From contig CAYORF010000005.1 in assembly GCA_964406305.1 (NCBI GenBank), positions 729 through 64,728 on the forward strand: 64,000 bases of DNA, read 5' to 3'. Numbering within the stretch: position 1 is the first letter of the stretch; the number at the start of each line of letters is the position of its first letter. The stretch comes from an uncultured Anaerolineales bacterium. Its GTDB lineage: Bacteria; Chloroflexota; Anaerolineae; Anaerolineales; UBA11858. This document shows positions 1 through 64,000 of this stretch, piece after piece. The notes under the pieces are model-generated. The model was not told the DNA's origin and ran no database searches. It saw only the letters and a program-made list of their open reading frames with translations. The translations under genes were made by a program, and so were the position numbers.

Positions 1-139
1 GTTGTTTTATTGTTCTAATTATATCAAAAGAAGAGCAGGTTAAAGAAGAAAGACTGTTTTTGTTATTTGTTACAACTTAAATTCAATATTACCGTATATT
101 TTGGTAGATAATAATGATTAGTGATCAGGAGAAGTAGAA

Positions 140-391
140 ATGGCTATTGAAAATAAAAAACTTTATCGCTCGGTAGAAGACCGCATGGTCGGAGGCGTTT
201 GTGCCGGTATCGCGGATTTCTTTGACATCGACCCAACTATTGTCCGGCTGGTATTTGTGCTGGGTTTCTTTGCCTCTGTCAGCGGATTGTTCTGGGCTTA
301 CATCATCATGATGATCGTTGTGCCTGAACACGTCCCGGCGGGAGAGGATATTGTCACGGTTGACGTTGAAGATGTGCCCGAAAATAAATAA
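140..391 (+). CDS. PspC-domain membrane protein
   Basis: 83-aa ORF. KLYRS..DRMVGGVCAGIADFFDIDPTIVRLVFVL matches the PspC-domain signature and is followed by one TM helix. AGGAG RBS upstream. Confidence 0.85.
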   Translation: MAIENKKLYRSVEDRMVGGVCAGIADFFDIDPTIVRLVFVLGFFASVSGLFWAYIIMMIVVPEHVPAGEDIVTVDVEDVPENK

Positions 392-412
392 TTAAGATCT
401 TCTCAAAAAAAG

Positions 413-445
413 AAAAAAGCCCGGATTTCCGGGCTTTTTTCTTTT
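413..445. terminator. Bidirectional rho-independent terminator between convergent genes
   Basis: GCCCGG-ATTT-CCGGGC hairpin (419-434) flanked by an A-run (413-418) and a T-run (435-445). Confidence 0.7.
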
Positions 446-466
446 ATCCACCTGATAAAAGTGGGG

Positions 467-847
467 TTATTCAATAAAGATCTCCACATGTTCCTGGTCT
501 TCTTCATCGACCACATCGACGATCTTCCCGCTCATGTTCTCAGCCAGGGCTTCCTTTACGGCTTCCATCATCTGGGCGTTTTCCATCTCTGGGGTGAACT
601 GGGCGGCGATATTCAAACCGGCATCCACCAACTTCATGGGTACATTGACATTTACCTTGGTTTTTCCCGTAGACATATCAGTAACCCGGACCCGCAGCAT
701 CTGGTTAGATAGGGATCGTTTTGCAAATTTTATTTCCTTTTCACTTTTCTGGGAAAGCGTTGAGATCAATCTTGAGCCTTCCTCAGCCGTAATCTTCCCG
801 TCGCTTATCATTTTGAGGATTTTCATCCGTTCTTCGCTGGTAACCAT
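467..847 (-). CDS. Small protein with N-terminal YvlB/LiaX-type SHOCT-like motif
   Basis: N-terminus EERMKILKMISDGKITAEEGSRLISTL. Acidic C-terminal end ..IVDVVDEEDQEHVEIFIE is paralogous to the end of the 214-aa neighbour. Confidence 0.6.
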   Translation of the reverse strand: MVTSEERMKILKMISDGKITAEEGSRLISTLSQKSEKEIKFAKRSLSNQMLRVRVTDMSTGKTKVNVNVPMKLVDAGLNIAAQFTPEMENAQMMEAVKEALAENMSGKIVDVVDEEDQEHVEIFIE

Positions 848-874
848 ATTCCTGCTCCTTCGTAGGAACTTATC

Positions 875-1519
875 CTAACCAATATATATCCTTACTTTTT
901 CGCCGTCATCAGTATCATCAACATCAATGGTCAACGGCGTATCCCCCTGGGAGTAATTTCCCAACGCAAGAAGGATCTCGTCCGCGCCAGACAGGTTCAT
1001 ATTGGGGACAAAACTGCCAAATGTCCTGAGACTCCAGGCAAAAAAACGATTCGGGATCGGAAAACTGATAGCGATCCTTCCTGGTTTTTCGCCCGGTTTC
1101 TGCTGAATTCTAATGTGCAGCCAGGGACCGGTACGGCTGTTCCAACCCAGGACTAATAGTCCAACGCCGATCAAAAAAGGTATCCAAGCCGCGACAAATC
1201 CAAAACCAATGCCATGGGTAGACCAGGTCCAGTACATCAGGGCTCCGCCCATTACAGTGATGGCAACCCCGATCCAGAAGGGGATGATCCACCAGCTCTT
1301 CAATTTGTTGAAATGATCTTGATCGCCATCCTGGGAGTATTCATCAGCTTCAATTGGTTCGAAACTGCCTTCCAGCTCGGCTTTAGCTATGGAGTATTCC
1401 ATTTCAGAATTTTCCCAGCTTTCACCGATGGCTTCGATCAACTTCATGCCTTCCTCGGGGCTTATCGTCCCCTTTTGGATCATTTCCAGTATTTCCAGGC
1501 GTTCGTTTTCGGCTGTCAT
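875..1519 (-). CDS. Membrane protein with N-terminal SHOCT-like motif
   Basis: N-terminus ENERLEILEMIQKGTISPEEGMKLIEAI. Two hydrophobic helices (WWIIPFWIGVAITVMGGALMYW, FGFVAAWIPFLIGVGLLVLGW). C-terminal ..IDVDDTDDGEKVRIYIG. 4-nt ATGA overlap with the upstream gene. Confidence 0.6.
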   Translation of the reverse strand: MTAENERLEILEMIQKGTISPEEGMKLIEAIGESWENSEMEYSIAKAELEGSFEPIEADEYSQDGDQDHFNKLKSWWIIPFWIGVAITVMGGALMYWTWSTHGIGFGFVAAWIPFLIGVGLLVLGWNSRTGPWLHIRIQQKPGEKPGRIAISFPIPNRFFAWSLRTFGSFVPNMNLSGADEILLALGNYSQGDTPLTIDVDDTDDGEKVRIYIG

Positions 1520-2742
1520 TTTTTCTTTCCCTCCAACGCTTTGAGAAGTTGGTCAGCTTCATCGAGGGAAATTTTCTTCTCTTGAAGCATTTCCAGGATC
1601 AACAGCCGCTCAGATTCGGTTACAGCCTTCTTCTCATGCTCCAAATCCAGGAATTTGCCCAAATCGAACTCCTTGGTTTTAGCTTTGGCCTTGAGCGCTT
1701 TGCGGCGAGCCTGGGCAATCTTCTTTTCAACCTTTGCCTGAGCTTTGATAGCTGCAATTTCCGCTTTCTCGGCTGCCATCCGGCTGCTTTCTTCGATCTG
1801 AACGCCGAGCTTCTTTAGGTTCTCTTCTGAAATACCAATAGCTTCCAGAGATTCGGATAACCCGGACAGTGAAACATGGAGATCTTCTTCCAGATTACCC
1901 AGGCTTCTTTTAATTTGCTCTGCAGTCTGTGCTGAGAAATCAACTGTGATCGACCCTAATTCTTCCGCGTTCATCTTCAGGCCTGTGAATACGTTAAAAT
2001 CATCTCCGGATAGAAAAACCTTTCCACCAGCGGAGAGTATAACGGCCGGTCCACCTTCACCCAGTTGTTGGGTTAATTCCGCCTCCTGGGGTTTTAGGTC
2101 CAGCTCACCCAGGACCACGCTTATGTCTTTTGCGCCGCTCTTAATGGACAGATCGGCATTGCATTCTTCCGGTACAGAAACTGACAGATCGCCGCCGACT
2201 TTGATTTGATATGCTTGCCAGGGAACGGGATTAAAATCAACTGTGCCTTCTCCGCCGGCCGAGGCTTCAATACCGCCGCCTACATCAGTTATGACAATAT
2301 CTCCGCCAACATTCCGGAGGCTTATCTGGCCCTTGATAATGTCGATCAGGGCATCCCCCCCGGTATTCTCGATTTTTAAATCACCTTGGACACGCTTGGC
2401 GATCAAATCACCGCCAATGGATTTGGCGGCAACAGTGCTGACATCTATAATTGTCAGATCTCCTCCGACCGACGCGACCCTTATTTCGTTGTTAATTCTC
2501 TTGATCACCACCTGACCGGACACAGATTGGATTTCTACTTCCAGGTGATGAGGGATATGAATAAATCCATCACCCGAGATATGGATCTCGATCCGATCCT
2601 TCTTGGTTTTGATCTGGTCTTGATCAGAAAGGTCTTTGATACGAATCTCTTCTTGATTCCAGCCAGTTAGATATAGACTGCCGCCAACGCTGGCCACCAC
2701 AAGCTTGGAGATGTTTTCAATGGGAATGTTGTGTTTCACCAC
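1516..2742 (-). CDS. DUF4097 (YvlB/LiaG-like putative adhesin beta-helix) protein with C-terminal coiled coil and SHOCT-like motif
   Basis: Repeated GGDL/GGDI beta-helix strands (SVGGDLTIIDV, SIGGDLIAKRV, NVGGDIVITDV). Lys/Ala-rich coiled coil. C-terminal ESERLLILEMLQEKKISLDEADQLLKAL. GTG start. Confidence 0.75.
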   Translation of the reverse strand: MVKHNIPIENISKLVVASVGGSLYLTGWNQEEIRIKDLSDQDQIKTKKDRIEIHISGDGFIHIPHHLEVEIQSVSGQVVIKRINNEIRVASVGGDLTIIDVSTVAAKSIGGDLIAKRVQGDLKIENTGGDALIDIIKGQISLRNVGGDIVITDVGGGIEASAGGEGTVDFNPVPWQAYQIKVGGDLSVSVPEECNADLSIKSGAKDISVVLGELDLKPQEAELTQQLGEGGPAVILSAGGKVFLSGDDFNVFTGLKMNAEELGSITVDFSAQTAEQIKRSLGNLEEDLHVSLSGLSESLEAIGISEENLKKLGVQIEESSRMAAEKAEIAAIKAQAKVEKKIAQARRKALKAKAKTKEFDLGKFLDLEHEKKAVTESERLLILEMLQEKKISLDEADQLLKALEGKKK

Positions 2743-2744
2743 CG

Positions 2745-3128
2745 TTATTTCTCCTCATCTTTAAGTAGTTTCATGGCGTCCTCATAGCTGATCGCGCCCT
2801 CATCCAAGTCATTAAGGATCTTCTGACGTTCATCCTCAGAAAGCTCGGAGGTTTCGTCCCCGCCCGGTTCGTATCCCAGAGCCCTGATCACATCATGAAG
2901 CAGCTTGCGGATGGTCGGGTAGGAATATCCCAGTTCTTTTTCCATGTGGGTGATCTTTCCTTCCAACCGGACAAAGGTTTCCACAAAATCCATTTGTTTT
3001 GGTGTAAGCTGGGAAAATGTACTGGAAGAGAATTGACCATCAATGGTTGTATTACAATCCCGGCAGTTTATCTGGGTAACTACAGCTTCTCCGCCGCAGA
3101 TAGGACATTGTGAGGGTAGTGGATGCAT
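2745..3128 (-). CDS. DUF2089 zinc-ribbon/HTH protein with C-terminal SHOCT-like motif
   Basis: CPICGG..(N11)..CRDCNT zinc ribbon, FVETFVRLEGKITHMEKELGYSYPTIRKLL HTH-like core typical of DUF2089, and tail EDERQKILNDLDEGAISYEDAMKLL. Confidence 0.8.
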   Translation of the reverse strand: MHPLPSQCPICGGEAVVTQINCRDCNTTIDGQFSSSTFSQLTPKQMDFVETFVRLEGKITHMEKELGYSYPTIRKLLHDVIRALGYEPGGDETSELSEDERQKILNDLDEGAISYEDAMKLLKDEEK

Positions 3129-3155
3129 GTTTTGCTCCTTGTATATAAGACCGTC

Positions 3156-3347
3156 TTAGTGGGCTGCTGCTCGGGTGTTGTTGATCAATTGCTGACCGGA
3201 AAGGATCAACATCCGGCCCAGCGATTCGTAAAATCTGTTGACTAGCATATTATTCTGTTCTAGGGATCTCGTTAGGCGATACTGGGCTGCCTTACGATGA
3301 AGTTCTTTTTCCTGGGTTTTGAAAGTATCTAAATTAGTTGTAAACAT
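3156..3347 (-). CDS. Small hypothetical protein (63 aa), tandem paralog A
   Basis: Internal ATG of the 118-aa ORF chosen because MFTTNLDTFKTQEKELH.. aligns residue-for-residue with the upstream 62-aa paralog. GGAAGGG RBS-like upstream. Confidence 0.55.
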   Translation of the reverse strand: MFTTNLDTFKTQEKELHRKAAQYRLTRSLEQNNMLVNRFYESLGRMLILSGQQLINNTRAAAH

Positions 3348-3391
3348 TTTGCCCTTCCATTGGGATTGGAAAATAATTATTGGTTTCGGTT

Positions 3392-3580
3392 CTAGTGAGC
3401 AGCTTGTGTGCGTTTCACCAGGTTCTGCCCTGTGATGATCAACATGCGGCCGATTGCTACATATAATCTGTTTGCCCTGCGATAGGGCTGTTCCTGGGAT
3501 TTCACCAAACAATACTGAGCTGCCCGCTGGTGAAGTTCTTTTTCCTGGGTTTTGAAAGCATCTAAATTTGTTGGAAACAT
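3392..3580 (-). CDS. Small hypothetical protein (62 aa), tandem paralog B
   Basis: MFPTNLDAFKTQEKELH.. with an AGGAGA RBS 6 nt upstream. First gene after a consensus-like promoter. Confidence 0.6.
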   Translation of the reverse strand: MFPTNLDAFKTQEKELHQRAAQYCLVKSQEQPYRRANRLYVAIGRMLIITGQNLVKRTQAAH

Positions 3581-3615
3581 CGCTTTCTCCTAGTTTTTTC
3601 CTGAATAATGCTTAC

Positions 3616-3643
3616 AGTATATCAAAAATATTTAGTTTGTCAA
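3616..3643 (-). promoter_or_regulatory. Sigma70-type promoter for the small-gene/DUF2089/DUF4097 operon
   Basis: On the minus strand: TTGACA (3638-3643), 16-nt spacer, TATACT (3616-3621), about 35 nt upstream of the 62-aa ORF start. Confidence 0.55.
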
Positions 3644-3797
3644 GAGCAAAAATAAGAAAAATCAATAAAATTATTAATAATATTTAGTTTTCAGTGTTTT
3701 TCCTCTACTTTTGGGCAAAATTTAGTGGGTTTTAACCCGAAAATTAACCTTCGGTAGGTGTTTTAGGTTGAAATTTGATTGAAAAAACGGTTAGGAA

Positions 3798-5297
3798 TCA
3801 GGGTTTTGGGCGGGGAAAGCTGATCAGGCTTTTTTCTTCAGCGTCAGTGCTGGCGATGACTGTTTCGCTAAAGAGCTCCAGAGTTCCCTGGTATTCCCGG
3901 GTGCCAGCATGGGCAATCCAGCCACCCAGGTTAAAGGGAATCACATCTGCTGCGGGAATCCACTCGCCATTATATTTGCGGGCGATATGGATGTGGGACC
4001 CGGTGCTTTCACCACCTTCGCAGGAAGGATGCCCTAGATTATCGCCTGTTTCTACCAAGGTGTTAATTGGGATCTTATTTTGAGTACCCAGATGGAGGTA
4101 TAAAAGTACCCACCCGGTGCGGTGATCCCCATCTCCATCCAGATCAAGTTCAACTAGGCCAGGTTCGCTGCGGGCAATGATCCCGGGGGCAACAGCTGCT
4201 GCCCAAACACTGGTGATCTCACAGCCGGTTACAGCACTGGGGGGGGCAAAATCCAGGGCAGCCCAGGGATCTCCCTGGCCCCAACCTGTATGGGGGCCGC
4301 CCGTGAAAGCCCAGGTTTCACCACCTTTAAATGGTAATGTCATCTGGGGCTGGCGCAGGCTTCCCGGGATATGTGGTTCACAGACCCAGGGATCCCCGAA
4401 TAATTCCTGATATGTCTTCAAAAATCCATCAGCGCGTATTGTGCGGCTGTATACCGCTTTTGGTTCCAAGTGGGAGAAATAGTATTGTAAAGAGACTGTG
4501 GCAGAATTCTGCCAGGGATCTGGGTGTTCAATAGTTCGGTTCATGAATTCCAGGGTATCTAGATGATTTCCCTGCCAGCCGTAGTAGCCCTGGTTTAGGA
4601 TATTTGCCGCCCAGACCAGCTGGATGTACAAACCGTGGTACCCCGATGATCGGTATCCCAGGGGATAACCGTTCAGTAGGTCATCTGGCGGAATGGGATC
4701 ACTGAGCGCGTTGAGCTGGTATTCCAGGATGGCCAGCAGCAGTTTTGGACTGATGCTGAAGCTGGTTGAGATATAAGTGATGATCTCTGCTCCTGAACGC
4801 TGTTCTTCAGCGGCAAACTGCTCAAAATACTTAAACCAACCAGGTTGGGATTGCATAAAACTATCAATATCAAAATCAATTTGAGCAGGCCCATTCACGA
4901 AAGCGCAATTGGGCAGGATTTGGAATTGGGAACCCCACAAGGCCTCATAATAAATGGGAATCTGCATGGGTAGACCAGGGGGGAGAGTGGTGGCATCTGC
5001 AGGGATGACTGGATTTTCATTGAGGATCTCTTCAATCGTTGTGTTGAACCGATTGGACAGATTAGTCAGGGTATCTCCCGCCTGGCCTGTATATTCCACC
5101 AGTTCGCCTGGTGAATATACAGGCCTTTCAGATACAGGTATTGGCGGTTTGGTAGCTGTGGCAACATTGATAGGAACGGGTGTGGATTCACTGCCGGGGA
5201 TATCTGGCAGACAGGCTGATAATACCAGGACTAGGATCAGACAAGCCTGCAGCAGGGGGTTATTTTTCTTTCTATTCTGTTCCGACTCGAGGGACAT
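3798..5297 (-). CDS. LysM + M23 peptidase lipoprotein (paralog 3 of 3)
   Basis: Lipobox LVLSAC. LysM (YTGQAGDTLTNLSNRFNTTIEEILNEN). C-terminal M23 motifs (LDFAP..., GHPSCEGGESTGSHIHIARKYNGEWIPA). Confidence 0.85.
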   Translation of the reverse strand: MSLESEQNRKKNNPLLQACLILVLVLSACLPDIPGSESTPVPINVATATKPPIPVSERPVYSPGELVEYTGQAGDTLTNLSNRFNTTIEEILNENPVIPADATTLPPGLPMQIPIYYEALWGSQFQILPNCAFVNGPAQIDFDIDSFMQSQPGWFKYFEQFAAEEQRSGAEIITYISTSFSISPKLLLAILEYQLNALSDPIPPDDLLNGYPLGYRSSGYHGLYIQLVWAANILNQGYYGWQGNHLDTLEFMNRTIEHPDPWQNSATVSLQYYFSHLEPKAVYSRTIRADGFLKTYQELFGDPWVCEPHIPGSLRQPQMTLPFKGGETWAFTGGPHTGWGQGDPWAALDFAPPSAVTGCEITSVWAAAVAPGIIARSEPGLVELDLDGDGDHRTGWVLLYLHLGTQNKIPINTLVETGDNLGHPSCEGGESTGSHIHIARKYNGEWIPAADVIPFNLGGWIAHAGTREYQGTLELFSETVIASTDAEEKSLISFPRPKP

Positions 5298-5309
5298 AGG
5301 ATACCAATT

Positions 5310-6881
5310 TTACCGCTTAACCTGGCTTCCCGGAGCACTGTAGGAACTCGCAGTTACCAGGCCTTCTCCGGGCTTGGTAAGGGTTCCTTTATAAACCGCT
5401 GAGCCGTTATGAACCGTCCAACCGCTTAACAAAAATGGGGTTGGGCCATCGGCGGTCATCCATTCCCCATTATACTTCCGGGCCATATGGACATGGGTGC
5501 CAGTTGAGATACCGCCCTCACAGGAAGGATGTCCTAACCTATCTCCAGTGTTCACTTCATCACCGGCATTGACCACTCTTCCGGCAGTAGCTATGTGGAG
5601 ATATAAGAGGACCCAACCGGAATGTTCGTTGTCGTTGTAATCCAGGTTAATGATGACTGCGCCGTTTTCTGCCCGCACTACCAGGCCCGGAGCGGATGCT
5701 GTAACGTAAGCATAAGAATTGGAGCACTCTCCCCGAAATCCCGAGGGAGCGAAATCTACAGCGGACCAGGAACCTTCTCGTTCCCAGGCACCATGAGGTC
5801 CGCCTGTGTAGTTCCAGACTACGCCGGGCACGAAGGGCAGTTCCAAGCCCGGTTGGACTAGATTATGTGAGAATAAAGGCTCATACTGGGTTCTGTCTTC
5901 CGGAGAACCGAACATCTCTTCATAAATTATGATGAAGCCGGTATCATCATCCATAGCCTGGATCCATTCATCGCTGTCATAGATCTGGGAGTAAAAATAT
6001 TGCAGGGCTACTGTACCGGCGTTAAGGCTGGGTTCGATCCTGGCAGAAACGTTCCGGTTAGGACTCTGAGCATTCTTGAAAATGACCTCAGTTAATCGGC
6101 CTTCTCGCCAGCCGTAATATCCGATCGAGAGTTGATTCACAGCCCAGCGCAATTGACGCACTAGTCCATCATCATCGTAATTGACATAACCCATTGGGTA
6201 TTTCAGCTGTGCCAAGTTCTGGGGTTGCCCAAAGACCCAGTTGCTTTGATATTCCAGCATGGCAAGGAGCAAATAAGGATTGATGGAATTATTTTGAGCG
6301 ATATTTCTAACGATCTCTCCCCCGCTAGTCAGATTGGAGTGTTCATAATCTCGCTCTTCGCTGAGATATCCTCCCGCCGCTTGGACGAACTGAACTACGT
6401 CTTCTGGAAAATCAGAATCAGTGATGGCCCGGGAATATACAAACTCGCTATCAGGCAGTAAGTGGGAGCCGGAAGTCGTATTGATCAAAACCTGGGGAAT
6501 CACTAGCAATGTTCCCGGATTGATAAAGGAGCTTACCGGCAAGTCCACATTGGATTGGATCTGGTCTTTCCCAACGCCAAAGTGAGTGGCTACTACTGCC
6601 AATGTATCTCCCGCTTGGGCATGGTAAACAATTGGTTCCTGCTGGGCTTCAGGTGTCGGGACAAGAGTTTCAGTCGGGGGTATATACGCTGTTGGTGTGG
6701 GATTATCTGATGGATCAGTTGTTGGAGTAGGTTCCAGGGTTGGAATTTCAGTAGCTTCCGGAAGGATGATCTCTGTTGTGGGAGTGAACCCGATTGGAGG
6801 CACAAATATGGGTGGTGTTTTTTGGTAAAAACTACACCCCGCAAGAGATAATGCCAGCAATAGTATAAAAAATCGTTTCAC
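5310..6881 (-). CDS. LysM + M23 peptidase lipoprotein (paralog 2 of 3)
   Basis: Lipobox LSLAGC. Thr/Pro-rich linker. LysM (YHAQAGDTLAVVATHFGV). GHPSCEGGISTGTHVHMARKYNGEWM. Confidence 0.85.
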   Translation of the reverse strand: MKRFFILLLALSLAGCSFYQKTPPIFVPPIGFTPTTEIILPEATEIPTLEPTPTTDPSDNPTPTAYIPPTETLVPTPEAQQEPIVYHAQAGDTLAVVATHFGVGKDQIQSNVDLPVSSFINPGTLLVIPQVLINTTSGSHLLPDSEFVYSRAITDSDFPEDVVQFVQAAGGYLSEERDYEHSNLTSGGEIVRNIAQNNSINPYLLLAMLEYQSNWVFGQPQNLAQLKYPMGYVNYDDDGLVRQLRWAVNQLSIGYYGWREGRLTEVIFKNAQSPNRNVSARIEPSLNAGTVALQYFYSQIYDSDEWIQAMDDDTGFIIIYEEMFGSPEDRTQYEPLFSHNLVQPGLELPFVPGVVWNYTGGPHGAWEREGSWSAVDFAPSGFRGECSNSYAYVTASAPGLVVRAENGAVIINLDYNDNEHSGWVLLYLHIATAGRVVNAGDEVNTGDRLGHPSCEGGISTGTHVHMARKYNGEWMTADGPTPFLLSGWTVHNGSAVYKGTLTKPGEGLVTASSYSAPGSQVKR

Positions 6882-6887
6882 AGAATT

Positions 6888-8393
6888 TTACCGTTGTATC
6901 TGATTAACATCAGTGTTAGTGTCTTCCGCTTGAATGGTTTGATCACCGCGAACCATTAATCCCTGGTATGGATATCCCAAACCTTGAGATATCCAGCCAT
7001 CCAAGTTAAATGGAATATTCTGATCAGCGGGAATCCATTCTCCATTATACCGCCGGGCAATATGCAGGTGTGACCCAGTGGAGACGCCACCTTCACAGGA
7101 AGGATGGCCGATCCGATCGCCGGCTTCTAATATTGCTCCCAGTTCTACTCGGCCTCTAGTTTCGATATGCATATAAAGGATTGCCCAATTGGTCTGATCG
7201 TATGGGTCACCGTCAATGCTTTGTACTACTGCGCCGTGATCCGATCGAGTAATAGGGCCATCGGCTACCGCGACTACCCAATCATCGCTAAAGCTGCAGC
7301 CCAGATCCTTATCGGCTGGAGCAAAATCGAGTGCTGCCCAAGCAGACCCATCATCCCATCCACCATGGGGGCCTCCTGTGAATAACCATGCTGCGCCTTC
7401 TTCGAATGGGAGCTGAAGAATGGGTTGGGTCAAGTCATAAGGGATCATCGGAGTGTAGTTATAGTCAAAGGGGTATCCATAGAGGGCTGTATATGTGTTG
7501 ACAAAACCGGTTTCTGACACAGCATCAAGCCACTTATTGTAGGACAGTACCCGTGCAAATAGATTCTGGACCCCGGCAGTTCCGGCATTGATGGTGGAAT
7601 CTATTGGTACATTTATTCCATCTAAACATGCCCAGGCGCCCACTCCGCGCACCTTCCATAGGTAATAACCCCGGTTGAGCTCATCAGCTGCCCAAGCAAG
7701 TTGATAATACAGTCCTTCGTATCCACCTTCCCTGTACTCCAGCGGATAGGGATTGTTTAAATTATTCGATCCGGTCAACCACCCAGTTTGATATTCGATG
7801 ATAGCCAGAAGAAGTCGCGGATTTACCGAATAATCCTGGGAAACTCGGGCTATGACCTCAGCGGCAGTCTGTACCTCTCCATCAATTTCTTCCTCGTGGT
7901 TCTTGAGATAACCTGGCTGATTATTGATGAAAGCCTCAATTTGGAAACGAATAGTGTATGGGCTGCGGACTAATTCGGAATCAGGGATGATTTTATATCC
8001 TGGTCCGATCTCGCTGACATCAGGAGCCGGGAGCAGTAGCTGCTGGCCGGCATAAATTAAGCCAGAGTTAGGAATCTGATTGACTTCAATGATCAGTTCG
8101 GGGAGCACATCATGCCGGTAGGCAATCGATTTAATCGTATCTCCCCATTGGACTGAATAATATACATCCTCAGTACGCAGTGTCGGCAGCGGTTTTGGGG
8201 GACTGGGGGTCGGTGTGATAACCGGTTGATTAGGTATCCTGGTAGGAGGAATGTAAGGATCGGAAGTAGTTTCGACATCACCCTCAACTCCTACATTGGA
8301 GAAGTTAATATAGGGAGCGGTATGCGCCTGCCGGGTGCAGGCACCGATCAACAAGCTCAATAAAACCACTGTGGATAATCGTATAGTTTTCAT
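6888..8393 (-). CDS. LysM + M23 peptidase lipoprotein (paralog 1 of 3)
   Basis: Lipobox LLIGAC. LysM (YSVQWGDTIKSIAYRHDV). GHPSCEGGVSTGSHLHIARRYNGEWIPA. Confidence 0.85.
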   Translation of the reverse strand: MKTIRLSTVVLLSLLIGACTRQAHTAPYINFSNVGVEGDVETTSDPYIPPTRIPNQPVITPTPSPPKPLPTLRTEDVYYSVQWGDTIKSIAYRHDVLPELIIEVNQIPNSGLIYAGQQLLLPAPDVSEIGPGYKIIPDSELVRSPYTIRFQIEAFINNQPGYLKNHEEEIDGEVQTAAEVIARVSQDYSVNPRLLLAIIEYQTGWLTGSNNLNNPYPLEYREGGYEGLYYQLAWAADELNRGYYLWKVRGVGAWACLDGINVPIDSTINAGTAGVQNLFARVLSYNKWLDAVSETGFVNTYTALYGYPFDYNYTPMIPYDLTQPILQLPFEEGAAWLFTGGPHGGWDDGSAWAALDFAPADKDLGCSFSDDWVVAVADGPITRSDHGAVVQSIDGDPYDQTNWAILYMHIETRGRVELGAILEAGDRIGHPSCEGGVSTGSHLHIARRYNGEWIPADQNIPFNLDGWISQGLGYPYQGLMVRGDQTIQAEDTNTDVNQIQR

Positions 8394-8676
8394 AATACAG
8401 GGTACATTTTACCTTTAAGTAGGAGAAGACAGCCCCTGATAATTCCTTGCTGGTTAATATTGCAAGAATAATACCGTTTCAGCCCGAAAAACCAGTCACA
8501 GATGGACAGATTTGGGCGGAATTTGGCCTAAGGTCGATAATAATCATTTGAAGATGTCATATATCGGGGAAAATAAGGAACATTATGCTTTACTGATAAG
8601 GATGTTTCCAGTATGATTATGAAGATTACCTCTGCCTGTTCGAAGGCAAATGAATGATATAAGGACTCGAGGTTTA

Positions 8677-9405
8677 ATGAAAGCATTGGTTATGTCAGAT
8701 ATTCATGGCAATCGCACTGCCCTGGAAGCTGTTCTGGAAGCTGCCGGGAAGGTCGATGCTGTCTGGTGCTTGGGGGATATTATCGGTTATGGTCCAGATC
8801 CAAACGATTGTGTCTCTATAATCAGAGACCTCCCCAACCTGGTTTGCCTACGGGGTAATCATGACAGCGCAGTGATCGGATTAACCGAAAAAGGGAAATT
8901 CAATTTTGCGGCTCAGAGAGTGATTGAATGGACCGAGGAGCAGCTGAATCCTGTTCACCGGCAATATTTGCAGACTTTGTCACCACAAGCGAAAGTTGAC
9001 CAGGTCACGCTGGCACATGGCAGCCCCAGGGATCCCGTCTGGGAATATATTATGGATGTCTATACGGCAACCGACAATTTCGAATATTTTGATACCCCTT
9101 ATTGTTTTATTGGACATTCGCATCTCCCGGTTTTATATTATATGAAAGAAGGAAAAGGGTTGGCGAATGTCACCTTTGTTTATCCAGGCGACACAGCTAA
9201 ACTTCCAGAAAACACCATTGTGAACCCAGGCTCGGTTGGACAACCCCGTGATCACGACCCCAGGGCGGCTTTTACAATTTATGATACGGAAGAAAATACC
9301 TGGGCCCAACACCGGGTACCCTATGATATTTCCGAAGTTCAGGCCCGGATGACCCAGGCTGGTTTACCGATCGAGTATGTACAACGGCTAGACCTTGGTT
9401 GGTAA
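8677..9405 (+). CDS. Metallophosphoesterase family protein (YfcE/MJ0936-like)
   Basis: MKALVMSDIHGN, GDIIGYGPDPN, GNHD and GHSH motifs. Start moved to the ATG at 8677 (GAGG 5 nt upstream); the ORF is open from 8650. Confidence 0.8.
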   Translation: MKALVMSDIHGNRTALEAVLEAAGKVDAVWCLGDIIGYGPDPNDCVSIIRDLPNLVCLRGNHDSAVIGLTEKGKFNFAAQRVIEWTEEQLNPVHRQYLQTLSPQAKVDQVTLAHGSPRDPVWEYIMDVYTATDNFEYFDTPYCFIGHSHLPVLYYMKEGKGLANVTFVYPGDTAKLPENTIVNPGSVGQPRDHDPRAAFTIYDTEENTWAQHRVPYDISEVQARMTQAGLPIEYVQRLDLGW

Positions 9406-9467
9406 GGGAACTTTTCTACATTTCCTAACGTCATTAGGATGAAAACATCACATAGTAAGGAGAAATA

Positions 9468-10403
9468 ATGATGAGAAAACAAATGCTTATCCTTTCCCTT
9501 GTTGTCCTCCTGATGGCATCCTGCGCCGGTAAAAGTTCCATTGGTTATGCGCCAGACGTCATGATGGAAAGCAGCGCGCCAATGTCACGGGGGGTGGCCG
9601 ATTCCTATGCCAAAGAGGCAGATAATTCTGTTTATTCGGAAGAAGGACTGCAGGTTCAGGAATCCCAAGTGCGCATGGTAATTAAAAACGCCTCGCTTTC
9701 GATCGTTGTAGAGGAACCTGGTGTCTCGTTAGAAGCAATCAGTAAATTGGCCTCGGATCTGGGAGGATTTGTAGTTTCCTCTAATTTGTATCGGACCCAA
9801 ACAGTCAATGGATTGGAGGTTCCCCAGGCTAACATCACCATCCGGGTTCCGGCTGACACATTGGACCAGGCTCTGGCGGAAATCAAATCTGGTGCCGGGC
9901 AAATTCTCAGCGAAAATGTATCCGGACAAGATGTCACCCAGGAATATACCGATCTGGAATCCCGACTTAGAAACCTGGAAAGGGCCGAAGAACAGCTGAC
10001 CGAGATCATGGAACAAGCCTGGGAAACGGAAGATGTTCTGGTTGTATATAACAGGTTGGTGGAAATCCAGGAACAGATCGAATTGATTAAAGGGCAGATG
10101 AAATATTATGAACAATCGGCTGCGTTGTCCGCGATCTCTATCAATATCCAGGCCAATGAAGCTGTCCAGCCGCTGAAGATCGGCAACTGGCAGCCCGTTG
10201 GAGTTGCTAAGAGGGCACTCCAGGCTTTGATCAACACCCTGAAATTCTTGGCTGACATGTTGATCTGGATCATGCTGTACATACTGCCGGTCGCTCTTAT
10301 CCTATTCTTCCCGGTCCGCTGGCTTTGGCGCTGGCTAAAGAAAGGGAGTGCAAAAAGGAAAGCAAGAAAAGAGCAGAAAAAGGGGCTGAAAGAAACCAAG
10401 TAG
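9468..10403 (+). CDS. DUF4349-like lipoprotein
   Basis: Lipobox LLMASC. Pattern ..ASLSIVVEEP.., IRVPADTLDQAL, DVTQEYTDLESRLRNLE coiled coil, and C-terminal TM plus basic tail, as in DUF4349 proteins. Confidence 0.7.
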   Translation: MMRKQMLILSLVVLLMASCAGKSSIGYAPDVMMESSAPMSRGVADSYAKEADNSVYSEEGLQVQESQVRMVIKNASLSIVVEEPGVSLEAISKLASDLGGFVVSSNLYRTQTVNGLEVPQANITIRVPADTLDQALAEIKSGAGQILSENVSGQDVTQEYTDLESRLRNLERAEEQLTEIMEQAWETEDVLVVYNRLVEIQEQIELIKGQMKYYEQSAALSAISINIQANEAVQPLKIGNWQPVGVAKRALQALINTLKFLADMLIWIMLYILPVALILFFPVRWLWRWLKKGSAKRKARKEQKKGLKETK

Positions 10404-10550
10404 AACCTTTACTTTCGAAGATGAAGATAATATTCAACTTCCGAAGTTTTTAGGGGACCTCTTTCAAGATCTGAGGTTTACTGACTTCGGAAGTCTTCAT
10501 TTAAGTAACTTTGGTAAAATTCTCATGTAGACTTTGGAAACAATATATCG

Positions 10551-11261
10551 ATGGAAAATCTTAAGCAGGATACAAAAGATCTGATCGGGATAACTTTATC
10601 CCCATACCAACTGTCACTTCTGGAAGAATATGAACAGGAATTGGATATTTGGAATGAACGTTACAGCTTGACCGCGATCCATGAACCTGAAAAAGTCCGT
10701 GTAAAACATTTCCTGGATTCTTTTAGCCCCATGCTGGTAATGAAGAATACCCCTGTTAAGAAGATTATTGATATTGGTACAGGGGCAGGATTTCCTGGCA
10801 TACCCCTTAAGATACTGTTACCGGATACCGAAGTAGTCTTGGTTGATTCAGTGAACAAAAAAACCGATTTTTGCGAACACATCATCGATCATTTGAAGCT
10901 CCAGGGTATATCAGCAATCCATGATCGTGTGGAAAACTTAGCGGTGGAAAAAGAATTCCGCGAGCAATTCGATTGGGCTGTCGCCAGGGCTGTGGCCCAG
11001 CTGGCTACACTCAGTGAATATATGCTCCCCTTTGTTAAGGTCGGCGGCAGGATGCTGGCCATGAAAGGAGATCAGGGTCCATTTGAAACCCAGAAAGCAG
11101 CTCCGGCAATCAGTTTATTGGGTGGACAGCTTCAGCAAGTTAAACGTCTAACCCTGCCGGGTGTGACAGAAGATCGATTTTTGATTACGGTTGAGAAAAA
11201 AGCTACTACTCCGGAGAAATATCCTCGCAGAGTAGGAGTGCCAAGCAAAAAACCCCTCTGA
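10551..11261 (+). CDS. rsmG: 16S rRNA (guanine527-N7)-methyltransferase
   Basis: IDIGTGAGFPGIPLKI SAM motif; length and overall GidB/RsmG pattern. Confidence 0.88.
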   Translation: MENLKQDTKDLIGITLSPYQLSLLEEYEQELDIWNERYSLTAIHEPEKVRVKHFLDSFSPMLVMKNTPVKKIIDIGTGAGFPGIPLKILLPDTEVVLVDSVNKKTDFCEHIIDHLKLQGISAIHDRVENLAVEKEFREQFDWAVARAVAQLATLSEYMLPFVKVGGRMLAMKGDQGPFETQKAAPAISLLGGQLQQVKRLTLPGVTEDRFLITVEKKATTPEKYPRRVGVPSKKPL

Positions 11262-12461
11262 TCAATTTGCCAATCCCCCGTTCTTGATCTCCCACTGGGT
11301 CGCTGATTTTTTAAACTCGTCAGAAAACAAATTCAGATCCGTTGTTGTTAACAAGGACTGTTCGGTTTTTGCCAAGAGATCCAACAGATCTTGGCGTCGG
11401 GTATCGTCCAATTCAGCCAGGACTTCATCCAGCAACAGCACAGGCCAATCCCCATTCTTTTCGTTAAGCCAGTTCACTTCTGCCAGTTTAATTGCAAGCA
11501 TAGCCGTCCGCAGCTGACCCCTGGACCCGAAATTTCCCAGGTCAATACCGTTGCTTAGGTAACGCATCTCATCGCGGTGGGGACCCCGGGATGTAACTCC
11601 ACGGTAGATATCTTCGGAACGGGAGGAAAGTAGTTTCTCACGATATCCATCCTGGATATCTTTCAGCTCTACTCTTGAACGATCGAGGGCATTCTCAAGC
11701 GGGAGTTCGATTTGTCCGGGCGGGGATGCTGCTGGATCAAATGATGGTAGATAATTAAGGCGCAAGATCTCTTCGCCCCTGGTCAGATCCTGGTGAATGG
11801 GGGCAGCGATATAACCGAGATCTCGTATAGCCTGGATCCGGGCATAGATGATGTAAGCACCTGCCTGGGTGATTTTTTCATCCCAGTAGGATAGTTGGTC
11901 AACATCTCTGGAGCGCTCGTTCAGTTGTTTTAAGAGGGCATTACGCTGGGTCAGAGCTTTATTATATTCAGAGAGAGATTCTGTATAGGCAGGATCGACC
12001 TGGGCCAGGGTCATGTTTAGGTAATGACGTCGCAACTGCGGTGAGCCAGTGACGATCTGCAGCATGTGGGGTAGGAATAGAACAGCATTAAAAGTGCCGA
12101 TAACTGAGTTGATCTTTTGCTGTGACCCATCCAATAGCACTTCTTTGCGAATACTGTTATTCCCATTGGAGTTGGTATCCTTGATAATGCGAATCTCAAG
12201 GTGGTGGTCAGTATCCTTCTTTCTGAAGTCAGCCACGATCCTGCAAACAGCCAGGTTGTTCTGAAGGGCTGAAAAGTTAATTAGGTCAAGGGAGTTGGAC
12301 GCCTGAAATGAATCCAGGGTAGAAAGATAATAGACTGCTTCTAGTAAACTGGTTTTCCCCTGGGCGTTATCACCGACCAGAATGAGCGAGTTAAGTGGAA
12401 CAGCCTGATCAAAGCGGGAGAATATTCGAAAATCAGTCAGGGATAGGTGTGTGAGGAACAT
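11262..12461 (-). CDS. recF: DNA replication and repair protein RecF
   Basis: MFLTHLSLTDFRIF.., Walker A GDNAQGKTSLLEA, signature-like GSRGQLRT, Walker B LLLDEVLAELD. Confidence 0.92.
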   Translation of the reverse strand: MFLTHLSLTDFRIFSRFDQAVPLNSLILVGDNAQGKTSLLEAVYYLSTLDSFQASNSLDLINFSALQNNLAVCRIVADFRKKDTDHHLEIRIIKDTNSNGNNSIRKEVLLDGSQQKINSVIGTFNAVLFLPHMLQIVTGSPQLRRHYLNMTLAQVDPAYTESLSEYNKALTQRNALLKQLNERSRDVDQLSYWDEKITQAGAYIIYARIQAIRDLGYIAAPIHQDLTRGEEILRLNYLPSFDPAASPPGQIELPLENALDRSRVELKDIQDGYREKLLSSRSEDIYRGVTSRGPHRDEMRYLSNGIDLGNFGSRGQLRTAMLAIKLAEVNWLNEKNGDWPVLLLDEVLAELDDTRRQDLLDLLAKTEQSLLTTTDLNLFSDEFKKSATQWEIKNGGLAN

Positions 12462-12466
12462 GCAGC

Positions 12467-12967
12467 TTAGATGGGATTATAATCCTCGTCTGTTTCCCAG
12501 ACGCGGATAGTTCGGTCAGTGAATAAGATACCATTGATATGATCAATTTCGTGTTGAAAGATCCTGGCGAGCCAGCCTTGTAATTTCATTTTGAGCGGTT
12601 TTCCATAGCGGTCCTGTCCTTCAACCACAATTTCTTGGGCCCGGTCAACTTCTCCCATAAACCCTGGAATGGACAAGCATCCTTCTGCGCCGGTAACTAT
12701 TTCCTGTGAAAAGCGGGAAATAGTTGGATTTACTGTCACATAAAGAATGGGCGGGATATCCTCATCCTCATCGCTGCCGTATTCAACCAGGATAACTTGT
12801 TGAGAAACATTCACCTGCGGGGCTGCTAATCCCGCTCCTGATGCTTCGTGCAGTGTGATGATCATATCATCAACTAATTCCTGAAGTTCAGGACCAAAAT
12901 CAGTGATTAGAGCAGCTTTTTTTCTGAGGGTTGGGTGGGGGACAAAGATAATATCTCTAGCGGGCAT
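12467..12967 (-). CDS. def: Peptide deformylase
   Basis: GAGLAAPQV, EGCLSIPG and QHEIDHINGILF motifs. Confidence 0.95.
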   Translation of the reverse strand: MPARDIIFVPHPTLRKKAALITDFGPELQELVDDMIITLHEASGAGLAAPQVNVSQQVILVEYGSDEDEDIPPILYVTVNPTISRFSQEIVTGAEGCLSIPGFMGEVDRAQEIVVEGQDRYGKPLKMKLQGWLARIFQHEIDHINGILFTDRTIRVWETDEDYNPI

Positions 12968-12987
12968 ACGATTATTGCTCCATATCC

Positions 12988-14625
12988 TTACAGCAGTATT
13001 GTTTCATCACCATCAAGCGGTTCGACTTCATCGTTGTTTTCTTCATGATAAGCCGCTAGAAATTCTACCATATCATCTCGACGGCGCCTGGACTCGCCCC
13101 GCTCGTTTTCTTTGATCACGGCATTATAACGCTCAAAGACCTCATTTTGAACAGAGATCGGCTGGGCGACGTGTTCAAAGTCCAACTGGATATCACCGAC
13201 ATTGATGGCGACCGTGCCAAAATCAAATATCCTCTGGATGATATTTTCCCTACTGTAATCCAGGCTGAGGATGTTTTCCAACAACGCAGAACGTTTGGTT
13301 TCCCTGCCAAAGGGTTTCCGATCCAGGTCGATCACTTGTTTGTCCGTGATTTGAAAGCGGTCATTGGCCCAGTCTGCAAAGGCATAAGCCAGGGCAAGAA
13401 CGTTCACCGTAAGAAGAATACCCAGAAGAGAAAAAGATGGGATTGGTATCAGCTGTACCAATCGAGCAAAGAAGGAGACTAGCAGGAGCACAAATAACAA
13501 CCACAGCCACCAGGAGTTCTTGAAGAGGATGAAGATATGTTTCCGGTAGTTGATGACTCCGTTCAGCTCATATCGAGCCCGGAACAGATTAATGAATTCC
13601 TGGAGAGGCGTGATCGTTTCTGTCAGCTGAGGTCCACCCTCCATGACTAGATCGGTGTATTCTTCTTCCTCGTCCATCGGTCCAGTTTCACCAGATAACC
13701 CTAAACGGCTGCGGATGGCCTGGTTGATATTGTCTTTATCAGTTTGTTGGGCCCGAGCCTTGGCGATTTCCTGCGCTTCTGAGATCAGATCCAGCAGCAC
13801 TTCAGGATGGGCCGTATTGCGCATGGGTATGTTCCCGGTATAGGTACGGATGATCACATCTCCATAGCCAAATATGCGCTGCATCTGATTTGAGGAGATA
13901 TTTACAGATAAGATGGATTGGAGCGGTACCTCACGGCGCTGGTCATGAAGCCAGATCACTTTTTCTACCCAGGCAGCCCTGTCGCTGGTGACCAGGTAAA
14001 AATCGTTCCGCCAGTCCAACCAGAGCCAGACCCCCCAGACAATAGAGATCAGGATAGTTATGGCCATGAATATCCCCAGATTCAAATGGAGTAGAATTGC
14101 CCCAATTCCTGTCAAGATTAAGAAAAGGGCTGGGAGAAGTAATTGTCCGTAGAGGACATTGATGTGTTTGCGATCAATAAACCGGATGATCTCCTCAGGC
14201 CCGATCCAGGGGAAATCATTTCTCTGCAGGATGTTTGCGCTTAATTTCAAGGCAGATAACCTGGTTCTGGTGGATGGGTAAGCCGAGAGGATGGCGATAA
14301 AGCCCCGCTTATTTACTGCCAGCAAGGTGGTGTCTTCCAGGGCAGTGGCAGTCTCTTTCCGCACCCCTTCTCTGTGTAATTCTTTATCTCCGAAGTGACC
14401 CCTGGGATTGATGATGATCCCGTTTTGGTTCTCATCTTCAATCAGAACTTTGCCCGATACAACCAGGAAAAAATTCCTACCTGGGAAACCTGCTCGGTAG
14501 AGCACTTCCCCCTCTTCCAGGGATATGGGATTAAAGAGAGGCAGTAATTGCCCCAGCTCGTCATCGCTCAGGAATCTAAAGAGAAAATGGTCATGCAGGA
14601 AGGAAAAGATCGTTTTTGAATCCAT
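12988..14625 (-). CDS. Cyclic-nucleotide-binding domain protein with two TM-hairpin/bacterial PH (YdbS/YdbT-like) modules
   Basis: N-terminal CAP-effector-like domain (FLSDDELGQL..GEVLYRAGFPGRNFFLVVSGKV). Two blocks of paired TM helices, each followed by a PH-like segment (..DFYLVTSDRAAWVEK.., ..DRFQITDKQVIDLDR..). Confidence 0.65.
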   Translation of the reverse strand: MDSKTIFSFLHDHFLFRFLSDDELGQLLPLFNPISLEEGEVLYRAGFPGRNFFLVVSGKVLIEDENQNGIIINPRGHFGDKELHREGVRKETATALEDTTLLAVNKRGFIAILSAYPSTRTRLSALKLSANILQRNDFPWIGPEEIIRFIDRKHINVLYGQLLLPALFLILTGIGAILLHLNLGIFMAITILISIVWGVWLWLDWRNDFYLVTSDRAAWVEKVIWLHDQRREVPLQSILSVNISSNQMQRIFGYGDVIIRTYTGNIPMRNTAHPEVLLDLISEAQEIAKARAQQTDKDNINQAIRSRLGLSGETGPMDEEEEYTDLVMEGGPQLTETITPLQEFINLFRARYELNGVINYRKHIFILFKNSWWLWLLFVLLLVSFFARLVQLIPIPSFSLLGILLTVNVLALAYAFADWANDRFQITDKQVIDLDRKPFGRETKRSALLENILSLDYSRENIIQRIFDFGTVAINVGDIQLDFEHVAQPISVQNEVFERYNAVIKENERGESRRRRDDMVEFLAAYHEENNDEVEPLDGDETILL

Positions 14626-14797
14626 ATTTTTTTTATCAAGATAATTTTAACACAACAAAGGCTTCACAGAACCCTGTTGACAGAGAGCCGGACTTAAACC
14701 CTGTATCCAGGTTCAAAAATAAGGCCGGAACCCGCCTAAAGGGAGCAACAGTGTTAGAATAGGGTACGTTTACTGAGTAGACTTAGGAGCAAGAAAC

Positions 14798-16258
14798 ATG
14801 CCTATAAATTTCGGAACAGATGGCTGGCGAGCAGTCATTTCCGACACATTTACTTTTCACAATCTTCGCATGGTAACTCAGGCGATCGCTGATGCAATTC
14901 GTTCTGGACATTGGCATAATAATGACACAGAAAACATCAAACCCGACCCCAATAAGATTGTAGTTGGTTTTGATACTCGTTTTCTCTCCGATCGATACGC
15001 CAGGGACGTAGCTCGAGTGATGGCTGCTAATGGGTATACCGTTTATATCGCCCAGGCAGATTCGTCTACTCCCTCCATTTCTTATGCAGTGAAAAACCTC
15101 AATGCCATCGCCGGCATTGTGATCACCGCATCTCACAACGCTCCTCGTTACAGCGGTGTAAAATTGAAAGCTGCAAATGGATGTTCTGCTTCACCAGAAC
15201 AGTCTCGCAAGGTTGAAGTTTACCTCAATGACAATCAGGAAAGAGGGCGCGGCCCAAACTTGATGGAATGGGATCAGGCGGTTGAAAAAGGTTTGATCAT
15301 CAGTTTTAATCCTATCCCCGAATACTATGAGCATTTGAGAACGCTGATCGATTTTGATACCATCGCTGGCAATCCGCCCAGAGTAGTAGTCGATTCAATG
15401 CATGGCTCCGGAAGGGGTATGATCAAAAGCATCCTCACTGGAACTGGCTGCGAGGTTAGCGAGATCCGTGGAGAAATGAATCCCGGTTTTGGTGGCGCAC
15501 ACCCCGAACCAATCGGCTCACGTCTCGGCGCTCTGGCTGGCGCGATCAGCACTGGGATGGGTAACTTTGGGTTGGCTCTAGACGGCGATGCGGACAGAAT
15601 TGGTGCCATGGATGAAAGAGGAAATTTTGTTGATCCCCATAAAATTATGGCCCTGTCCTTAAAATACCTGGTGGATCATCGAAATTTGACTGGACCTGTG
15701 GTGCGGACTGTTTCAACAACTCGCATGATAGACCGCCTGGCAGCCAAATACGACCTGCCTGTATATGAAACACCTGTGGGATTTAATCATATTGCGGATT
15801 ACATGATCTCTGAAAATGTTTTGATCGGGGGAGAGGAATCAGGCGGTATTTCGATCCAGGGTAATATCCCTGAAGGAGATGGGGTATTGATGGGATTGCT
15901 TTTAATTGAAATGGTTTCTGTTTACGGAAAATCCCTTCACACTCTAGTAAATGAGCTGCTGGAAGAAGTTGGACCGGCTTTTTACGAAAGAAAGGACCAG
16001 CGTTTGAAATACCCCATTCAGAAAAAAGAGATGGTTCAATATCTACTGGATAATAAACCAGCAGAGATTGGCGGAGTGAAAGTCACAGAACTCCTAACCA
16101 TTGACGGTGTGAAATATATAATGGATGATGATTCCTGGCTTTTGATCAGGCCGTCAGGCACAGAACCGGTCTTGCGTGTTTACGCTGAGGGGAGAACTGA
16201 GGAAATGGTTCAGGCTTTACTGGGATATGGAGAGGAAGTCGCTGAAAGTATCACCTGA
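14798..16258 (+). CDS. Phosphoglucomutase/phosphomannomutase family protein
   Basis: Active-site loop TASHNAPRYSGVKL, metal loop LDGDADRIGAMDE, sugar loop GGEESGG, and phosphate-binding RPSGTEP. Confidence 0.88.
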   Translation: MPINFGTDGWRAVISDTFTFHNLRMVTQAIADAIRSGHWHNNDTENIKPDPNKIVVGFDTRFLSDRYARDVARVMAANGYTVYIAQADSSTPSISYAVKNLNAIAGIVITASHNAPRYSGVKLKAANGCSASPEQSRKVEVYLNDNQERGRGPNLMEWDQAVEKGLIISFNPIPEYYEHLRTLIDFDTIAGNPPRVVVDSMHGSGRGMIKSILTGTGCEVSEIRGEMNPGFGGAHPEPIGSRLGALAGAISTGMGNFGLALDGDADRIGAMDERGNFVDPHKIMALSLKYLVDHRNLTGPVVRTVSTTRMIDRLAAKYDLPVYETPVGFNHIADYMISENVLIGGEESGGISIQGNIPEGDGVLMGLLLIEMVSVYGKSLHTLVNELLEEVGPAFYERKDQRLKYPIQKKEMVQYLLDNKPAEIGGVKVTELLTIDGVKYIMDDDSWLLIRPSGTEPVLRVYAEGRTEEMVQALLGYGEEVAESIT

Positions 16259-16283
16259 TCCGGATCACCACTTTATTGAATCA

Positions 16284-16327
16284 AACAACCACAGCGGAAG
16301 AGAGAAATTGCTGTGGTTGTTATTTTT
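16284..16327. terminator. Rho-independent terminator between convergent genes
   Basis: 12-bp perfect stem AACAACCACAGC (16284-16295) / GCTGTGGTTGTT (16310-16321) followed by ATTTTT. Confidence 0.65.
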
Positions 16328-16358
16328 AATCAGGTGACAGGGTATAAAACCATCTGAA

Positions 16359-16943
16359 TCAGTTGGTTGAGGTCCTTAAGCGCCGGCTGAGGATGATGAT
16401 CACCATTAATACTCCTGCAACCAGGACCAGCCCCGGAACCCCGAAGTCGTCGGCGAATCCCGTATCCGGGAGCGCAGTTGCTGTTGGAATCGGAGTAGTC
16501 CCTCCTCCACCAGCTTGTTGTGTCAGCAGGGCGGCAACCGTTTCTGTGGCGGCCGGATCGTCAGTTCCATCCGGTGTATTAGTGGGCGCCAAGACGGGAG
16601 TTGATGTGCTGCTAGGAATCATGGTAGGAGTATTCGTAGGCGGCGATGTTGCTGTAAAGGTGGGGGTCATTGTTACCTGTTTGGCAATTGCCGTCAGCTG
16701 GGCTTCCTCTGCCACTGCTGTATTGGTCGCATTTATCTCAGCAACCTGAGTCTGTTGGCCAGTATCACGACTTGGCAAGTACAGGACAGCATAGGCAGCA
16801 ATCGCCAGCAAAGCGATCAGGAGAATACCTCCAAGGATACCTGCAACGATCAGGAAGGTTCGATTTGAACCTCTGCTGGTTGAGATAGTCTCTTCACTCC
16901 CAATTTCTTCGAAATCCATATCTTCAAAATCGTTCATTCCCAT
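16359..16943 (-). CDS. Thr/Pro-rich surface protein with C-terminal LPDTG sorting-signal-like tail
   Basis: Acidic N-terminus, TM helix (FLIVAGILGGILLIALLAIAAYAVLYL), T/P-rich spacer, then LPDTG + hydrophobic helix + RRLRTSTN. Confidence 0.65.
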   Translation of the reverse strand: MGMNDFEDMDFEEIGSEETISTSRGSNRTFLIVAGILGGILLIALLAIAAYAVLYLPSRDTGQQTQVAEINATNTAVAEEAQLTAIAKQVTMTPTFTATSPPTNTPTMIPSSTSTPVLAPTNTPDGTDDPAATETVAALLTQQAGGGGTTPIPTATALPDTGFADDFGVPGLVLVAGVLMVIIILSRRLRTSTN

Positions 16944-16996
16944 AAGTCTCTCTCCTCAATTTACCCTGTCAGATCTTCCGTAAATTGGTTTAGTTT

Positions 16997-18055
16997 TCAA
17001 TCCTTAAGAATTTCCAGGTTAGTAAGCGGTAATATTGTACTCTTTTCATTGGCAAACCTGACTTCTACGAGTTTGGTTTCGATGCCATTGGATAGGCCTT
17101 GTTTGCCAGAGATTATTTTATCAATTTCCCCAATTTGCGGGGCTTGCGGTCCATTTATAATGATAACCTTTTTACCCACTTTGAGTGTTTCAGCTTCTGA
17201 GGGTAAATCTGGTTCAGAAGTAGATGATTGTGAAATGATACCCTCGGGGAAGTTTCCCCGGAAGGTGTCAAGTTCCTGGGCATTCAAAGCAATATTCTTA
17301 TCTTTGTTTTCGATCAGGATAGCTTCAGCTGCCTTGTTCATGGGTGTTTCACGGAAACCATCAATTACCATGATCGGGTAATCTATCTTTTTTGCCAGGG
17401 GTATTAGCTCCGAGGACATGCTGCCCAGGATCAATCCCTTGATTGGTACGATACCAGCAGCTTTCAGCACTTCTGGTTCCCTGCAGTATCCAGCTGTAAT
17501 GATCGAGCCCCTGAATCCTATATTGAGCTGTTCTACGACCAGTTCCTGCAGCATATCATTGCTGATAGGCTGTACGACGCCGTAGGTGATCTTGCCGTTA
17601 CCCCATACTCCTTGTATAAGGGCTCCTTTGGTTTCTATAATGGCGCCCCGTTCAGGGATGATATTTGTGACAGTTCCTTCCATGCCCGCTTGTAGTTCGA
17701 ACTCGGGGGAAATGATCTCGTATAATACTTTTCCTTCTCCTGCTATCCTTACGATTCCAGGCTGAGGTGCCCGAACCACGCGCTGGAATATTCCCACTGG
17801 TCCTGCGATGATATCTCCCTGTACTAGGTCTTCACCAGCCTGACGCTGGAGAAGTTCATCCGCCCGGACTGGGTTTACATTAAGACCCTGGGCAATATCT
17901 AGGAGAACGAACTTGGGAGCGAGAGGAGCGACCACAATCACATCTGCGGGGGATACTTTTTGCATCCGACGGACGAGGACATGACCGGCTACAGGTAGGA
18001 CCCGTTCCCGTTTTATGCTTGTGAGTGCATGGATATGTTTAACTTTACTGATCAT
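16997..18055 (-). CDS. Hypothetical soluble protein (352 aa), operon partner of the MutL-like ATPase
   Basis: Long ORF in operon context. No family recognised by eye. C-terminal KVGKKVIIINGPQAPQIGEIDKI resembles a KOW/SH3-like strand pattern (weak). Confidence 0.5.
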   Translation of the reverse strand: MISKVKHIHALTSIKRERVLPVAGHVLVRRMQKVSPADVIVVAPLAPKFVLLDIAQGLNVNPVRADELLQRQAGEDLVQGDIIAGPVGIFQRVVRAPQPGIVRIAGEGKVLYEIISPEFELQAGMEGTVTNIIPERGAIIETKGALIQGVWGNGKITYGVVQPISNDMLQELVVEQLNIGFRGSIITAGYCREPEVLKAAGIVPIKGLILGSMSSELIPLAKKIDYPIMVIDGFRETPMNKAAEAILIENKDKNIALNAQELDTFRGNFPEGIISQSSTSEPDLPSEAETLKVGKKVIIINGPQAPQIGEIDKIISGKQGLSNGIETKLVEVRFANEKSTILPLTNLEILKD

Positions 18056-18081
18056 TTTTTTATCAGGTTTATACCTGTAAC

Positions 18082-19839
18082 CTATTCATATTTACTGAAC
18101 GTTTTTCTCCAGGTTTCGTTCCTCTTCCTGTTTTTCTCCTGGTCAATTGAAAATTGAAGTGGACGTCCCCTGGCATCGATTACAATGCCTAAGACGCCTC
18201 CAATCGCATTCACCTTGCCAGATTTTCCCGGACCTCCCATGCCAACATCAAAACGATTTAGAGGGCGGAGGTGCAAGGATACTTTTTCACCAAGGTCCAC
18301 AGGAAGAACAGATAAGGATCCATATTTTATATCTCGAGTAAATGACCTTCCATCTTCCCGGTTGACACGAATCCTGAGGATCGGTGTTCCTGGTCTGGCA
18401 ACTCCTAAAGGTGCAATAATCGTGCCCAAATTCAGGAATGTACTGGATTCTATCACCTGAACGGTTAACAAGGGGTTGGCCTCGGCCGCAGCCCCCAATC
18501 CGGGTAATAAACCGTTTTGATCCAGGGCCAGAGTTGTTACACCAGTTGGCTGCAGGCCGTCTAGCAATACAGACAGTGATTGATACTGTTTAGGTGCCAG
18601 GGTCAAGATCCTCCCCGACCCAATGATCGGTTCCATATATGGCAGCAATGTACCTCCAGCTCCAAGCTGTTTAGCCAGGCTGGGGATAGTTTGTTCTGCT
18701 GCATATCTTAGAGCTTGTTTGGCAACCGCCAGTTCGACTTCAAGGTGCTCAACATTGAGAGGAAGTGAACTAGGGTAAATCGATTTATTATAGATGTAAT
18801 CTTGGATCTCCTGATCAGATAGCTCAAATGGCATCCAGCGTTTGATCAATTCCAGGGAATTCTTCTCGATTACACCACCTGAACCAGAGCCCACTCCTAA
18901 ACCGGGAAATACCCGGAGAGTTTCTTCTCCGTTGAATGCGCCGGCCATGATTGTAGCATCGGAACCTATATCAACTCCCAGAACGCCTTTTTCTGGCTCG
19001 TATTTTTCACTCAGGAATCGGATTGCCCGACCAAAAGCGGACGCTGTCGAAGTGAATGTTCCCTCGGCCCAAGAAATAACTTCACTGAGACCGCCAGTCT
19101 GTTTTATCCGTATATCCTTATATACTTCATTGATCTCTTTCTGGGCGGGCTGGATATTCTCTATCCCGAGCACAGGTTGGATATTGGCAGCAACTCTCAA
19201 TTTGCTGATCTTAGCGAGCCCGGATTTGACCTCGTCTTGAAGCTGTTCGTTTCCAGCGAATAGGATATGTGGGCGCTGACTTTCGTCCATCATATAACTG
19301 GATAGGCCGATGCTTTCGAGGATGCTGAGAAGAGATTGTGAGGCACCATTATTTGTTCCCCCGGTAATAATGATCAAGTCGGGTCGTTTTCTGGTCAGGA
19401 GGTTGATCCTGTCAGAGGATGTCCGGTGATCGTTCAGTGAAATCTCGGCGATGATATTCGCGTAAGTGGTGTGGGCTAGATGTCGGGCATTTTGTAGAGA
19501 GACTGTATCTAGGAGGCCTACTGTGACAACAGATATCGGATTACCGACAGACATGGTCGCAACAAAGATATCAACTCCCTTGTTATCCGGAGTGCTAGGG
19601 ATGATTACGCCATCTTTTTCGCTTAACAATACTCGACCAGTTATAAATTGGAGTTCTTCCAACGAACGCCATATTCCCTCGGTAACATCAAAATGGGGCA
19701 CCCCTGCAGTTGTCGGCGCACTCCCCACAGCCACAAAGCGGTATTTACCGCTCACCACATCGAAAAACAACGATCGGGTAATGGTACTTCCGATATCAAC
19801 TGCTATAACTGATTTTGCTGCAATAATAGTTTTATCCAT
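18082..19839 (-). CDS. ASKHA (actin/Hsp70-fold) ATPase, MutL/EutA-like, internally duplicated
   Basis: IAVDIGSTITRS (phosphate-1) and DLIIITGGTNNGA (GGxDGG-like) in the first half. A second VLGVDIGSDATIM block in the second half. Confidence 0.6.
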   Translation of the reverse strand: MDKTIIAAKSVIAVDIGSTITRSLFFDVVSGKYRFVAVGSAPTTAGVPHFDVTEGIWRSLEELQFITGRVLLSEKDGVIIPSTPDNKGVDIFVATMSVGNPISVVTVGLLDTVSLQNARHLAHTTYANIIAEISLNDHRTSSDRINLLTRKRPDLIIITGGTNNGASQSLLSILESIGLSSYMMDESQRPHILFAGNEQLQDEVKSGLAKISKLRVAANIQPVLGIENIQPAQKEINEVYKDIRIKQTGGLSEVISWAEGTFTSTASAFGRAIRFLSEKYEPEKGVLGVDIGSDATIMAGAFNGEETLRVFPGLGVGSGSGGVIEKNSLELIKRWMPFELSDQEIQDYIYNKSIYPSSLPLNVEHLEVELAVAKQALRYAAEQTIPSLAKQLGAGGTLLPYMEPIIGSGRILTLAPKQYQSLSVLLDGLQPTGVTTLALDQNGLLPGLGAAAEANPLLTVQVIESSTFLNLGTIIAPLGVARPGTPILRIRVNREDGRSFTRDIKYGSLSVLPVDLGEKVSLHLRPLNRFDVGMGGPGKSGKVNAIGGVLGIVIDARGRPLQFSIDQEKNRKRNETWRKTFSKYE

Positions 19840-19844
19840 GATCC

Positions 19845-20549
19845 CTAAAATGAAGAGAATAATTGAAAACCAATTGAGTTCAGGAAAGCCCAGAATGAGG
19901 ATAATCTCTCTACCAGGGCGGCCAGGGCAGTCAGGAATACACCAGCGTACAAGGCACCAAAGGTTATCGCCAGAAAGACCTTCCCTACTTTACTTGCATA
20001 TTCGATTATCGGCAGCCTTTTATCGGATTGTCCGGGTGAATCCTGGGTTCCAAAATGAAAATAGATCAGGGTAGTGACTGTTCCCAGGACAACGATGATT
20101 CCATTAATTGCTTGGTCCCAGCGGTTTGTGGTGATGGTATAGGCCGATGGATCCACGCTGTTGATTGTACCCAAGATTTGGGGGAAGAGTGTGCCAGTGA
20201 TCGCACCGCCGATGGCTGCTGCAGCCCCAATTCCAACCAAGATGGCAACTGACCAGTTACCAAGCTTGCGGAGAGGCGTCACTTTGAAAAACAAGAAAAC
20301 ACCGGGTATGAAAAGCAGGATCGATAATAAACGTTCTCCCTGTGTACCCTGGATGAGCGGGATGATTAAACGCGGGATCAACACATTATTGACTGTGACG
20401 ATGGCAACATATCCGGCAGCGACACCAATAAAAATGTGGATTGCCAACCGGAAAAACGGATTATCACCGAGTAAATAGCTGAAGATCAAGAGCGTCAGCA
20501 AAAATCCCAAGGATATTCCAATGAAGTCCATCATATTTGCCATATTCAC
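19845..20549 (-). CDS. Polytopic membrane protein (234 aa), unknown family
   Basis: At least 6 hydrophobic helices. 4-nt overlap with the upstream 1000-aa gene. Confidence 0.65.
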   Translation of the reverse strand: MNMANMMDFIGISLGFLLTLLIFSYLLGDNPFFRLAIHIFIGVAAGYVAIVTVNNVLIPRLIIPLIQGTQGERLLSILLFIPGVFLFFKVTPLRKLGNWSVAILVGIGAAAAIGGAITGTLFPQILGTINSVDPSAYTITTNRWDQAINGIIVVLGTVTTLIYFHFGTQDSPGQSDKRLPIIEYASKVGKVFLAITFGALYAGVFLTALAALVERLSSFWAFLNSIGFQLFSSF

Positions 20550-23548
20550 TTAACATCTCCTGCAACTCTGGATCTGTGGCGGGAGAACAGGGACAAAACG
20601 CCATTTGCCAATCCGCCAATAAAAATCGTACCAACAGTGATGATGATACCCAAATTGAATGGAAGCCAGGCTGCGGTGGCCAGATTTGGTCGGTTCAACA
20701 GCTGTTCATAATTCATGCTATCAATAATCCCGGAAACATAACCTTTTAGCAATTGGGGTGATGAGCGGAAATAAGGTTGGATCAATGGCTCAGCTTGAGC
20801 GCTGACTACCATGTTCAAAGGGGTGTCTTCCAGGATAGTGCCCACTTGCTCGATCCAGATCTTAGCTGTATCTGGATCATCTGTAATTACTAGAACCATT
20901 GCAAAATCATTTATTGAGTCAACTTTCAAAAGAGGGGGAGATCCCCAGGCATTGCTGCCGTCAAAGGCCAGGGGGATTATCTTCTTTGGTGCTACAACGA
21001 AACTTAACAAGCCAGCTGATTCGCCTGGCAAATAACCCAGGTTGATGTAGTGCTGGGTATGGATGTAATCGTGTTTTCCTTGGGTGGTGGCTAGGAAATG
21101 ATCTGCCAGGGCTGGTCCGGTAGGCTGAGTTGAAATAAAGGATAGATAAGTGCCTTGTTTCATCAAGTGGTCAACGACACCAGCCGCCGCGGCATATAAT
21201 TCTCCTGCAGAGGCAGGCTGGTAATCAAATGCGATCAAGACAGGCTGACCATCGTACAAACCCTCGATCTGTTCATATAGAGCCCCGTATCCCGAATTTA
21301 GAACCTGGGCAGAAGTGGGGGGTTCTGTTTTAACAACTCCGCCAAAAATGATCGTCCCTGCTGTGGTTACCAGCATGATAATAGCAATCAACCACCGCAA
21401 TACTCTTTGGGTTGCAACCGGAGCGGGTTTCAGGATGGTTTTTGTTTTGTTCTCATCTGCGATGAGCTTCTTCAGTACATTGACATAATCTTGGTGGGAT
21501 TTAGAGGCAAATAGATCAAGTGGTTTTCTGGCGGCTTTCTCGGGATCAAAGGCACTTTCTGCTTCAGCAGGTAGCACACTTGGGATTCCTGCCAGAGGCC
21601 CGTAATTTTCAATATAATCCTCATCCTCGGAAAGTCCAGTGGCATCGGTCGATTCTACGACCGGACGCATGGCTTCTACCCAACCGGGTAGTTCTCCCTG
21701 GGATAATTCATCTTCAAAATCTTCAAACACAGAATCTGATGATGCAGATGTCAGCCAGCTGGGCAGCTCATCGCTGAAGAGATCGTCAAAAAATTCTTCT
21801 TCTTCGACCTGGAATGGGTCAATGACTGAATCGGTTCCATCTTCGCGTCCTGCTAAAAATTCCAAATCTTCGGGGATCTTCTCAGCGGCCTTCTTTTTTT
21901 CTTCCGCCCAGGATGGGAATTTGATCTGTTGGGAATCACTCAATCCTGTGGCCGGTTCGTCATCATCATCTTCTTGTGGAGGGAGCTTATCAGTGATACC
22001 CCTTACAATTGCAGGTTTATATTCCTCGTTAGTGCGGTCTTTTTTCAGCAGGAATGCATTTAAGGATTCGTCATCCCCATCAATATGGAGCCAGGCTGGT
22101 AAGTCGCTAGCGGGAGCGGCCTCATCGCTATCAGCAGCTGGCGGCGAATATTCCGGTGGCTTTACCTCTTCTGATATTTCCTCTGCCGGTGTATCAGACA
22201 CAGAGAGCCAATCTGGGAAGGATGAATCCTCATCCACCATATCGCTGCTTTTATTCAGTCTTTTGATCTTGTCCAGCCAATCAGTTTGAGGTTTTGAGGG
22301 CTCTGGTGGAGTTTCAACGGTTGACTTTCTGGAATCAGGGTCTTGGAGCATGTCCAACCAACCAGAATCCTCGCTGAAACCAGGAGAGCCAAACTCCGGT
22401 AAAGGATCTTCATCTTCATCATAAAGGTCAGGGCGAAAACCGATAGGGCCTGGTTCGCTTTCTGGATCTGGCGTTAAGAAGTCCAATTCCCCTGCCGGTT
22501 CGCCCGCGGGTTGTTCTATTACGGCAGCTCCTTCCTCTCCATCCAGGGATGCTAAAATGTCCAGCCCCCCGGCAGTATCTGGGTCCGGTTGTTCAGTTAT
22601 CACCGGTTTTTCTTCAACGCTCGGAGTGGTCAAGAAATCCCATTCATCAACAGGGCCCTTGGATGGTTCTTCCAGGACAGGCACTTCTTCAGCAGAAGGC
22701 GATGTTAGGAAATCCCACTCATCAACTGGACCCTTTTCAGGTTCTTCTTTCTGAGGAGGTTCATCCGCAGCAGTGGATGAAGAAAGGAAATCCCATGCGT
22801 CAACCTGTTCCTCGGTTTGTTCTTCTTTCTGAACAGGTTCTTTTTCTGTAGAAGGTTTAGCTAGGGAATCCCACGCCTCTTCGGGTTTTTGGGCAGGGCT
22901 TTCCTCTTCAGGAGTGCTGTCATCGGAAAGTGAGCTAAGAAAGTCCAAATTGTCCGCAGGTTCTTCAACTGGTGGAGTTTTTCCTGATAGGCTGTCTTCG
23001 GCGGAAGGCTCGGTAAGGTACTGCCAATCTCCCCCGGTTTTTTCTACAGGAGTTTCTTCTCCTAACAGTTCATCACGTGCAGAGGGTTCCAAGAAAGGGT
23101 CGAAGGCAGGAGGATCCGGTTGCTTCTTTTCTTCCTCCTCGGAACTTGTAAATGGATCATCAGTTGCGAAGAAATCGTCCAATCGGGAGGAAGCTTCGGA
23201 TTCTTCTACCGGTTGTGTGTCTCCTCTTGTGTCGGAGGCATCCAAAGGATCCGGGGCGGGGATCAGATCATCCAGCCTGGAGAAATCATCCGTTGATTCC
23301 GCAGTTTGGGTTGCCTCTTCCAGGGGTTCTTCTGGAGACAATAAACTGTCTAAACGTGCGCCCTCATCCAGTGGTTCCGCGGATTGGACTGGTGTTTTGG
23401 TATCGTTATTGTCGAATAGATCGTCTCGCAGGGAGGGACTATCGAGTGGTAGGGGATCCACGCTGAACAAGGGAGCACTACAATGATCACAAAAATTATG
23501 ATCATCTGTATTGGGTTTTCCGCAGGTTGGGCACAGGATCTCAGTCAT
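20546..23548 (-). CDS. Zinc-ribbon protein with ~690-aa acidic repeat region, two TM helices and a ~220-aa extracytoplasmic domain
   Basis: N-terminal CPTCG..(N11)..CDHC. Asp/Glu/Pro-rich region with repeated (D/E/P)-x-W-(D/L)-x-L motifs. TM at about residues 717-739 and 959-986. Confidence 0.75.
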   Translation of the reverse strand: MTEILCPTCGKPNTDDHNFCDHCSAPLFSVDPLPLDSPSLRDDLFDNNDTKTPVQSAEPLDEGARLDSLLSPEEPLEEATQTAESTDDFSRLDDLIPAPDPLDASDTRGDTQPVEESEASSRLDDFFATDDPFTSSEEEEKKQPDPPAFDPFLEPSARDELLGEETPVEKTGGDWQYLTEPSAEDSLSGKTPPVEEPADNLDFLSSLSDDSTPEEESPAQKPEEAWDSLAKPSTEKEPVQKEEQTEEQVDAWDFLSSSTAADEPPQKEEPEKGPVDEWDFLTSPSAEEVPVLEEPSKGPVDEWDFLTTPSVEEKPVITEQPDPDTAGGLDILASLDGEEGAAVIEQPAGEPAGELDFLTPDPESEPGPIGFRPDLYDEDEDPLPEFGSPGFSEDSGWLDMLQDPDSRKSTVETPPEPSKPQTDWLDKIKRLNKSSDMVDEDSSFPDWLSVSDTPAEEISEEVKPPEYSPPAADSDEAAPASDLPAWLHIDGDDESLNAFLLKKDRTNEEYKPAIVRGITDKLPPQEDDDDEPATGLSDSQQIKFPSWAEEKKKAAEKIPEDLEFLAGREDGTDSVIDPFQVEEEEFFDDLFSDELPSWLTSASSDSVFEDFEDELSQGELPGWVEAMRPVVESTDATGLSEDEDYIENYGPLAGIPSVLPAEAESAFDPEKAARKPLDLFASKSHQDYVNVLKKLIADENKTKTILKPAPVATQRVLRWLIAIIMLVTTAGTIIFGGVVKTEPPTSAQVLNSGYGALYEQIEGLYDGQPVLIAFDYQPASAGELYAAAAGVVDHLMKQGTYLSFISTQPTGPALADHFLATTQGKHDYIHTQHYINLGYLPGESAGLLSFVVAPKKIIPLAFDGSNAWGSPPLLKVDSINDFAMVLVITDDPDTAKIWIEQVGTILEDTPLNMVVSAQAEPLIQPYFRSSPQLLKGYVSGIIDSMNYEQLLNRPNLATAAWLPFNLGIIITVGTIFIGGLANGVLSLFSRHRSRVAGDVK
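22586..22735 (-). repeat. Coding tandem repeat (2 x 25 aa) inside the 1000-aa gene
   Basis: KGPVDEWDFLTSPSAEEVPVLEEPS / KGPVDEWDFLTTPSVEEKPVITEQP (residues 272-321). More diverged copies extend over about 22454-23041. Confidence 0.8.
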
Positions 23549-23550
23549 GA

Positions 23551-24195
23551 TTATTCACCGTACGGTCTATCAGTTCCCATTAGGACCCGGATACCGGTTG
23601 TTATTGTGCCCAGAGCAATACCCAACAGCAGCCCACGGGCTCCTCCCAGGGCTGGGACACGAAGGATCCAATCGTGAATCACATGAAGGAATGGAAGCGT
23701 AGCTGGGGGTATCGAAAAAGACCCCAGCAGGACTAATAAAACAACAAAAAAGAAGACTATTGAGAACAGGTCCATCCGCTTGCGTAGGATGCTGGCGGCT
23801 GCATAAGTAAGGCTGACAGCTGTTACAGCAAGCAGACTGGTTTCAATTGGAAGCTGAATATTAGTGAAGATCCAGCTGGTCATCTGGAAGTTAGGTTTAC
23901 CGACCAGATAGGTCTGGACCATGTCAATAATGCCAATAATTAGTGTGGCCAGCAGAGCAATTACAAGGATCAGGCTGTAACCGGAATTTTCGCTATCCGC
24001 TCCTAGTTTTTTAATATGGACGGTGATTAGATTGATAATGCCAACAAGAAGCGCAACCGCTGACAGGACCAGGCCGGCTCTCAGAAGGATAATGCGGATA
24101 TTTATAAATGCGGGAATGAAATATCCGGCCAGGACAATAATGCCGACTCCAATAGCAACTGCGGTAGAGACAGGAGATTTCAGATTAATCTTCAA
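23551..24195 (-). CDS. Polytopic membrane protein (214 aa), unknown family
   Basis: At least 5 hydrophobic helices. ATGA overlap with the upstream gene and 2-nt gap to the downstream gene. Confidence 0.65.
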   Translation of the reverse strand: MKINLKSPVSTAVAIGVGIIVLAGYFIPAFINIRIILLRAGLVLSAVALLVGIINLITVHIKKLGADSENSGYSLILVIALLATLIIGIIDMVQTYLVGKPNFQMTSWIFTNIQLPIETSLLAVTAVSLTYAAASILRKRMDLFSIVFFFVVLLVLLGSFSIPPATLPFLHVIHDWILRVPALGGARGLLLGIALGTITTGIRVLMGTDRPYGE

Positions 24196-24989
24196 ATTGA
24201 ACCTGCCAGGATTTTTTCAATAAATACGTCAATTCCAAGAATATTCAGTAAAACGCTGGCCAGGATGATAAAAATGATGATCCAGCGAACGACATCTTGG
24301 GCTGATATGCTTGCCTGGTGCATTTTTCCTGCACCGAGGTAGGCCCCTCCTGCAAATAATTCTTCACCAATTAGAGGATCTGAGGCGCTGGCATAGATGA
24401 CAGCCTGAGCAGGGAGCTGAGAAGTGCCGGCGATGGTTGGGCTGCTTTGCCTCTCACCAGCAGTCGTGATCCAGGTGATTTCGTTACCAAACCACCCCGT
24501 GTGGATATTGGCGGAGACATTATCGTTCCGGATTGTGCTCAAAGTGCCTACAGCGTAAGAAAAAGGTGTAACGCCGACCAACTCTCCGGATGGGTTTTTA
24601 ATGTTATCTGAAATACTGATCGCTTTTGAGCTTCCTTTGATCGTATCCTGCGCCAGAATTGATATTACAGGGTTTCCGGTGGAGGCAACCGGGGGATGAT
24701 CGCAAACAGAGGATTTTTCAATGACCTGTTTTAGGATACCTAATCCAGCCAATGCGGCAGCGGATTCGGGACCGGTAATGCCCCCACTGCCCAGGGAAAT
24801 ATGCAGCTGAGAACCGTCCTCAACAGCAACTTTGATTTCCTGGATGATTTTGTCGTAGGCGGGAATCGGGCGGATATTATAGGTTTTTCGGTCCTTATTA
24901 ATGAACGAAAAAAAGACCATTAAACCAACAAAAAGTACAATTACCATTAATCCCGTGAAGCCAGTAGCAGACACAGATATTTCCTCCAA
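24192..24989 (-). CDS. Bitopic membrane protein (265 aa) with N- and C-terminal TM helices, unknown family
   Basis: TM FTGLMVIVLFVGLMVFFSF and TM VVRWIIIFIILASVLLNIL flank a ~200-aa Gly/Ser/Ala-rich domain (GSGGITGPESAAALAGLGIL). Confidence 0.6.
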   Translation of the reverse strand: MEEISVSATGFTGLMVIVLFVGLMVFFSFINKDRKTYNIRPIPAYDKIIQEIKVAVEDGSQLHISLGSGGITGPESAAALAGLGILKQVIEKSSVCDHPPVASTGNPVISILAQDTIKGSSKAISISDNIKNPSGELVGVTPFSYAVGTLSTIRNDNVSANIHTGWFGNEITWITTAGERQSSPTIAGTSQLPAQAVIYASASDPLIGEELFAGGAYLGAGKMHQASISAQDVVRWIIIFIILASVLLNILGIDVFIEKILAGSI

Positions 24990-25244
24990 CTAGGTTGTTG
25001 GTTCGTAATTTCTGAGTGCCTCGATAAATAACGTTGTTTCGGATGGGTCTTCTAAAATCTTGGCTAAGTCCTGGGATTGATCTTTAGGGATGAAAGGGGA
25101 CAAAACTGGTTGGCTGAGATAGACCAGCTGGGCGCCAAGCAGATTCATTGGACCCAGAGCTTCCAAGAAGGTTGCGGTGAGGTTCTGGAGCCGTAATTTA
25201 TACAGCGATTCAATCCATTTTTTCCTGTTTTCTTGAATTTTCAT
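24990..25244 (-). CDS. Small hypothetical protein (84 aa), first gene of the operon
   Basis: ORF abuts the next gene with 0-nt spacing. No family recognised. Confidence 0.5.
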   Translation of the reverse strand: MKIQENRKKWIESLYKLRLQNLTATFLEALGPMNLLGAQLVYLSQPVLSPFIPKDQSQDLAKILEDPSETTLFIEALRNYEPTT

Positions 25245-25414
25245 AACTCAGAATTAGTATAGCATAGTTTCATTATTCAGGCGTACAGCCCTCAATCTAC
25301 AGGATATGACTAATGATATCCAAAGGGGATTATTTCTCATACTGTACCTGGCCGATATAATGGCATAATCTATATTACAGTAATGTGTATTGTTGTCAGG
25401 AGTGGGAGGGTATT

Positions 25415-26290
25415 ATGCAGCCAGATTTAACTGAACAGATCTTGGAATTGGTGCGTTTAACAGCTACGGACTTACCGCCGGATGTTGAAAAAACCCTCCG
25501 TGAGTCACGGGATCAGGAAGAAGAAGGCTCTGCTGCCCAGGGCGCACTGGATACGATCCTGGAAAATGTAAAAATGGCCCGAGAAAATTCTACTCCAATC
25601 TGCCAGGACACGGGAACGCCGTTGTTTTTTGTGAATTATCCAGAAGGTTGGAGCACAAGAAAATTAACCAGGCAGATCCAGGAGGCAGTGATCCAGGCCA
25701 CAAAAAAATCTTACTTGAGGCCCAATTCTGTCAATACTCTGACTGGGAAGAATACCGGTGATAACAGTGGTGATGAACATTATCCCGCGATCCACTTTGA
25801 GGAAATAGACGGTGATCAGCTAGTGGTCGATCTGATTTTGAAGGGTGGGGGTTGTGAAAACGTCAGCACCCAATATAAACTTCCGGATACTTCTCTTGCT
25901 GCCGGCAGGGATTTGGATGGTGTGAGGAAAGTCAGCCTGGATGCTGTGGTCAAAGCCCAGGGAAAAGGCTGTGCTCCCGGAACTCTGGGTATCGCCATCG
26001 GCGGAGACCGTGGATCCTCTTATGTTGCTTCCAAGGAAGCGTTAAAGAGGCAGCTGGATGATACAAACCCGGATCCTGCCCTTGCAGATATGGAAGAAAA
26101 AATAACAGATCAAGCCAATCAGCTGGATATCGGTCCGATGGGTTTTCATGGCAAGACCACTGTATTAGGGACAAAGATCAAGAACTTGCATCGCTTGCCG
26201 GCCAGTTATTTTGTGTCGATTTCCTATATGTGCTGGGCTTACAGGCGCAGGAAAATGGTTTTTGAAAACGGTAGTGCCAAGTACGAATAG
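25415..26290 (+). CDS. Fe-S type hydro-lyase (class I fumarate hydratase / tartrate dehydratase) alpha subunit
   Basis: ..ENSTPICQDTGTPLFFV.., ..LRPNSV.. and ILKGGGCEN motifs. Start set at the ATG at 25415 preceded by GGGAGG; the ORF is open from 25385. Confidence 0.8.
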   Translation: MQPDLTEQILELVRLTATDLPPDVEKTLRESRDQEEEGSAAQGALDTILENVKMARENSTPICQDTGTPLFFVNYPEGWSTRKLTRQIQEAVIQATKKSYLRPNSVNTLTGKNTGDNSGDEHYPAIHFEEIDGDQLVVDLILKGGGCENVSTQYKLPDTSLAAGRDLDGVRKVSLDAVVKAQGKGCAPGTLGIAIGGDRGSSYVASKEALKRQLDDTNPDPALADMEEKITDQANQLDIGPMGFHGKTTVLGTKIKNLHRLPASYFVSISYMCWAYRRRKMVFENGSAKYE

Positions 26291-26357
26291 GAAAAGATAA
26301 CTGGATATAAACTGATCAGATACCTAATCTCTATCAGTGTCAAAAAATATTTGTAGG

Positions 26358-26425
26358 GGCGACTCGCTGAGTCGCCATTTTTATAAGGACGAATTCCCTT
26401 CAAGGGACTCCGTCCTTATTGTTTT
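26358..26425 (+). terminator. Two consecutive stem-loops with T-runs after the hydro-lyase gene
   Basis: GGCGACTC-GCT-GAGTCGCC (26358-26376) + ATTTTTAT. TAAGGACG...CGTCCTTA (26384-26418) + TTGTTTT. Confidence 0.6.
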
Positions 26426-26507
26426 AAGAATATGGTATCGTATCCGCACATAATCAAGGGGGTTAATTCTAGATATACGGTTACTATCAATTCCTGAGGA
26501 GTTTTCC

Positions 26508-27758
26508 GTGTTTCGTTCACCCGATCAAGAACTATCTCGATCCCGTAAACGCAGGCTTTGGTATCTGTATGATGTAGGAAACTCAGCTTATGCGGCAGTT
26601 GTGATCCTGGCAATCTACGCTGCCTATTTCAAGGGGCATGTTGTTGGTGGCGCTGAAGGTTCGCGGCTGTGGGGTATCTCGGTGGGCATCGCCATGCTGG
26701 TCGTTGCGGTGATTTCACCTGTCCTGGGTGTGATCGCAGATCATACTGGGCAAAAGAAACGTTTGTTGATATATTTTACGATATTGTCTGTGACCTCTAC
26801 GGCCTTATTGTATTTTGTACAGAAAGGAGACATCCTGCTGGGCATGGTTCTTTTCATCCTGGCGGAAATCGGCTACAGGGGCGGGCAGGTTTTTTACAAT
26901 TCCTTGCTACCGGAAGTCGCTGATCAGGAGGAAATTGGACGGGTTTCCGGGAATGGCTGGGCGATCGGTTTAATTGGCGAGATAGTCTGTTTGCTGGTGG
27001 TCCTGGCCCTGGTGACGGTTTATGAGGGTACCTGGATCGTGCGTTTCTCACTGGTGATAACGGCAGTCTATTTTGCTGTCTTCGCAGCACCATTATTCAT
27101 TTGGTTCCGAGAAAAAGGGGAGAATAGAAAGCTCCTGACCGGAGAGAACATATTTTTAGTTGCAATCCAAAGACTAAGAAAATCCTTCCAGAGTGTAAAA
27201 AATCACAGGGAATTTGTTAAATACATTATTGCCTTCCTGATCTATAACGATGGAATTCTGATGGCGATCAATTTTGCCGCCATATTCGGAGCTGTGATGT
27301 TCGGGCTTGATCAACAGCAGATCATCCTGTTCATGATCCTGATCCAGTTCACAAGTGTGATCGGGGCTTATATCTCGGGCTGGATTGCGGACAAGAGAAG
27401 CGGAAAGGCAGCCCTTATCATATTCTTATTGATGATGATCGGTTCTGTTGTCGGTCTATTTATCGTTGAAACCGTGGCTGGATTTTATGTCATTGGTGGA
27501 ATCGCCGGGCTGGCTCTATCATCGGTTCAGGCAGTCAGCAGGGCTATGGTGGGCGCCCTGGCGCCTCCCGGCCGCAGTGCAGAGTTTTATGGATTTTTCG
27601 CGGTTGCTGGCAGGACATCTTCTTTCATTGGTCCCACGATTTATGGTTTTGTAGCCGCAGAAGCAGCCATTTTCTTTGAAGCCCAGGGTGAGGGAGCTTC
27701 ATTTTTGTGGTTTAAGCTGCTGGAAGGTGGAGCGCCCTTTGCAGAACAGTTGGGGTAG
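26508..27758 (+). CDS. MFS transporter, UMF1/Atg22-like, ending at an in-frame TAG that removes the last predicted TM helix (possible pseudogene or sequencing error)
   Basis: LWYLYDVGNSAYAAVV.. N-terminus typical of the UMF1 family, and multiple TM helices. GTG start after GAGGAG. See the finding on 27756-27869. Confidence 0.75.
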   Translation: MFRSPDQELSRSRKRRLWYLYDVGNSAYAAVVILAIYAAYFKGHVVGGAEGSRLWGISVGIAMLVVAVISPVLGVIADHTGQKKRLLIYFTILSVTSTALLYFVQKGDILLGMVLFILAEIGYRGGQVFYNSLLPEVADQEEIGRVSGNGWAIGLIGEIVCLLVVLALVTVYEGTWIVRFSLVITAVYFAVFAAPLFIWFREKGENRKLLTGENIFLVAIQRLRKSFQSVKNHREFVKYIIAFLIYNDGILMAINFAAIFGAVMFGLDQQQIILFMILIQFTSVIGAYISGWIADKRSGKAALIIFLLMMIGSVVGLFIVETVAGFYVIGGIAGLALSSVQAVSRAMVGALAPPGRSAEFYGFFAVAGRTSSFIGPTIYGFVAAEAAIFFEAQGEGASFLWFKLLEGGAPFAEQLG

Positions 27759-27876
27759 CGGGTTGCAATCCTGCCAGTGATCCTGTTCCTGATTGTGGGC
27801 ACGGCCATGCTCCTGGGAGTTAATGAAAAGAAGGCCAGGCAGCAGGGAGCCGAGACGGTGTCCGGTTAGTTCTTCC

Positions 27877-29172
27877 TCAGGTAACTTTCAACTGTTCCTT
27901 TGAGTAATTCTGGAAGATCCCATCTTCAACGATGGTTTTTATACGTTTAAGGGCGCGGTGAATATCCGTAAAACTGGTATATAGGGGTGCAATTCCCAGC
28001 CGGATGTTATTTGGAGCGCGGAAATCTGGGATGACTTTTAAGTTAGTGTCACCGGGTTGGGGGTCAATTAACGCCCGACATATCCGATATGATTCCGGGT
28101 GCCTGAGAGACACATGGGAGCCCCGCTGGGAGGAATCCAGGGGAGATCCAATTTCAAAACCTAGTGGATTCAATAATTCCTGTGCCAAGTAGATCAAGTA
28201 ATCGGTTTGTTTAATGCTCTTCTCCCGGAGTTGGTCCATACCAGCCTCCATTATGATTTCCAGAGCTGGCTCAATACCTGCCATTGAAAGGATATGAGGT
28301 GTGCTGATCTGGTAGCGAGAGATGCTATCAGCCGGAGTGAAGTCCAGATTAAAGGAGAAGGGAGCCTTGTCAGCAAACCAGCCCCAGATGGGGGGTAATA
28401 ATTCTTTCTGTAGATCTTTTCGGACATACAAGAAAGCAGGGGAACCGGGACCGCCGTTTAAATATTTATAAGTACAGCCAACAGCTAGATCCACATTCCA
28501 TTCATTCAACTCAAGAGGAACCGCGCCAACAGAATGACAAAGATCCCACATGGCCAGGGCTCCTTGTTGATGAGCTAGTTCTGTGACTTTCTGGATGTTA
28601 TACATGAAGGCGCTCTTAAATGCGACTTGGGTGAGAGCTACCAATGCAGTATCCTCGGTGATGGCATTATTGATGTTTTCTTCAGAAATGGAAATGGAAT
28701 CCTCTGAGCGGATCAAGTCCAATTTATGTCTGTCGTTCAGGAGGTCGATCACCCCCTGGAAAACATACAGGTCGGTGGGGAAGTTGAACTCATCACTGAG
28801 CAGAACTTTCTTTCCAGCCTGGTACCGCAGGGCGGCAGTCGCCAGTTTAAAGAGATTGACCGAGGTTGTGTCACAAACCACTACTTCGTCATCCCTGGCG
28901 CCGATCAGTTTGGCAATCCTGGATCCCAGCACGGTTGGCATTTCAAACCAACCTTTATTCCAACCCTCTATTAGATCTTTCCCCCACTGTTCCTCAATCA
29001 GGTTCTGGAGATGGGGAATCGTATCTTTTGGTAATCTTCCCAGAGAATTACCATCTAGATAGATCAGATTGGGATCAGCAATAATAAACCGTTCCCGGAA
29101 ACTGGCCAGTGGATCCTGGTTATCAAGTTGGGAGGCATAGAGTTCTTCAGTGTTTTTATTCATGAGCGGCAC
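27877..29172 (-). CDS. kynU: Kynureninase
   Basis: LIYLDGNSLGRLP, class-V aminotransferase fold pattern, and PLP-lysine context VGCTYKYLNGGPG. Confidence 0.88.
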   Translation of the reverse strand: MPLMNKNTEELYASQLDNQDPLASFRERFIIADPNLIYLDGNSLGRLPKDTIPHLQNLIEEQWGKDLIEGWNKGWFEMPTVLGSRIAKLIGARDDEVVVCDTTSVNLFKLATAALRYQAGKKVLLSDEFNFPTDLYVFQGVIDLLNDRHKLDLIRSEDSISISEENINNAITEDTALVALTQVAFKSAFMYNIQKVTELAHQQGALAMWDLCHSVGAVPLELNEWNVDLAVGCTYKYLNGGPGSPAFLYVRKDLQKELLPPIWGWFADKAPFSFNLDFTPADSISRYQISTPHILSMAGIEPALEIIMEAGMDQLREKSIKQTDYLIYLAQELLNPLGFEIGSPLDSSQRGSHVSLRHPESYRICRALIDPQPGDTNLKVIPDFRAPNNIRLGIAPLYTSFTDIHRALKRIKTIVEDGIFQNYSKEQLKVT

Positions 29173-29194
29173 CCTCTATTATAAAAATTTGTAA

Positions 29195-29911
29195 TTATAA
29201 ATCAGTGAAATGAGAGTATTGGCCTTGTGCCAGACGTTGTTTTCCTTCTTCCAAGAAATCTTCAGGAATGACTTTAAAGGTCTCTCCTACACTTGGATCT
29301 TGGGGTGTGCGGGGAGCGTTTCCGTTTTGCAGGGAAGTTACTGCTTCAGCCATTAATTCACCCGACAGAGTGGCAATGCGATAATTAATGCTTTCATAAG
29401 TATCATTGCGGAAGACAGCGAGTTCTTTTGAGATAATAATATCTCCGAGGTCGATTTCTGGATTTACAAAGTGAGCTGTAGCGCCTTGAGGTAGATCTTT
29501 ATATAAAGCCCAACCTACCGAAGCCGAACCGCGCAGCCAGGGAAGTATGCCCGGATGGGCATTGACAGTGGATTGCCGGGGTATTTCAAGGATTTTTGGT
29601 TTGATGATGCGCGTTCCACCCAGTACGAGGATGTCAGGTTTATCAGCTGCGAGCAGATCTCTGCAGGTATCGCTGTTATGATTTGATACACAATATACCG
29701 GGATTTTCTTGCCAGAGACTAGTTGCGTCAAACGGGGCGGCACTGGTTGACCAGCCATGCGTGTCAGGAATTTTTCTCGCTCTTCATCACCTACATTTGA
29801 CACTTCCTGGATGATCATGCTAGGAATTAGGTCATTTTCGAGCAGGATCCGGAGCATTTCCCGGCCATAAGGATGTTCTTCTAATACGAGGAAAGCAAAG
29901 CGAAGGGGCAT
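29195..29911 (-). CDS. Formyltransferase-family protein
   Basis: Formyl_trans_N-like pattern: DILVLGGTRII.., VNAHPGILPWLRGSASVGWAL, and D at ..PEIDLGDII. Confidence 0.65.
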   Translation of the reverse strand: MPLRFAFLVLEEHPYGREMLRILLENDLIPSMIIQEVSNVGDEEREKFLTRMAGQPVPPRLTQLVSGKKIPVYCVSNHNSDTCRDLLAADKPDILVLGGTRIIKPKILEIPRQSTVNAHPGILPWLRGSASVGWALYKDLPQGATAHFVNPEIDLGDIIISKELAVFRNDTYESINYRIATLSGELMAEAVTSLQNGNAPRTPQDPSVGETFKVIPEDFLEEGKQRLAQGQYSHFTDL

Positions 29912-30018
29912 AACGGTATACCTTTTTGTTGATGAGAAATTCTAGTTTTACCCCATCCGATTATACTCCGTAACACTACGGTCGTTGATCTGTAGTTATG
30001 ATATCGATTGGAATTTAA

Positions 30019-30639
30019 CTAGGATGAATGAAGTATGGAAAGAGCTGTGGGTTGGATGAGCCCGGTCCAGTTCCAGTACATTTCCCAGGTGGGGTGAAGG
30101 CCGTCATCCGCTAATAACTCGGGGTGCTGTTCTGCGAAACGTGAACTGGAGGTTACGTCAGTATATTTCACTCCCCGGGAGCGGGCACCTGCCAGATTAA
30201 TTGCATTATATTGATCAAGCTCTTCCTGGACATGGCCGCGATCAAACTTTCCAGCATGAGGAGTAACACTCCAATCGGGTATGGACAGCACCAGGACACC
30301 CTCAGCGCCTTTACGAGATAAGCTGATGCTTCGGTCCAGTAAATCCCTGAAATTCTCCGCATAAACAGACGGTTCAATTCTTTCATACTGATCATTGACC
30401 CCGATCTGAAGGCAGACAAGGTTAAATGACCCACTGGGAGGGTTAGCGTTGAGAGCTTCGATCAAATTCAGGCTGGTCCAGCCACTCTGGGCAATTATTA
30501 GAGGATCTGCAATCTTGATGCCCTTCTGGCGGAGCTGGCTGGTCAATTGAAAAGGCCAGCTGTCTTCTAAAGGCAGACCGCTGCCAATGGTATAGGAGTC
30601 ACCCAGAGCGAGCATCCGTAAAGATTTGGAAGCCATCAT
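30019..30639 (-). CDS. SGNH/GDSL hydrolase family protein
   Basis: Block I LALGDSYTIG, block III IGVND, block V DDGLHP. Confidence 0.85.
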   Translation of the reverse strand: MMASKSLRMLALGDSYTIGSGLPLEDSWPFQLTSQLRQKGIKIADPLIIAQSGWTSLNLIEALNANPPSGSFNLVCLQIGVNDQYERIEPSVYAENFRDLLDRSISLSRKGAEGVLVLSIPDWSVTPHAGKFDRGHVQEELDQYNAINLAGARSRGVKYTDVTSSSRFAEQHPELLADDGLHPTWEMYWNWTGLIQPTALSILHSS

Positions 30640-30655
30640 AGGTTGTGCTGCCGTG

Positions 30656-31882
30656 TTAGATAATCCTGATAAAACGTCTTTTTCCTACTTGCAGTACTCC
30701 AGCGCCTGGGAATTCGGCATGGGGGTCATCCAATTTCTTGTCATCCAACTTCACCGCGCCCTGCTGGATCATGCGTCTGGCCTGGCTCCGGCTTTCAACC
30801 AATTTTGCCCCTTCGAGAACATCAAGAACTGACAGGCCTTTTTCAAGCTTATATTCATCCATCTCTTCCGGCTGGCCTTGCTCCTGAAATACCCGGACGA
30901 ACTCGGCCTCCGCTTTTTCAGCTTCTTCCTGGCCGTGATAAATGGTGACTATTTCCCGGGCCAGTTTCATCTTTGCGTCTTTTGGATGGACCTTCCCGTT
31001 ACTGAACTCGGTTTCAAAACTTTCGATCTCGTCCGGCGTCCAACGTGTGACCAGGCGGCAGAAAATACCCATGGCTTTGTCGGGGATGCTCATCATTTTT
31101 CCGTACATGTCTTTAGGATCGCCAGCGATGGGAATATCGTTGCCCAGGGATTTACTCATCCTGATCTCGCCGTCTGTGCCGGGCAGGATTGACATAGTGA
31201 TGCCAATATTAGGTTTTTTACCCAGCGCAGACATCAGTTTCCTGGCAGCAGTGACAATATTAAAGAGTTGGTCGGTCCCGCCTATTTGGACATCTGCATC
31301 CAGCATATAGGCATCGTATCCCTGCATCCAGGCATAAAAGAATTCATGCAGGTAAACGGGGTCATTATTGTTGTACCGTTTGGAAAAATTATCCCGGGTC
31401 AGGAACTGCTGGACGGTAAAGTTGGAGCTGATGTGGATTACATCTTCAAAGGTTAGTTTGGACAGCCATTCAGCGTTATGTTTGATGATAGTTTTATCGC
31501 GGTCAAGGATCTTAAATGCCTGTTCTGCATATGTGTTGGCATTCTCGGCCACTTTTTCTTGGCTCAAGCGCGGGCGCAATTTATCCTTATCTGATGGGTC
31601 TCCAACTAAAGTTGTGAAATCGCCTATCAGGAAAGTCACCTCATGGCCTAATTCCTGAAACTGGCTCAGTTTGCGCATGGTAACGGTGTGCCCCAGATGC
31701 AGATCAGGGGCAGTGGGATCATAGCCGCAGTAGACTTTCAAAGGGCGTTTAACTTTTTCCGCTTCCAGTAGGCGTTCTTTTAGTTCGGCGGCCATAGCCT
31801 TTTTTATCTGTTCATCGCCGTAATCGGCTCCCTGCATCAGATAGGTTACTTGTTCATCTATGGACATTTTTCTCTTTGCCAT
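30656..31882 (-). CDS. tyrS: Tyrosine--tRNA ligase
   Basis: GYDPTAPDLHLGHTV (HIGH), RMSKSLGN (KMSKS), and C-terminal S4-like domain (SRSQARRMIQQGAVKLD). Confidence 0.95.
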   Translation of the reverse strand: MAKRKMSIDEQVTYLMQGADYGDEQIKKAMAAELKERLLEAEKVKRPLKVYCGYDPTAPDLHLGHTVTMRKLSQFQELGHEVTFLIGDFTTLVGDPSDKDKLRPRLSQEKVAENANTYAEQAFKILDRDKTIIKHNAEWLSKLTFEDVIHISSNFTVQQFLTRDNFSKRYNNNDPVYLHEFFYAWMQGYDAYMLDADVQIGGTDQLFNIVTAARKLMSALGKKPNIGITMSILPGTDGEIRMSKSLGNDIPIAGDPKDMYGKMMSIPDKAMGIFCRLVTRWTPDEIESFETEFSNGKVHPKDAKMKLAREIVTIYHGQEEAEKAEAEFVRVFQEQGQPEEMDEYKLEKGLSVLDVLEGAKLVESRSQARRMIQQGAVKLDDKKLDDPHAEFPGAGVLQVGKRRFIRII

Positions 31883-32043
31883 CTACTTCTCCCAAAACTT
31901 GACTGGTGCTTACATAATAACACGCCCCCAATTGGAGGGCGTGTGAAGAAGCACTGATCTATTAATACGGGTCAGCGCTTCTAGTGGTGGTAATAATTCA
32001 GGTCCTGAACAGATGAGCTTTTCAGGTTCATGAAGCTATTATA

Positions 32044-32086
32044 ACTTAAAAACAGGATACGGTTTCCCTGGAGGAAACCGTATCCT
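32044..32086 (-). terminator. Rho-independent terminator of ileS
   Basis: 14-bp stem AGGATACGGTTTCC / GGAAACCGTATCCT (32054-32086) followed on the minus strand by GTTTTT. Confidence 0.75.
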
Positions 32087-32097
32087 TGTTGTTGATA

Positions 32098-35000
32098 CTA
32101 TTTCGCTACTTCCAACCCAAGTGTCGCTTCTTCTCCCTCGAATTGGGCAGTCCCGTTGAAGGTGCTTTTGGTGGGATCGCCTTCTTCCATCTTGAGGGTA
32201 AGTGTTTCCCCCATGATGTAATCCCGGTGCTTTGTAATCGCACTCTGCAGGGCGGGGGTTGCCTGGTAGACCAGGTAGATCCTGTCGGCAATATCGAAAT
32301 CAGCCTGTTTGCGGAAATCCTGAATGCGCCGGACCATCTCCCGGGCCAGACCTTCTTCCCGCAGAGCGTCGGTGATCTCGGTTTCAATAGCCACAGTCAG
32401 AAATTTGCTGTCAACAGTGGCCAATCCTTCTGCTGCCACCGTTTGCACCAGAACCTCATCTGCTTCCAACGAGATCTCTTCTTTATCTACCTTGATAGGA
32501 ATGAGACTGCCTTCACTGGCCAGAGCGGCAACTTGATTTGGATCCAGCTTAGCAAGCGCTGCGGAAACTTTGGGGAAGTTAGCACCATATTTTGGTCCCA
32601 GGAGCTTGTTATTGGGGAGAACCTTATAGCCCAAAAGGGATTCTGCCTCCTGGACAAAAACCAGGTCTTTAACGTTCAGCTCGTCCTGGACGATCTCGAT
32701 TAACTCGTCATCTAGTTCTGCCCGACCTTCCTTGACGTGAACCAGCACCTGGGACAGAGGTTGCCTGACCTTAATGCCGGCATTGCTACGGGCGCTCAGT
32801 CCCTGGCTGGCGGTTTCTCGGGCCAGCTTCATCTGCTCGATCAGCTTCAGGTCGATAGCTTTGGAATCAGCTTCGGGCCAGAGCGTGTGATGGATACTTT
32901 CCCGTGCATCTGGGTATACGGAACGGACCAGATTCTGATAGATATCTTCTGTCAGGAAAGGAATTAAGGGCGCTAAGGTGCGGATCATCTTGACCAATAC
33001 ATGCCAGAGTGTAGCATAGGCAGTGTTCTTGTCCTGGTCAGTTTCAGTTTTCCAGTAGCGTCTTCGGGAACGGCGCACATACCAGTTACTCAGATCATCA
33101 AGCATGGATTCAAAAATCAGGGTAGCGTTGTAGGCGTTGGAATTCTCAAAATCCTTGTTGACTTGCTCGACAGTCTGGTTCAATCGGCCCAGGATCCAGC
33201 GATCCAACGGGTTCTCAGATTTTGGTGTGGGTCCTTCCGGTGTATCCTTATCGAAATCCTTCATATTCGGCTCCCAGCCGTCAATTTCGGCATAGGTAGT
33301 AAAGAAGGAATATACGTTCCAGAAGGGGATGATAAATCGACGCCGGGTTTCCTCGGCCCGCTGGTAACCAAAGAGCAGATTATTTTCTGGTTTGTGTGCG
33401 CAGTATAACCAGCGCATAACGTCCACGCCCATTTTATCCGCGGCTTGATTAAACTCGATCGAGTTGCCCGCTGATTTATGCATTTCCCGGCCATCTTCTG
33501 CAAGCAAGCTGGCGTAGCTGAAATTCTCCAGGAATGGCGGTGAACCATCCAATACTGTCCCCATTGCCAGAAGGCTGTAGAACCAATTTCGGAACTGACC
33601 GGGGAATGATTCACTGATCCAGTGGGCGGGATACCATTTTTCCCAGAACTCGGTGTCAAACCGGTAGCTCACTGTGGAGAACGGAACGATGCCTGCGTCA
33701 AGCCAGGGGTTTCCCACATCAGGAACCCGGGTCATTTTGTTTCCGCATTTATCACAGGCAATGACGACTTCATCGATATAGGGGCGGTGAGGAGTGTGTC
33801 CTTTAAATGACTCGTATCCTTCAATTGCCCGTTCTTCCAGTTCGTCATCGTCACCAACTACATGGAAATGGTCGCAATCTTCGCAGACCCAGATTGGCAA
33901 AGCCAGACCCCAATAGCGTTTTTTGGAGATCATCCAATCATGCATATTCTTGAGCCAATCCAGCTCTCTTGCATGGCCAAATTCAGGGATCCAGCGGATC
34001 TGATCTACAACATCCATGATCTGATAACGTAGGCTAGCATCTTTTTCGGCCTGGGTCAGTTCTTCCCGGGGTTTATCATAACTCTCACCCATGCTGATGA
34101 ACCATTCATCAACCAGCCGGAAGACCAATTCGGTTTTACAGCGCCAGCAGGTGGGGTAGCGGTGAGTATAGGGTTCTACATGATATAAAACCCCTTTATT
34201 TTCCAGATCCGCGAAGATATCTTCGGCGACATCGGAAACGTGTTTGCCAGTCAACCAATCAAAACCTTCGACGAAGTAACCCTCTTCGGTGAGGGGAGCA
34301 AGCCTGGGCAGGAGAGTTTCAAATGAGAGCTGAAAGTCCTCCGCGCCGCAGCCAGGCGCAATGTGGACAATGCCTGTACCTTCTTCATCTCCAACCTCAT
34401 CCCACAGGATGACCTGGTGGGCTTCTACTGCGCTTTGAGTGATGCCTTCTCTGAGTTCCTTGATATCTGTCACGCCGCCCTTAGTTTGAGCTGCAGGCAG
34501 ATCGTCAAATGGGCCGTCAAATGTCCAGCCTTCCATCTCTTTGCCTTTGATCTCTCCTAGCACCTTATATTCTCCTCTAAGCATCCCCATCGTACCCTTG
34601 GACAGGTAAACGATATGATCCTGGCCTTTATTGGGCGCTGGGAGTGATATCTGAACCTTGAGGTAGGTTAGCTCCGGGCCAACCGCAGCGGCCACGTTGC
34701 TGGTCAGGGTCCAGGGAGTTGTCGTCCAGATCAGGAGGGATTCCCCGGGACGTTCCCGCAATGGGAAGCGCAATGTGACCGAGCGGTGGGTAAGCTCGGC
34801 ATATCCGTCTGTCACGATTTCATGCTGGCTGATAGCAGTGGCGCAGCGTGGGCACCAGGGCATAACGTCGGCGCCTCGATAGAGCCAATCATTCTCCCAG
34901 CATTTCTTGAGGAATTTCCAGATCATGTAATTGTTTTCGTTGGAGAAGGTGAAATACGAACCGCCCAGTTCCTCCAAACCCAAACGACCAACGATCTGTT

Positions 35001-35538
35001 CCACGGTATCGGTCACAGGTCCTTTTGGACCGGGCACTGTTATTTCCTGTAGGGGATCGTCAACCAGTTTTTCAGCCAATTCTCGCAGGGTTTCAGGATT
35101 GTTCCAATCCATCCAGTATCCAAGGCGGATGGATTGTTCGGTTTGGACGGCCGCATATTTCAGCACTCGGGCTTTACATTCCCGGACAAATTTGGCAAGG
35201 CCGTAGCTTTCAATATCTTTTTTAGATTTAAAACCTTTTTCTTTTTCGACTTCAACCTCAACCCATAATCCCTGGCAGTCAAAGCCGTTCTGGTAGCGAA
35301 GTTCACGCCCCTTCATGGTCCAGAAGCGGTTGAAGAGGTCTTTATAAGTTCGCCCCCAGCCGTGATGCACGCCCATGGGGTTATTGGCAGTGATGGGTCC
35401 ATCGATAAACGACCAGGGAGGTTGGCCTTTGTGCAGATCGCGTTGGGTCTGAAAGGCGTTTGTATCCTCCCAGAATTCGAGAGTTTGATGTTCCTGTTTT
35501 ATAAAATCAACTTCGTTTGGCGCTTTTTTGATAGCCAT
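32098..35538 (-). CDS. ileS: Isoleucine--tRNA ligase
   Basis: PITANNPMGVHHGWGRT (HIGH-type), EMHKSAGN (KMSKS-type), editing-domain-sized insertion, 1146 aa, and a T-box leader upstream. Confidence 0.95.
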   Translation of the reverse strand: MAIKKAPNEVDFIKQEHQTLEFWEDTNAFQTQRDLHKGQPPWSFIDGPITANNPMGVHHGWGRTYKDLFNRFWTMKGRELRYQNGFDCQGLWVEVEVEKEKGFKSKKDIESYGLAKFVRECKARVLKYAAVQTEQSIRLGYWMDWNNPETLRELAEKLVDDPLQEITVPGPKGPVTDTVEQIVGRLGLEELGGSYFTFSNENNYMIWKFLKKCWENDWLYRGADVMPWCPRCATAISQHEIVTDGYAELTHRSVTLRFPLRERPGESLLIWTTTPWTLTSNVAAAVGPELTYLKVQISLPAPNKGQDHIVYLSKGTMGMLRGEYKVLGEIKGKEMEGWTFDGPFDDLPAAQTKGGVTDIKELREGITQSAVEAHQVILWDEVGDEEGTGIVHIAPGCGAEDFQLSFETLLPRLAPLTEEGYFVEGFDWLTGKHVSDVAEDIFADLENKGVLYHVEPYTHRYPTCWRCKTELVFRLVDEWFISMGESYDKPREELTQAEKDASLRYQIMDVVDQIRWIPEFGHARELDWLKNMHDWMISKKRYWGLALPIWVCEDCDHFHVVGDDDELEERAIEGYESFKGHTPHRPYIDEVVIACDKCGNKMTRVPDVGNPWLDAGIVPFSTVSYRFDTEFWEKWYPAHWISESFPGQFRNWFYSLLAMGTVLDGSPPFLENFSYASLLAEDGREMHKSAGNSIEFNQAADKMGVDVMRWLYCAHKPENNLLFGYQRAEETRRRFIIPFWNVYSFFTTYAEIDGWEPNMKDFDKDTPEGPTPKSENPLDRWILGRLNQTVEQVNKDFENSNAYNATLIFESMLDDLSNWYVRRSRRRYWKTETDQDKNTAYATLWHVLVKMIRTLAPLIPFLTEDIYQNLVRSVYPDARESIHHTLWPEADSKAIDLKLIEQMKLARETASQGLSARSNAGIKVRQPLSQVLVHVKEGRAELDDELIEIVQDELNVKDLVFVQEAESLLGYKVLPNNKLLGPKYGANFPKVSAALAKLDPNQVAALASEGSLIPIKVDKEEISLEADEVLVQTVAAEGLATVDSKFLTVAIETEITDALREEGLAREMVRRIQDFRKQADFDIADRIYLVYQATPALQSAITKHRDYIMGETLTLKMEEGDPTKSTFNGTAQFEGEEATLGLEVAK

Positions 35539-35851
35539 CCTGCCTCCAGAAATAAAAAAACTCTCATCCCTATCGGGACGAGAGTGAAAAACTCACGCGG
35601 TACCACCCGGATTCCCGCAAAAAAGCGGGCTCTCAGTGAGGGCTCACAAATTGTCTAAATATGTTTATTGTTTAGCCTCGCACCCTGGTAACGGGGGTGA
35701 ACCCGGATCCCTTAATAACCTGTGGCGTTCAGTTCACGGCTCCGAAAGGATTTTCAAACTGGTTTTTCTGGCCCGGCTTCCACCATTCCCGGGTTCGCTG
35801 GCAGATCTTTCCAGCCTTACTCGTTTTCATCGTTGCCTTTATTAATATGAT
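35539..35851 (-). promoter_or_regulatory. T-box riboswitch leader of ileS
   Basis: Minus-strand RNA contains: a stem I K-turn-like GCAACGAUGAAAACGAGUA; an AGCGA bulge; a distal loop CCCGG-GAAUGGUGGAAG-CCGGG; the conserved T-box AAUCCGGGUGGUACCGCG (35596-35608 region); and the terminator CUCUCGUCCC-GAUA-GGGAUGAGAG + U7 (35554-35584). Candidate AUC specifier at 35749-35751. Confidence 0.85.
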
Positions 35852-35857
35852 GGGGTG

Positions 35858-35886
35858 ATTATGCCATAAACGAACAGGCTGGTCAA
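35858..35886 (-). promoter_or_regulatory. Sigma70-type promoter of the ileS T-box leader
   Basis: Minus strand: TTGACC (35881-35886), 17-nt spacer, CATAAT (35858-35863). Confidence 0.5.
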
Positions 35887-35890
35887 CGGT

Positions 35891-37183
35891 TCAGGAGCTG
35901 GCTGTTTCCAGGGAAGGCGGCTCTTCCATGTCCTGCATGGATTTAAAACGGCTGCCGGATTTTACCTGTAACCTGGCAAAAATCGCCGCAGAAACGAGCA
36001 TGAAGAAACCTGCGCCATACCAGACCCAGTTGGGATTGTAGTTGTCCATTACCAACCCGGCCAGCAGTGGGCCAATGGCGTTGGGTATAGTCCAGCTGAA
36101 TCCAAAAACCGCCATATACCTGCCCCGCATATCCTCCGGGGACAGCTTTGCGACAACAGCCTGCCCTGTGGGAGAGACTATCATCTCCGCGATGGTGATA
36201 ATGATCATAGCGAGGATAAAGAGCCAGTATTTTGACACATATCCATACATCGAAAAACCAAATGCATAGATGATCATACCCCAGGCCATGATCTTCATGG
36301 GGGCGAATTTTTTGATACGCCGGGTGATCCAAAACTGGAATAGTACCACTATGCCGGCGTTCATGCTCAACAGCAACCCGTATCCCGAATCAGGCAATCC
36401 GTGGACATCCCTTAAGAAAACAGGCAGAGTGATATTCATCTGCATATATGCTAGCACCATGAAGGTAGAGGCCAGGATATACACCATAAAAACCCCGTCC
36501 CGGGTTACCTTGAGATAACCTGCCAGGGTTTGAGCCAGACTTTGCTCTTGGTGTGGTTGGCCATCCGCGCTGGGTGCTTTTTCCGGTTTAGTTTCCGGCA
36601 CATAAATGAGAATGATCATCGCTGTGATGGAGCTCAGGATTACATCAATGATAAACAGAAGGGTATAGGAGCGGGCGGCTAAAAAACCACCGATTGCTGG
36701 GCCGATGGCCACCGCCAAATTGGCGATCACACGCACGATACCAAAACCATCAATTCGCTTGTCTTCTGGCAGCACGTCTGTAATCATAGCCTGGTGGGCG
36801 GGGCCGGCCATATTGCCAAACAGTCCGACGATCAATGCGGCCAGATAAATGAACTCCAGGGAGGGGGCAAAAGCTAATAACAAGGTGCTGACAGCGCTCA
36901 CCACTAGACCGAAAAGGATCATGACCTTGCGGCCAAACTTGTCAGTCAGAGCGCCACCCATCAAGTTGCCAACCAGTCCGGATATGGCCAGGATGGAAAA
37001 CATCACACCCACTTCGGTCATCCCAACCCCGTATTTTGAGGTGATATACAGGCCGAAGAAGGGGAAGATCAATGCTCCCCCGAGTTGATCAATGAACATA
37101 CCCAACATGATCAACCAGAATGTCCGCGGGTATTCTGGATAGATGGATCGAATTCTATTTAGCATAAGCCTCAATCTGATCAA
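35891..37183 (-). CDS. MFS transporter
   Basis: About 12 predicted TM helices and MFS loop motif GALTDKFGRKVMI between TM2 and TM3. Confidence 0.85.
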   Translation of the reverse strand: MIRLRLMLNRIRSIYPEYPRTFWLIMLGMFIDQLGGALIFPFFGLYITSKYGVGMTEVGVMFSILAISGLVGNLMGGALTDKFGRKVMILFGLVVSAVSTLLLAFAPSLEFIYLAALIVGLFGNMAGPAHQAMITDVLPEDKRIDGFGIVRVIANLAVAIGPAIGGFLAARSYTLLFIIDVILSSITAMIILIYVPETKPEKAPSADGQPHQEQSLAQTLAGYLKVTRDGVFMVYILASTFMVLAYMQMNITLPVFLRDVHGLPDSGYGLLLSMNAGIVVLFQFWITRRIKKFAPMKIMAWGMIIYAFGFSMYGYVSKYWLFILAMIIITIAEMIVSPTGQAVVAKLSPEDMRGRYMAVFGFSWTIPNAIGPLLAGLVMDNYNPNWVWYGAGFFMLVSAAIFARLQVKSGSRFKSMQDMEEPPSLETASS

Positions 37184-37358
37184 TTATTAGGATTAATTGG
37201 TTTGAATTGTAGCATAAAACTTAACTCTGTCAACACTTAGATTGATAATATTAATTATAATATTAATAAAATCAATACTAACATTAAAAATATTCATCTT
37301 GTCCCCCAATTTTCCGGATTTTTCTCTTCAAGGGGAGATAAATCCCCCAAATTCACCC

Positions 37359-37386
37359 TTGACAAAAGTTTAGATTAGTCTAAACT
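37359..37386 (+). promoter_or_regulatory. Sigma70-type promoter of the dtxR-feo operon
   Basis: TTGACA (37359-37364), 16-nt spacer, TAAACT (37381-37386). Confidence 0.5.
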
Positions 37387-37388
37387 AA
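37370..37388. promoter_or_regulatory. DtxR/IdeR-type operator (19-bp palindrome) overlapping the -10 region
   Basis: TTAGATTAG-T-CTAAACTAA: 8 of 9 arm positions are self-complementary, and 16/19 positions match the DtxR-box consensus TWAGGTWAGSCTWACCTWA as I recall it. Confidence 0.6.
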
Positions 37389-37416
37389 GATTTAGTATAC
37401 CTAAAATGGAGATGAA

Positions 37417-38112
37417 ATGGATAGGCGGCTGTCAGATACAGTAGAAGATTACTTGAAAGTCATATATGACTTATCCGCTGGCAATCAGCGGGTAGGGACA
37501 GGGCAGATTGCTGAAATGTTAAATGTCAGTCCAGCATCGGTGACAGATATGTTCCAGCGGTTAGCCGGTGAAGAGCCTCCTCTGCTGGATTATGTGAAAC
37601 GCCATGGAGTAGCTCTGACCGAAGAAGGGAAGAAAGCAGCCCTGGAAACCATTCGCCACCACCGATTATTGGAGCTATTTTTACACGAGATCCTGGGATT
37701 TTCCTGGGACGAGGTTCATGCCGAAGCAGAACGGATGGAACATGTGATATCAGAAGAATTTGAAGAACGGGTAGCAGCAGTTCTTGGAAATCCCGAACGG
37801 GGATTACATGGAAAACCAATTCCGTCTCGCAATCTGGAAATGCCGGATCTTGACACCTGTATTCTGCAAGATCTGCGTCCCGGCCAGACAGGCGAAGTCC
37901 ATAGTGTGAATGATGATGATCCAGGTTTGTTGCGTTATTTAGAGTCCCTGGGCCTTGTTCCGGGAGCTTCATTTGAAATTATTGATTATTCCCCATATGA
38001 TAATAACCTCCGTCTTAAAGTATCGGGAGATGATGAGGTAGTTGTTCTTGGAGCGAATGTTACAGCCCAGATCCAGGTTGAAATACTGGATCCAGTTGTG
38101 AGTAAGGAGTGA
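37417..38112 (+). CDS. DtxR-family metal-dependent transcriptional regulator with C-terminal FeoA/SH3-like domain
   Basis: VEDYLKVIYDL..., wHTH (TGQIAEMLNVSPASVTDMFQRL), dimerisation/metal domain (RHHRLLELFL..EAERMEHV..GNPERGLHGKPIP), and C-terminal LQDLRPGQTGEVHSV. Confidence 0.9.
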   Translation: MDRRLSDTVEDYLKVIYDLSAGNQRVGTGQIAEMLNVSPASVTDMFQRLAGEEPPLLDYVKRHGVALTEEGKKAALETIRHHRLLELFLHEILGFSWDEVHAEAERMEHVISEEFEERVAAVLGNPERGLHGKPIPSRNLEMPDLDTCILQDLRPGQTGEVHSVNDDDPGLLRYLESLGLVPGASFEIIDYSPYDNNLRLKVSGDDEVVVLGANVTAQIQVEILDPVVSKE

Positions 38113-39137
38113 TGATGATAGACCCCCTGTTTGCTTTATTGATCGGTATAGGTGTGATGGTAATTGCTGGATTAGTGTTCTGGCCCCAGTTTGGGTTGTT
38201 CTGGAAGCTGCAGAAAAGACAGGAATTAACCGAGAAGGTCCTGATAGAGGATACTTTAAAATATATCTTTAAATGTGAGCGAAATCAGAAGACTGCCACT
38301 GTAGAAAGTCTGGCAGGCGCGCTTTCCACCAGCCTGGCTCAGGCCTCAGAAATTCTGGCATTAACCCAGGCAAGAGGTTTATTGGAATTATGTGAAAACA
38401 GTTTTAGTTTAACGGACGTGGGTAAAAGAACAGCCACCCAGATTGTTCGAGCTCACCGCATGTGGGAACGCTATCTAGCCGACAGCACCGGGTTTGAAGA
38501 AAGTGATTGGCATCAGCAGGCAGAGCGATTGGAGCATAAACTTTCCGAGGAAGAGGTGAACCGCCTGGCTGCCAGTCTGGGCCATCCCACTCACGATCCG
38601 CACGGAGATCCAATTCCAACCCGGCGAGGAGAATGGGTATCTCATGGAGGTATCCCCTTATCTGATCTGGCGGTGGGAACTCTTTCCCGGATCGTGCATA
38701 TTGAAGATGAACCGGACGTGATCTACGCCCAGATCGTTGCTGAAGATCTGCACCCCCATATGGTGGTTGAGGTCGATGAGATCACAGCCAATAGGATCCG
38801 CTTCTGGACGGATGACCAGGAACATGTCCTGGCACCGATCGTGGCAGCCAATATCTCCGTCGTTCCCCTGGCAGAAGAAAACCATGACCATCAGATCGAA
38901 GGGGTTCCCCTGGATTCCCTGCAGCCCGGCCAGTCCGGTGTGGTCACTGGTATATCTTCTCTCAGTAGGGGTGTAGAGCGCAGACGGCTTTTCGATCTGG
39001 GAATTATTCCGGGCACAGAGATTGATGTTGAGATGGTCAGTCCAGGCGGAGATCCCACAGCCTACAGGATCAGGGGTTCGGTGATCGCTTTGAGAAGCAG
39101 TCAGGCCCGGCAGATCAGGGTAAAAACGGTAAATTGA
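38109..39137 (+). CDS. Membrane-anchored DtxR-like domain fused to two FeoA domains
   Basis: N-terminal TM (PLFALLIGIGVMVIAGLVFW). DtxR-like core (RAHRMWERYL..QAERLEHKL..GHPTHDPHGDPIP). Two FeoA-like modules (LSDLAVGTLSRIVHI..; LDSLQPGQSGVVTGI..). Start codon ambiguous (GTG 38109 / ATG 38112 / ATG 38115). Confidence 0.7.
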   Translation: MMMIDPLFALLIGIGVMVIAGLVFWPQFGLFWKLQKRQELTEKVLIEDTLKYIFKCERNQKTATVESLAGALSTSLAQASEILALTQARGLLELCENSFSLTDVGKRTATQIVRAHRMWERYLADSTGFEESDWHQQAERLEHKLSEEEVNRLAASLGHPTHDPHGDPIPTRRGEWVSHGGIPLSDLAVGTLSRIVHIEDEPDVIYAQIVAEDLHPHMVVEVDEITANRIRFWTDDQEHVLAPIVAANISVVPLAEENHDHQIEGVPLDSLQPGQSGVVTGISSLSRGVERRRLFDLGIIPGTEIDVEMVSPGGDPTAYRIRGSVIALRSSQARQIRVKTVN

Positions 39138-39186
39138 ACCAGAGATAACCATTATTGGTAGGAATTCAAAAAAAGGAAGAAATCCT

Positions 39187-40065
39187 ATGGGTCAGGAAAA
39201 AAACAAAAAACCACAAGAAGGATCCGGCCTGGCAGGCGTAAACGCAGATTGCGCCAGCTGTCCGGTCCATCATGCGGCGAACCTAAAGAAACTGGGTGTG
39301 GATATGGATAACTGGGATTTTGTGGTCGCTCTGGCCGGAAATCCCAATACCGGCAAAAGCACGGTATTTAACGCACTGACCGGATTAAGGCAGCATACCG
39401 GGAACTGGCCTGGAAAGACGGTAACCCGGGCCGAAGGTGGCTTTGAATATGCGGATAAACTTTATAAACTGGTTGACCTGCCCGGAACCTATTCCCTGTT
39501 GGCCACCAGCCTGGATGAAGAGATCGCCCGGGATTTTATCCTCTTCGGGCAGCCGGACGTCACCATAGTTGTGGTGGATGCCTCCCGGCTGGAAAGGAAT
39601 CTGAACCTGGTGCTCCAGGTGCTTGAGATCACCAACCGGGTTGTAATCTGCCTAAACTTGATGGATGAAGCGGACCGTCATCAAATGAAGGTAGATCCCC
39701 GCCGTCTGGCCCGAGACCTGGGTGTCCCAGTAGTGCCAACAGTTGCTCGCTATGACGAAGGTCTGGAAGATCTGCTGGCCGCAATTCATGAGGTTGCAGA
39801 TGGTGCAACGCTTGCCAAACCCTATCACGTAAAATACGACAACCCCAAATTGGACCGGGCAGTATCCCAACTGGTTGCTCAAATCGAGGAAGTATTTCCG
39901 GAGGTGCCTAATGCTCGTTGGGTCGCCTTGCGCTTACTTGATGGTGACGAAAGGATCATCCAGGCCGTTGAAGATGGCGAATTGGGAGACCTCACATATA
40001 CGCGGGATGATCTAGATGGTGCTAGCGCGAGTCATGTTTCTCATAAAAGTGGGTTTGCGCAGTGA
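39187..40065 (+). CDS. feoB: FeoB N-terminal GTPase + helical domain (split FeoB, part 1)
   Basis: G1 GNPNTGKST, G3 DLPG and G4 NLMD. Ends after the helical domain with its own stop codon. Confidence 0.88.
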   Translation: MGQEKNKKPQEGSGLAGVNADCASCPVHHAANLKKLGVDMDNWDFVVALAGNPNTGKSTVFNALTGLRQHTGNWPGKTVTRAEGGFEYADKLYKLVDLPGTYSLLATSLDEEIARDFILFGQPDVTIVVVDASRLERNLNLVLQVLEITNRVVICLNLMDEADRHQMKVDPRRLARDLGVPVVPTVARYDEGLEDLLAAIHEVADGATLAKPYHVKYDNPKLDRAVSQLVAQIEEVFPEVPNARWVALRLLDGDERIIQAVEDGELGDLTYTRDDLDGASASHVSHKSGFAQ

Positions 40066-40114
40066 TCGGCAGCCTTTTGATCAGAAAATAATTGATTACT
40101 AAGCAGGTGTATTT

Positions 40115-41539
40115 ATGAATCCAAACTACGAAAAAATCCTTAAATCAGCCCAGGATCTCCGTTGGGATATCGGGGTGGATTTCCATGAGAAGACCATGGA
40201 AGCGCTTTATACCGATGCCACCCGGATCGCGGATCGGGCTGTGACTTATCCAGAAGAAAAACCGCGTTTTGACCTGGACCGTACTATTGATAAACTGGTT
40301 ACCAGTAGAGTGTGGGGATTTCCCCTGATGATCTTGATGTTAACCTTTGTATTCTGGTTAACGATCACTGGAGCCAATTATCCATCTGGTGTGCTGTTTT
40401 CCTTACTAATCGATAAGGTCCATCCTCTATTGAAGGCTGGCGCTGCCAGCATTGGGATGCCCTGGTGGCTGGATGGCGTTCTGATTGACGGAGCATATCT
40501 GGCAACTGCCTGGGTAGTGAGCGTGATGCTGCCTCCTATGGCGATCTTCTTCCCGCTGTTCACTTTACTGGAAGACTTTGGTTACCTGCCCCGGGTAGCG
40601 TTTAACCTGGATCACATCTTTCGTAAAGCCGGCGCGCATGGCAAACAAGCCCTAAGCATGACCATGGGGTTTGGCTGCAACGCTGCCGGAGTGATCTCCA
40701 CCAGGATCATTGACAGTCCCCGGGAGCGGCTGATCGCTATCATCACCAATAACTTTTCACTCTGCAACGGGCGCTGGCCGACCCAGATCCTGATCGCTAC
40801 CATCTTTATCGGGACGATGGTCCCCGCTTACCTGGGGGGATTGATATCCGCTATCTCTGTGGTCGCAATTGCCTTGCTGGGAGTGCTCCTGACCTTTGTT
40901 GTATCCTGGGCTTTATCAAGAACGATTCTGAAGGGAGAAGTCTCGACTTTTACATTGGAACTCCCTCCCTACAGACCTCCCCGCATCCTGCAAACTTTCT
41001 ACACCTCGATGATTGACCGGACCATGGTCGTGTTATGGCGAGCTATCGTTTTTGCTCTCCCGGCCGGTATGATTTTGTGGATCTCGGCCAATCTGATGAT
41101 CAGCGGCGTGAGCCTGGCGGAACACTTGGTCAATTTCCTGAATCCCTTTGGGCTGTTGCTAGGATTGAACGGAGTGATCCTGGTGGCCTATATCGTGGCT
41201 ATACCGGCCAATGAGATCGTCATTCCCACCATTATGATGTTAACTGTATTGATAACAGGCGGGAACGGAATTGGAGCAGGTTCCGGTGTCATGTTTGAGC
41301 TCGAATCCGGTATGGCAACCTTGAACATACTTACCCAAGGAGGCTGGACATTGTTGACGGGTGTGAATTTAATGCTCTTCAGCCTGATTCACAATCCCTG
41401 CAGCACTACTATATACACCATCTACAAGGAAACCGGCAGCGCTAAATGGACCGCCATAGCATCTCTTATGCCGGTTGTAATGGGGTTTGTGATCACGTTC
41501 TTCACAGCCCAGATCTGGCGCTTGATTGCGGGGTGGTAG
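40115..41539 (+). CDS. feoB: FeoB membrane (gate/nucleoside-recognition) domain (split FeoB, part 2)
   Basis: [22 protein letters not shown].., the conserved GFGCNAAGV motif, and about 8 or more TM helices. Confidence 0.88.
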
Positions 41540-41552
41540 GGTGTTTCAGATT

Positions 41553-41686
41553 ATCATTCTGACACTGAATGAAGTGAAGGGGAAGAATCCATTAAGCCAT
41601 CGCGTATTGGAAGCATGGTTTGGAAAACACGGGATTATTTGGGTGTGATGGGAATATGGATCCTTTGCATGCGCTCAGGATGTCAT
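41553..41686. repeat. Diverged inverted pair of a ~30-38-nt intergenic element
   Basis: ATCATTCTGACACTGAATGAAGTGAAGGGGAAGAATCC (41553-41590) versus GGATCCTTTGCATGCGCTCAGGATGTCAT (41658-41686). The ends match in inverted orientation (TCATTCTGA/TCAGGATGT; GAATCC/GGATCC). Confidence 0.4.
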
Positions 41687-41713
41687 ACTAGTAAATATCC
41701 GTTTAAACAAAAA

Positions 41714-41737
41714 AGAAGCCAGGATTGGCTTCTTTTA
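41714..41737 (+). terminator. Rho-independent terminator (feoB side)
   Basis: AGAAGCC-AGGATT-GGCTTCT followed by TTT. Confidence 0.55.
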
Positions 41738-41745
41738 ACTAGATT

Positions 41746-41777
41746 AAAAAGGGCGACTATCAAAGTCGCCCCTTTTA
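41746..41777. terminator. Bidirectional terminator between feoB and ferredoxin gene
   Basis: A5 + GGGCGACT-ATCAA-AGTCGCCC + CTTTT. Confidence 0.65.
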
Positions 41778-41799
41778 TATTCCAATCAATAAAAAACGG

Positions 41800-42210
41800 T
41801 TAATCTAAAGCTTCGTACCCGGGACCGGCGGTGAAGAAATCTTCGTTGATCTGAATGGAGGGGGTCAGGTCTACAACTTCACCCTCATCCAGGACGCGGG
41901 TTGCCTTGAGTGTCCAGGTGACACCATCGACATCCTCAGACTCAAATTCCTCAGCATAACCTTCGGTACCAACCGGCATATTCATACGCTCATCGCCGTA
42001 GGCTTCGTAGGCGGAAGGAACTTCATCTTCCATATAAATGGCTTCATAGGGGCATTCGGGTGCACAGGCACCACAATCGATGCAGGTCTCTGGATCGATA
42101 TAATAGTTGGGATATTCTTCAACTGGTTTTCCGGGCACAATGCATTCTGTGGGGCATACTTCCACGCAGCTGCCATCGTGCAGACAGAAACTTGTGATTA
42201 CATGGGTCAT
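41800..42210 (-). CDS. 4Fe-4S dicluster ferredoxin with acidic C-terminal extension
   Basis: CLHDGSCVEVCP and CIDCGACAPECP cluster motifs. Confidence 0.85.
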   Translation of the reverse strand: MTHVITSFCLHDGSCVEVCPTECIVPGKPVEEYPNYYIDPETCIDCGACAPECPYEAIYMEDEVPSAYEAYGDERMNMPVGTEGYAEEFESEDVDGVTWTLKATRVLDEGEVVDLTPSIQINEDFFTAGPGYEALD

Positions 42211-42371
42211 AACTTTCCTCCGAGATGATAGGTTTTAATGAGTATATCTTAAAATCAATTGAGCTACTGTATAATAAACTCTCTAGTATGGAATTGTAGT
42301 CCCCGAATTTTTCTTTGTCAAGAAAATTGACCAGTTGTAAACTTTCTTTTTTGAAAGAGGTTACATTCTTC

Positions 42372-43307
42372 ATGAAAAAGGACGCTATACATCCTGCAGT
42401 ACCCTACCTGCTTGTCCCAGTTGGTATTGTTGCAGTATCCACAGCTTCTCTGCTGATCCGATACTCCCAAGAATATGTCCCTTCAATCACCATAGCAGCT
42501 TTTCGCCTGGGATTGGCTGCCTTGATCCTTCTTCCATATACTCTTATCAAACACAGCCGTGAGATCAGGAGTTTATCCTGGGATGATCTTAAGTTTGCAC
42601 TGCTGGCGGGTTTATTGCTGGCGGTTCATTTTGCCTTCTGGATCACATCCCTTGAATATACATCCGTGGCGAGTTCTGTTGTCCTGGTGACCACAACCCC
42701 GCTTTGGGTCGCGCTGCTGGCACCGTTTTTCCTGGGAGAAAAGACTCCCCGGATCGCCTTCGTTGGTATGGTTATCGCCTTGATGGGAGGTATTGTCATT
42801 GCCCTCAGTGATGTTTGTATTTGGCTGCCGGCAGGGATCAGCTGCCAGGGTAATATAGGAAATCTAGGATCAAAAACGCTCCTGGGAGATTTCCTGGCCC
42901 TTTTTGGCGCAATCGCCGCTGCGTCCTACTTGATGATCGGTAAACACCTGAGGAGCAGGATTTCGCTGACACCATATATCTTCCTGGTCTTCAGCGCCTC
43001 TGCGATCTTCCTTGTGGTAGCTATGCTGATCATGGAAGGAGTCCCCCCGATCTATCCAAAAAAGGTGTATCTCTGGCTGCTTTTATTGGCTTTGGTGCCG
43101 CAACTGTTGGGTCATTCCATTTTCAACTGGTCCTTAAAATATTTACCAACTGGCTATGTTGCTGTAAACCTGTTGGGCGAACCCGTTGGATCAACTATCT
43201 TGGCCTATTTCTTCCTGAATGAGACACCCACGGCGGTGAAAATAATTGGTGCTATACTTATTTTAGCCGGGATTGGGTTGACGACTTTCCGGCAAAAATT
43301 ACAATAA
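42372..43307 (+). CDS. EamA/DMT-family transporter
   Basis: Ten hydrophobic helices in two EamA-like halves. Start set at the ATG at 42372 (AAGAGG RBS); the ORF is open from 42315. Confidence 0.8.
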   Translation: MKKDAIHPAVPYLLVPVGIVAVSTASLLIRYSQEYVPSITIAAFRLGLAALILLPYTLIKHSREIRSLSWDDLKFALLAGLLLAVHFAFWITSLEYTSVASSVVLVTTTPLWVALLAPFFLGEKTPRIAFVGMVIALMGGIVIALSDVCIWLPAGISCQGNIGNLGSKTLLGDFLALFGAIAAASYLMIGKHLRSRISLTPYIFLVFSASAIFLVVAMLIMEGVPPIYPKKVYLWLLLLALVPQLLGHSIFNWSLKYLPTGYVAVNLLGEPVGSTILAYFFLNETPTAVKIIGAILILAGIGLTTFRQKLQ

Positions 43308-43333
43308 AATGAGGAGATTCCCTAGGAGTTTCT

Positions 43334-45547
43334 GTGGTGAATAATCAGGACCCACGCAATATCAAAGATATACTGGACACACTGTCCGAACAAGGTAAGT
43401 CCTTTCAAGGGATCTGGAAACGCACGAAAAATTACGGCTGGGATATTCTTGGCATCCTGTTGATAGCTTTTTCTGTGATGGTTTTGATCGCTACTCTCTT
43501 GCCCAGCCTGGTTGCTGGTTCGGCATTATTAAAATGGACCGATTTTATTCGGTTTGGCCTGGGATGGGGGAGCATTTTTGTAGTTGTCTCTGGTATCGTC
43601 CTGGGTATCTGGATGTTAAAGAAACAAGCGGGCGAGCCTAATTCAGTCATTTGGGTCAGGATTTTTGCCTTGGAAATTGCGATTTTTTCCCTGATCGCCC
43701 TCTTCACTGTTCTTGGAGGTCATTCCCTGACCCGGGCCAGGGAAGGGCTGGATGGTGGTTTGGTTGGCTGGGGGTTAGTGGAGGCGGTCTCAAGTGTGAT
43801 TGGTTTGATTCCAGCCGGAATATTGGCTTTCCTGTTTGCCTTGATTTGCGGTGTAATTGGATTCGGTTTTACCGATCGGGTTAGGGAACAGTTGGATCTG
43901 ATGAGAGAACCATCCCTGCCTACCGGATTGGATCAGGCAATGTCTGGAGAAAAAACAGAATCCCAGGTTTTGACTCAACCAGATAAACCCTCTACTTCAA
44001 AACGGACCCAAAAAGTTCCTCCAGAGTTCAGAAAACAATTTAAAGTGGATACCAAGGATGACAAACCGGTCAAGTCGCCACCAAGGGATAATGCTTTGCC
44101 ATCTTTGGATCTGTTGATCTCTGGAAAATCATTCAAACCCAATCAAAGACATATTAATACTTCTGCAGGACTGATTGAAAAGACCCTGGCGGAATTTGGC
44201 ATTCCAGCTCAGGTAGTGGGATTCCAGGTAGGGCCAACTGTGACTCAGTTCGCTGTAAAACCTGGTTATTTGAACGGCGCGGAGGATGAAGCTGACGAGG
44301 AAAGGAAAAGAGTGAGGGTATCACGTATCACCTCTCTCAAGAACGATCTGGCCCTGGCCTTATCTGCTACTCAATTAAGAATAGAAGCTCCTGTACCGGG
44401 CAGGTCATATGTTGGCATTGAAGTGCCCAACGAAAAATCATTCCTAGTTACTTTGCGCTCGGTGATGGAATCTGAAGCCTTTTATAAAGTGGATTCTCCC
44501 CTGGCAATTGCACTAGGCAGCGATGTTTCTGGTGAACCTGTTGTGGCTGACCTGGCCAGCATGCCCCACCTGCTGATCGCCGGCACTACAGGATCAGGTA
44601 AATCGGTTTGCATCACCTCTATTACTACTTGTCTGGTGATGAACAATACGCCGGAGCAGCTGAAGCTGGTGATGATTGATCCTAAAATGGTCGAGCTGGT
44701 CCGATTTAATGGACTGCCGCACCTCTTCGGGCAGGTAGAGACCGATCTGGAGCGGATTCTGGGTGTATTGCACTGGGTAACAGGAGAAATGGACCGCCGC
44801 TATCAGGTTTTGGACGAGACCAGCTCCCGCAATATCGATACCTATAATAATAAGATTCGGAAAAAGAAAGATGGGGTGATCATGCCGCGCATCGTGGTAA
44901 TGATCGATGAACTGGCGGATTTGATGATGATGGCCCCGTCTCAGACTGAGTTTACCTTGGTGCGCCTGGCCCAAATGGCTAGGGCGGTTGGCATTCACCT
45001 GGTTGTCGCAACCCAACGCCCTAGCACTGATGTTGTCACAGGTTTGATCAAAGCCAATTTCCCAGCCAGAATGTCCTTTGCGGTGGCTTCTTCGGTAGAC
45101 TCCCGGGTTGTGCTGGATATGAATGGGGCAGAATCCCTGCTTGGAAATGGCGATATGCTTTACCTCTCTCCCGAAGCTTCCAGCCCTGTCCGAACCCAGG
45201 GCTGCTGGGTGACAACGGAGGAATTGGATAGGGTGATCAAATCCTGGAGGGAAATATCTGATATTGAGCCAGAAGAGCTGATCATCCCACCCTGGGAAAA
45301 GACAATTGATGAGAAAGCTGAACTGGATGAATATGATGACCTCATTAAGGACGCTTTCAGGATTGTGCGAGATTCTCAGAGAGCATCCACTTCATTGATC
45401 CAGCGTAAACTGCGCATTGGGTACCCCCGGGCTGCCCGACTGATGGATGAATTATCAGCCCTGGGCTACGTGGGTCCATCCAAGGGCAGCGGTATTGAAA
45501 GAGAGGTGTTTATCACCTCTGACGAGGAATTCGGGGAAAGTTACTAG
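43334..45547 (+). CDS. ftsK: DNA translocase FtsK/SpoIIIE
   Basis: N-terminal TM helices, Walker A GTTGSGKSV, Walker B VMIDELADLMM, and gamma wHTH SLIQRKLRIGYPRAARLMDEL. Confidence 0.92.
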   Translation: MVNNQDPRNIKDILDTLSEQGKSFQGIWKRTKNYGWDILGILLIAFSVMVLIATLLPSLVAGSALLKWTDFIRFGLGWGSIFVVVSGIVLGIWMLKKQAGEPNSVIWVRIFALEIAIFSLIALFTVLGGHSLTRAREGLDGGLVGWGLVEAVSSVIGLIPAGILAFLFALICGVIGFGFTDRVREQLDLMREPSLPTGLDQAMSGEKTESQVLTQPDKPSTSKRTQKVPPEFRKQFKVDTKDDKPVKSPPRDNALPSLDLLISGKSFKPNQRHINTSAGLIEKTLAEFGIPAQVVGFQVGPTVTQFAVKPGYLNGAEDEADEERKRVRVSRITSLKNDLALALSATQLRIEAPVPGRSYVGIEVPNEKSFLVTLRSVMESEAFYKVDSPLAIALGSDVSGEPVVADLASMPHLLIAGTTGSGKSVCITSITTCLVMNNTPEQLKLVMIDPKMVELVRFNGLPHLFGQVETDLERILGVLHWVTGEMDRRYQVLDETSSRNIDTYNNKIRKKKDGVIMPRIVVMIDELADLMMMAPSQTEFTLVRLAQMARAVGIHLVVATQRPSTDVVTGLIKANFPARMSFAVASSVDSRVVLDMNGAESLLGNGDMLYLSPEASSPVRTQGCWVTTEELDRVIKSWREISDIEPEELIIPPWEKTIDEKAELDEYDDLIKDAFRIVRDSQRASTSLIQRKLRIGYPRAARLMDELSALGYVGPSKGSGIEREVFITSDEEFGESY

Positions 45548-45595
45548 CAGGTGAATTTCTGTATTATTCCAATCTTCTTCCTATAAGGAAATACT

Positions 45596-46408
45596 ATGTC
45601 AACTGGTTTTGAACTGGGATCCTTTACCATTCATTATTACGCCCTTCTGATCCTGCTAGGAATGCTCTTGGGGCTGCTGTTGACCTGGAGGCGCGCGTCC
45701 AATAAAGGGAAATCGATGGTTTTTCTGATCGATGCTTTGCCCTGGGTTTTTGTCGGAGGTATTCTGGGTGCCCGTATCTGGCATATATTTTCCCCGCCGC
45801 AATCGATGGTTGCACATGGAATTACTACCCGCTATTATCTGACCCACCTACTGGAAGCCATTGCTATTTGGAAAGGCGGAATAGGGATCATCGGCGCAAT
45901 GGCAGGAGGGGGGCTGGCTCTATGGATATACTCCAGGAAGAGGGTTGCCCCATTTAATGAGTGGCTGGATATCATATCCCCTGGACTGGCCCTTGCACAA
46001 TCGATTGGCCGCTGGGGTAATTACATCAATCAGGAAGTTTATGGCCTACCAAGCGACTTGCCCTGGGCAATCCCCATTGACCCCCAGCATAGAATGCCCG
46101 GTTTTACCGAGTTTGCAACCTATCATCCACTATTTTTATATGAAGCCATATGGAGTTTCCTGAATATGTTATTCATCCTCTGGATTGGCCGAAAATATCA
46201 AGAACAGCTCAAGTCTGGCAGCCTCTTCTTGATTTACCTGATATTTTACGGGGTAGGGAGAGTTGGATTGGAGTTCCTGCGCCTGGATGTTTCCACGTGG
46301 CAAGGGGCAAATCTTAACCAAACTGCAATGTTGGTAATGGTTATCACAGCCTGTTTTCTGCTTTATAATCGCCAAAGAGCGAGTTCTGGAGCAAATGAGC
46401 AGGTATGA
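45596..46408 (+). CDS. lgt: Prolipoprotein diacylglyceryl transferase
   Basis: GARIWH.., GGIGIIGAMAGG, GRWGNYINQEVYG and YHPLFLYE motifs. Confidence 0.92.
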   Translation: MSTGFELGSFTIHYYALLILLGMLLGLLLTWRRASNKGKSMVFLIDALPWVFVGGILGARIWHIFSPPQSMVAHGITTRYYLTHLLEAIAIWKGGIGIIGAMAGGGLALWIYSRKRVAPFNEWLDIISPGLALAQSIGRWGNYINQEVYGLPSDLPWAIPIDPQHRMPGFTEFATYHPLFLYEAIWSFLNMLFILWIGRKYQEQLKSGSLFLIYLIFYGVGRVGLEFLRLDVSTWQGANLNQTAMLVMVITACFLLYNRQRASSGANEQV

Positions 46409-47346
46409 TCCTAACTGAAAATCTCACTAAATATTTCAAAGATTTCTGCGCTGTGGACGGTGTCAGTCTACATGTGAAGGCTGGCAAAGTTTTGGCTTTG
46501 CTGGGACCCAATGGAGCCGGCAAAACAACAACGGTGCGCATGTTAACCACGGTACTCCGGCCCAGCAGCGGCAAAGCTCGGGTGGCGGGCTATGATGTGT
46601 TGGAAAATCCGGGAGATGTGCGAGGGTCTGTGGGTGTGTTGACCGAGGACCATGGATTATACGACCGGATGCACATGGTGGAATACCTTGATTTCTTCGG
46701 CAAGATCTATGATATGCCAGATGGACAGAGAGAGGAGCGCATCCTGCATTTGCTGGAGAAATTCGACCTACTGGATGCCAGGGACCGCCGAATAGGTAAA
46801 TTTTCCAAGGGCATGCGCCAGAAACTCTCCCTGGCCAGGTCTCTATTGCACTCTCCCCCAGTATTACTGCTGGATGAACCTACTTCGGCTATGGATCCAG
46901 CCAGCGCCCGACTGGTGAGAAATACAATTAAGACCCTGCGCTCAGAGGACCGGGCGATCATTGTTTGTACTCACAACCTGGCTGAAGCAGAAGAATTGGC
47001 CGATTCGATCGCCATTATTCGCACAGGCGAGATCATCGCCCACGGCACAGCTTCAGAATTAAAAGAACAGCTGCTAGGACCAGGTGAATACAGGATCCAC
47101 CTGGCAGATTCCCTGGATGGCAGAACACTGCCCTTACCATCAGATGTGGAGATCACAAAAAAAGGAAAAGATTGGTTTACTTTCAGAGTAGAGAAAGCTG
47201 AGAAAACCAATCCGTTACTGGTTCAGAATTTGGTTGCGACCGGCTATGCGGTTGTCAAATTAGAGGAAATCCAACGCAGTCTGGAAGCGGTCTATTTACA
47301 AGCGGTTAACCAGACCGAAAAAACGGGAGGGGGAGATGTGGACTGA
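46405..47346 (+). CDS. ABC transporter ATP-binding protein (ABC-2 type)
   Basis: Walker A GPNGAGKTTT, signature FSKGMRQKL, and Walker B LLLDEPTSAMD. Confidence 0.9.
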   Translation: MILTENLTKYFKDFCAVDGVSLHVKAGKVLALLGPNGAGKTTTVRMLTTVLRPSSGKARVAGYDVLENPGDVRGSVGVLTEDHGLYDRMHMVEYLDFFGKIYDMPDGQREERILHLLEKFDLLDARDRRIGKFSKGMRQKLSLARSLLHSPPVLLLDEPTSAMDPASARLVRNTIKTLRSEDRAIIVCTHNLAEAEELADSIAIIRTGEIIAHGTASELKEQLLGPGEYRIHLADSLDGRTLPLPSDVEITKKGKDWFTFRVEKAEKTNPLLVQNLVATGYAVVKLEEIQRSLEAVYLQAVNQTEKTGGGDVD

Positions 47347-48769
47347 TTTTCGGAAAGCCATGATTATCACTCGCCGAGAAGTACGGGACCAGTTCCGGGA
47401 TTGGCGCATCATTGCCCCAATCATTATCCTGACAGTCTTTTTCCCGGGTTTGATGAATTTCACTGCCCAGCAAGCAGTGGACTTTGTGGGAAAATACGGT
47501 GCCCCCATTATTGCCGATCGCTTGATCCCCTTTTTATTGATGGTGGTGGGATTTTTCCCGATCTCAGTTTCTCTGGTGATCGCACTGGAGAGCTTTGTGG
47601 GGGAGAAAGAAAGAAAGAGCATTGAACCCCTGCTTAGCAGTCCCTTGACGGATGTCCAGCTTTATCTCGGGAAGTTAATGGCAGTTATGTTCCCTCCACT
47701 GATTGGCAGTTTCCTAGGCATTGCAGTCTATTTAGTCGGGGTCTACCGTCAGGTTGGCTGGGCGCCGGATATCACGTTATTGATCCAGGTCATCGGCCTG
47801 GCTGTGGTGCAGTCCCTGGTGATGGTCAGCGGTGCGGTGGTGGTGTCATCCCAAACTACATCGGTAAGAGGGGCAAATTTACTTGCTTCATTTATTATCA
47901 TTCCTATGGCTCTGCTCCTTGTAGGGGAGAGCATGATCATGTTCTGGGCCAAATACGAGGTCTTATGGTGGGCGATTTTCGGCCAGGCCATTATTGCCTG
48001 GTTGCTGATTCGGACCGGTATTGCTCATTTTAACCGGGAAGAATTATTAGGTAAGGAACTGGATTCTATTAATTTAAAATGGGCCTGGCAAGTTTTCCGG
48101 GGAGCTTTCCAGGGAGAAAATGCCTCCTCATCCTGGCAGTGGTGGCGCGTGAATGTCTGGGGTATTCTCAAGGAACTTAAATGGGCTTTGGTTTTGGTTT
48201 TACTGTTAATCGTTGGAGCAGTATTTGTTGGTATCTCGCAGGCTGATGTCTTCCCAATTCCGGCGGGATTGCTGGATTGGGGAAATCTGGAAGAAGGACT
48301 TGTCACCGGGATCGAAGATTTCGGCCCGATCCGGTTTTTCTCTGTCCAGGGGTTGGGGATCATCTTCCTCCACAACTTGAGGGCTATTGCCCTGGACAGC
48401 TTATTAGGGATTTTTTCTTTTGGTGTTCTGGGTATCATTACCCTGATCCTGCCTTTCAGCATTATCGGTTATTTCACAGCCATTGTAGGTCAGACTGGCC
48501 TTTCGCCCAGTTTGTTCCTGGCTGGTTTTGTATTACCTCATGGGATCTTTGAAATACCTGCTATTATTATTACAGGTGCATTGATCATCCGCCTGGGATT
48601 AACACTGGTGACTCCCAATAAGAATTACACCATCGGCGAAGCCTGGATCAGGACTCTGGCTGATTGGTCGCGGTTGATCCTGTTCCTGGTCATCCCTTTA
48701 CTGGTTGTGGCTGCTTTCCTTGAGGTTTTTGTCACGCCCCGGATTGCCCTGGCACTCTTTGGTGGATAA
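47336..48769 (+). CDS. ABC-2 type permease fused to a SpoIIM/DUF95-like membrane domain
   Basis: N-terminal half has the ABC-2 hallmark GEKERKSIEPLLSSPL. C-terminal half has LHNLRAIAL.. and LPHGIFEIPAIIITGALIIRLG, typical of SpoIIM/DUF95. Confidence 0.65.
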   Translation: MWTDFRKAMIITRREVRDQFRDWRIIAPIIILTVFFPGLMNFTAQQAVDFVGKYGAPIIADRLIPFLLMVVGFFPISVSLVIALESFVGEKERKSIEPLLSSPLTDVQLYLGKLMAVMFPPLIGSFLGIAVYLVGVYRQVGWAPDITLLIQVIGLAVVQSLVMVSGAVVVSSQTTSVRGANLLASFIIIPMALLLVGESMIMFWAKYEVLWWAIFGQAIIAWLLIRTGIAHFNREELLGKELDSINLKWAWQVFRGAFQGENASSSWQWWRVNVWGILKELKWALVLVLLLIVGAVFVGISQADVFPIPAGLLDWGNLEEGLVTGIEDFGPIRFFSVQGLGIIFLHNLRAIALDSLLGIFSFGVLGIITLILPFSIIGYFTAIVGQTGLSPSLFLAGFVLPHGIFEIPAIIITGALIIRLGLTLVTPNKNYTIGEAWIRTLADWSRLILFLVIPLLVVAAFLEVFVTPRIALALFGG

Positions 48770-48782
48770 GAGAGAGATTTTT

Positions 48783-49550
48783 ATGGCGAAATTGATATTC
48801 CTGGGCACTGCCAGCGCTGTGGCCTATAAAGGTCACGAAAATACTTTCTTGGTCCTCAAGGGAGAGGAATCCTCGATCCTGGTGGACTGCAGTTCGCGCC
48901 CGGTGATGCGTTTGAAGGATGCCGGGATTGACCACAATGATCTCAGTGATCTGATCATCACCCATTTCCATCCAGACCATGTTTCAGGATTGGCTATCTT
49001 GATCATGGATATGTGGATCCTGGGTAGGGAAAAGGAATTCCATATCCATGGCTGTGAACATGCCATCACACGTGCTATTAAAATGATGGATCTGTTTGGC
49101 TGGCAGGACTGGACTGACATTTACCCGGTGCATTTTCACACCCTTCCGCTGGAAGAGCTAGCGCCGGTGCTTGAAAACCCGGAATTCAAGATCCTCAGTT
49201 CACCGGTTAAGCACATGATCCCTACCCTGGGGATCCGGGTCGAATACAGGGGTGGCGAGTTTGTGGTTGCCTATTCTTCAGATACTTCACCGGTTCCTGA
49301 AACAGTCAAATTAGCGGCTGATGCGGATGTGCTGATCCATGAAGCTGCCGGGACGTCCTTTTACCATTCCACTGCTTCTCAGGCGGGGGAGATCGCATCT
49401 CAAGCAGGGGTGAGAGCGCTTTACTTGATCCATTATCCTCCCGAAGAGATGATCAGTCCGGATTCAACACTTGGCGACGCAAAAAAAACCTTCTCTGGGA
49501 AGGTTTTCCTGGCGGAAGATTTTATGGAGATCGAGTTAGAGGGGGAGTAA
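48783..49550 (+). CDS. MBL-fold metallo-hydrolase (RNase Z-like)
   Basis: ITHFHPDHVSG motif and later HEAA. Start at the ATG at 48783 (MAKLIFLGTASAV); the ORF is open from 48705. Confidence 0.8.
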   Translation: MAKLIFLGTASAVAYKGHENTFLVLKGEESSILVDCSSRPVMRLKDAGIDHNDLSDLIITHFHPDHVSGLAILIMDMWILGREKEFHIHGCEHAITRAIKMMDLFGWQDWTDIYPVHFHTLPLEELAPVLENPEFKILSSPVKHMIPTLGIRVEYRGGEFVVAYSSDTSPVPETVKLAADADVLIHEAAGTSFYHSTASQAGEIASQAGVRALYLIHYPPEEMISPDSTLGDAKKTFSGKVFLAEDFMEIELEGE

Positions 49551-49554
49551 GGCC

Positions 49555-50058
49555 TTACCAGCCCACAACGTAGGGTTCCCAATCTTGATAAATAGTGATG
49601 TATTTCTTGAATAGATAGACGGCGGATTCCGGCGGCTGTTCAGGTCTTTTGCGCAGTTTCAAGCCGGACTGTTTCAACGTCAGGCCGCCTTTTTTATGAT
49701 TACAGGAAGCGCAGGCGGTCACTAGGTTAGTCCAGGTGGATTCACCGCCCAAGTGTTGGGGCAGGATATGATCAACTGTTAATTCCCGGGAACCTTGCCC
49801 GCAATACTGACATTTGAACTGATCTCGCCGGAAAATTTCCTGTTTGGAGAGTTTTACGCTGGGTCGGGGCCGCTTAATGACGGAATGGAGGCGGATTATG
49901 GATGGTTTTGGGTAGGTTCTGGTCACTGTTCGCACCACACCGCGGCCGTCCATGATCATATTGGCTTTACCAACCACTATCAGGCACATCGCCCGGCGTG
50001 TGGAGCAGACGTTAATTGGTGCGTAATTGCCATTGAGGACAAGCACTGGTTTGTTCAT
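49555..50058 (-). CDS. HNH endonuclease family protein
   Basis: CQYCG..(N8)..DHILPQHLGG..WTNLVTACASCNHKKG. Confidence 0.85.
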   Translation of the reverse strand: MNKPVLVLNGNYAPINVCSTRRAMCLIVVGKANMIMDGRGVVRTVTRTYPKPSIIRLHSVIKRPRPSVKLSKQEIFRRDQFKCQYCGQGSRELTVDHILPQHLGGESTWTNLVTACASCNHKKGGLTLKQSGLKLRKRPEQPPESAVYLFKKYITIYQDWEPYVVGW

Positions 50059-50226
50059 CTCATAAATTCTCTCGAAAATTATAGCATGTATTTTAACCCC
50101 TGCTTAAGGGATTATCTGCCTATTCAATAACCTGATTATCCAATTTCTAGCTGGAAAAGAACTAATAATCCAGTCGGGATTGAGTTCTGCACGATTTGTA
50201 CGGTAAAATGGGATAGTTAACATTTC

Positions 50227-50751
50227 GTGGAGGAACGATTGAAAAAATATCTCAAAGCTTTTGCTTTTTTACTACCCATTGCAATTTTATTGGTTGCTCT
50301 GGACCAGGTGACGAAAACCTGGATCAGGAATAACCTGGCATTCAATGAATTATGGATGCCGTGGGAATGGCTGGCCCCCTATGCCAGACTGGTCAATTGG
50401 CACAATACCGGGGCGGCGTTTGGCATTTTCCAGGGCATGAACGGCGTTTTTGTCGTTTTGGCCTTTGTGATCATCATTCTGATCGCGATCTATTTTCCTA
50501 TGATCCCGGAAGATGACTTCTTCTTTCGCCTTGCTTTAACCTTGCAGATGGCTGGCGCGGCTGGTAATCTGATCGACCGCCTTTATCGAGGTTATGTGAC
50601 AGATTTTATCTCAGTGGGAAGATTTCCTGTTTTTAATGTAGCCGATTCCTGCATCACCATGGGGGTGGTAGTTTTGTTGATAGGGATGTGGATCGAGGAG
50701 AGAAGGTCAAAAGATGAATCAGGATTCGATAATTCTGCAGAACCAATCTGA
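50227..50751 (+). CDS. lspA: Lipoprotein signal peptidase II
   Basis: NTGAAFG and FPVFNVADSCITMG motifs, four TM helices, GTG start. Confidence 0.9.
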   Translation: MEERLKKYLKAFAFLLPIAILLVALDQVTKTWIRNNLAFNELWMPWEWLAPYARLVNWHNTGAAFGIFQGMNGVFVVLAFVIIILIAIYFPMIPEDDFFFRLALTLQMAGAAGNLIDRLYRGYVTDFISVGRFPVFNVADSCITMGVVVLLIGMWIEERRSKDESGFDNSAEPI

Positions 50752-51649
50752 TAAAGAAATCCGGCTCGATAAATTTTTGGCTAGTGAACTGGAAGGTCAT
50801 TCCCGTTCCTATATCCAAAAGATAATTACCGCAGGGGGAGTTTCAATTGATGGAGTCCCCGTATATAAAAAAGCTGAACGGGTCAGTCCGGGAATGGAGA
50901 TCGAAGTCATCATTCCTGAGGCGGAGGATACAACAATGCAGGGAGAAGATATTCCCTTGGACATCATTTTTGAAAATGATGATCTGCTCGCTGTCAACAA
51001 ACCGGCTGGCATGGTTGTCCATCCGGCCCTGGGACATCCTACTGGTACCCTGGTTCAGGCTGTGCTGGGTTATGCGCCGGAAATAGAAGGGGTGGGGGGA
51101 GTTAAGCGTCCTGGATTGGTGCACCGATTGGATCAGGATACTTCGGGTGTGATCTTATTAGCCAAAAATGATCGGGCCCACCAATTCTTGCAGGACCAAT
51201 TCCGTGATCGGCAAGTCGATAAAGAGTACCTGGCTTTGGTGGATGGACGCCCGCCAACACCTAATGGCCGGGTAGAAGTGGCCATTGGGCGGGATTCAAA
51301 ATACCGCCAGCGTATGGCCCCGGTCCTGGAAAGGGACGGCAAGGAAGCAATCAGTGAGTATTTCACACTGGGGGAATTTCCCAAACATACATATTTACGA
51401 GTCAAGATTATGACCGGGCGCACTCATCAGATCCGGGTTCACCTGAATTATCTGGGCTGTCCGGTAGTGGGAGATACGGTTTACGGCAGGAAAAATCCCT
51501 CAATTCCAGTTGAACGCCAATTTTTGCACGCTTTCCGCTTGTCCATAGTGATCCCGGGAGAAGAGGATAAACATTGTTTTGAAGCTCCCCTGGCATTGGA
51601 CTTGGAAGGGATATTGAATCAATTAAGGGAAAAATTACCAGGAGCATAG
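50714..51649 (+). CDS. rluD: RluA-family 23S rRNA pseudouridine synthase (RluD-like)
   Basis: S4-like IRLDKFLA, catalytic HRLDQDTSGVILLAKN, and GRTHQIRVH. Confidence 0.85.
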   Translation: MNQDSIILQNQSDKEIRLDKFLASELEGHSRSYIQKIITAGGVSIDGVPVYKKAERVSPGMEIEVIIPEAEDTTMQGEDIPLDIIFENDDLLAVNKPAGMVVHPALGHPTGTLVQAVLGYAPEIEGVGGVKRPGLVHRLDQDTSGVILLAKNDRAHQFLQDQFRDRQVDKEYLALVDGRPPTPNGRVEVAIGRDSKYRQRMAPVLERDGKEAISEYFTLGEFPKHTYLRVKIMTGRTHQIRVHLNYLGCPVVGDTVYGRKNPSIPVERQFLHAFRLSIVIPGEEDKHCFEAPLALDLEGILNQLREKLPGA

Positions 51650-51653
51650 AATT

Positions 51654-52685
51654 ATGATTGACCTTCGTTCTGACACAGTCACATTGCCGTCACCAGAAAT
51701 GCGGGAAGTGATCGCCAAAGCCGAAGTGGGGGATGATGTTTACGGAGAAGATCCCACAGTTAACCAGCTTGAAGTTGAATCAGCCAGGTTGTTGGGGAAG
51801 GAAGCAGCCTTATTTATTCCCTCTGGAACGATGGGAAATCTGGCCGCTGTTATGACTTACTGCGAGCGAGGTAGTGAGATCATATTGGGAAATAAAGCGC
51901 ACATCTTCTTAAATGAAGCCGGTGGTGCAGCAGCATTGGGAGGGATCCATTCTCATACTATTCCCAACCAGAAAGATGGAACCCTTAAGTTAGAAGACAT
52001 CAAGAGTGCTATCCGCTTTGATGATATTCATCATCCAAGAACCCAATTAATTTGCCTGGAAAATACCCAAAATATGTGTGGTGGTGTTGCTCTGACAGTG
52101 GAATACACAAAGGCAGTAGGGAAGATCGCCCGTGATCATCAGCTGAAACTCCACCTGGATGGCGCGAGGATCTTTAACGCAGCGGCTGCCCTGGATGTTG
52201 ATCCAGCACAATTGGTTGAGCCGGTGGATTCGATCATGTTCTGCCTTAGCAAAGGCCTGGGCGCGCCGGTGGGATCGATCTTATGTGGTGATGCAGAATT
52301 CATCAACCGAGCCAGAAAGATTCGCAAGATGCTGGGTGGGGGTATGCGCCAGGCTGGCCTGGTAGCAGCGGCCGGATTATTTGCCCTGAAGAAAAACATT
52401 CCTCTTTTGAAAGAAGACCAAAGACGGGCGCTCGTGCTTGCCCAGGGACTGAAAGATGTGAATGGTATAAGCTTGATGGACGAAATTCCACCCTCTAATA
52501 TGGTTTATTTGAATTTGGATCCTAAGCTTTCACTTGATGCGGTCCAGATGAAAGCCAAATTAAAGGAAAAAGGGATTCTGGGTGGGATCGAGGGAGAACG
52601 GCAGATCAGGCTGGTTACTCATTTGTGGATTACAGACAAGGACATCGAAGATGTGATCGAGGGATTTAAGGAGATTTCTGCCTGA
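51654..52685 (+). CDS. ltaE: Low-specificity L-threonine aldolase
   Basis: IDLRSDTVTLPSPEM, SGTMGNL and FCLSKGLGAPVGS (PLP lysine). Confidence 0.88.
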   Translation: MIDLRSDTVTLPSPEMREVIAKAEVGDDVYGEDPTVNQLEVESARLLGKEAALFIPSGTMGNLAAVMTYCERGSEIILGNKAHIFLNEAGGAAALGGIHSHTIPNQKDGTLKLEDIKSAIRFDDIHHPRTQLICLENTQNMCGGVALTVEYTKAVGKIARDHQLKLHLDGARIFNAAAALDVDPAQLVEPVDSIMFCLSKGLGAPVGSILCGDAEFINRARKIRKMLGGGMRQAGLVAAAGLFALKKNIPLLKEDQRRALVLAQGLKDVNGISLMDEIPPSNMVYLNLDPKLSLDAVQMKAKLKEKGILGGIEGERQIRLVTHLWITDKDIEDVIEGFKEISA

Positions 52686-52777
52686 AGGAAGAAAACAGCT
52701 ATCAGAAAGGAGCCAGCTGCCAGATGTTATAATAAAAACGTTCTTTCTTTATCGTTTATTCAAGGACATAAGCATCG

Positions 52778-53614
52778 ATGAAAACAAAATATACAATCGA
52801 GGATATGGACCGCATCGCGGATGAAATTCGTTCTAGGATATCTGTTCAACCGGAAATCGGCCTGATACTAGGCTCCGGTTTAGGCCCATTATCAGAGTCT
52901 ATTGAGGACCCCATTATTATCCCTTACCATGATCTTACTGGTTGGCCTATTTCTACTGTGGAAGGTCATGCCGGAGAGCTGGTGATCGGAAATCTGGAAG
53001 GCCAGGTTGTGCTGGTGATGAATGGCCGGATCCATTACTACGAAGGTTATGAAATGAGCCAGGTGACTCTGCCAATCCGGGTTATGCAGCGTCTGGGTAT
53101 TAAAACCTTGATCGTTACCAATGCGGCAGGCGGGATAAACCAAGATTTTGTTCCCGGGAATCCTATGCTGATCACGGACCACTTAAATTTCCTAGGTATG
53201 GCAGGTGTTAACCCTCTCCGGGGGCCTAACCTGGATGAGTTTGGGACTCGTTTTCCGGATATGAGCCAACCTTATGATAGAGAATTGATTGAAATTACCC
53301 GAGGGGTTGCCAAAGAACAGGGACTTACCCTCTATGAAGGTATTTATGTCTGTCTGTCCGGTCCTACTTTTGAAACTCCAGCTGACCTGCGCTTTTTGGC
53401 CGGTGCGGGAGTGGACGCAGTAGGAATGTCCACTGTGCCAGAGGTTATAGTGGCCAATCATGGCGGCCAACGTGTTTTGGGGATTTCTGGTATTACCAAC
53501 AGTTCCAATCTGTATGGGGAAGCGGAAACTACTCATGAAGAGGTGATCGAAACGGGTAAGATCCTAGCCCCCAAGATGATGAACTTGATCCGGGGCGTTC
53601 TGCGAGTATTATAA
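52778..53614 (+). CDS. Purine nucleoside phosphorylase (trimeric PNP family)
   Basis: LGSGLG, GRIHYYEG, TNAAGG, GPTFETPAD and GMSTVPEV. Confidence 0.9.
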   Translation: MKTKYTIEDMDRIADEIRSRISVQPEIGLILGSGLGPLSESIEDPIIIPYHDLTGWPISTVEGHAGELVIGNLEGQVVLVMNGRIHYYEGYEMSQVTLPIRVMQRLGIKTLIVTNAAGGINQDFVPGNPMLITDHLNFLGMAGVNPLRGPNLDEFGTRFPDMSQPYDRELIEITRGVAKEQGLTLYEGIYVCLSGPTFETPADLRFLAGAGVDAVGMSTVPEVIVANHGGQRVLGISGITNSSNLYGEAETTHEEVIETGKILAPKMMNLIRGVLRVL

Positions 53615-53687
53615 AATCCCATTAGAACTTGATGATGAACTTTAGCGGGGGAGAATCGGATCTCCCTTATGTAAACACCAAATTTCA

Positions 53688-54380
53688 ATGAATGAGTTAT
53701 TACGGTACCTCAAAGATTTTGAATACCTGATCTATATAATCATCGGCGGATTCACTGTCTGGCATATTAGGAAGTTTTTCCTAGCCTGGGAAGAGCTGCG
53801 AGCAGCGGCCTTTGGATTGGAAAAGGAGAGCGCCCAATTGCGTTTGAATCGCTCCGCTGCGCTTCTGGTTGTTCTGCTATTCCTGGGAACCGCAGAGTTT
53901 GGATTGGTCTCTTTTATTTTTCCTTCTATGCCCAATGCCAATCCCTTACCAACGGTGACCTTGGATTTGTTGGCCTCACCGACTACGACTATATCTCCCG
54001 TGGAAGAAACCGCCGTTCCGGCAGTTGAGGAAACTCCTTTACCTGGAACAGCAATTGTCCAAGCAGGATGTGTGCCTGAAGTATTGATGATCACATATCC
54101 AGAAAACAACACCACGGTGAGCGGAATCATTGAGATCGAAGGTACGGTAAATATCCCAGATTTCGGTTTTTATAAATTCGAGATCTCATTACCCAACTCC
54201 GGTACATGGCTGACGATCCAGGCGGGAGATGTTCCCAAAAGTGATGAAATGTTAGGTTTCTGGGATACGACCCAGTTGGATCCGGGTAATTATTCTCTGC
54301 GCCTGGTTGTAATAGATAATCAGGGTGTACCAAATGAACCCTGTGCGGTTGATCTATATGTAGAAATGATGGATGAGTAG
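53688..54380 (+). CDS. Membrane-anchored hypothetical protein with C-terminal Ig-like beta domain
   Basis: Two N-terminal hydrophobic helices. C-terminal VSGIIEIEGTV..YKFEISL..GNYSLRLVVIDNQG pattern resembles Ig-like/FlgD-Ig folds (weak). Confidence 0.45.
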   Translation: MNELLRYLKDFEYLIYIIIGGFTVWHIRKFFLAWEELRAAAFGLEKESAQLRLNRSAALLVVLLFLGTAEFGLVSFIFPSMPNANPLPTVTLDLLASPTTTISPVEETAVPAVEETPLPGTAIVQAGCVPEVLMITYPENNTTVSGIIEIEGTVNIPDFGFYKFEISLPNSGTWLTIQAGDVPKSDEMLGFWDTTQLDPGNYSLRLVVIDNQGVPNEPCAVDLYVEMMDE

Positions 54381-54394
54381 GCCGGGAAACCAAT

Positions 54395-54931
54395 ATGACT
54401 AAGATCAATATCCGCCCAGCAATATCAACTGATATTTCCAAGATGGTCGCCCTGGACCATAATTACGCTACGGGGCATGTCTGGCAAATGACCATGGATC
54501 TGACGGAGATCCAAACCCAGGTTTCGTTCCGAGAAGTGCGTCTGCCGCGTGAGGTCCATGTTAATTATCCCCGTATCGCCCAAAAACTGGTGGATGATTG
54601 GACAACCCGGGATGTACTCCTTTTGGCCGAAGCAGGTGAGCAAGTTAGAGGGTATATCAGTGTTCAAATGGGATTGGCACCTGCGAGCGCCTGGGTGAAA
54701 GACCTGGCAGTTGACCGGGTGCATAGACGGAATGGTATTGGCAGCGCTCTGGTTTTGGCAGCCCAAGATTGGTGTGGAAGAAAGGGCTTTCACCGGCTGA
54801 CGCTTGAAATGCAGCCTAAGAATTATCCTGCTATTCAATTCGCCTACAAGCTTGGGTTTGAATTCTCGGGTTATAACGATCAATATTACAGGGACCAGGA
54901 AATCGCGATTTTCTTTTCCTCTTACATATGA
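54395..54931 (+). CDS. GNAT family N-acetyltransferase
   Basis: Acetyl-CoA motif VHRRNGIGSALV. 4-nt overlap with the next gene. Confidence 0.8.
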   Translation: MTKINIRPAISTDISKMVALDHNYATGHVWQMTMDLTEIQTQVSFREVRLPREVHVNYPRIAQKLVDDWTTRDVLLLAEAGEQVRGYISVQMGLAPASAWVKDLAVDRVHRRNGIGSALVLAAQDWCGRKGFHRLTLEMQPKNYPAIQFAYKLGFEFSGYNDQYYRDQEIAIFFSSYI

Positions 54932-56832
54932 ACTTATTATCCATTCTTCAAACCATCAACCAGCTCCTGGCAGCTGGTATTTCCATTACCGCATTTTCTC
55001 TTCTCCTTTACGCTTTATCCTTTAATCTAAAAGACAAGGTAGCCCGGTCATTCGCTTTTATCATGGGCTGCGTAGTGGTGGTATTTGTGGGAGAGTCAGT
55101 GGCGGGGGTAGTCAGCTCTCCCACTTGGATAGAGGTCTGGTATCAAATCCAATGGCTAGGGATCATCATGCTACCAGCCGCATATGTACATTTATCAGAC
55201 GCGATCCTGGCCACCACCGGTCGACCTTCTCGGGGGCGCAGGACTAAGTTGGTCAAAGCTACTTTCCTGATCTCATTTGTGTTCCTGATTATGGTTCCAT
55301 TTAATATCCTGGTTGGGTCCCTGGTTACAGAAGGCGTAGTTGCGCCCCATCTGGAACGGACCAGTCTGACCTGGGTATTCTCTGCTTTTTATATATTGAG
55401 TATGATCTGGGCCTGGGTCAACTTCCAGCGGGCTTACCACCGAACTGTCACCAGCTCTGGACGTAGGAGGATTGGTTACCTGATCGGAGGAGCTCTGGCG
55501 CCTGCCCTGGGATCATTCCCTTATCTGCTTTTTGGCTCAACTTTTGCTTTACAGCATCAGTATGTTTTCTGGCTCACCACAGTTGTTAGCAATGTTCTGG
55601 TTTCGGGATTGATTATCATCATGGCGTATGCGGTGGCCTTTTTTGGCGTTTCGTGGCCAGACCGGGTCGTCAAACGTCGATTGATCAAATGGGTTATGAG
55701 GGGGCCGGTAACAGCTAGCACTGTGTTATCCCTTACTACTTTGACCCGTCGGGCTGGGGAACCGTTGTCGTTTTTTGCTCCGGTGGTCATGGTGGGCACA
55801 TTTTTATTGATGCAGTATTTCATCACCATGTTTTCCCCCATCTGGGAACGTTGGTTCTTGTTTGGGGAAGGCAAGAACAATATAGCTCTGCTTCAAAATC
55901 TGGAAGAACGGCTTTTTACATTGGATGACCTGAGCCAATTCTTGGAATCGGTCCTGGCAGCCATGTGTGATCGCCTGCAGGTAACAAAAGCATTTGCTGC
56001 ATCATTGGATCCGATCGGGATGGATTTCTTGGTGAGTGTTGGGGGACAAGTAGATTTCGATGAGGAAGAACTTTCGAAGCGGATTACGGATGTCTCCTCC
56101 AAGCAAGACCAAATTGGTAACTTCAGTATTTTCTTATGGGGGAATTTCTGGGTTATCCCAATAATCAACGCTCGGAAACCAGAAGAACTGCTTGGTTTGG
56201 TTGGGGTAGAGACTCCGGAAGAACTCCTTGATGGCGATCAGCGGGAGGCCTTCCGGATCCTGATCCAGCGCGCTCAGCAGGCTCTGGCGGATAGAAACTT
56301 CCAGCAGCAGGTATTTAGCTCAATCGAGGACCTGACCCCGCAGATGAACCGCATTCAGCGTCTGAGAGCTGCAGCTCGTTATGATGGGACCAGCGTGTTA
56401 ACGGCAGCTACCGGAGAAATTTCCCTTGATGAGGGCACTTTGACCGAGTGGGTCAAGGATGCTTTGTCGGATTATTGGGGAGGACCTGATCTCTCGGAAA
56501 GCCCGCTCTTACAGCTGGAGATCGTGCAAAATTCACTGGACAAACACGACGGCATATCCGTCAAGGCGGTCCGGGCAATTTTGAAAGAAGCAATTGAGAA
56601 GATCAGGCCTGAAGGGACCAGAAGATTCACTCTGGACTGGGTTTTATACAATATTTTGGAGATGAAGTTCCTAAAAGGACAGAAAGTCCGGGATGTTGCC
56701 AAGCGCCTGGCTATGTCAGAGGCGAACCTGTACCGAAAACAAAAGGTCGCGATTGAGGTTGTTGCTAAAACCATCCTGGAGATGGAAAAACAGGCCCGGG
56801 AAAATGTGAAAGATTCTTCAGAAAATGCCTGA
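54928..56832 (+). CDS. Membrane sensor-like protein: N-terminal ~7-TM domain, central domain, C-terminal HTH (sigma70-region-4/LuxR-like)
   Basis: Seven hydrophobic helices in the first ~290 aa. C-terminal ..KGQKVRDVAKRLAMSEANLYRKQKVAIEVVA.. HTH pattern. Confidence 0.5.
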   Translation: MNLLSILQTINQLLAAGISITAFSLLLYALSFNLKDKVARSFAFIMGCVVVVFVGESVAGVVSSPTWIEVWYQIQWLGIIMLPAAYVHLSDAILATTGRPSRGRRTKLVKATFLISFVFLIMVPFNILVGSLVTEGVVAPHLERTSLTWVFSAFYILSMIWAWVNFQRAYHRTVTSSGRRRIGYLIGGALAPALGSFPYLLFGSTFALQHQYVFWLTTVVSNVLVSGLIIIMAYAVAFFGVSWPDRVVKRRLIKWVMRGPVTASTVLSLTTLTRRAGEPLSFFAPVVMVGTFLLMQYFITMFSPIWERWFLFGEGKNNIALLQNLEERLFTLDDLSQFLESVLAAMCDRLQVTKAFAASLDPIGMDFLVSVGGQVDFDEEELSKRITDVSSKQDQIGNFSIFLWGNFWVIPIINARKPEELLGLVGVETPEELLDGDQREAFRILIQRAQQALADRNFQQQVFSSIEDLTPQMNRIQRLRAAARYDGTSVLTAATGEISLDEGTLTEWVKDALSDYWGGPDLSESPLLQLEIVQNSLDKHDGISVKAVRAILKEAIEKIRPEGTRRFTLDWVLYNILEMKFLKGQKVRDVAKRLAMSEANLYRKQKVAIEVVAKTILEMEKQARENVKDSSENA

Positions 56833-56881
56833 AAAATGTTACAATCATTTGTGTTCGCCTTATTTTTGAAAAGGTACATTA

Positions 56882-57823
56882 ATGGTTCATGAGGATCAGC
56901 TACATAACATTCCGGAAGAGCCCCCTGATTGGAATGATTCTTGGTGGAAAGCAGCCTTGTCTGAGGGGGAAGAGGACTTGAGCTTAGGAGCGGGTCAGGT
57001 TGTTGATGCGGATCAGCCTGGAACAGTCCCCTTCTTGATCACTGATAACCAACCAGAAAATGATTGGGATGTTGTTGACCGGATATATCAAATGGATGAA
57101 ATTGTCCGTTTGAAAGTGGTTGGTTGTAATCAAGGTGGACTTCTTGTCCAGGGGGAAAAGATCAATGGATTTGTGCCCTGTTCCCATCTATTGGCTGGTC
57201 ATAAAAAGAATGAATACCTTCAGCAAACTATTGAGCTTAAGGTCATAGAATTCGACCGCGATCGCAGCCGGGTTGTGCTTTCTGAAAGAGCTGCCCAAGC
57301 TAAAGCTGGCAGCCGGATCAAATTACTTGATGAGCTGGTAAAGGGTTCCTGCATCCCCGGCGTGATCACCACCCTGACTGATTTTGGCGCTTTTGTTGAT
57401 CTAGGAGGCATGGAAGGGTTGATTCATATTTCAGAGCTGTCCTGGGGCAGGGTTGATCATCCATCCGATGTGGTTTCTGTGGGTGATTGCATGGATGTCT
57501 ATATCCTGAATATCGACCGCGTAGAAAACAAGGTTGCGCTAAGTTTAAAGAAGTTGTGTCCCAATCCATGGGAGACAATTACAGAACGCTACCACACAGG
57601 CCAGATTATTGAAGCGGTGGTTAGAAATATCGTTTCGTATGGGGCTTTTGTGCGATTGGAAGAAGGGGTGGATGGTTTGATCCATGTTTCGGAGCTGGGG
57701 GAGAATGGGAAAGATGTGTCACCTTGGGATGTATTAGAGGAAAACCAGAAGATCTCAGTTGAGATCATTAACTTGGATCCCAAGGAGCAGCGTCTCGGAC
57801 TAAGTTTGGCCGAGGGGGAATAA
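56882..57823 (+). CDS. S1 RNA-binding domain protein (three S1 repeats)
   Basis: Repeats: GFVPCSHL, GVITTLTDFGAFVDLGGMEGLIHISELS, AVVRNIVSYGAFVRLEEGVDGLIHVSEL. Confidence 0.8.
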   Translation: MVHEDQLHNIPEEPPDWNDSWWKAALSEGEEDLSLGAGQVVDADQPGTVPFLITDNQPENDWDVVDRIYQMDEIVRLKVVGCNQGGLLVQGEKINGFVPCSHLLAGHKKNEYLQQTIELKVIEFDRDRSRVVLSERAAQAKAGSRIKLLDELVKGSCIPGVITTLTDFGAFVDLGGMEGLIHISELSWGRVDHPSDVVSVGDCMDVYILNIDRVENKVALSLKKLCPNPWETITERYHTGQIIEAVVRNIVSYGAFVRLEEGVDGLIHVSELGENGKDVSPWDVLEENQKISVEIINLDPKEQRLGLSLAEGE

Positions 57824-57842
57824 CAAGGTTTAACCAAATAGT

Positions 57843-58418
57843 ATGATTTCTAAAATTAAGGATCTCTTTATCGGAGTTCTATTCGGCTTGTTAAGTGCCG
57901 GATTGATCCTGCTGGTTTCAAAGCCAAAACCTGGCAGAGCAATCTTGCTTCGACCAGCTCCTACTCCCCATCCAGTTGTAATCAATATAGATGGAGCTGT
58001 GGTGTCACCCGGTGTTTACATCCTTCCAATCCAGAGCCGAGTGGTTGATGCTGTGGAAGCAGCTGGTGGATTGGCAGAAAATGCCAGTCCCGGATCTGTA
58101 AACCTGGCCGCGGAGCTTGAGGATGGGAGCCATATATACATCCCCGCCCGGAATCCCTCTCTGGAAAATTCCGCAGAGTTAGTGGGGAGTGCAGTAGGAA
58201 TATCAGAGAGTGGAGAGATGATCTCCCTTGTTAATATTAACAAGGCTTCTCTAGAAGTGTTGATCGGTTTGCCTGGCATAGGTCCGGTAACAGCTGAAAA
58301 GATCATCAACTACAGGGAAGATCAGATATTTACAAGAATTGAAGAAATCCAGAAAGTACCCGGCATCGGCCCGGCTACATTTGAACAGATCAAGATCTAT
58401 CTTACAGTGGGTGAATAA
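57843..58418 (+). CDS. comEA: ComEA-family DNA-binding protein (TM + SLBB + helix-hairpin-helix)
   Basis: N-terminal TM, INIDGAVVSPGVYILP (SLBB), NINKASLEVLIGLPGIGPVTAEKI and VPGIGPATFEQI (HhH). Confidence 0.85.
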   Translation: MISKIKDLFIGVLFGLLSAGLILLVSKPKPGRAILLRPAPTPHPVVINIDGAVVSPGVYILPIQSRVVDAVEAAGGLAENASPGSVNLAAELEDGSHIYIPARNPSLENSAELVGSAVGISESGEMISLVNINKASLEVLIGLPGIGPVTAEKIINYREDQIFTRIEEIQKVPGIGPATFEQIKIYLTVGE

Positions 58419-58440
58419 AAAGCGGGAGAATTAAAAGAGA

Positions 58441-58526
58441 AAACCTTGTCAGCTTTATCATTGGCGGGAAAGAACTGATCACCGTTGTTGGGCGGCTGCT
58501 TTCATCGCAGATGACTGACAAGGTTT
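58441..58526. repeat. 12-bp perfect inverted repeat with 62-nt spacer
   Basis: AAACCTTGTCAG (58441-58452) / CTGACAAGGTTT (58515-58526) between convergent comEA and the 66-aa ORF. Confidence 0.6.
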
Positions 58527-58546
58527 AGTATTACAGGGTGTTTATT

Positions 58547-58747
58547 TTATTGTACTTTTTTCTTCAGTACGGGCAGACCGTTTTTGGTTTCAGATACAAC
58601 ATACGCGGCTGGAACTGCATCCAGTGCGCCTTCTTTAACTTCCTTGGCGAAGAAGTACAGGGTTGATTCTTTTCCACTTTTCAGTACACGGGTTCGACCG
58701 TGCAGGTAGTAGGTGACTCCCTTTCCATTTGTATGTGCGTAAGCCAT
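58547..58747 (-). CDS. Small basic hypothetical protein (66 aa)
   Basis: Strong AAGGAG RBS 6 nt upstream of the ATG. Monocistronic context. No family name recalled. Confidence 0.55.
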   Translation of the reverse strand: MAYAHTNGKGVTYYLHGRTRVLKSGKESTLYFFAKEVKEGALDAVPAAYVVSETKNGLPVLKKKVQ

Positions 58748-58957
58748 AATATCTCCTTTGTTCGTTAATTCCTAAAAACCGCCCAACAGATTTTTGTGAT
58801 GAGGTGGTGAAACCTCAGTTAAAACTTAGTGAATCTGCTTTGATTTCCTGTATTAGATATTTTTTATAGAGGAAGTGGATGATCGTTCTTCCTCTATTAT
58901 TGTAACCCCTAAACCTTAAAAAGTTCTATATTTTGCCATTTTTAGAGGGAAAAACGC

Positions 58958-59737
58958 CTATTTAGGCCCTTTTTGAAGTGAAAATTCACAATAAACGCTA
59001 GATATACGAAATCCAAGGGACCAGTAGAGGGAAAGAGCGGGGTGGTTATCACATTTAACATGCAGCCCGATGAAATCAACTTTACCCTCCAGGAGCTGGC
59101 ATAAACGGGCCGTAACTGCCCTCCCGTAGCCCTGGCCGCGGTTCTCTGGATGAGTAGTAATATTCCCCAGGGCGGCCACTCTGTAAGTTGCTGAATATGT
59201 ATGGATTCCGGCAATGCTCACCAACTGACCATGTTGGCGGATGCCAATATACTGCCCGGACTCCAGCATACGAGGGTCAAAGGCGTTATCCGGATAGCTT
59301 TCCTTATAGAGCTCATTAACTTCGGGTAGGTCAGTTTCAGTTAACTGAAACGTGTTATCGGTGTTGGCCTGAAGTATAGGATCAGAATTAACAAGAGCCA
59401 TTTTGTAATGATCCCCGTGTTCCGAGACCTGATAGTAATCAGAAAAATGTTTTATCAAACCTGGGCTTAAATGGGCGTAAAATCGATTTGGCAGAAGGGA
59501 CTGCAGCTGCCGGATGTAATCATGATCAAGTTCCCCAAATGCCAGCAGGACAGGCAGATTATCCCCTCGGTAAAATGGAGTAATATTTTTCAGTCCTATT
59601 TCGGTTTGAATACCGTAACAGGTTATCTTGGGCCAGTAAAAATCGTCCAGGTCTCCCAAGCTGTAGAGATGGAGAGGGAGATCCTGGCGGAAATATTTTT
59701 CCAGAGCAGATCGGTCTTTGATAATTTGGATATCCAC
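58958..59737 (-). CDS. GNAT family N-acetyltransferase (C-terminal GNAT domain)
   Basis: NRGQGYGRAVTARLCQ acetyl-CoA motif in the C-terminal half. Confidence 0.7.
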   Translation of the reverse strand: MDIQIIKDRSALEKYFRQDLPLHLYSLGDLDDFYWPKITCYGIQTEIGLKNITPFYRGDNLPVLLAFGELDHDYIRQLQSLLPNRFYAHLSPGLIKHFSDYYQVSEHGDHYKMALVNSDPILQANTDNTFQLTETDLPEVNELYKESYPDNAFDPRMLESGQYIGIRQHGQLVSIAGIHTYSATYRVAALGNITTHPENRGQGYGRAVTARLCQLLEGKVDFIGLHVKCDNHPALSLYWSLGFRISSVYCEFSLQKGPK

Positions 59738-59849
59738 GTCTGGATTTTACCAACTGCTTCAATATTTTCCTATCTTTTCACTAAAGATAATTCCAGAGCA
59801 GAGAGTTATAATGTAGACATAGGAAAACTTAGAATCTGGAAGGATAGTT

Positions 59850-61364
59850 ATGTCAAACGCTCTTGTTGAATGTGTGCCGAATTTTTCTGAAGGTCGTCGA
59901 CAGAATGTGCTGGATGACATCAAGGGGGTCATCTCGGCCGTATCTGGCGCTTATGTCCTCGATATGCATACCGATGCTGATCATAACCGCAGCGTGATCA
60001 CCTTTGTGGGTGAACCCAAAGCCGTTGAAGAAGCTGCTTTTCAAATGATCAAAAAAGCGTCCCAATTAATTGACCTGGATAACCACAATGGAGAACATCC
60101 TCGCATTGGAGCTACTGATGTGGTTCCCTTTGTGCCTATTTCAAATATAACCATGGATGAATGTGTGGATATGGCCCACAGAGTAGGGGAAAGGGTGGGA
60201 CAGGAACTGAATATCCCGGTTTATTTTTATGAAGCTGCCGCTCTACGCCCAGAACGAAAACGGTTGGAGTTGGTCCGCCGGGGTGAATACGAGGGCTTAA
60301 AAGCAGAGGTTAAATCCAATCCGGATCGAGTCCCGGATGCAGGTCCCGCAGAACTTGGATCTGCCGGAGCCACTGTGATCGGAGCCCGGGAATTCTTGGT
60401 TGCTTATAACGTCAATCTGACCACCGACGATGAAGAGATCGCAACTAAGATCGCCCGGACAGTTCGCCATTCCTCTGGGGGATTGAGATTTGTAAAAGCT
60501 CTGGGTATGACCGTCGAAGGCCGAGCCCAGGTCTCTATGAACTTGACCAATTTCCTAAAAACTCCCCTCCCGTTGGTAGTAGAAACCATTCGTAGGGAAG
60601 CGGAACGGTATGGCGTGGGCATTCATAACAGTGAGCTGGTGGGTTTGATTCCCCAAGCAGCCATTGTGGATACAGCAGTCTGGTACACCCAGATGGATTT
60701 GTTTTCTCCGGACCAGGTCCTGGAAGGGAAAATGGCAGAAATGATTGGGGAAAGCGGGTCAGCCGATTTTATAGAGAGTTTGGCTGCTCCAACTCCCACA
60801 CCGGGGGGTGGTTCAGCAGCAGCTTATGCAGGAGCGATGGCTGCCGGACTGGTATCTATGGTAGCCCGATTGACGATTGGAAAAAAGGGATATTCTGAAG
60901 TAGAAGCAGCCATGAATAGGATCCTTGAGGAATCAGAAATCCTCAGAAATGACCTTACAAGCGGTGTTATTGAGGATTCGGAAGCTTTTGATCGGGTCAT
61001 GGCAGCCTATAAAATACCTAAGTCTGATCCTGCGCGGACCGCAGCTATTCAGGAAGCAACCCTGCTGGCCGCTCAGGTTCCACTGGAGGCAGCCAAAAAG
61101 TCCTACAGGGTCGCGGAGTTGGCATTGGAAGCGGCTCAATCCGGGAATAAAAACGCCATCACGGACGCTGGATCCGCAGTAAATCTGGCAATTGCAGCAG
61201 TAAACAGCGCTGCTTATAATGTTCGCATAAATCTGGCGGATCTGAATGATCACAAACAAAAAGAACAGATCCTGTCAGAGCTGGGAGAAATCGAAGAAGG
61301 AGCACTAGTTTCCCTTGATAAGATCAAAACAATCCTGACTGACCGGGGGGGATTATTTTCCTGA
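59850..61364 (+). CDS. ftcD: Bifunctional glutamate formimidoyltransferase / formimidoyltetrahydrofolate cyclodeaminase
   Basis: N-terminal LVECVPNFSEGRR.., central ..HPRIGATDVVPFVP.., and C-terminal cyclodeaminase motif PTPGGGSAAAYAGAMAAGL. Confidence 0.85.
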   Translation: MSNALVECVPNFSEGRRQNVLDDIKGVISAVSGAYVLDMHTDADHNRSVITFVGEPKAVEEAAFQMIKKASQLIDLDNHNGEHPRIGATDVVPFVPISNITMDECVDMAHRVGERVGQELNIPVYFYEAAALRPERKRLELVRRGEYEGLKAEVKSNPDRVPDAGPAELGSAGATVIGAREFLVAYNVNLTTDDEEIATKIARTVRHSSGGLRFVKALGMTVEGRAQVSMNLTNFLKTPLPLVVETIRREAERYGVGIHNSELVGLIPQAAIVDTAVWYTQMDLFSPDQVLEGKMAEMIGESGSADFIESLAAPTPTPGGGSAAAYAGAMAAGLVSMVARLTIGKKGYSEVEAAMNRILEESEILRNDLTSGVIEDSEAFDRVMAAYKIPKSDPARTAAIQEATLLAAQVPLEAAKKSYRVAELALEAAQSGNKNAITDAGSAVNLAIAAVNSAAYNVRINLADLNDHKQKEQILSELGEIEEGALVSLDKIKTILTDRGGLFS

Positions 61365-61431
61365 TCCCTCGCCCAAATAATTTCAGGTTCCATCCGGACT
61401 GCCTGGTAGCTCGGATACATTTTTCTGGTTT

Positions 61432-63096
61432 TTGATGAAGAACAAGACCCTCTGGATCATTCTAATAATTGTTCTGATCGCAGTTGTTTTTTTTGCTGCC
61501 TTTTTCTTGAAAGGCGGTATATTTCCCTGGATTACAGAAGAAGAAGTCACACCCTATGTGCCACCAATAGGCGAGGTCCTGCCAACTGCCACTTTCTTTT
61601 CTCCTTCGGCAGTAACACCTACATTAGAACCTGATATGGTGTGGGTTGACCCCGGTCTTCCAGAACCCCTGCTAGACCAGCTGGCGGGGATGGATTTTTT
61701 GCAGATAACCGATCAACAGGAAGATGCGGCAACATCCCTCTTCATCGGTGACGATAATCCAATTACATACTGGGTCTTTGCTGCTGCCGCTCCCTTCCCG
61801 ACTATCACGGATGGAATCTCTCTGGAAGGCATTAAGTCTGCCTGGCAGGGAGGGAAAAACCCTCTAGCGCCCAATAATCCGATTTTCTTATCACAGGAAA
61901 CCAGGGATATTCTGGCAATCTATTGGGGCGAACCAAGCTCAAACGCGGTTGAGATCATTACCTCGGATAATCTTTCCAAACAAGCCTGGACTCATCAGCC
62001 ATCCCTGGCAATTTTGCCTTTCGATGAGTTAACCCCGGATTGGAAGGTGCTGGAAATTGATGGAATTTCACCACTCGAGCAGGTATTTGATCCAGGATCG
62101 TATGGCCTTTCTTTGGCAATCTCTGCTGTTGGATTTGACCCCAACATATTCCAGGAAATTACCAGCAACCGCGATCCAAACAAGTTCACCAGTGTAGTTT
62201 TGACGGGTGTGACCGCCCTGGTTCGTGCTACAGCCTGGACTATGGAAAAGGAGGGAATAAATTATCCAGCGAGGGATATTCTACAATATTTGATAGAGGC
62301 TGATATTCTACACATCAGCAATGAGGTTCCATTTGCGCAGGGGTGCCCGTATCCTAATCCTGTCCAGGAGGGTTTGCGCTTCTGCAGTGACAGCCGCTAT
62401 ATTGAACTGATGGAAACCATCGGCACCGATGTTGTGGAACTGACAGGAGACCATTTTGGTGACCAAGGTCCTGAAGCCATGTTATATACTCTGGAGATGT
62501 ACAACCAGAGGGACTGGCCCTATTATGGCGGCGGCGCTGATCGCACAGACGCCCAGGAGCCGGTCCTGTTTGACCATAATGGCAATAAAATAGCTTTCCT
62601 GGGATGCAATGCCAAGGGGGGAGGATATGCTACAGCAAATGTGGGGTATCCAGGTGCAGTTGCTTGTGATTTTCCCAAAATGACTGGGCAGATCAAAGAG
62701 CTGCGGGATGAAGGCTATCTTCCGATAGCCACCTTCCAGCATTTTGAGTATTATACTTACCTTGCGCAGCCAGATCAGATCCGCGATGCCAGGACCCTGA
62801 CTAATGCTGGCGCGGTGATTGTTAGCGGCAGCCAGGCTCACCAACCGCAGGCATTTGAGATTAGGGATGAAGCATTTATTCATCACGGTCTTGGCAACCT
62901 CTTTTTTGACCAGATCTATGAGATCCCACCCCACACAGCATCTGCATTCATAGACCGGCATATATTTTATAATGGTAAACACATCAGCACTGAGCTGCTG
63001 ACGATCAAGTTTGAGGATTTCGCCCGGGCCAGACCAATGACCCAATCCGAAAGGGAAAGACTTCTTCAAACGACCTTCAGCGCCAGTAACTGGTAA
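61432..63096 (+). CDS. CapA-family (PGA_cap metallophosphatase-like) protein with N-terminal TM anchor
   Basis: N-terminal TM. Pattern ..LTGVTALVRAT.., ..ADILHISNEVPF.., ELTGDHFGD, YYGGG.., VSGSQAHQPQ, typical of CapA. Confidence 0.75.
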   Translation: MMKNKTLWIILIIVLIAVVFFAAFFLKGGIFPWITEEEVTPYVPPIGEVLPTATFFSPSAVTPTLEPDMVWVDPGLPEPLLDQLAGMDFLQITDQQEDAATSLFIGDDNPITYWVFAAAAPFPTITDGISLEGIKSAWQGGKNPLAPNNPIFLSQETRDILAIYWGEPSSNAVEIITSDNLSKQAWTHQPSLAILPFDELTPDWKVLEIDGISPLEQVFDPGSYGLSLAISAVGFDPNIFQEITSNRDPNKFTSVVLTGVTALVRATAWTMEKEGINYPARDILQYLIEADILHISNEVPFAQGCPYPNPVQEGLRFCSDSRYIELMETIGTDVVELTGDHFGDQGPEAMLYTLEMYNQRDWPYYGGGADRTDAQEPVLFDHNGNKIAFLGCNAKGGGYATANVGYPGAVACDFPKMTGQIKELRDEGYLPIATFQHFEYYTYLAQPDQIRDARTLTNAGAVIVSGSQAHQPQAFEIRDEAFIHHGLGNLFFDQIYEIPPHTASAFIDRHIFYNGKHISTELLTIKFEDFARARPMTQSERERLLQTTFSASNW

Positions 63097-63125
63097 AACC
63101 AAATATATTTGTACAGGAGGTATTG

Positions 63126-64000
63126 ATGGGTGGTTTGACAACTATTCCCGGTTTTAAAGTAGGCCACGCTCAGGACATGGATGCATTAACAGGCTGCACC
63201 GTGATCCTTTGCCCCCCAAACACGGTGGGTGGTGTGGACCAGCGGGGAGGTGCTCCTGGCACCAGGGAAACTGATCTGTTACACCCCATGCACCTGGTGA
63301 ACCAGGTAACAGCTATTTTGTTAACAGGCGGTTCCGCTTTTGGGCTGGATGCCGCTGCAGGGGTGATGCGCTACTGCGAAGAAAATAAAATGGGCTTCGA
63401 TGCCAATTATGCCACCGTACCTATTGTGCCAGCCGCAGTATTATTCGATCTGGGTATTGGAGATCCTAATATTCGTCCAGATGCTGAGATGGGCTACCAG
63501 GCCTGCTTGAACGCTTCCGGGGACACGCCTGCAGAAGGCAACGTGGGAGCCGGCACTGGAGCAACAGTTGGAAAAGTGTTATCTCCAAAAATGTCTACCA
63601 AGTCCGGTATCGGAACTGCCGTTGTGGATCTGGGTGGAGGGGGAAAAGTAGCAGCGATTGTGGCTGTGAATGCCTTTGGGGATGTAGTTGATCCAGAGAG
63701 CGGCGAGATCATCGCAGGCGCCCGGGGTATTAAAGGTTATGCGGATACACTAAAGGTGATGAAATCATTTATTGGCCGGAAAGTGATGGGATTTTCAACT
63801 GGTCCGGATAACACTGTGATTGGCGTGGTAGCGACCAATGTGAAACTTAATAAAGAACAGATCACTCGGGTGGCCCTGATGGCTCATAACGGTCTTGCCC
63901 GCACTATACGCCCGGCTTTCACCCTGCTGGACGGAGATACAGTTTTTGCGCTGTCTAGCGGTGAGGTGGAAATGGATTTGAATATTGTTGGCGCCTATGC
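63126..64000 (+). CDS. P1-family (DmpA/S58-like) peptidase, 3'-truncated by window end
   Basis: My own translation is open to the window end: MGGLTTIPGFKVGHAQDMDALTGCTVILCP.., GNVGAGTGATVGK. AGGAGG RBS upstream. Not in the ORF track because no stop lies in the window. Confidence 0.8.
   Translation, partial: MGGLTTIPGFKVGHAQDMDALTGCTVILCPPNTVGGVDQRGGAPGTRETDLLHPMHLVNQVTAILLTGGSAFGLDAAAGVMRYCEENKMGFDANYATVPIVPAAVLFDLGIGDPNIRPDAEMGYQACLNASGDTPAEGNVGAGTGATVGKVLSPKMSTKSGIGTAVVDLGGGGKVAAIVAVNAFGDVVDPESGEIIAGARGIKGYADTLKVMKSFIGRKVMGFSTGPDNTVIGVVATNVKLNKEQITRVALMAHNGLARTIRPAFTLLDGDTVFALSSGEVEMDLNIVGAY

Follow-up and report, generated by a model that had tools for sequence, protein, structure and literature searches.

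A conserved eight-gene block of Anaerolineae that may encode an ATP-driven complex bridging cytoplasm, membrane and cell wall

The MutL/GlmL actin-fold ATPases normally assist vitamin-B12 enzymes, and GlmL itself is an accessory protein of glutamate (methylaspartate) mutase. Other actin-fold proteins attach to bitopic envelope proteins by way of the latter's short cytoplasmic tails, as in PilM–PilN(–PilO) and FtsA–FtsN. RnfC and NqrA are peripheral subunits of the Rnf and Nqr membrane complexes. In the Agl–Glt gliding (focal adhesion) system of Myxococcus, GltJ combines a cytosolic zinc ribbon, a motif-carrying linker, a transmembrane (TM) segment and an outside part (PMC11135422). The block described here consists of eight ORFs, all on the minus strand and running from 25244 to 16359 of the window (the whole 64-kb stretch of DNA analysed). 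Its genes and flanking elements are as follows.

Gene 1: 24990–25244, minus strand, 84 aa
Gene 2: 24192–24989, minus strand, 265 aa as the longest ORF
Gene 3: 23551–24195, minus strand, 214 aa
Gene 4: 20546–23548, minus strand, 1000 aa
Gene 5: 19845–20549, minus strand, 234 aa
Gene 6: 18082–19839, minus strand, 585 aa
Gene 7: 16997–18055, minus strand, 352 aa
Gene 8: 16359–16943, minus strand, 194 aa
Hairpin with a 12-bp stem: 16284–16327, between the convergent gene 8 and a phosphoglucomutase-like gene, RNAfold −18.1 kcal/mol on the minus strand
Divergent intergenic spacer, 140 nt: 25245–25384, minus strand, AT-rich, with a probable promoter within

The ORF coordinates and common strand given in an earlier note on this DNA are all correct, as are its junction spacings of +2, +5, +26 and +53 nt. 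Its description of a nine-gene operon is not; the ORF count is eight, as in that note's own product list. The two 4-nt overlaps, reported as ATGA, read TTGA (24192–24195) and GTGA (20546–20549), the second being formed by the GTG start of gene 5 and the stop of gene 4. The 0-nt junction between genes 1 and 2 applies to the longest gene 2 ORF, but the real spacing is probably +15 nt, because gene 2 homologues are 260 aa long and a GGAGGA Shine–Dalgarno sequence lies 7 nt ahead of a GTG at 24974, the probable true start (260 aa). The hairpin said to close the block exists, but a T-run (ATTTTTAA) follows it on the plus strand only, so it is probably better explained as terminating the convergent phosphoglucomutase-like gene, or as acting in both directions. 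Terminator-like sites on both strands of 16000–25600, block included, are no commoner than in shuffles (10 versus 10.1). The upstream spacer is indeed AT-rich (65% versus 52% for the window). It contains TGcTATACT, an extended −10-like element at 25264–25256, about 12 nt before the gene 1 ATG, and a promoter-like match at 25340–25313, and is the probable site of the promoter. The gene 1 start has no Shine–Dalgarno sequence.

Of 80 related Chloroflexota loci, 67 carry all eight genes in identical order and orientation, and the remaining 13 are either cut at contig ends or missing just the 84-aa gene. Each gene has homologues in 68–80 of the 80 loci, always in the same order, which is shared by deep branches of Anaerolineales and Aggregatilineales (L082, a JGI locus, L084 and L085). 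The test for scattered homologues came out against scattering, and the block stands as a single conserved, tightly spaced unit that occurs throughout the class Anaerolineae. Named holders are Anaerolineales, Aggregatilineales and Bellilinea. The block-bearing Anaerolineae are single-membrane filamentous bacteria.

The flanking genes differ between clades while the eight-gene block is constant. In 17–18 of the 80 orthologous loci the immediate upstream neighbours, in divergent orientation, are genes for a B12-binding mutase subunit and a MeaB-type GTPase; other clades have PFOR or other genes in their place, and L084 has a glycosyltransferase and a DegT aminotransferase upstream. There is no B12-binding, MeaB or mutase homologue within the 64-kb window, nor a cobalamin riboswitch. 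The statement that no B12 mutase accompanies the ATPase is therefore accurate for this window, but not for the 17–18 loci with the B12-type flank. The flanks show no conserved genes of a substrate pathway, and neither the window nor the flanking DNA of the 80 loci, about 1.4 Mb altogether, contains a sortase gene.

The 585-aa product of gene 6 matches Pfam MutL (PF13941, E 2.2e-61) over residues 9–465 (nt 18445–19815), and its phosphate-1, phosphate-2 and adenosine motifs are intact and kept across 151 sequences. Public databases name its homologues ‘glutamate mutase L’. Assignment as a canonical GlmL was rejected, since the protein fails every NCBIfam GlmL cut-off, scoring 95 bits against 475 for GlmL, 66 against 600 for Or-4 and 66 against 204 for TIGR01319. 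Residues 466–585 (nt 18085–18444) form an extra C-terminal domain, a β domain followed by a helix, for which there is no Pfam or PDB match and whose D555-x-R-G-R-P motif is present in 141–146 of the 151 sequences. The AF2 model is of mediocre confidence (pLDDT 71), and its Foldseek matches are at the level of the ASKHA superfamily only: acetophenone carboxylase and N-methylhydantoinase at the top, with Ppx/GppA, PilM, Hsp70, Hsp110 and Ssz1 also represented, the best having TM-scores of ≤0.2 when normalised by query length. There are no Pfam matches to MreB, FtsA, ParM, PilM or HSP70. A ‘duplicated ASKHA’ ATPase had been proposed; the ASKHA assignment is right, but the duplication is just the normal two-lobed fold. 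The suggestion of an orphan MutL-type ATPase is sustained by these profiles and by the lack of a B12 mutase in the window. Judged from its sequence, the protein descends from the GlmL/MutL family and is an ASKHA ATPase, but not itself a GlmL.

By gene neighbourhood, the cytoplasmic 352-aa product of gene 7 is the constant partner of this ATPase. In L081 and L087, 352-like and long MutL-like genes are paired without the membrane genes and without a 194-like gene beside them, and the L081 ATPase is joined, after a TM helix, to a large domain of secreted type. The 352-aa protein contains a barrel-sandwich hybrid domain (residues ~47–118), a poorly modelled α/β middle part in which QGVWGNG is near-invariant, and a KOW/SH3-like barrel at the C terminus (residues ~290–350). 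Among 40 family members, profile matches are to RnfC_N (29), biotin-lipoyl (15), KOW (9) and NqrA_N (6). The AF2 model (pLDDT 53) is confident for the two barrels only. Foldseek matches, again at superfamily level only, are to eS4 KOW, PetP, Tudor and RnfC, the last being the sole whole-protein match, on this low-confidence model. An informal look at the hybrid domain identified no conserved biotin- or lipoyl-attachment lysine motif.

The six other products are membrane proteins or small proteins, with topology assigned from hydropathy and the positive-inside rule. The largest, the 1000-aa product of gene 4, begins with a zinc ribbon (residues 6–27, nt 23468–23533; Zn_Ribbon_1, E 1.6e-5), followed by an acidic disordered arm (residues ~30–700) with repeated E-[ED]-L-P-D-W-L-type motifs. 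The [ED]-L-P-D-W-L motif has a median of eight copies per orthologue (logo from 823 Trp contexts). The membrane-proximal half is arranged as follows.

TM1: residues 715–741, nt 21326–21406, minus strand, from hydropathy
Conserved extracytoplasmic domain: residues ~742–958, nt 20675–21325, minus strand
TM2: residues 959–988, nt 20585–20674, minus strand, from hydropathy

The alignment of the extracytoplasmic domain has no Pfam or PDB match. The L082 orthologue lacks the zinc ribbon and carries three SH3_3 (SH3b) domains between its TM helices (E 1e-24), an arrangement found in one clade only.

The 194-aa product of gene 8, invariably the last gene of the block and the one with the strongest Shine–Dalgarno sequence, opens with an acidic cytoplasmic tail; an invariant N-R-T-F precedes TM1, which is followed by a Thr/Pro-rich stalk. 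It ends in a tripartite signal: LPDTG (residues 158–162, nt 16458–16472) with FADDFGVPG, a TM helix, and RRLR. In the family this signal is kept beyond the LPxTG itself (LPxTGFADEVGxPG, TM helix, RRLR), and the pattern fits 69 of 79 orthologues; TIGR01167 (LPXTG_anchor) matches weakly in 12 of 26 orthologues. Across the flanks of the 80 loci (~1.4 Mb), no other ORF carries the signal apart from one spurious-looking 82-aa match. The protein would retain its N-terminal membrane anchor and is probably tied to the wall by its LPxTG-type end.

The 84-aa product of gene 1 has no Pfam or NCBIfam match and is the least conserved member of the block. Its homologues, with the motif W..WA..L...LEA.GP...LGAQ..Y.GQP, are found in 68 of 80 loci, invariably in first position, and none was detected in L084. 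Gene 2 encodes a DUF6754 protein (PF20539, E 3.6e-25), a family with no PDB relative, which has one TM helix at either end; the Arg-rich stretch after TM1 predicts a cytoplasmic location for its soluble domain. The 214-aa product of gene 3 is polytopic by hydropathy, and its alignment shows invariant N55, H60, E118 and R187 and a C-terminal G-x-D-R-P-Y-G tail. An ABC2_membrane assignment was rejected, the match being weak, below cut-off and confined to one of 25 members. The 234-aa product of gene 5, also polytopic, is present in 78 of 80 loci, has an FSYLxGDNPLFR motif and belongs to no Pfam family. Neither polytopic protein resembles sortases, exosortases, rhomboids or known transporters, and neither has Rnf/Nqr Pfam matches. 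Overall, the product descriptions of the earlier note are right in outline (MutL, zinc ribbon, TM helices, LPDTG), with DUF6754 now identified. Its view that most components fit no named family is borne out by the profile searches: for five of the eight proteins no relative with known function could be detected.

No described system matches the eight-gene block, and the complex is most likely undescribed. Our leading interpretation, held at about even confidence, is that the operon encodes one ATP-driven complex spanning cytoplasm, membrane and wall. The earlier note had proposed a membrane/envelope, cytoskeletal or filament/cell–cell assembly. The envelope is the best reading, because of the SH3b domains in L082 and the conserved LPxTG-type signal of the 194-aa protein; the cytoskeletal, filament and cell–cell parts find no evidence here. 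The 585-aa ATPase and its 352-aa partner would form a cytoplasmic engine or hub that docks on the cytoplasmic faces of a membrane platform: the DUF6754 domain, the zinc ribbon and acidic arm of the 1000-aa protein, and the acidic tail and N-R-T-F of the 194-aa protein. GltJ, a trans-envelope machine component that pairs a zinc ribbon with a motif-bearing linker, serves as a precedent (PMC11135422). Outside, the complex may touch peptidoglycan by two routes, one through the 1000-aa ectodomain, plus the wall-binding SH3b domains of Aggregatilineales-type orthologues, and the other through the LPxTG-type end of the Thr/Pro-rich 194-aa protein. Through ATP binding and hydrolysis it would then power assembly, remodelling or the transmission of force at the membrane–wall interface. 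If so, it may serve wall growth, the integrity of septum or filament, or the organisation of the surface layer.

An export or sorting apparatus that inserts, processes or anchors the 194-aa protein or another surface polymer is an unlikely alternative to this wall-spanning complex. The 214- and 234-aa proteins would be its channel or processing enzyme and the ATPase its energy source, much as in dedicated sorting systems, where the target gene adjoins the sorting genes. The constant last place and strong Shine–Dalgarno sequence of the 194-aa gene agree with such a role, as do the near-uniqueness of its signal in the flanks, the lack of a nearby sortase and the upstream L084 neighbours (glycosyltransferase and DegT aminotransferase); conservation well past LPxTG suggests a specialised recognition step. 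However, neither polytopic protein looks like a sortase, exosortase, rhomboid or known transporter, no known export system has an ASKHA motor, and the ATPase/352-like pair occurs without a 194-like gene in L081 and L087. Quite unlikely, in our estimate, is a transmembrane signalling or switch module in which the 1000-aa protein would sense the wall or exterior in receptor-like fashion. Its chaperone-like regulator, reading the state of the disordered arm as MglA reads the GltJ ZnR-linker, would be the ATPase with its partner. The layout of the 1000-aa protein (zinc ribbon, motif-bearing linker, TM, outside domain) parallels that of GltJ, and the authors of the GltJ study propose that ZnR-linker modules act as switches more generally, in operons that also encode receptor-like membrane proteins (PMC11135422). 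The Hsp70-family fold matches and the shared order of ASKHA domain, β domain and terminal helix point the same way. Against this, Pfam and NCBIfam profiles find no output domain in the block (kinase, cyclase, DNA-binding domain, sigma or anti-sigma factor) and no GYF domain, the L082 orthologue has no zinc ribbon, and eight invariant genes including a wall tether exceed the needs of a sensor.

The ATPase fold admits further readings. That the 585-aa protein polymerises in a membrane-anchored cytoskeleton, in the manner of MreB/RodZ/MreCD, FtsA or PilM/PilN, appears very unlikely. It has an ASKHA fold with intact ATP motifs, PilM is among its fold matches, the short conserved N-R-T-F tail of the bitopic 194-aa protein recalls those of PilN and FtsN, and the host organisms are filamentous; but it belongs to the GlmL/MutL clade, treated in the literature as non-polymerising (PMC5597319), Pfam gives no match to MreB, FtsA, ParM or PilM, and the best fold matches are hydantoinase-like enzymes, Ppx/GppA and Hsp70 at TM-scores of ≤0.2. 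Those top matches leave a slim chance that it is an ATP-dependent enzyme of hydantoinase/oxoprolinase-like type, whose substrate would be a small molecule or a lipid-linked precursor of the envelope and which the membrane proteins would keep at its place of use. A distant relative (P0390) gives weak Hydantoinase_A matches, and the barrel-sandwich hybrid of the partner is reminiscent of carrier or swinging-arm domains. The very low TM-scores argue against it, together with the lack of a HyuB-type partner, of an attachment lysine motif at the informal look and of conserved substrate-pathway genes in the flanks. Least credible, and scarcely to be expected, is an ordinary GlmL-type accessory protein or reactivator of a B12 mutase encoded elsewhere, with unrelated membrane neighbours. 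Pfam MutL membership, the database label and the B12-type flank in 17–18 of 80 loci favour it, but the NCBIfam scores fall far short, the window has no B12-related homologue or cobalamin riboswitch, other clades carry different genes in place of the B12 flank beside an unchanging block, and a true GlmL, sited between glmS and glmE, is only 23% identical, has 461 aa and lacks the C-terminal domain.

Compared with known systems, the putative wall-spanning complex shares with GlmL/MutL (PF13941; NF040745, TIGR01319) a homologous ASKHA core, residues 9–464 aligning to Peptoclostridium GlmL. That protein ends where the extra domain of the 585-aa protein begins, so that 461 aa at 23% identity contrast with 585 aa and an added invariant C-terminal domain. 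The 585-aa gene lies among membrane-protein genes rather than between glmS and glmE, and GlmL operons have no counterpart of the constant 352-aa partner. Hsp70/DnaK has the same succession of ASKHA nucleotide-binding domain, β-rich domain and terminal helix, and by analogy the PDWL repeats, being hydrophobic-acidic, might serve as client-like peptides; it differs in that the 585-aa protein has no HSP70 Pfam match, TM-scores of ≤0.2 and a C-terminal domain without detectable relative. As in PilM–PilN and FtsA–FtsN, the ASKHA gene stands beside genes for bitopic membrane proteins with a conserved motif right before the TM helix. There is, however, no sequence-family kinship, pilus and divisome genes are absent, and tail docking is proposed here by analogy.

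On the membrane and wall side, the 194-aa protein resembles LPXTG sortase substrates of monoderms in its LPDTG, hydrophobic helix and RRLR, preceded by a Thr/Pro-rich wall-spanning stretch. Those substrates have a cleavable signal peptide, whereas this protein has a long TM anchor behind an acidic tail; its motif is extended (TGFADEVGxPG), TIGR01167 matches are weak (12 of 26) and no sortase is nearby. The 352-aa protein starts, like RnfC/NqrA, with an RnfC_N/NqrA_N-type barrel-sandwich hybrid (29 of 40) and is co-encoded with small polytopic proteins, but lacks the Fe–S and NADH-binding motifs, and its neighbours have no Rnf/Nqr Pfam matches. The GltJ profile NF033761 matches all 26 of the 194-aa orthologues scanned weakly, far below its 450-bit cut-off, and these matches are probably compositional (TM plus Pro/Thr-rich stretch). 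Unlike the GltJ system, the block has no GYF, TonB-C, MglA/MglB or Agl motor genes; its likeness to GltJ lies in the 1000-aa protein, which joins an N-terminal zinc ribbon and a flexible, motif-carrying linker to a TM segment and an outside part.

The cluster is composed of eight consecutive ORFs on the minus strand, extending from 25244 to 16359 and encoding, in order, proteins of 84, 265, 214, 1000, 234, 585, 352 and 194 aa. The earlier note counted nine genes, but our ORF listing contains eight, as does that note's own list. The cluster and its downstream surroundings in the window are as follows.

12988–14625, minus strand: 545-aa membrane protein with an N-terminal cyclic-nucleotide-binding-like region, found downstream of the cluster in 16 loci
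14798–16258, plus strand: phosphoglucomutase/phosphomannomutase-like gene, converging on the cluster and sharing the hairpin with it; also a neighbour in the related locus L085
16284–16327: 12-bp hairpin
16359–25244, minus strand: the eight-gene cluster

Junction spacings of +2, +5, +26 and +53 nt had been read correctly. Both 4-nt overlaps are present, but they are TTGA and GTGA rather than ATGA. The 0-nt junction proposed between the 84- and 265-aa genes applies to the longest ORF only; because homologues of the 265-aa protein have 260 residues and a GTG at 24974 has GGAGGA 7 nt upstream of it, the true gap is probably 15 nt. The ~140-nt upstream spacer is AT-rich, as described (65% AT versus 52% in the window). 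A TGcTATACT element lies ~12 nt before the first ATG of the block, which has no Shine-Dalgarno sequence, and this element may be a promoter with a very short leader. Terminator-like sites are at chance level in the region 16000–25600, which includes the block (10 on both strands versus 10.1 expected). The hairpin taken to close the block does fold (–18 kcal/mol), but its T-run is on the plus-strand side, so that it is at best a bidirectional terminator. Rfam models, cobalamin riboswitches included, gave no matches in the 15.5–26.5 kb region of the window.

An alignment of the 585-aa ATPase was used to scan a collection with one genome per species, yielding at least 575 loci. For the best 80, six-frame ORFs were compared with each of the eight proteins encoded in the window. 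All 80 are from Anaerolineae or Chloroflexota MAGs (39–89% identity), and each of the eight proteins is matched in 68–80 of them. Gene order and strand are the same in 67 loci; 10 are cut by contig ends and three lack only a detectable 84-aa gene. The order is also kept in deeper ATPase clades with 30–35% identity (L082, a JGI contig, L084 and L085). Named carriers include Anaerolineales, Anaerolinea thermophila, Bellilinea, Ca. Villigracilis and Aggregatilineales. All those named so far, among the best 80 loci (out of at least 575) and the deeper-clade representatives, are Anaerolineae. The homologues are therefore clearly syntenic rather than scattered, as expected for the single conserved unit that the earlier note proposed. 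The flanks of the 80 loci vary, with a convergent phosphoglucomutase-like gene in 46, a B12-binding subunit and MeaB in 17–18, and pyruvate:ferredoxin oxidoreductase (PFOR) in 11. Since the order within the block is constant while its flanks differ between loci, selection acts on the block itself. Such invariance, in a block whose ATPase falls to ~30–40% identity, marks a core cellular machine.

L084 belongs to a deep clade without the 84-aa gene. A family-2 glycosyltransferase (L084:2736–3482) and a DegT-type aminotransferase (410–1624) are directly upstream of the cluster, and a bPH-domain protein occurs on the side of the cluster opposite to that of the 545-aa membrane protein.

The 585-aa protein had been identified as a MutL-type ASKHA ATPase, and this assignment stands. 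Residues 11–465 match PF13941 (MutL) with E 2.2e-61 and 208.5 bits against a cut-off of 27. The phosphate-1 (DxG..T), phosphate-2 (DxG) and adenosine (G) motifs of the ASKHA fold are conserved among 151 sequences (D15 in 135, G17 in 136, T21 in 137, D290 in 132, G292 in 137 and G409 in 148), and these residues make it likely that the protein binds and hydrolyses ATP. A Foldseek search returned 81 PDB matches at E ≤ 0.001, the best 50 of which are all ASKHA-fold proteins. These neighbours (hydantoinase-like enzymes, Ppx/GppA, Hsp70/Hsp110, PilM and BcrAD) are related at the superfamily level only, with TM-scores of at most 0.2 when normalised by query length. A true GlmL of 461 aa from a glmS–glmL–glmE operon (L088) aligns with residues 9–464 at 23% identity and ends there. 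Residues 466–585 of the window protein form an extra β-rich domain and a helix in a mediocre AF2 model (pLDDT 71). This domain carries a D-x-R-G-R-P motif in 141–146 of 151 sequences and has no Pfam or PDB relatives in sequence and profile searches; a hotdog-thioesterase match to the motif region was not significant (E 1.1) and was discarded. A library search with the ATPase gave 593 clusters (50% identity) at E < 1e-30, and almost all of the best 150 are full-length proteins of ~575–600 aa. Databases label these homologues ‘glutamate mutase L’, and this label, like ‘NusG’ on some partners, is misleading.

The partner is the 352-aa product of the next gene. Weak Pfam matches recur among 40 family members, to RnfC_N (29), biotin-lipoyl (15), KOW (9) and NqrA_N (6). 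The AF2 model is poor (pLDDT 53) and confident only for a barrel-sandwich hybrid at residues 47–118 and a C-terminal KOW/SH3-like barrel at residues 290–350. Foldseek matches to eS4 KOW, PetP, Tudor and one RnfC chain are accordingly informative for the terminal barrels only. A near-invariant GAL[IV]QGVWGNG segment lies at residues 144–154 (window 17594–17626). The motif is similar to the core of the peptidoglycan-binding CW_7 repeat in Cpl-7 lysozyme (PDB 5i8l; profile E 2.4e-7, three repeats summed). The 352-aa protein is cytoplasmic with no export signal, and this resemblance is probably a motif coincidence.

The ATPase and its partner also occur together outside the full cluster. In P0390, a distant ATPase relative of 1304 aa encoded in L081, the MutL-like domain shares its C-terminal motif with the window ATPase and comes after a signal peptide, a TSP3 repeat, a large N-terminal region and a TM helix. 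The gene ahead of it encodes a 448-aa homologue of the 352-aa protein (hhalign probability 100%, E 1e-38), and the gene after it an M1 peptidase of 1020 aa that is anchored in the membrane (L081:1100–9430). In L081, the ATPase–partner module is physically tethered to the membrane. The neighbouring genes are ywmB-like, murA-like and spoIID, an arrangement that matches a gene order known from Bacillus and from which a Bacillota origin of the contig is inferred. L087:1–4513 encodes a 623-aa MutL-like ATPase and a 352-like gene without the five upstream membrane and small genes. Its pair directly adjoins a divergent PFOR, which is also found upstream of the full cluster in the 11 loci counted among the flanks. 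When metagenomes were scanned with the partner protein of L081, one weak locus alone was obtained. The pair in L081, and its occurrence alone in L087, indicate that a long MutL-type ATPase and a 352-type protein form the core two-gene module.

The largest component is the 1000-aa protein. Most orthologues begin with a CPxCG...CxxC zinc ribbon, followed by an acidic disordered arm of variable length (E+D ~22–27%). In this arm, 68% of the tryptophans are located in a single motif, E-[ED]-L-P-D-W-L-x-x-L (consensus of 823 contexts), of which each orthologue has a median of 8 copies (range 2–16). Tandem repeats at the DNA level are negligible in this gene, the repetition being confined to the protein motif. 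After the arm come a first TM helix, ~220 aa that form a conserved domain, another TM helix and a basic tail, the topology being predicted from hydropathy. The ~220-aa ectodomain has no relatives in Pfam and PDB searches. In the L082 orthologue (L082:1857–5666), an insertion comprising a Thr/Pro linker of ~220 aa and three SH3_3 domains (E 1e-24) separates the ectodomain from the last TM helix. These domains suggest that the inter-TM segment is extracellular and binds peptidoglycan. This orthologue has no zinc ribbon, and the one named member of its ATPase clade is from Aggregatilineales. The ATPase of the L082 locus has 744 aa and the last gene encodes 349 aa.

The 194-aa protein consists of an acidic N-terminal tail, an invariant N-R-T-F sequence, a long TM helix, a Thr/Pro-rich stalk and a C-terminal signal. 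In the window protein the signal is LPDTG at residues 158–162, then a TM helix and RRLR; 69 of 79 orthologues conserve it, with LPxTGFADEVGxPG preceding the helix and RRLR in the family as a whole. The window protein does not match TIGR01167 (LPXTG_anchor) at E ≤ 0.1, and 12 of 26 orthologues match it weakly (best E 0.0013). A sortase-type reaction at Thr161 would link the protein to the wall and, with the N-terminal anchor retained, create a membrane–wall tether. No TLxTC sortase ORF is present in the window, and the flanks of the 80 loci contain one doubtful sortase ORF of 152 aa. The cytoplasmic tail (residues 1–24, window 16872–16943) includes the sequence NDFEDMDFEEI, similar to the acidic-aromatic DEWDFL/PDWL motifs in the arm of the 1000-aa protein. 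The tail and the arm might be ligands of one cytoplasmic partner.

The remaining membrane components are distinct from one another. Residues 14–257 of the 265-aa protein match positions 13–254 of PF20539 (DUF6754; 89 bits versus 27). Hydropathy indicates a TM helix at each end, and an Arg-rich stretch after the first places the soluble domain in the cytoplasm by the positive-inside rule. The 214- and 234-aa proteins, polytopic by hydropathy, match no Pfam family. An all-against-all hhalign comparison of the eight families detected no paralogy: the two polytopic proteins are unrelated, as are the two proteins with a TM–domain–TM layout.

The invariant operon encodes an ASKHA protein that derives from GlmL, is ATP-competent and has its own dedicated partner, along with six membrane or small proteins, with wall-directed features on the outside. 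That these products form one complex is, in our judgement, an evenly balanced proposition; the ATPase–partner pair would engage the cytoplasmic tails and the multivalent PDWL array, and ATP turnover would drive events at the membrane–wall interface. A more specific reading, offered tentatively, is that a GlmL-family ASKHA ATPase was recruited from B12-enzyme chaperoning as the motor or hub of a hitherto undescribed trans-envelope machine in single-membrane filamentous Chloroflexota. The ATPase and its hybrid/KOW partner would engage the E-[ED]-L-P-D-W-L array on the zinc-ribbon membrane protein. Mechanical coupling to peptidoglycan would be made through the ectodomain, with SH3b domains in some lineages, and a second time via a tether held at both ends by its TM helix and LPxTG-type signal. 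The ATPase–partner core, which also occurs fused to secreted-type domains in the Bacillota-like contig, would be a general ATP-driven trans-membrane coupling module.

Anaerolineae abound in sediments, digesters and activated sludge, but to our knowledge there is almost no molecular understanding of their envelopes and filaments. Seven of the eight proteins carry the label hypothetical, DUF or ‘glutamate mutase L’ despite the number of loci in the one-genome-per-species collection. If the proposed reading is true, the cluster would represent a new kind of actin-fold-centred envelope machine, a B12-chaperone lineage would have been reused in a structural or mechanical role, and a systematic mis-annotation would be corrected. 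With this parts list and these motifs, the system can be tested directly.

Several other readings were weighed against a trans-envelope machine. An export or sorting system dedicated to the 194-aa protein, with its conserved C-terminal signal, is unlikely, and a receptor-like switch, which would draw on the ectodomain and disordered arm of the 1000-aa protein, ranks just below it. A polymerising cytoskeleton is less probable again: the fold is that of actin, but the GlmL clade is regarded as non-polymerising (PMC5597319). The ATPase has no Pfam or NCBIfam matches to MreB, FtsA, ParM or PilM, with PilM a distant fold match only. Hydantoinase-like enzymes are among the Foldseek neighbours; a membrane-held enzyme of this type is quite improbable. 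The least probable reading is an ordinary B12-mutase helper. The earlier note reported no B12 enzyme beside the ATPase, and this is correct for the window, which, in contrast to the glmS–glmL–glmE context of GlmL, has no B12-binding, MeaB or mutase homologue and no cobalamin riboswitch at 15.5–26.5 kb; it does not extend to all loci, since such genes lie upstream in 17–18 of 80. There, a divergent B12-binding mutase small subunit ~56 nt from the first gene adjoins a MeaB/ArgK-type GTPase (L025, L027, L028, L034, L048, L052, L053, L055, L056, L061, L063, L065, L066, L068, L069, L077 and L078). This flank may reflect synteny specific to a clade, or it may be a faint remnant of the B12-related ancestry of the ATPase.

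The view that most components belong to no named family is upheld by Pfam and NCBIfam scans, which gave only PF13941, PF20539, the zinc ribbon and the weak hybrid-barrel and KOW matches; nothing further emerged when the family alignments and PADLOC were included. PDB sequence and profile searches with the ATPase, its C-terminal domain, the 352-aa family, the ectodomain and the DUF6754 protein found no meaningful relative. In the literature searched, we found no account of DUF6754, of PF13941 in such a context or of the PDWL motif, and nothing relevant on Chloroflexota and ASKHA proteins or on Anaerolineae and actin-like proteins.

Known systems were compared with the cluster feature by feature. 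The ATPase is not a GlmL reactivase by score, context or architecture: it is below the NCBIfam cut-offs for NF040745 GlmL (95.4 versus 475 bits), NF040744 Or-4 (66.2 versus 600) and TIGR01319 glmL_fam (66.3 versus 204), and has 585 rather than ~460 aa. For Rnf/Nqr, the N-terminal hybrid barrel alone matches, weakly, and the membrane proteins do not. Membership in Agl-Glt as a GltJ was rejected because the best match to NF033761 (E 2.9e-6) reaches ~20 bits against 450, with no GYF or TonB_C match. An ABC-2 transporter was rejected because ABC2_membrane scores 19.7 versus 26.9 bits in one of 25 members and the block has no ABC ATPase. A defence system was rejected given zero PADLOC matches to the eight proteins and a conserved chromosomal position, reflected in the phosphoglucomutase-like neighbour of 46 loci. 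Judged by sequence, then, the cluster is not Rnf/Nqr, ABC-2, Agl-Glt, a pilus, a divisome or a defence system, and these membership tests, together with the literature, leave it unassignable to any known kind of system. Its elements do have precedents. Actin-fold proteins are bound to short tails in PilM–PilN and FtsA–FtsN. In GltJ, a membrane protein that belongs to a trans-envelope machine, a zinc ribbon is combined with a linker bearing binding motifs (PMC11135422).

Follow-up and report, generated by a model that had tools for sequence, protein, structure and literature searches.

The fourth gene of a conserved eight-gene operon in an uncultured member of the Anaerolineales (Chloroflexota) encodes a membrane protein of 1000 aa, here called the target, whose long acidic arm carries an array of short tryptophan motifs. 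We infer, with a probability of about one half, that the target acts as the scaffold in an uncharacterised envelope complex encoded by eight genes, and that the arm would provide multivalent docking sites for a partner in the cytoplasm. Eukaryotic cells use disordered arms with arrays of short linear motifs as a central principle of organisation, and to our knowledge few such arrays have been documented in bacteria. The array described here is unusually clear, with up to 39 copies, invariant Trp residues, fast turnover of copy number and an apparent restriction to one family. The Anaerolineales are widespread and mostly uncultured, and the motif is a concrete handle for a partner search; finding the partner would give access to what the complex as a whole does.

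Gene organization of the operon

In the analyzed window, a stretch of 64,000 nucleotides whose positions are used throughout, the target is the fourth of eight collinear genes (Table 1). The same order was found in 82 of 82 loci wherever the contig reaches, all of them from MAGs of Anaerolineales/Chloroflexota, and the reading frames of the operon overlap or abut. Translation of 20546..23548 on the minus strand starts with ATG and gives the 1000-aa reading frame of an earlier note on this DNA, which is real, as is nearly every detail listed there. The architecture of the target is repeated in about 220 relatives, and no curated family or publication describing the protein was found.

Table 1. 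Positions of the operon genes and of the parts of the target gene in the window
Feature	Position	Strand	Basis or remark
g1, 84-aa conserved small protein, first operon gene	24990..25244	-	
g2, DUF6754, TM helix at either end	24192..24989	-	Pfam PF20539, 89 bits; collinear in related loci
g3, 214-aa polytopic membrane protein	23551..24195	-	stop codon 2 nt ahead of target's start codon
g4 (target), whole gene, 1000 aa	20546..23548	-	zinc ribbon, acidic disordered arm, TM1, outside alpha/beta domain, TM2, basic tail
Zinc ribbon, residues 6-27, C-x2-C-x10-C-x2-C	23468..23533	-	PF13240, 24.9 bits; Cys columns
Three conserved [AS]-R-L-D-[DS]-[LF] motifs, residues 63-68, 89-94, 120-127	23168..23362	-	conservation map
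Hypervariable repeat zone, residues 130-385	22394..23161	-	mean identity 0.27, 82 orthologues; DNA repeat family D1
Conserved motif half of arm, residues 386-630	21659..22393	-	seven invariant Trp, 82 orthologues
Juxtamembrane cytoplasmic segment, residues 631-714	21407..21658	-	conservation and AlphaFold2; extends block 617-664
TM helix 1, residues ~715-741	21326..21406	-	hydropathy, AlphaFold2, charge distribution
Extracytoplasmic alpha/beta (Rossmann-like) domain, residues ~742-958	20675..21325	-	AlphaFold2
TM helix 2 (~959-988) and basic C-terminal tail SRHRSRVAGDVK	20549..20674	-	hydropathy, AlphaFold2, charge distribution
g5, 234-aa polytopic membrane protein	19845..20549	-	start overlaps target's stop by 4 nt
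g6, MutL/GlmL-family actin-fold (ASKHA) ATPase, 585 aa	18082..19839	-	Pfam PF13941
g7, 352-aa soluble protein, C-terminal KOW/SH3/Tudor-like barrel	16997..18055	-	
g8, 194 aa: acidic DFxxxDF tail, TM helix, Thr/Pro-rich linker, LPDTG	16359..16943	-	

The g6 ATPase is encoded two genes downstream of the target in every locus. It matches PF13941 with 208.5 bits (cut-off 27, E 2e-61) over profile positions 1-448 of 450 and has a C-terminal extension of ~120 aa; the same profile matches all 20 g6 orthologues scanned. The protein stays below the NCBIfam GlmL equivalog (95 vs 475 bits), and FtsA matches in its orthologues are weak (4 of 20, best E 0.026). The structural model of g7 is poor (pLDDT 54). 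ALPDTG, a hydrophobic stretch and RRLRTSTN at the C-terminus of g8 constitute a predicted sortase-type sorting signal, with LPXTG, hydrophobic stretch and basic tail, and the corresponding motifs in g8 orthologues are LPNTG (L002), LPQTG (L004) and the variant LSKTG (L003). Screening all eight operon proteins against the PADLOC anti-phage defence models gave zero matches.

Zinc ribbon, membrane topology and outside domain

The four cysteines of the N-terminal zinc ribbon, C6, C9, C20 and C23, are arranged in two CxxC knuckles. Pfam Zn_Ribbon_1 (PF13240) scores 24.9 bits against the target (E 1.6e-5; gathering cut-off 25), and a precomputed PF13240 match is present in most of its relatives. At least three of the four Cys columns are conserved at 90% or more in an alignment of 54 sequences, a Cys4 regular expression matches nearly all full-length family members, and double zinc ribbons occur in distant relatives. 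The ribbon was previously given as CPTCG-N11-CDHC; the assignment stands, with the spacer corrected to CPTCG-N9-CDHC.

Zinc ribbon and acidic arm are placed in the cytoplasm because of the charge distribution around the TM helices, and the placement is further supported by the Cys4 ribbon itself and by the lack of a signal peptide on the target. Among 211 family members, K+R per 15 residues amounts to 2.3 before TM1 and 3.2 after TM2 on the cytoplasmic side, against 0.4 and 1.0 on the loop side, and 92% of the members obey the positive-inside rule for an N-in/C-in topology. This proportion speaks against an arm outside the cell, which had been raised as an objection to a cytoplasmic docking role. 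Hydropathy peaks at 715-741 and 959-988 and AlphaFold2 helices at 711-735 and 956-997 bear out the TM helices previously placed at ~717-739 and 959-986. The outside-facing domain that was proposed to tether the arm agrees likewise with the AlphaFold2 fold and the charge rule.

This domain of 215 aa contains zero Cys and is modelled with parallel strands as a Rossmann-like fold, with pLDDT mostly >90. Foldseek returned no solved fold specifically matching it, only generic matches with E of at least 1.7e-3. The nucleotide-binding Rossmann families (SDR, alcohol dehydrogenase, SRP GTPase) were ruled out, as Foldseek TM-scores are at most 0.40 (best E 1.7e-3); GxGxxG is absent after strand 1 (VLIAFDYQPASAGE), and the domain is extracytoplasmic. 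The TM-domain-TM module of the target aligns collinearly with g2 DUF6754 over 199 columns in hhalign (probability 6%, E 0.006; BLASTP E 2.4), and the charge rule suggests that the two domains lie on opposite sides of the membrane.

Composition and motifs of the acidic arm

Residues 30-716 contain 184 D+E vs 51 K+R, corresponding to 27% D+E and a net charge per residue of about -0.2, together with 11.5% Pro and 9.8% Ser. No hydropathy peak was found in them, and the previous description as an Asp/Glu/Pro/Ser-rich region without a hydrophobic core is borne out. By composition and by the AlphaFold2 model of residues 607-680, in which pLDDT is <50 save for one 6-residue helix, the arm is a disordered region. 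Across the family, Trp makes up 2.5% of the arms vs 0.4% for Tyr.

All 12 Trp positions and contexts listed in the earlier note are exact, and its Leu/Phe variants NLDFL, GLDIL, ELDFL and DLEFL are present. Its motif W-x-x-L is enriched over chance, with eight copies of W-x-x-[LIMVF] vs 2.4 expected (3 of 5000 region shuffles reach eight). The motif definition was revised: W-x-x-Phi covers no more than 8 of the 12 listed Trp, and Phi-P-x-W-Phi is the better form. Eleven copies of [DEPSGA]-W-[LDAV] were counted vs 2.4 +/- 1.4 expected, a number reached by 0 of 5000 region shuffles, and eight copies of [WLF]-D-[FISEL]-L vs 0.4 expected from the shuffled region. The motif is sharper in 124 distant relatives, where the consensus is E-[ED]-L-P-D-W-L-x-[ED]-L with 57% P, 61% D and 70% L around the Trp; the family motif consensus has no basic residues beside the motifs. 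Arms of the distant relatives carry 4-39 Trp, and the spacing between them has its mode at 23-31 residues in a distribution that is broad and inflated by closely related sequences. In the target, the last arm motif is modelled as a short helix (622-627, AlphaFold2).

Conservation and copy-number turnover of the arm

The arm consists of short conserved islands among fast-evolving spacers, with the motif recurring in orthologues. Seven Trp in its C-terminal half are 100% conserved in 82 orthologues, located in GWLDML (W397), DWLDKIKRLN (W424), FPDWLS (W447), LPAWL (W486), FPSWA (W547), LPSWL (W598) and ELPGWVEAMRP (W623), with flanking Pro and Leu fixed and the motif order kept. Identity in the same orthologues is 0.85 in motif windows vs 0.52 in spacers, and the motif is kept in relatives whose C-terminal region is just 24-41% identical. 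Block 617-664 (YIENYGPLAGIPSVLPAEAE), conserved at 90-100%, is the most conserved stretch of the arm; AlphaFold2 gives pLDDT 40-48 for residues 629-680 and a helix at 683-699. Top conservation in a stretch that is yet unstructured in the model makes this block a likely fold-on-binding interface.

The hypervariable zone holds DWQYL, AWDSL, AWDFL, two EWDFL, NLDFL, GLDIL and ELDFL. The comparison of copy number among homologues suggested before was run, and the number varies: W[DE]x[LMI], representing the N-terminal EWDFL repeats, is present in 0 to 6 copies across the 82 orthologues, and the N-terminal part of the arm is of very variable length (82-538 aa). The [AS]-R-L-D-[DS]-[LF] motif occurs in 2-3 copies in most close orthologues. 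A 25-aa unit is duplicated at residues 272-321 (22586-22735); the duplication holds, and its earlier description as near-perfect does not, as 18 of 25 residues are identical, including the first 11. In DNA it appears as a 39-nt core with 82% identity at 75-nt spacing, which Tandem Repeats Finder did not report. One relative, P0222, possesses 12 near-identical repeats. A scan of 3822 ORFs from 1.57 Mb of related genomes found at least three motifs only in ORFs of the target's gene, and a database search with the arm only returned 98/103 orthologues; motif arrays are seen almost exclusively in the target's family in the data examined.

Proposed function and alternatives

Conserved motifs on a disordered arm, together with a strictly conserved operon, indicate that the target is probably a multi-site docking scaffold. 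In the putative complex, seen here only in Anaerolineales/Chloroflexota, the two TM helices would hold the Rossmann-like domain outside the cell, and ~700 residues would reach into the cytoplasm as an acidic disordered arm with the zinc ribbon at its tip. In a helical conformation, the motif would present its Leu, Trp, Leu and Leu residues on one face. Each motif would most likely be a low-affinity docking site, folding into a groove on a cytoplasmic protein, and the array would hold several partner copies at the membrane complex. Architecture, charge-rule topology, conservation of motifs and operon, and copy-number variation are observed; protein binding by the motifs, and the choice of partner, are our inference. 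Prime candidates are the soluble proteins of the operon, the MutL/GlmL-type g6 ATPase and the KOW/SH3-ended 352-aa g7; we know of no peptide-docking role in the GlmL/hydantoinase-like actin-fold branch. Alternatively, a housekeeping protein from another genomic locus could fill the partner role. Loss of the hypervariable EWDFL zone may be tolerated, as a report cited in PMC5059902 describes for the MamJ acidic repeats. Of the earlier reading, the cytoplasmic arm, the tether and conserved motifs beyond drift are retained, with a different motif definition, and the neighbouring ATPase as docking partner stays a candidate.

The arm might also work without a specific partner, through its bulk physical properties. 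It could be an acidic brush, entropic or electrostatic, keeping cytoplasmic material away from the complex or spacing it there. It could also be a sticker-and-spacer polymer, whose Trp/Leu stickers, set in acidic spacers, would condense at the membrane together with cations or basic proteins. The net charge per residue of about -0.2 with 27% D+E, the evenly spaced aromatic residues and the wide variation of arm length and copy number (4-39 Trp; N-terminal part 82-538 aa) would suit such bulk physics. However, a brush requires no invariant residues, yet seven Trp with flanking Pro/Leu are fixed and their order is kept; strong negative net charge disfavours self-association, and the motif, with its defined hydrophobic face along a helix, goes beyond a single aromatic sticker. 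We consider this explanation unlikely. Trp prefers membrane interfaces, and amphipathic motifs on an arm already tethered to the membrane could be interfacial anchors, with Trp/Leu entering the cytoplasmic leaflet and the arm running along the membrane or sensing curvature. This is very unlikely, as the hydrophobic face comprises only ~4 residues amid Asp/Glu, which anionic bacterial lipids would repel, and the motifs are without flanking basic residues. The Trp motifs would hardly be functionless remnants of recent tandem duplication. Such low-complexity drift is possible for the EWDFL zone alone, which is hypervariable (mean identity 0.27) with recent duplications, and the 12 near-identical repeats of P0222 fit it as well. 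For the C-terminal half of the arm it is already contradicted: the earlier note took loss of the motif in orthologues as the mark of drift, but the seven Trp are invariant in 82 orthologues (windows 85% vs spacers 52%), the motif survives in relatives 24-41% identical in the C-terminal region, and Trp amounts to 2.5% of disordered arms.

The FtsZ tail core (I-P-x-F-L) fits Phi-P-x-aromatic-Phi, a pattern that the target motif resembles. The motifs might copy the FtsZ C-terminal tail and engage its receptors such as FtsA and SepF; or the array might be a tether, ruler or nucleator for a g6 ATPase filament, with motifs ~25-30 residues apart taking one ATPase subunit each, like nebulin/WH2 on actin or MamJ on MamK. 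ZipA, SepF and the actin-like FtsA all dock on the FtsZ tail (PMC3418248), and MamJ is a precedent of an acidic protein beside an actin-like gene (PMC5059902). The ASKHA ATPase two genes downstream in every locus and the weak FtsA matches (4 of 20 ATPase orthologues, best E 0.026) conform to this view, and so does the spacing mode of 23-31 residues, although the distribution is broad and inflated by close relatives. Against it, the ATPase belongs confidently to the MutL/GlmL family (208 bits), and the motif is followed by acidic residues, whereas the FtsZ tail core is followed by basic ones. We know of no polymerisation in the MutL/GlmL family. Both variants appear improbable. It is likewise doubtful that the operon represents a hitherto unrecognised membrane-tethered cytoskeletal or trans-envelope system of Anaerolineae. 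In such a system the array, binding successive g6 subunits, would act as nucleator, tether or ruler of a polymer, and the complex would reach the cell wall via sortase-anchored g8.

Comparison with known systems

Epsin (DPW repeats) and Eps15 (DPF repeats) have a folded module at the membrane and a long disordered arm that repeats a short aromatic motif many times, for multivalent low-affinity docking at a hub protein; they are an analogy from eukaryotes only, and their motif differs. The C-terminal tail of FtsZ resembles the target in its short motif of hydrophobic-Pro-x-aromatic-hydrophobic residues on a disordered linker, with acidic residues before it. FtsZ has one copy at the extreme C-terminus with basic residues after it, whereas the target family has 4-39 internal copies, with Trp instead of Phe and acidic residues after it. 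One of the binders of the FtsZ tail has an actin fold (PMC3418248).

MamJ of magnetotactic bacteria is similar to the target by description only, being acidic, repetitive, hypervariable and encoded near an actin-fold ATPase gene (PMC5059902). It links a membrane structure to MamK, a bona fide filament-forming actin (PMC5059902), whereas the same link is only proposed for the target and g6, and g6 is of the MutL/GlmL family. The acidic repeats of MamJ are dispensable according to a report cited in PMC5059902, in contrast to the seven invariant motifs of the target.

GltJ of the Myxococcus xanthus Agl-Glt gliding machinery is a membrane protein of an envelope-spanning machine, as proposed for the target, and displays the same order of N-terminal cytosolic zinc ribbon, flexible linker and membrane anchor; its linker carries partner-binding linear motifs (PMC11135422). 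GltJ possesses a GYF domain and a 95-residue linker (PMC11135422), whereas the target has no GYF but a ~690-aa acidic arm with a repeated Trp motif, and the operon contents are unrelated. The target was rejected as a GltJ on the absence of the GYF domain and of a match to NCBIfam NF033761 (equivalog cut-off 450 bits). The sole operon protein that matches part of the GltJ model is g8, weakly (19.9 bits vs the cut-off of 450).

CdpC, the haloarchaeal membrane anchor of FtsZ1, is alike by architecture. It is archaeal, attached by an amphipathic helix and equipped with two zinc ribbons, and its description mentions no motif array. It shares with the target a zinc ribbon, a long fast-evolving disordered linker and membrane attachment, and in CdpC a zinc ribbon at the distal linker end is what binds a cytoskeletal protein (bioRxiv 10.64898/2026.07.16.738847).

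Architecture and topology of the g4 protein

The minus-strand ORF of g4, the fourth of eight collinear operon genes (g1 to g8), yields a 1000-aa product that begins with the motif C6-x2-C9-x10-C20-x2-C23. A zinc ribbon of the form CPTCG-N11-CDHC had been read there in an earlier note; the ribbon stands, and the spacer is corrected to nine residues after CPTCG. The Pfam model Zn_Ribbon_1 scores 24.9 bits on the protein, missing its cut-off by 0.1, and the Cys columns are conserved in the alignment of relatives. No NCBIfam model matched the protein, and no description of it, of DUF6754 or of the operon was found in the literature and curated families searched.

In the acidic arm (residues 30-716), 184 Asp+Glu outnumber 51 Lys+Arg, and Pro accounts for 11.5%; the arm shows no hydropathy peak, in agreement with the proposed lack of a hydrophobic core. 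The sole hydropathy peaks of the protein are the two transmembrane (TM) helices that had been described as bracketing a domain. Among 211 family members, Lys+Arg per 15 residues average 2.3 before TM1 and 3.2 after TM2; the corresponding values facing the loop are 0.4 and 1.0, and in 92% of the members the positive-inside rule predicts an N-in/C-in topology. The charge distribution, the Cys4 ribbon and the missing signal peptide jointly place the arm on the cytoplasmic side, as had been proposed.

In the AlphaFold2 model of residues 607-1000, two long helices flank an alpha/beta domain with parallel strands; the mean pLDDT is 80, and it exceeds 90 through most of the domain. Foldseek searches of this outside domain against PDB gave no specific match: the hits, with E of 1.7e-3 at best and TM-scores that did not exceed 0.40, were all Rossmann-like folds of a generic kind. 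A role in NAD(P) binding was ruled out because a Gly-rich loop was not found and the domain lies outside the cell. Comparison of the outside module with the neighbouring DUF6754 protein (g2) was non-significant by both BLASTP and hhalign (hhalign probability 6%), and paralogy of the two is not supported. The DUF6754 protein likewise consists of a domain of about 200 aa with one TM helix on either side. Its basic residues are placed after TM1, which suggests that its domain is on the cytoplasmic side, opposite to that of g4.

Positions of the features discussed, in nucleotides of the window (or of the related locus named) and in residues of the protein named
Feature	Nucleotides	Strand	Residues	Description
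g1		-		84 aa
g2	24192-24989	-		DUF6754
g3		-		214 aa, polytopic
g4	20546..23548	-		protein under study
g5		-		234 aa, polytopic
g6	18082-19839	-		585-aa MutL/GlmL-family actin-fold ATPase, 208 bits
g7	16997-18055	-		352-aa soluble protein
g8	16359-16943	-		194 aa
g4, SRLDD[LF] motifs			63-68, 89-94, 120-127	conserved in 82-orthologue alignment
g4, EWDFL-type repeat zone			130-385	identity only 27% (82 orthologues)
g4, conserved C-terminal half of arm			386-630	seven Trp: 397, 424, 447, 486, 547, 598, 623
g4, best-conserved stretch	21557-21700	-	617-664	GELPGWVEAMRPVVES...YIENYGPLAGIPSVLPAEAE
g4, TM1			715-741	hydropathy peak
g4, TM2			959-988	hydropathy peak
g6, C-terminal extension			466-585	beta-rich
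g8 orthologue, L001	16773-17375
g8 orthologue, L002	16956-17594
g8 orthologue, L003	14065-14685
g8 orthologue, L004	19210-19938
Separate ORF, L046	7894-8964	+		357 aa
P0109, RHH_9 match			437-451	profile positions 47-61

The Trp motif of the arm

All twelve Trp positions and four Leu/Phe variants listed previously were recovered exactly. The pattern [DEPSGA]-W-[LDAV] occurs 11 times in the arm against 2.4 expected, a count reached by none of 5000 shuffles of the region, and [WLF]-D-x-L occurs 8 times against 0.4 expected from 5000 such shuffles. The motif W-x-x-Phi (Phi, hydrophobic) fits eight of the twelve Trp and fails for the other four. Likewise, the 25-aa tandem repeat is genuine, with an identity of 18/25 that falls short of "near-perfect"; at the DNA level it has a 39-nt core of 82% identity at a spacing of 75 nt, and Tandem Repeats Finder did not report a 75-nt repeat.

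A logo of 2461 Trp windows from 124 proteins displays Leu at -3 (42%), Pro at -2 (57%), Asp at -1 (61%), and Leu at +1 (70%) and +4 (35%). The context sharpens to L-P-D-W-L in distant members, whose C-terminal region is 24-41% identical, and the motif was revised to Phi-P-x-W-Phi. Family arms carry 4-39 Trp, with a spacing that peaks at 23-31 residues and is seldom below 12. Trp makes up 2.5% of the residues against 0.4% for Tyr, which is striking in a disordered segment. In a helical conformation, positions -3, 0, +1 and +4 would lie on one side, within about 100 degrees, and give a small hydrophobic face surrounded by acidic residues; the last motif copy is a six-residue helix in the AlphaFold2 model. 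A short local match to Pfam RHH_9 (PF19839) was seen in the relative P0109 on the motif copy EEVPDWLKSF, which hints that the C-terminal end of the RHH_9 model resembles the motif.

Two zones of the arm

Conservation was mapped on an alignment of 82 orthologues, all bearing the zinc ribbon. The conserved islands are the ribbon, three SRLDD[LF] motifs and the C-terminal half of the arm, in which the seven Trp are 100% invariant and identity is 85% in motif windows versus 52% in spacers. The motif of this half is therefore conserved rather than a product of low-complexity drift, a contingency raised in the earlier note. In the other zone, the EWDFL-type repeats, whose copy number had been suggested for comparison, range from 0 to 6 copies among the orthologues, and the N-terminal part varies from 82 to 538 aa. 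The relative P0222 contains 12 near-identical IPDWLAELRPSEPE units of 27-28 aa each, which indicates ongoing repeat expansion.

The best-conserved stretch, residues 617-664, is 90-100% identical in the 82 orthologues. AlphaFold2 left it unstructured (pLDDT 40-48), and this combination of highest conservation with missing structure suggests that it is probably an interface folding on binding.

Distribution of the family and specificity of the array

At least 120 relatives were retrieved by protein search and 103 more by a search with the arm only. Those with a source name are all from Chloroflexota, mostly Anaerolineales, Ardenticatenaceae and Promineifilaceae MAGs. In nearly all of them, one or two zinc ribbons and an acidic Trp-bearing region of 300-1200 aa are followed by a domain of about 220 aa that is flanked by two TM helices. 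A pattern scan of GTDB, covering one genome per species, verified 161 places with relatives; the 78 loci kept are all from Anaerolineales/Chloroflexota MAGs except one bin labelled Nitrosomonadaceae. The pattern was derived from a narrower alignment; the broad family alignment held no conserved stretch.

Six-frame translation of the window and related loci (1.57 Mb) gave 3822 ORFs of 100 aa or more, and all those with at least three Phi-P-x-W-Phi motifs are the g4 gene. The specificity of the array to this family is only suggestive, since the sample is small beside whole genomes. In the related locus L046, a separate ORF with 8 motifs lies between g3 and the C-terminal match of g4. It appears to be the split N-terminal half of a g4 orthologue; the split may stem from a frameshift or an error in assembly, or else be genuine. 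The arm-only search, aimed at other architectures bearing the array, yielded almost solely orthologues. The only other array-bearing architecture seen in this database search was P0207, a 600-aa metagenomic protein from outside the window that has no TM helix and joins a double zinc ribbon and an LPDWL array to a CxxC...CxxC domain (PF13834) at its C-terminus.

The operon

The eight genes are tightly packed on the minus strand. Their order is unchanged in loci where g4 is only 28-48% identical, and it is kept in 82 of 82 loci as far as the contigs extend. Scans for promoters and terminators at the operon boundaries gave nothing above chance. The surrounding genes are housekeeping, and PADLOC found no defence-model match for any of the eight proteins. 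A defence role was ruled out on account of this conserved housekeeping neighbourhood.

Sequence and profile searches of PDB returned nothing for g6 and a KOW-like trace only for g7. The conserved C-terminal extension of g6 reaches about 120 aa past the Pfam domain; its orthologue in locus L004 has 731 aa, with two extra genes inserted upstream. The g7 protein is well conserved, with 66% identity in locus L001, where g4 is 48% identical, and its last 60 aa or so form a KOW/SH3/Tudor-like barrel. The AlphaFold2 model of g7 is poor (pLDDT 54), since the homologues used, among those listed, are all at least 55% identical, and only the C-terminal barrel was matched (PetP, KOW and Tudor domains). 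The N-terminal part, where the model is unreliable, has a barrel-sandwich look and a faint RnfC_N match in one orthologue.

The g8 protein possesses an acidic cytoplasmic N-terminal tail with DFxxxDF, a TM helix, a Thr/Pro-rich linker and an LPXTG-type sorting signal, in which a hydrophobic stretch and RRLRT come after a conserved LP[DNQ]TG. With its TM helix and sorting signal, the protein could have a membrane anchor at one end and a cell-wall anchor at the opposite end, and the complex may be tied to the cell wall through g8.

Proposed function and alternatives

The architecture and topology, the selection acting on the motifs and the linkage within the operon are observed. The best-supported reading, to which we give a probability of about 0.5, is that an envelope complex uses the arm as a multivalent docking array in the cytoplasm. 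We infer that the motifs bind a partner, for which the soluble g6 and g7 proteins would be the first candidates, and the zinc ribbon would serve as the distal binding head of the arm.

The arm might instead act purely physically, as a brush or condensate, which we consider unlikely. More doubtful is a role as a filament tether or ruler, or as a mimic of the FtsZ tail, involving the actin-fold ATPase. The motif pattern resembles the C-terminal landing pad of FtsZ, which is a lead only; an ftsZ gene is absent from the window and from the 82 loci. Interfacial binding of the membrane by the motifs seems improbable, and the least credible explanation is drift, which is ruled out in the conserved half of the arm.

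Comparison with known systems

The feature proved to be real and conserved, and the earlier note read its main points correctly. The g4 protein represents a variation on a known design, the "membrane scaffold with linear motifs", and is found in an uncharacterised, lineage-specific operon. By design its nearest bacterial precedent is GltJ: this part of a trans-envelope machine has a zinc ribbon joined to its membrane anchor by a linker that carries binding motifs (PMC11135422); unlike GltJ, g4 has no GYF domain and no match to the GltJ model. In MamJ-MamK there is precedent for an acidic, repetitive and hypervariable protein acting with an adjacent actin-like gene, and the reported dispensability of the MamJ repeats is a caution (PMC5059902). 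The FtsZ landing pad is bound by FtsA, ZipA and SepF (PMC3418248). In archaea, CdpC anchors a cytoskeletal protein (bioRxiv 10.64898/2026.07.16.738847) and shares with g4 a zinc ribbon at the end of a long linker.
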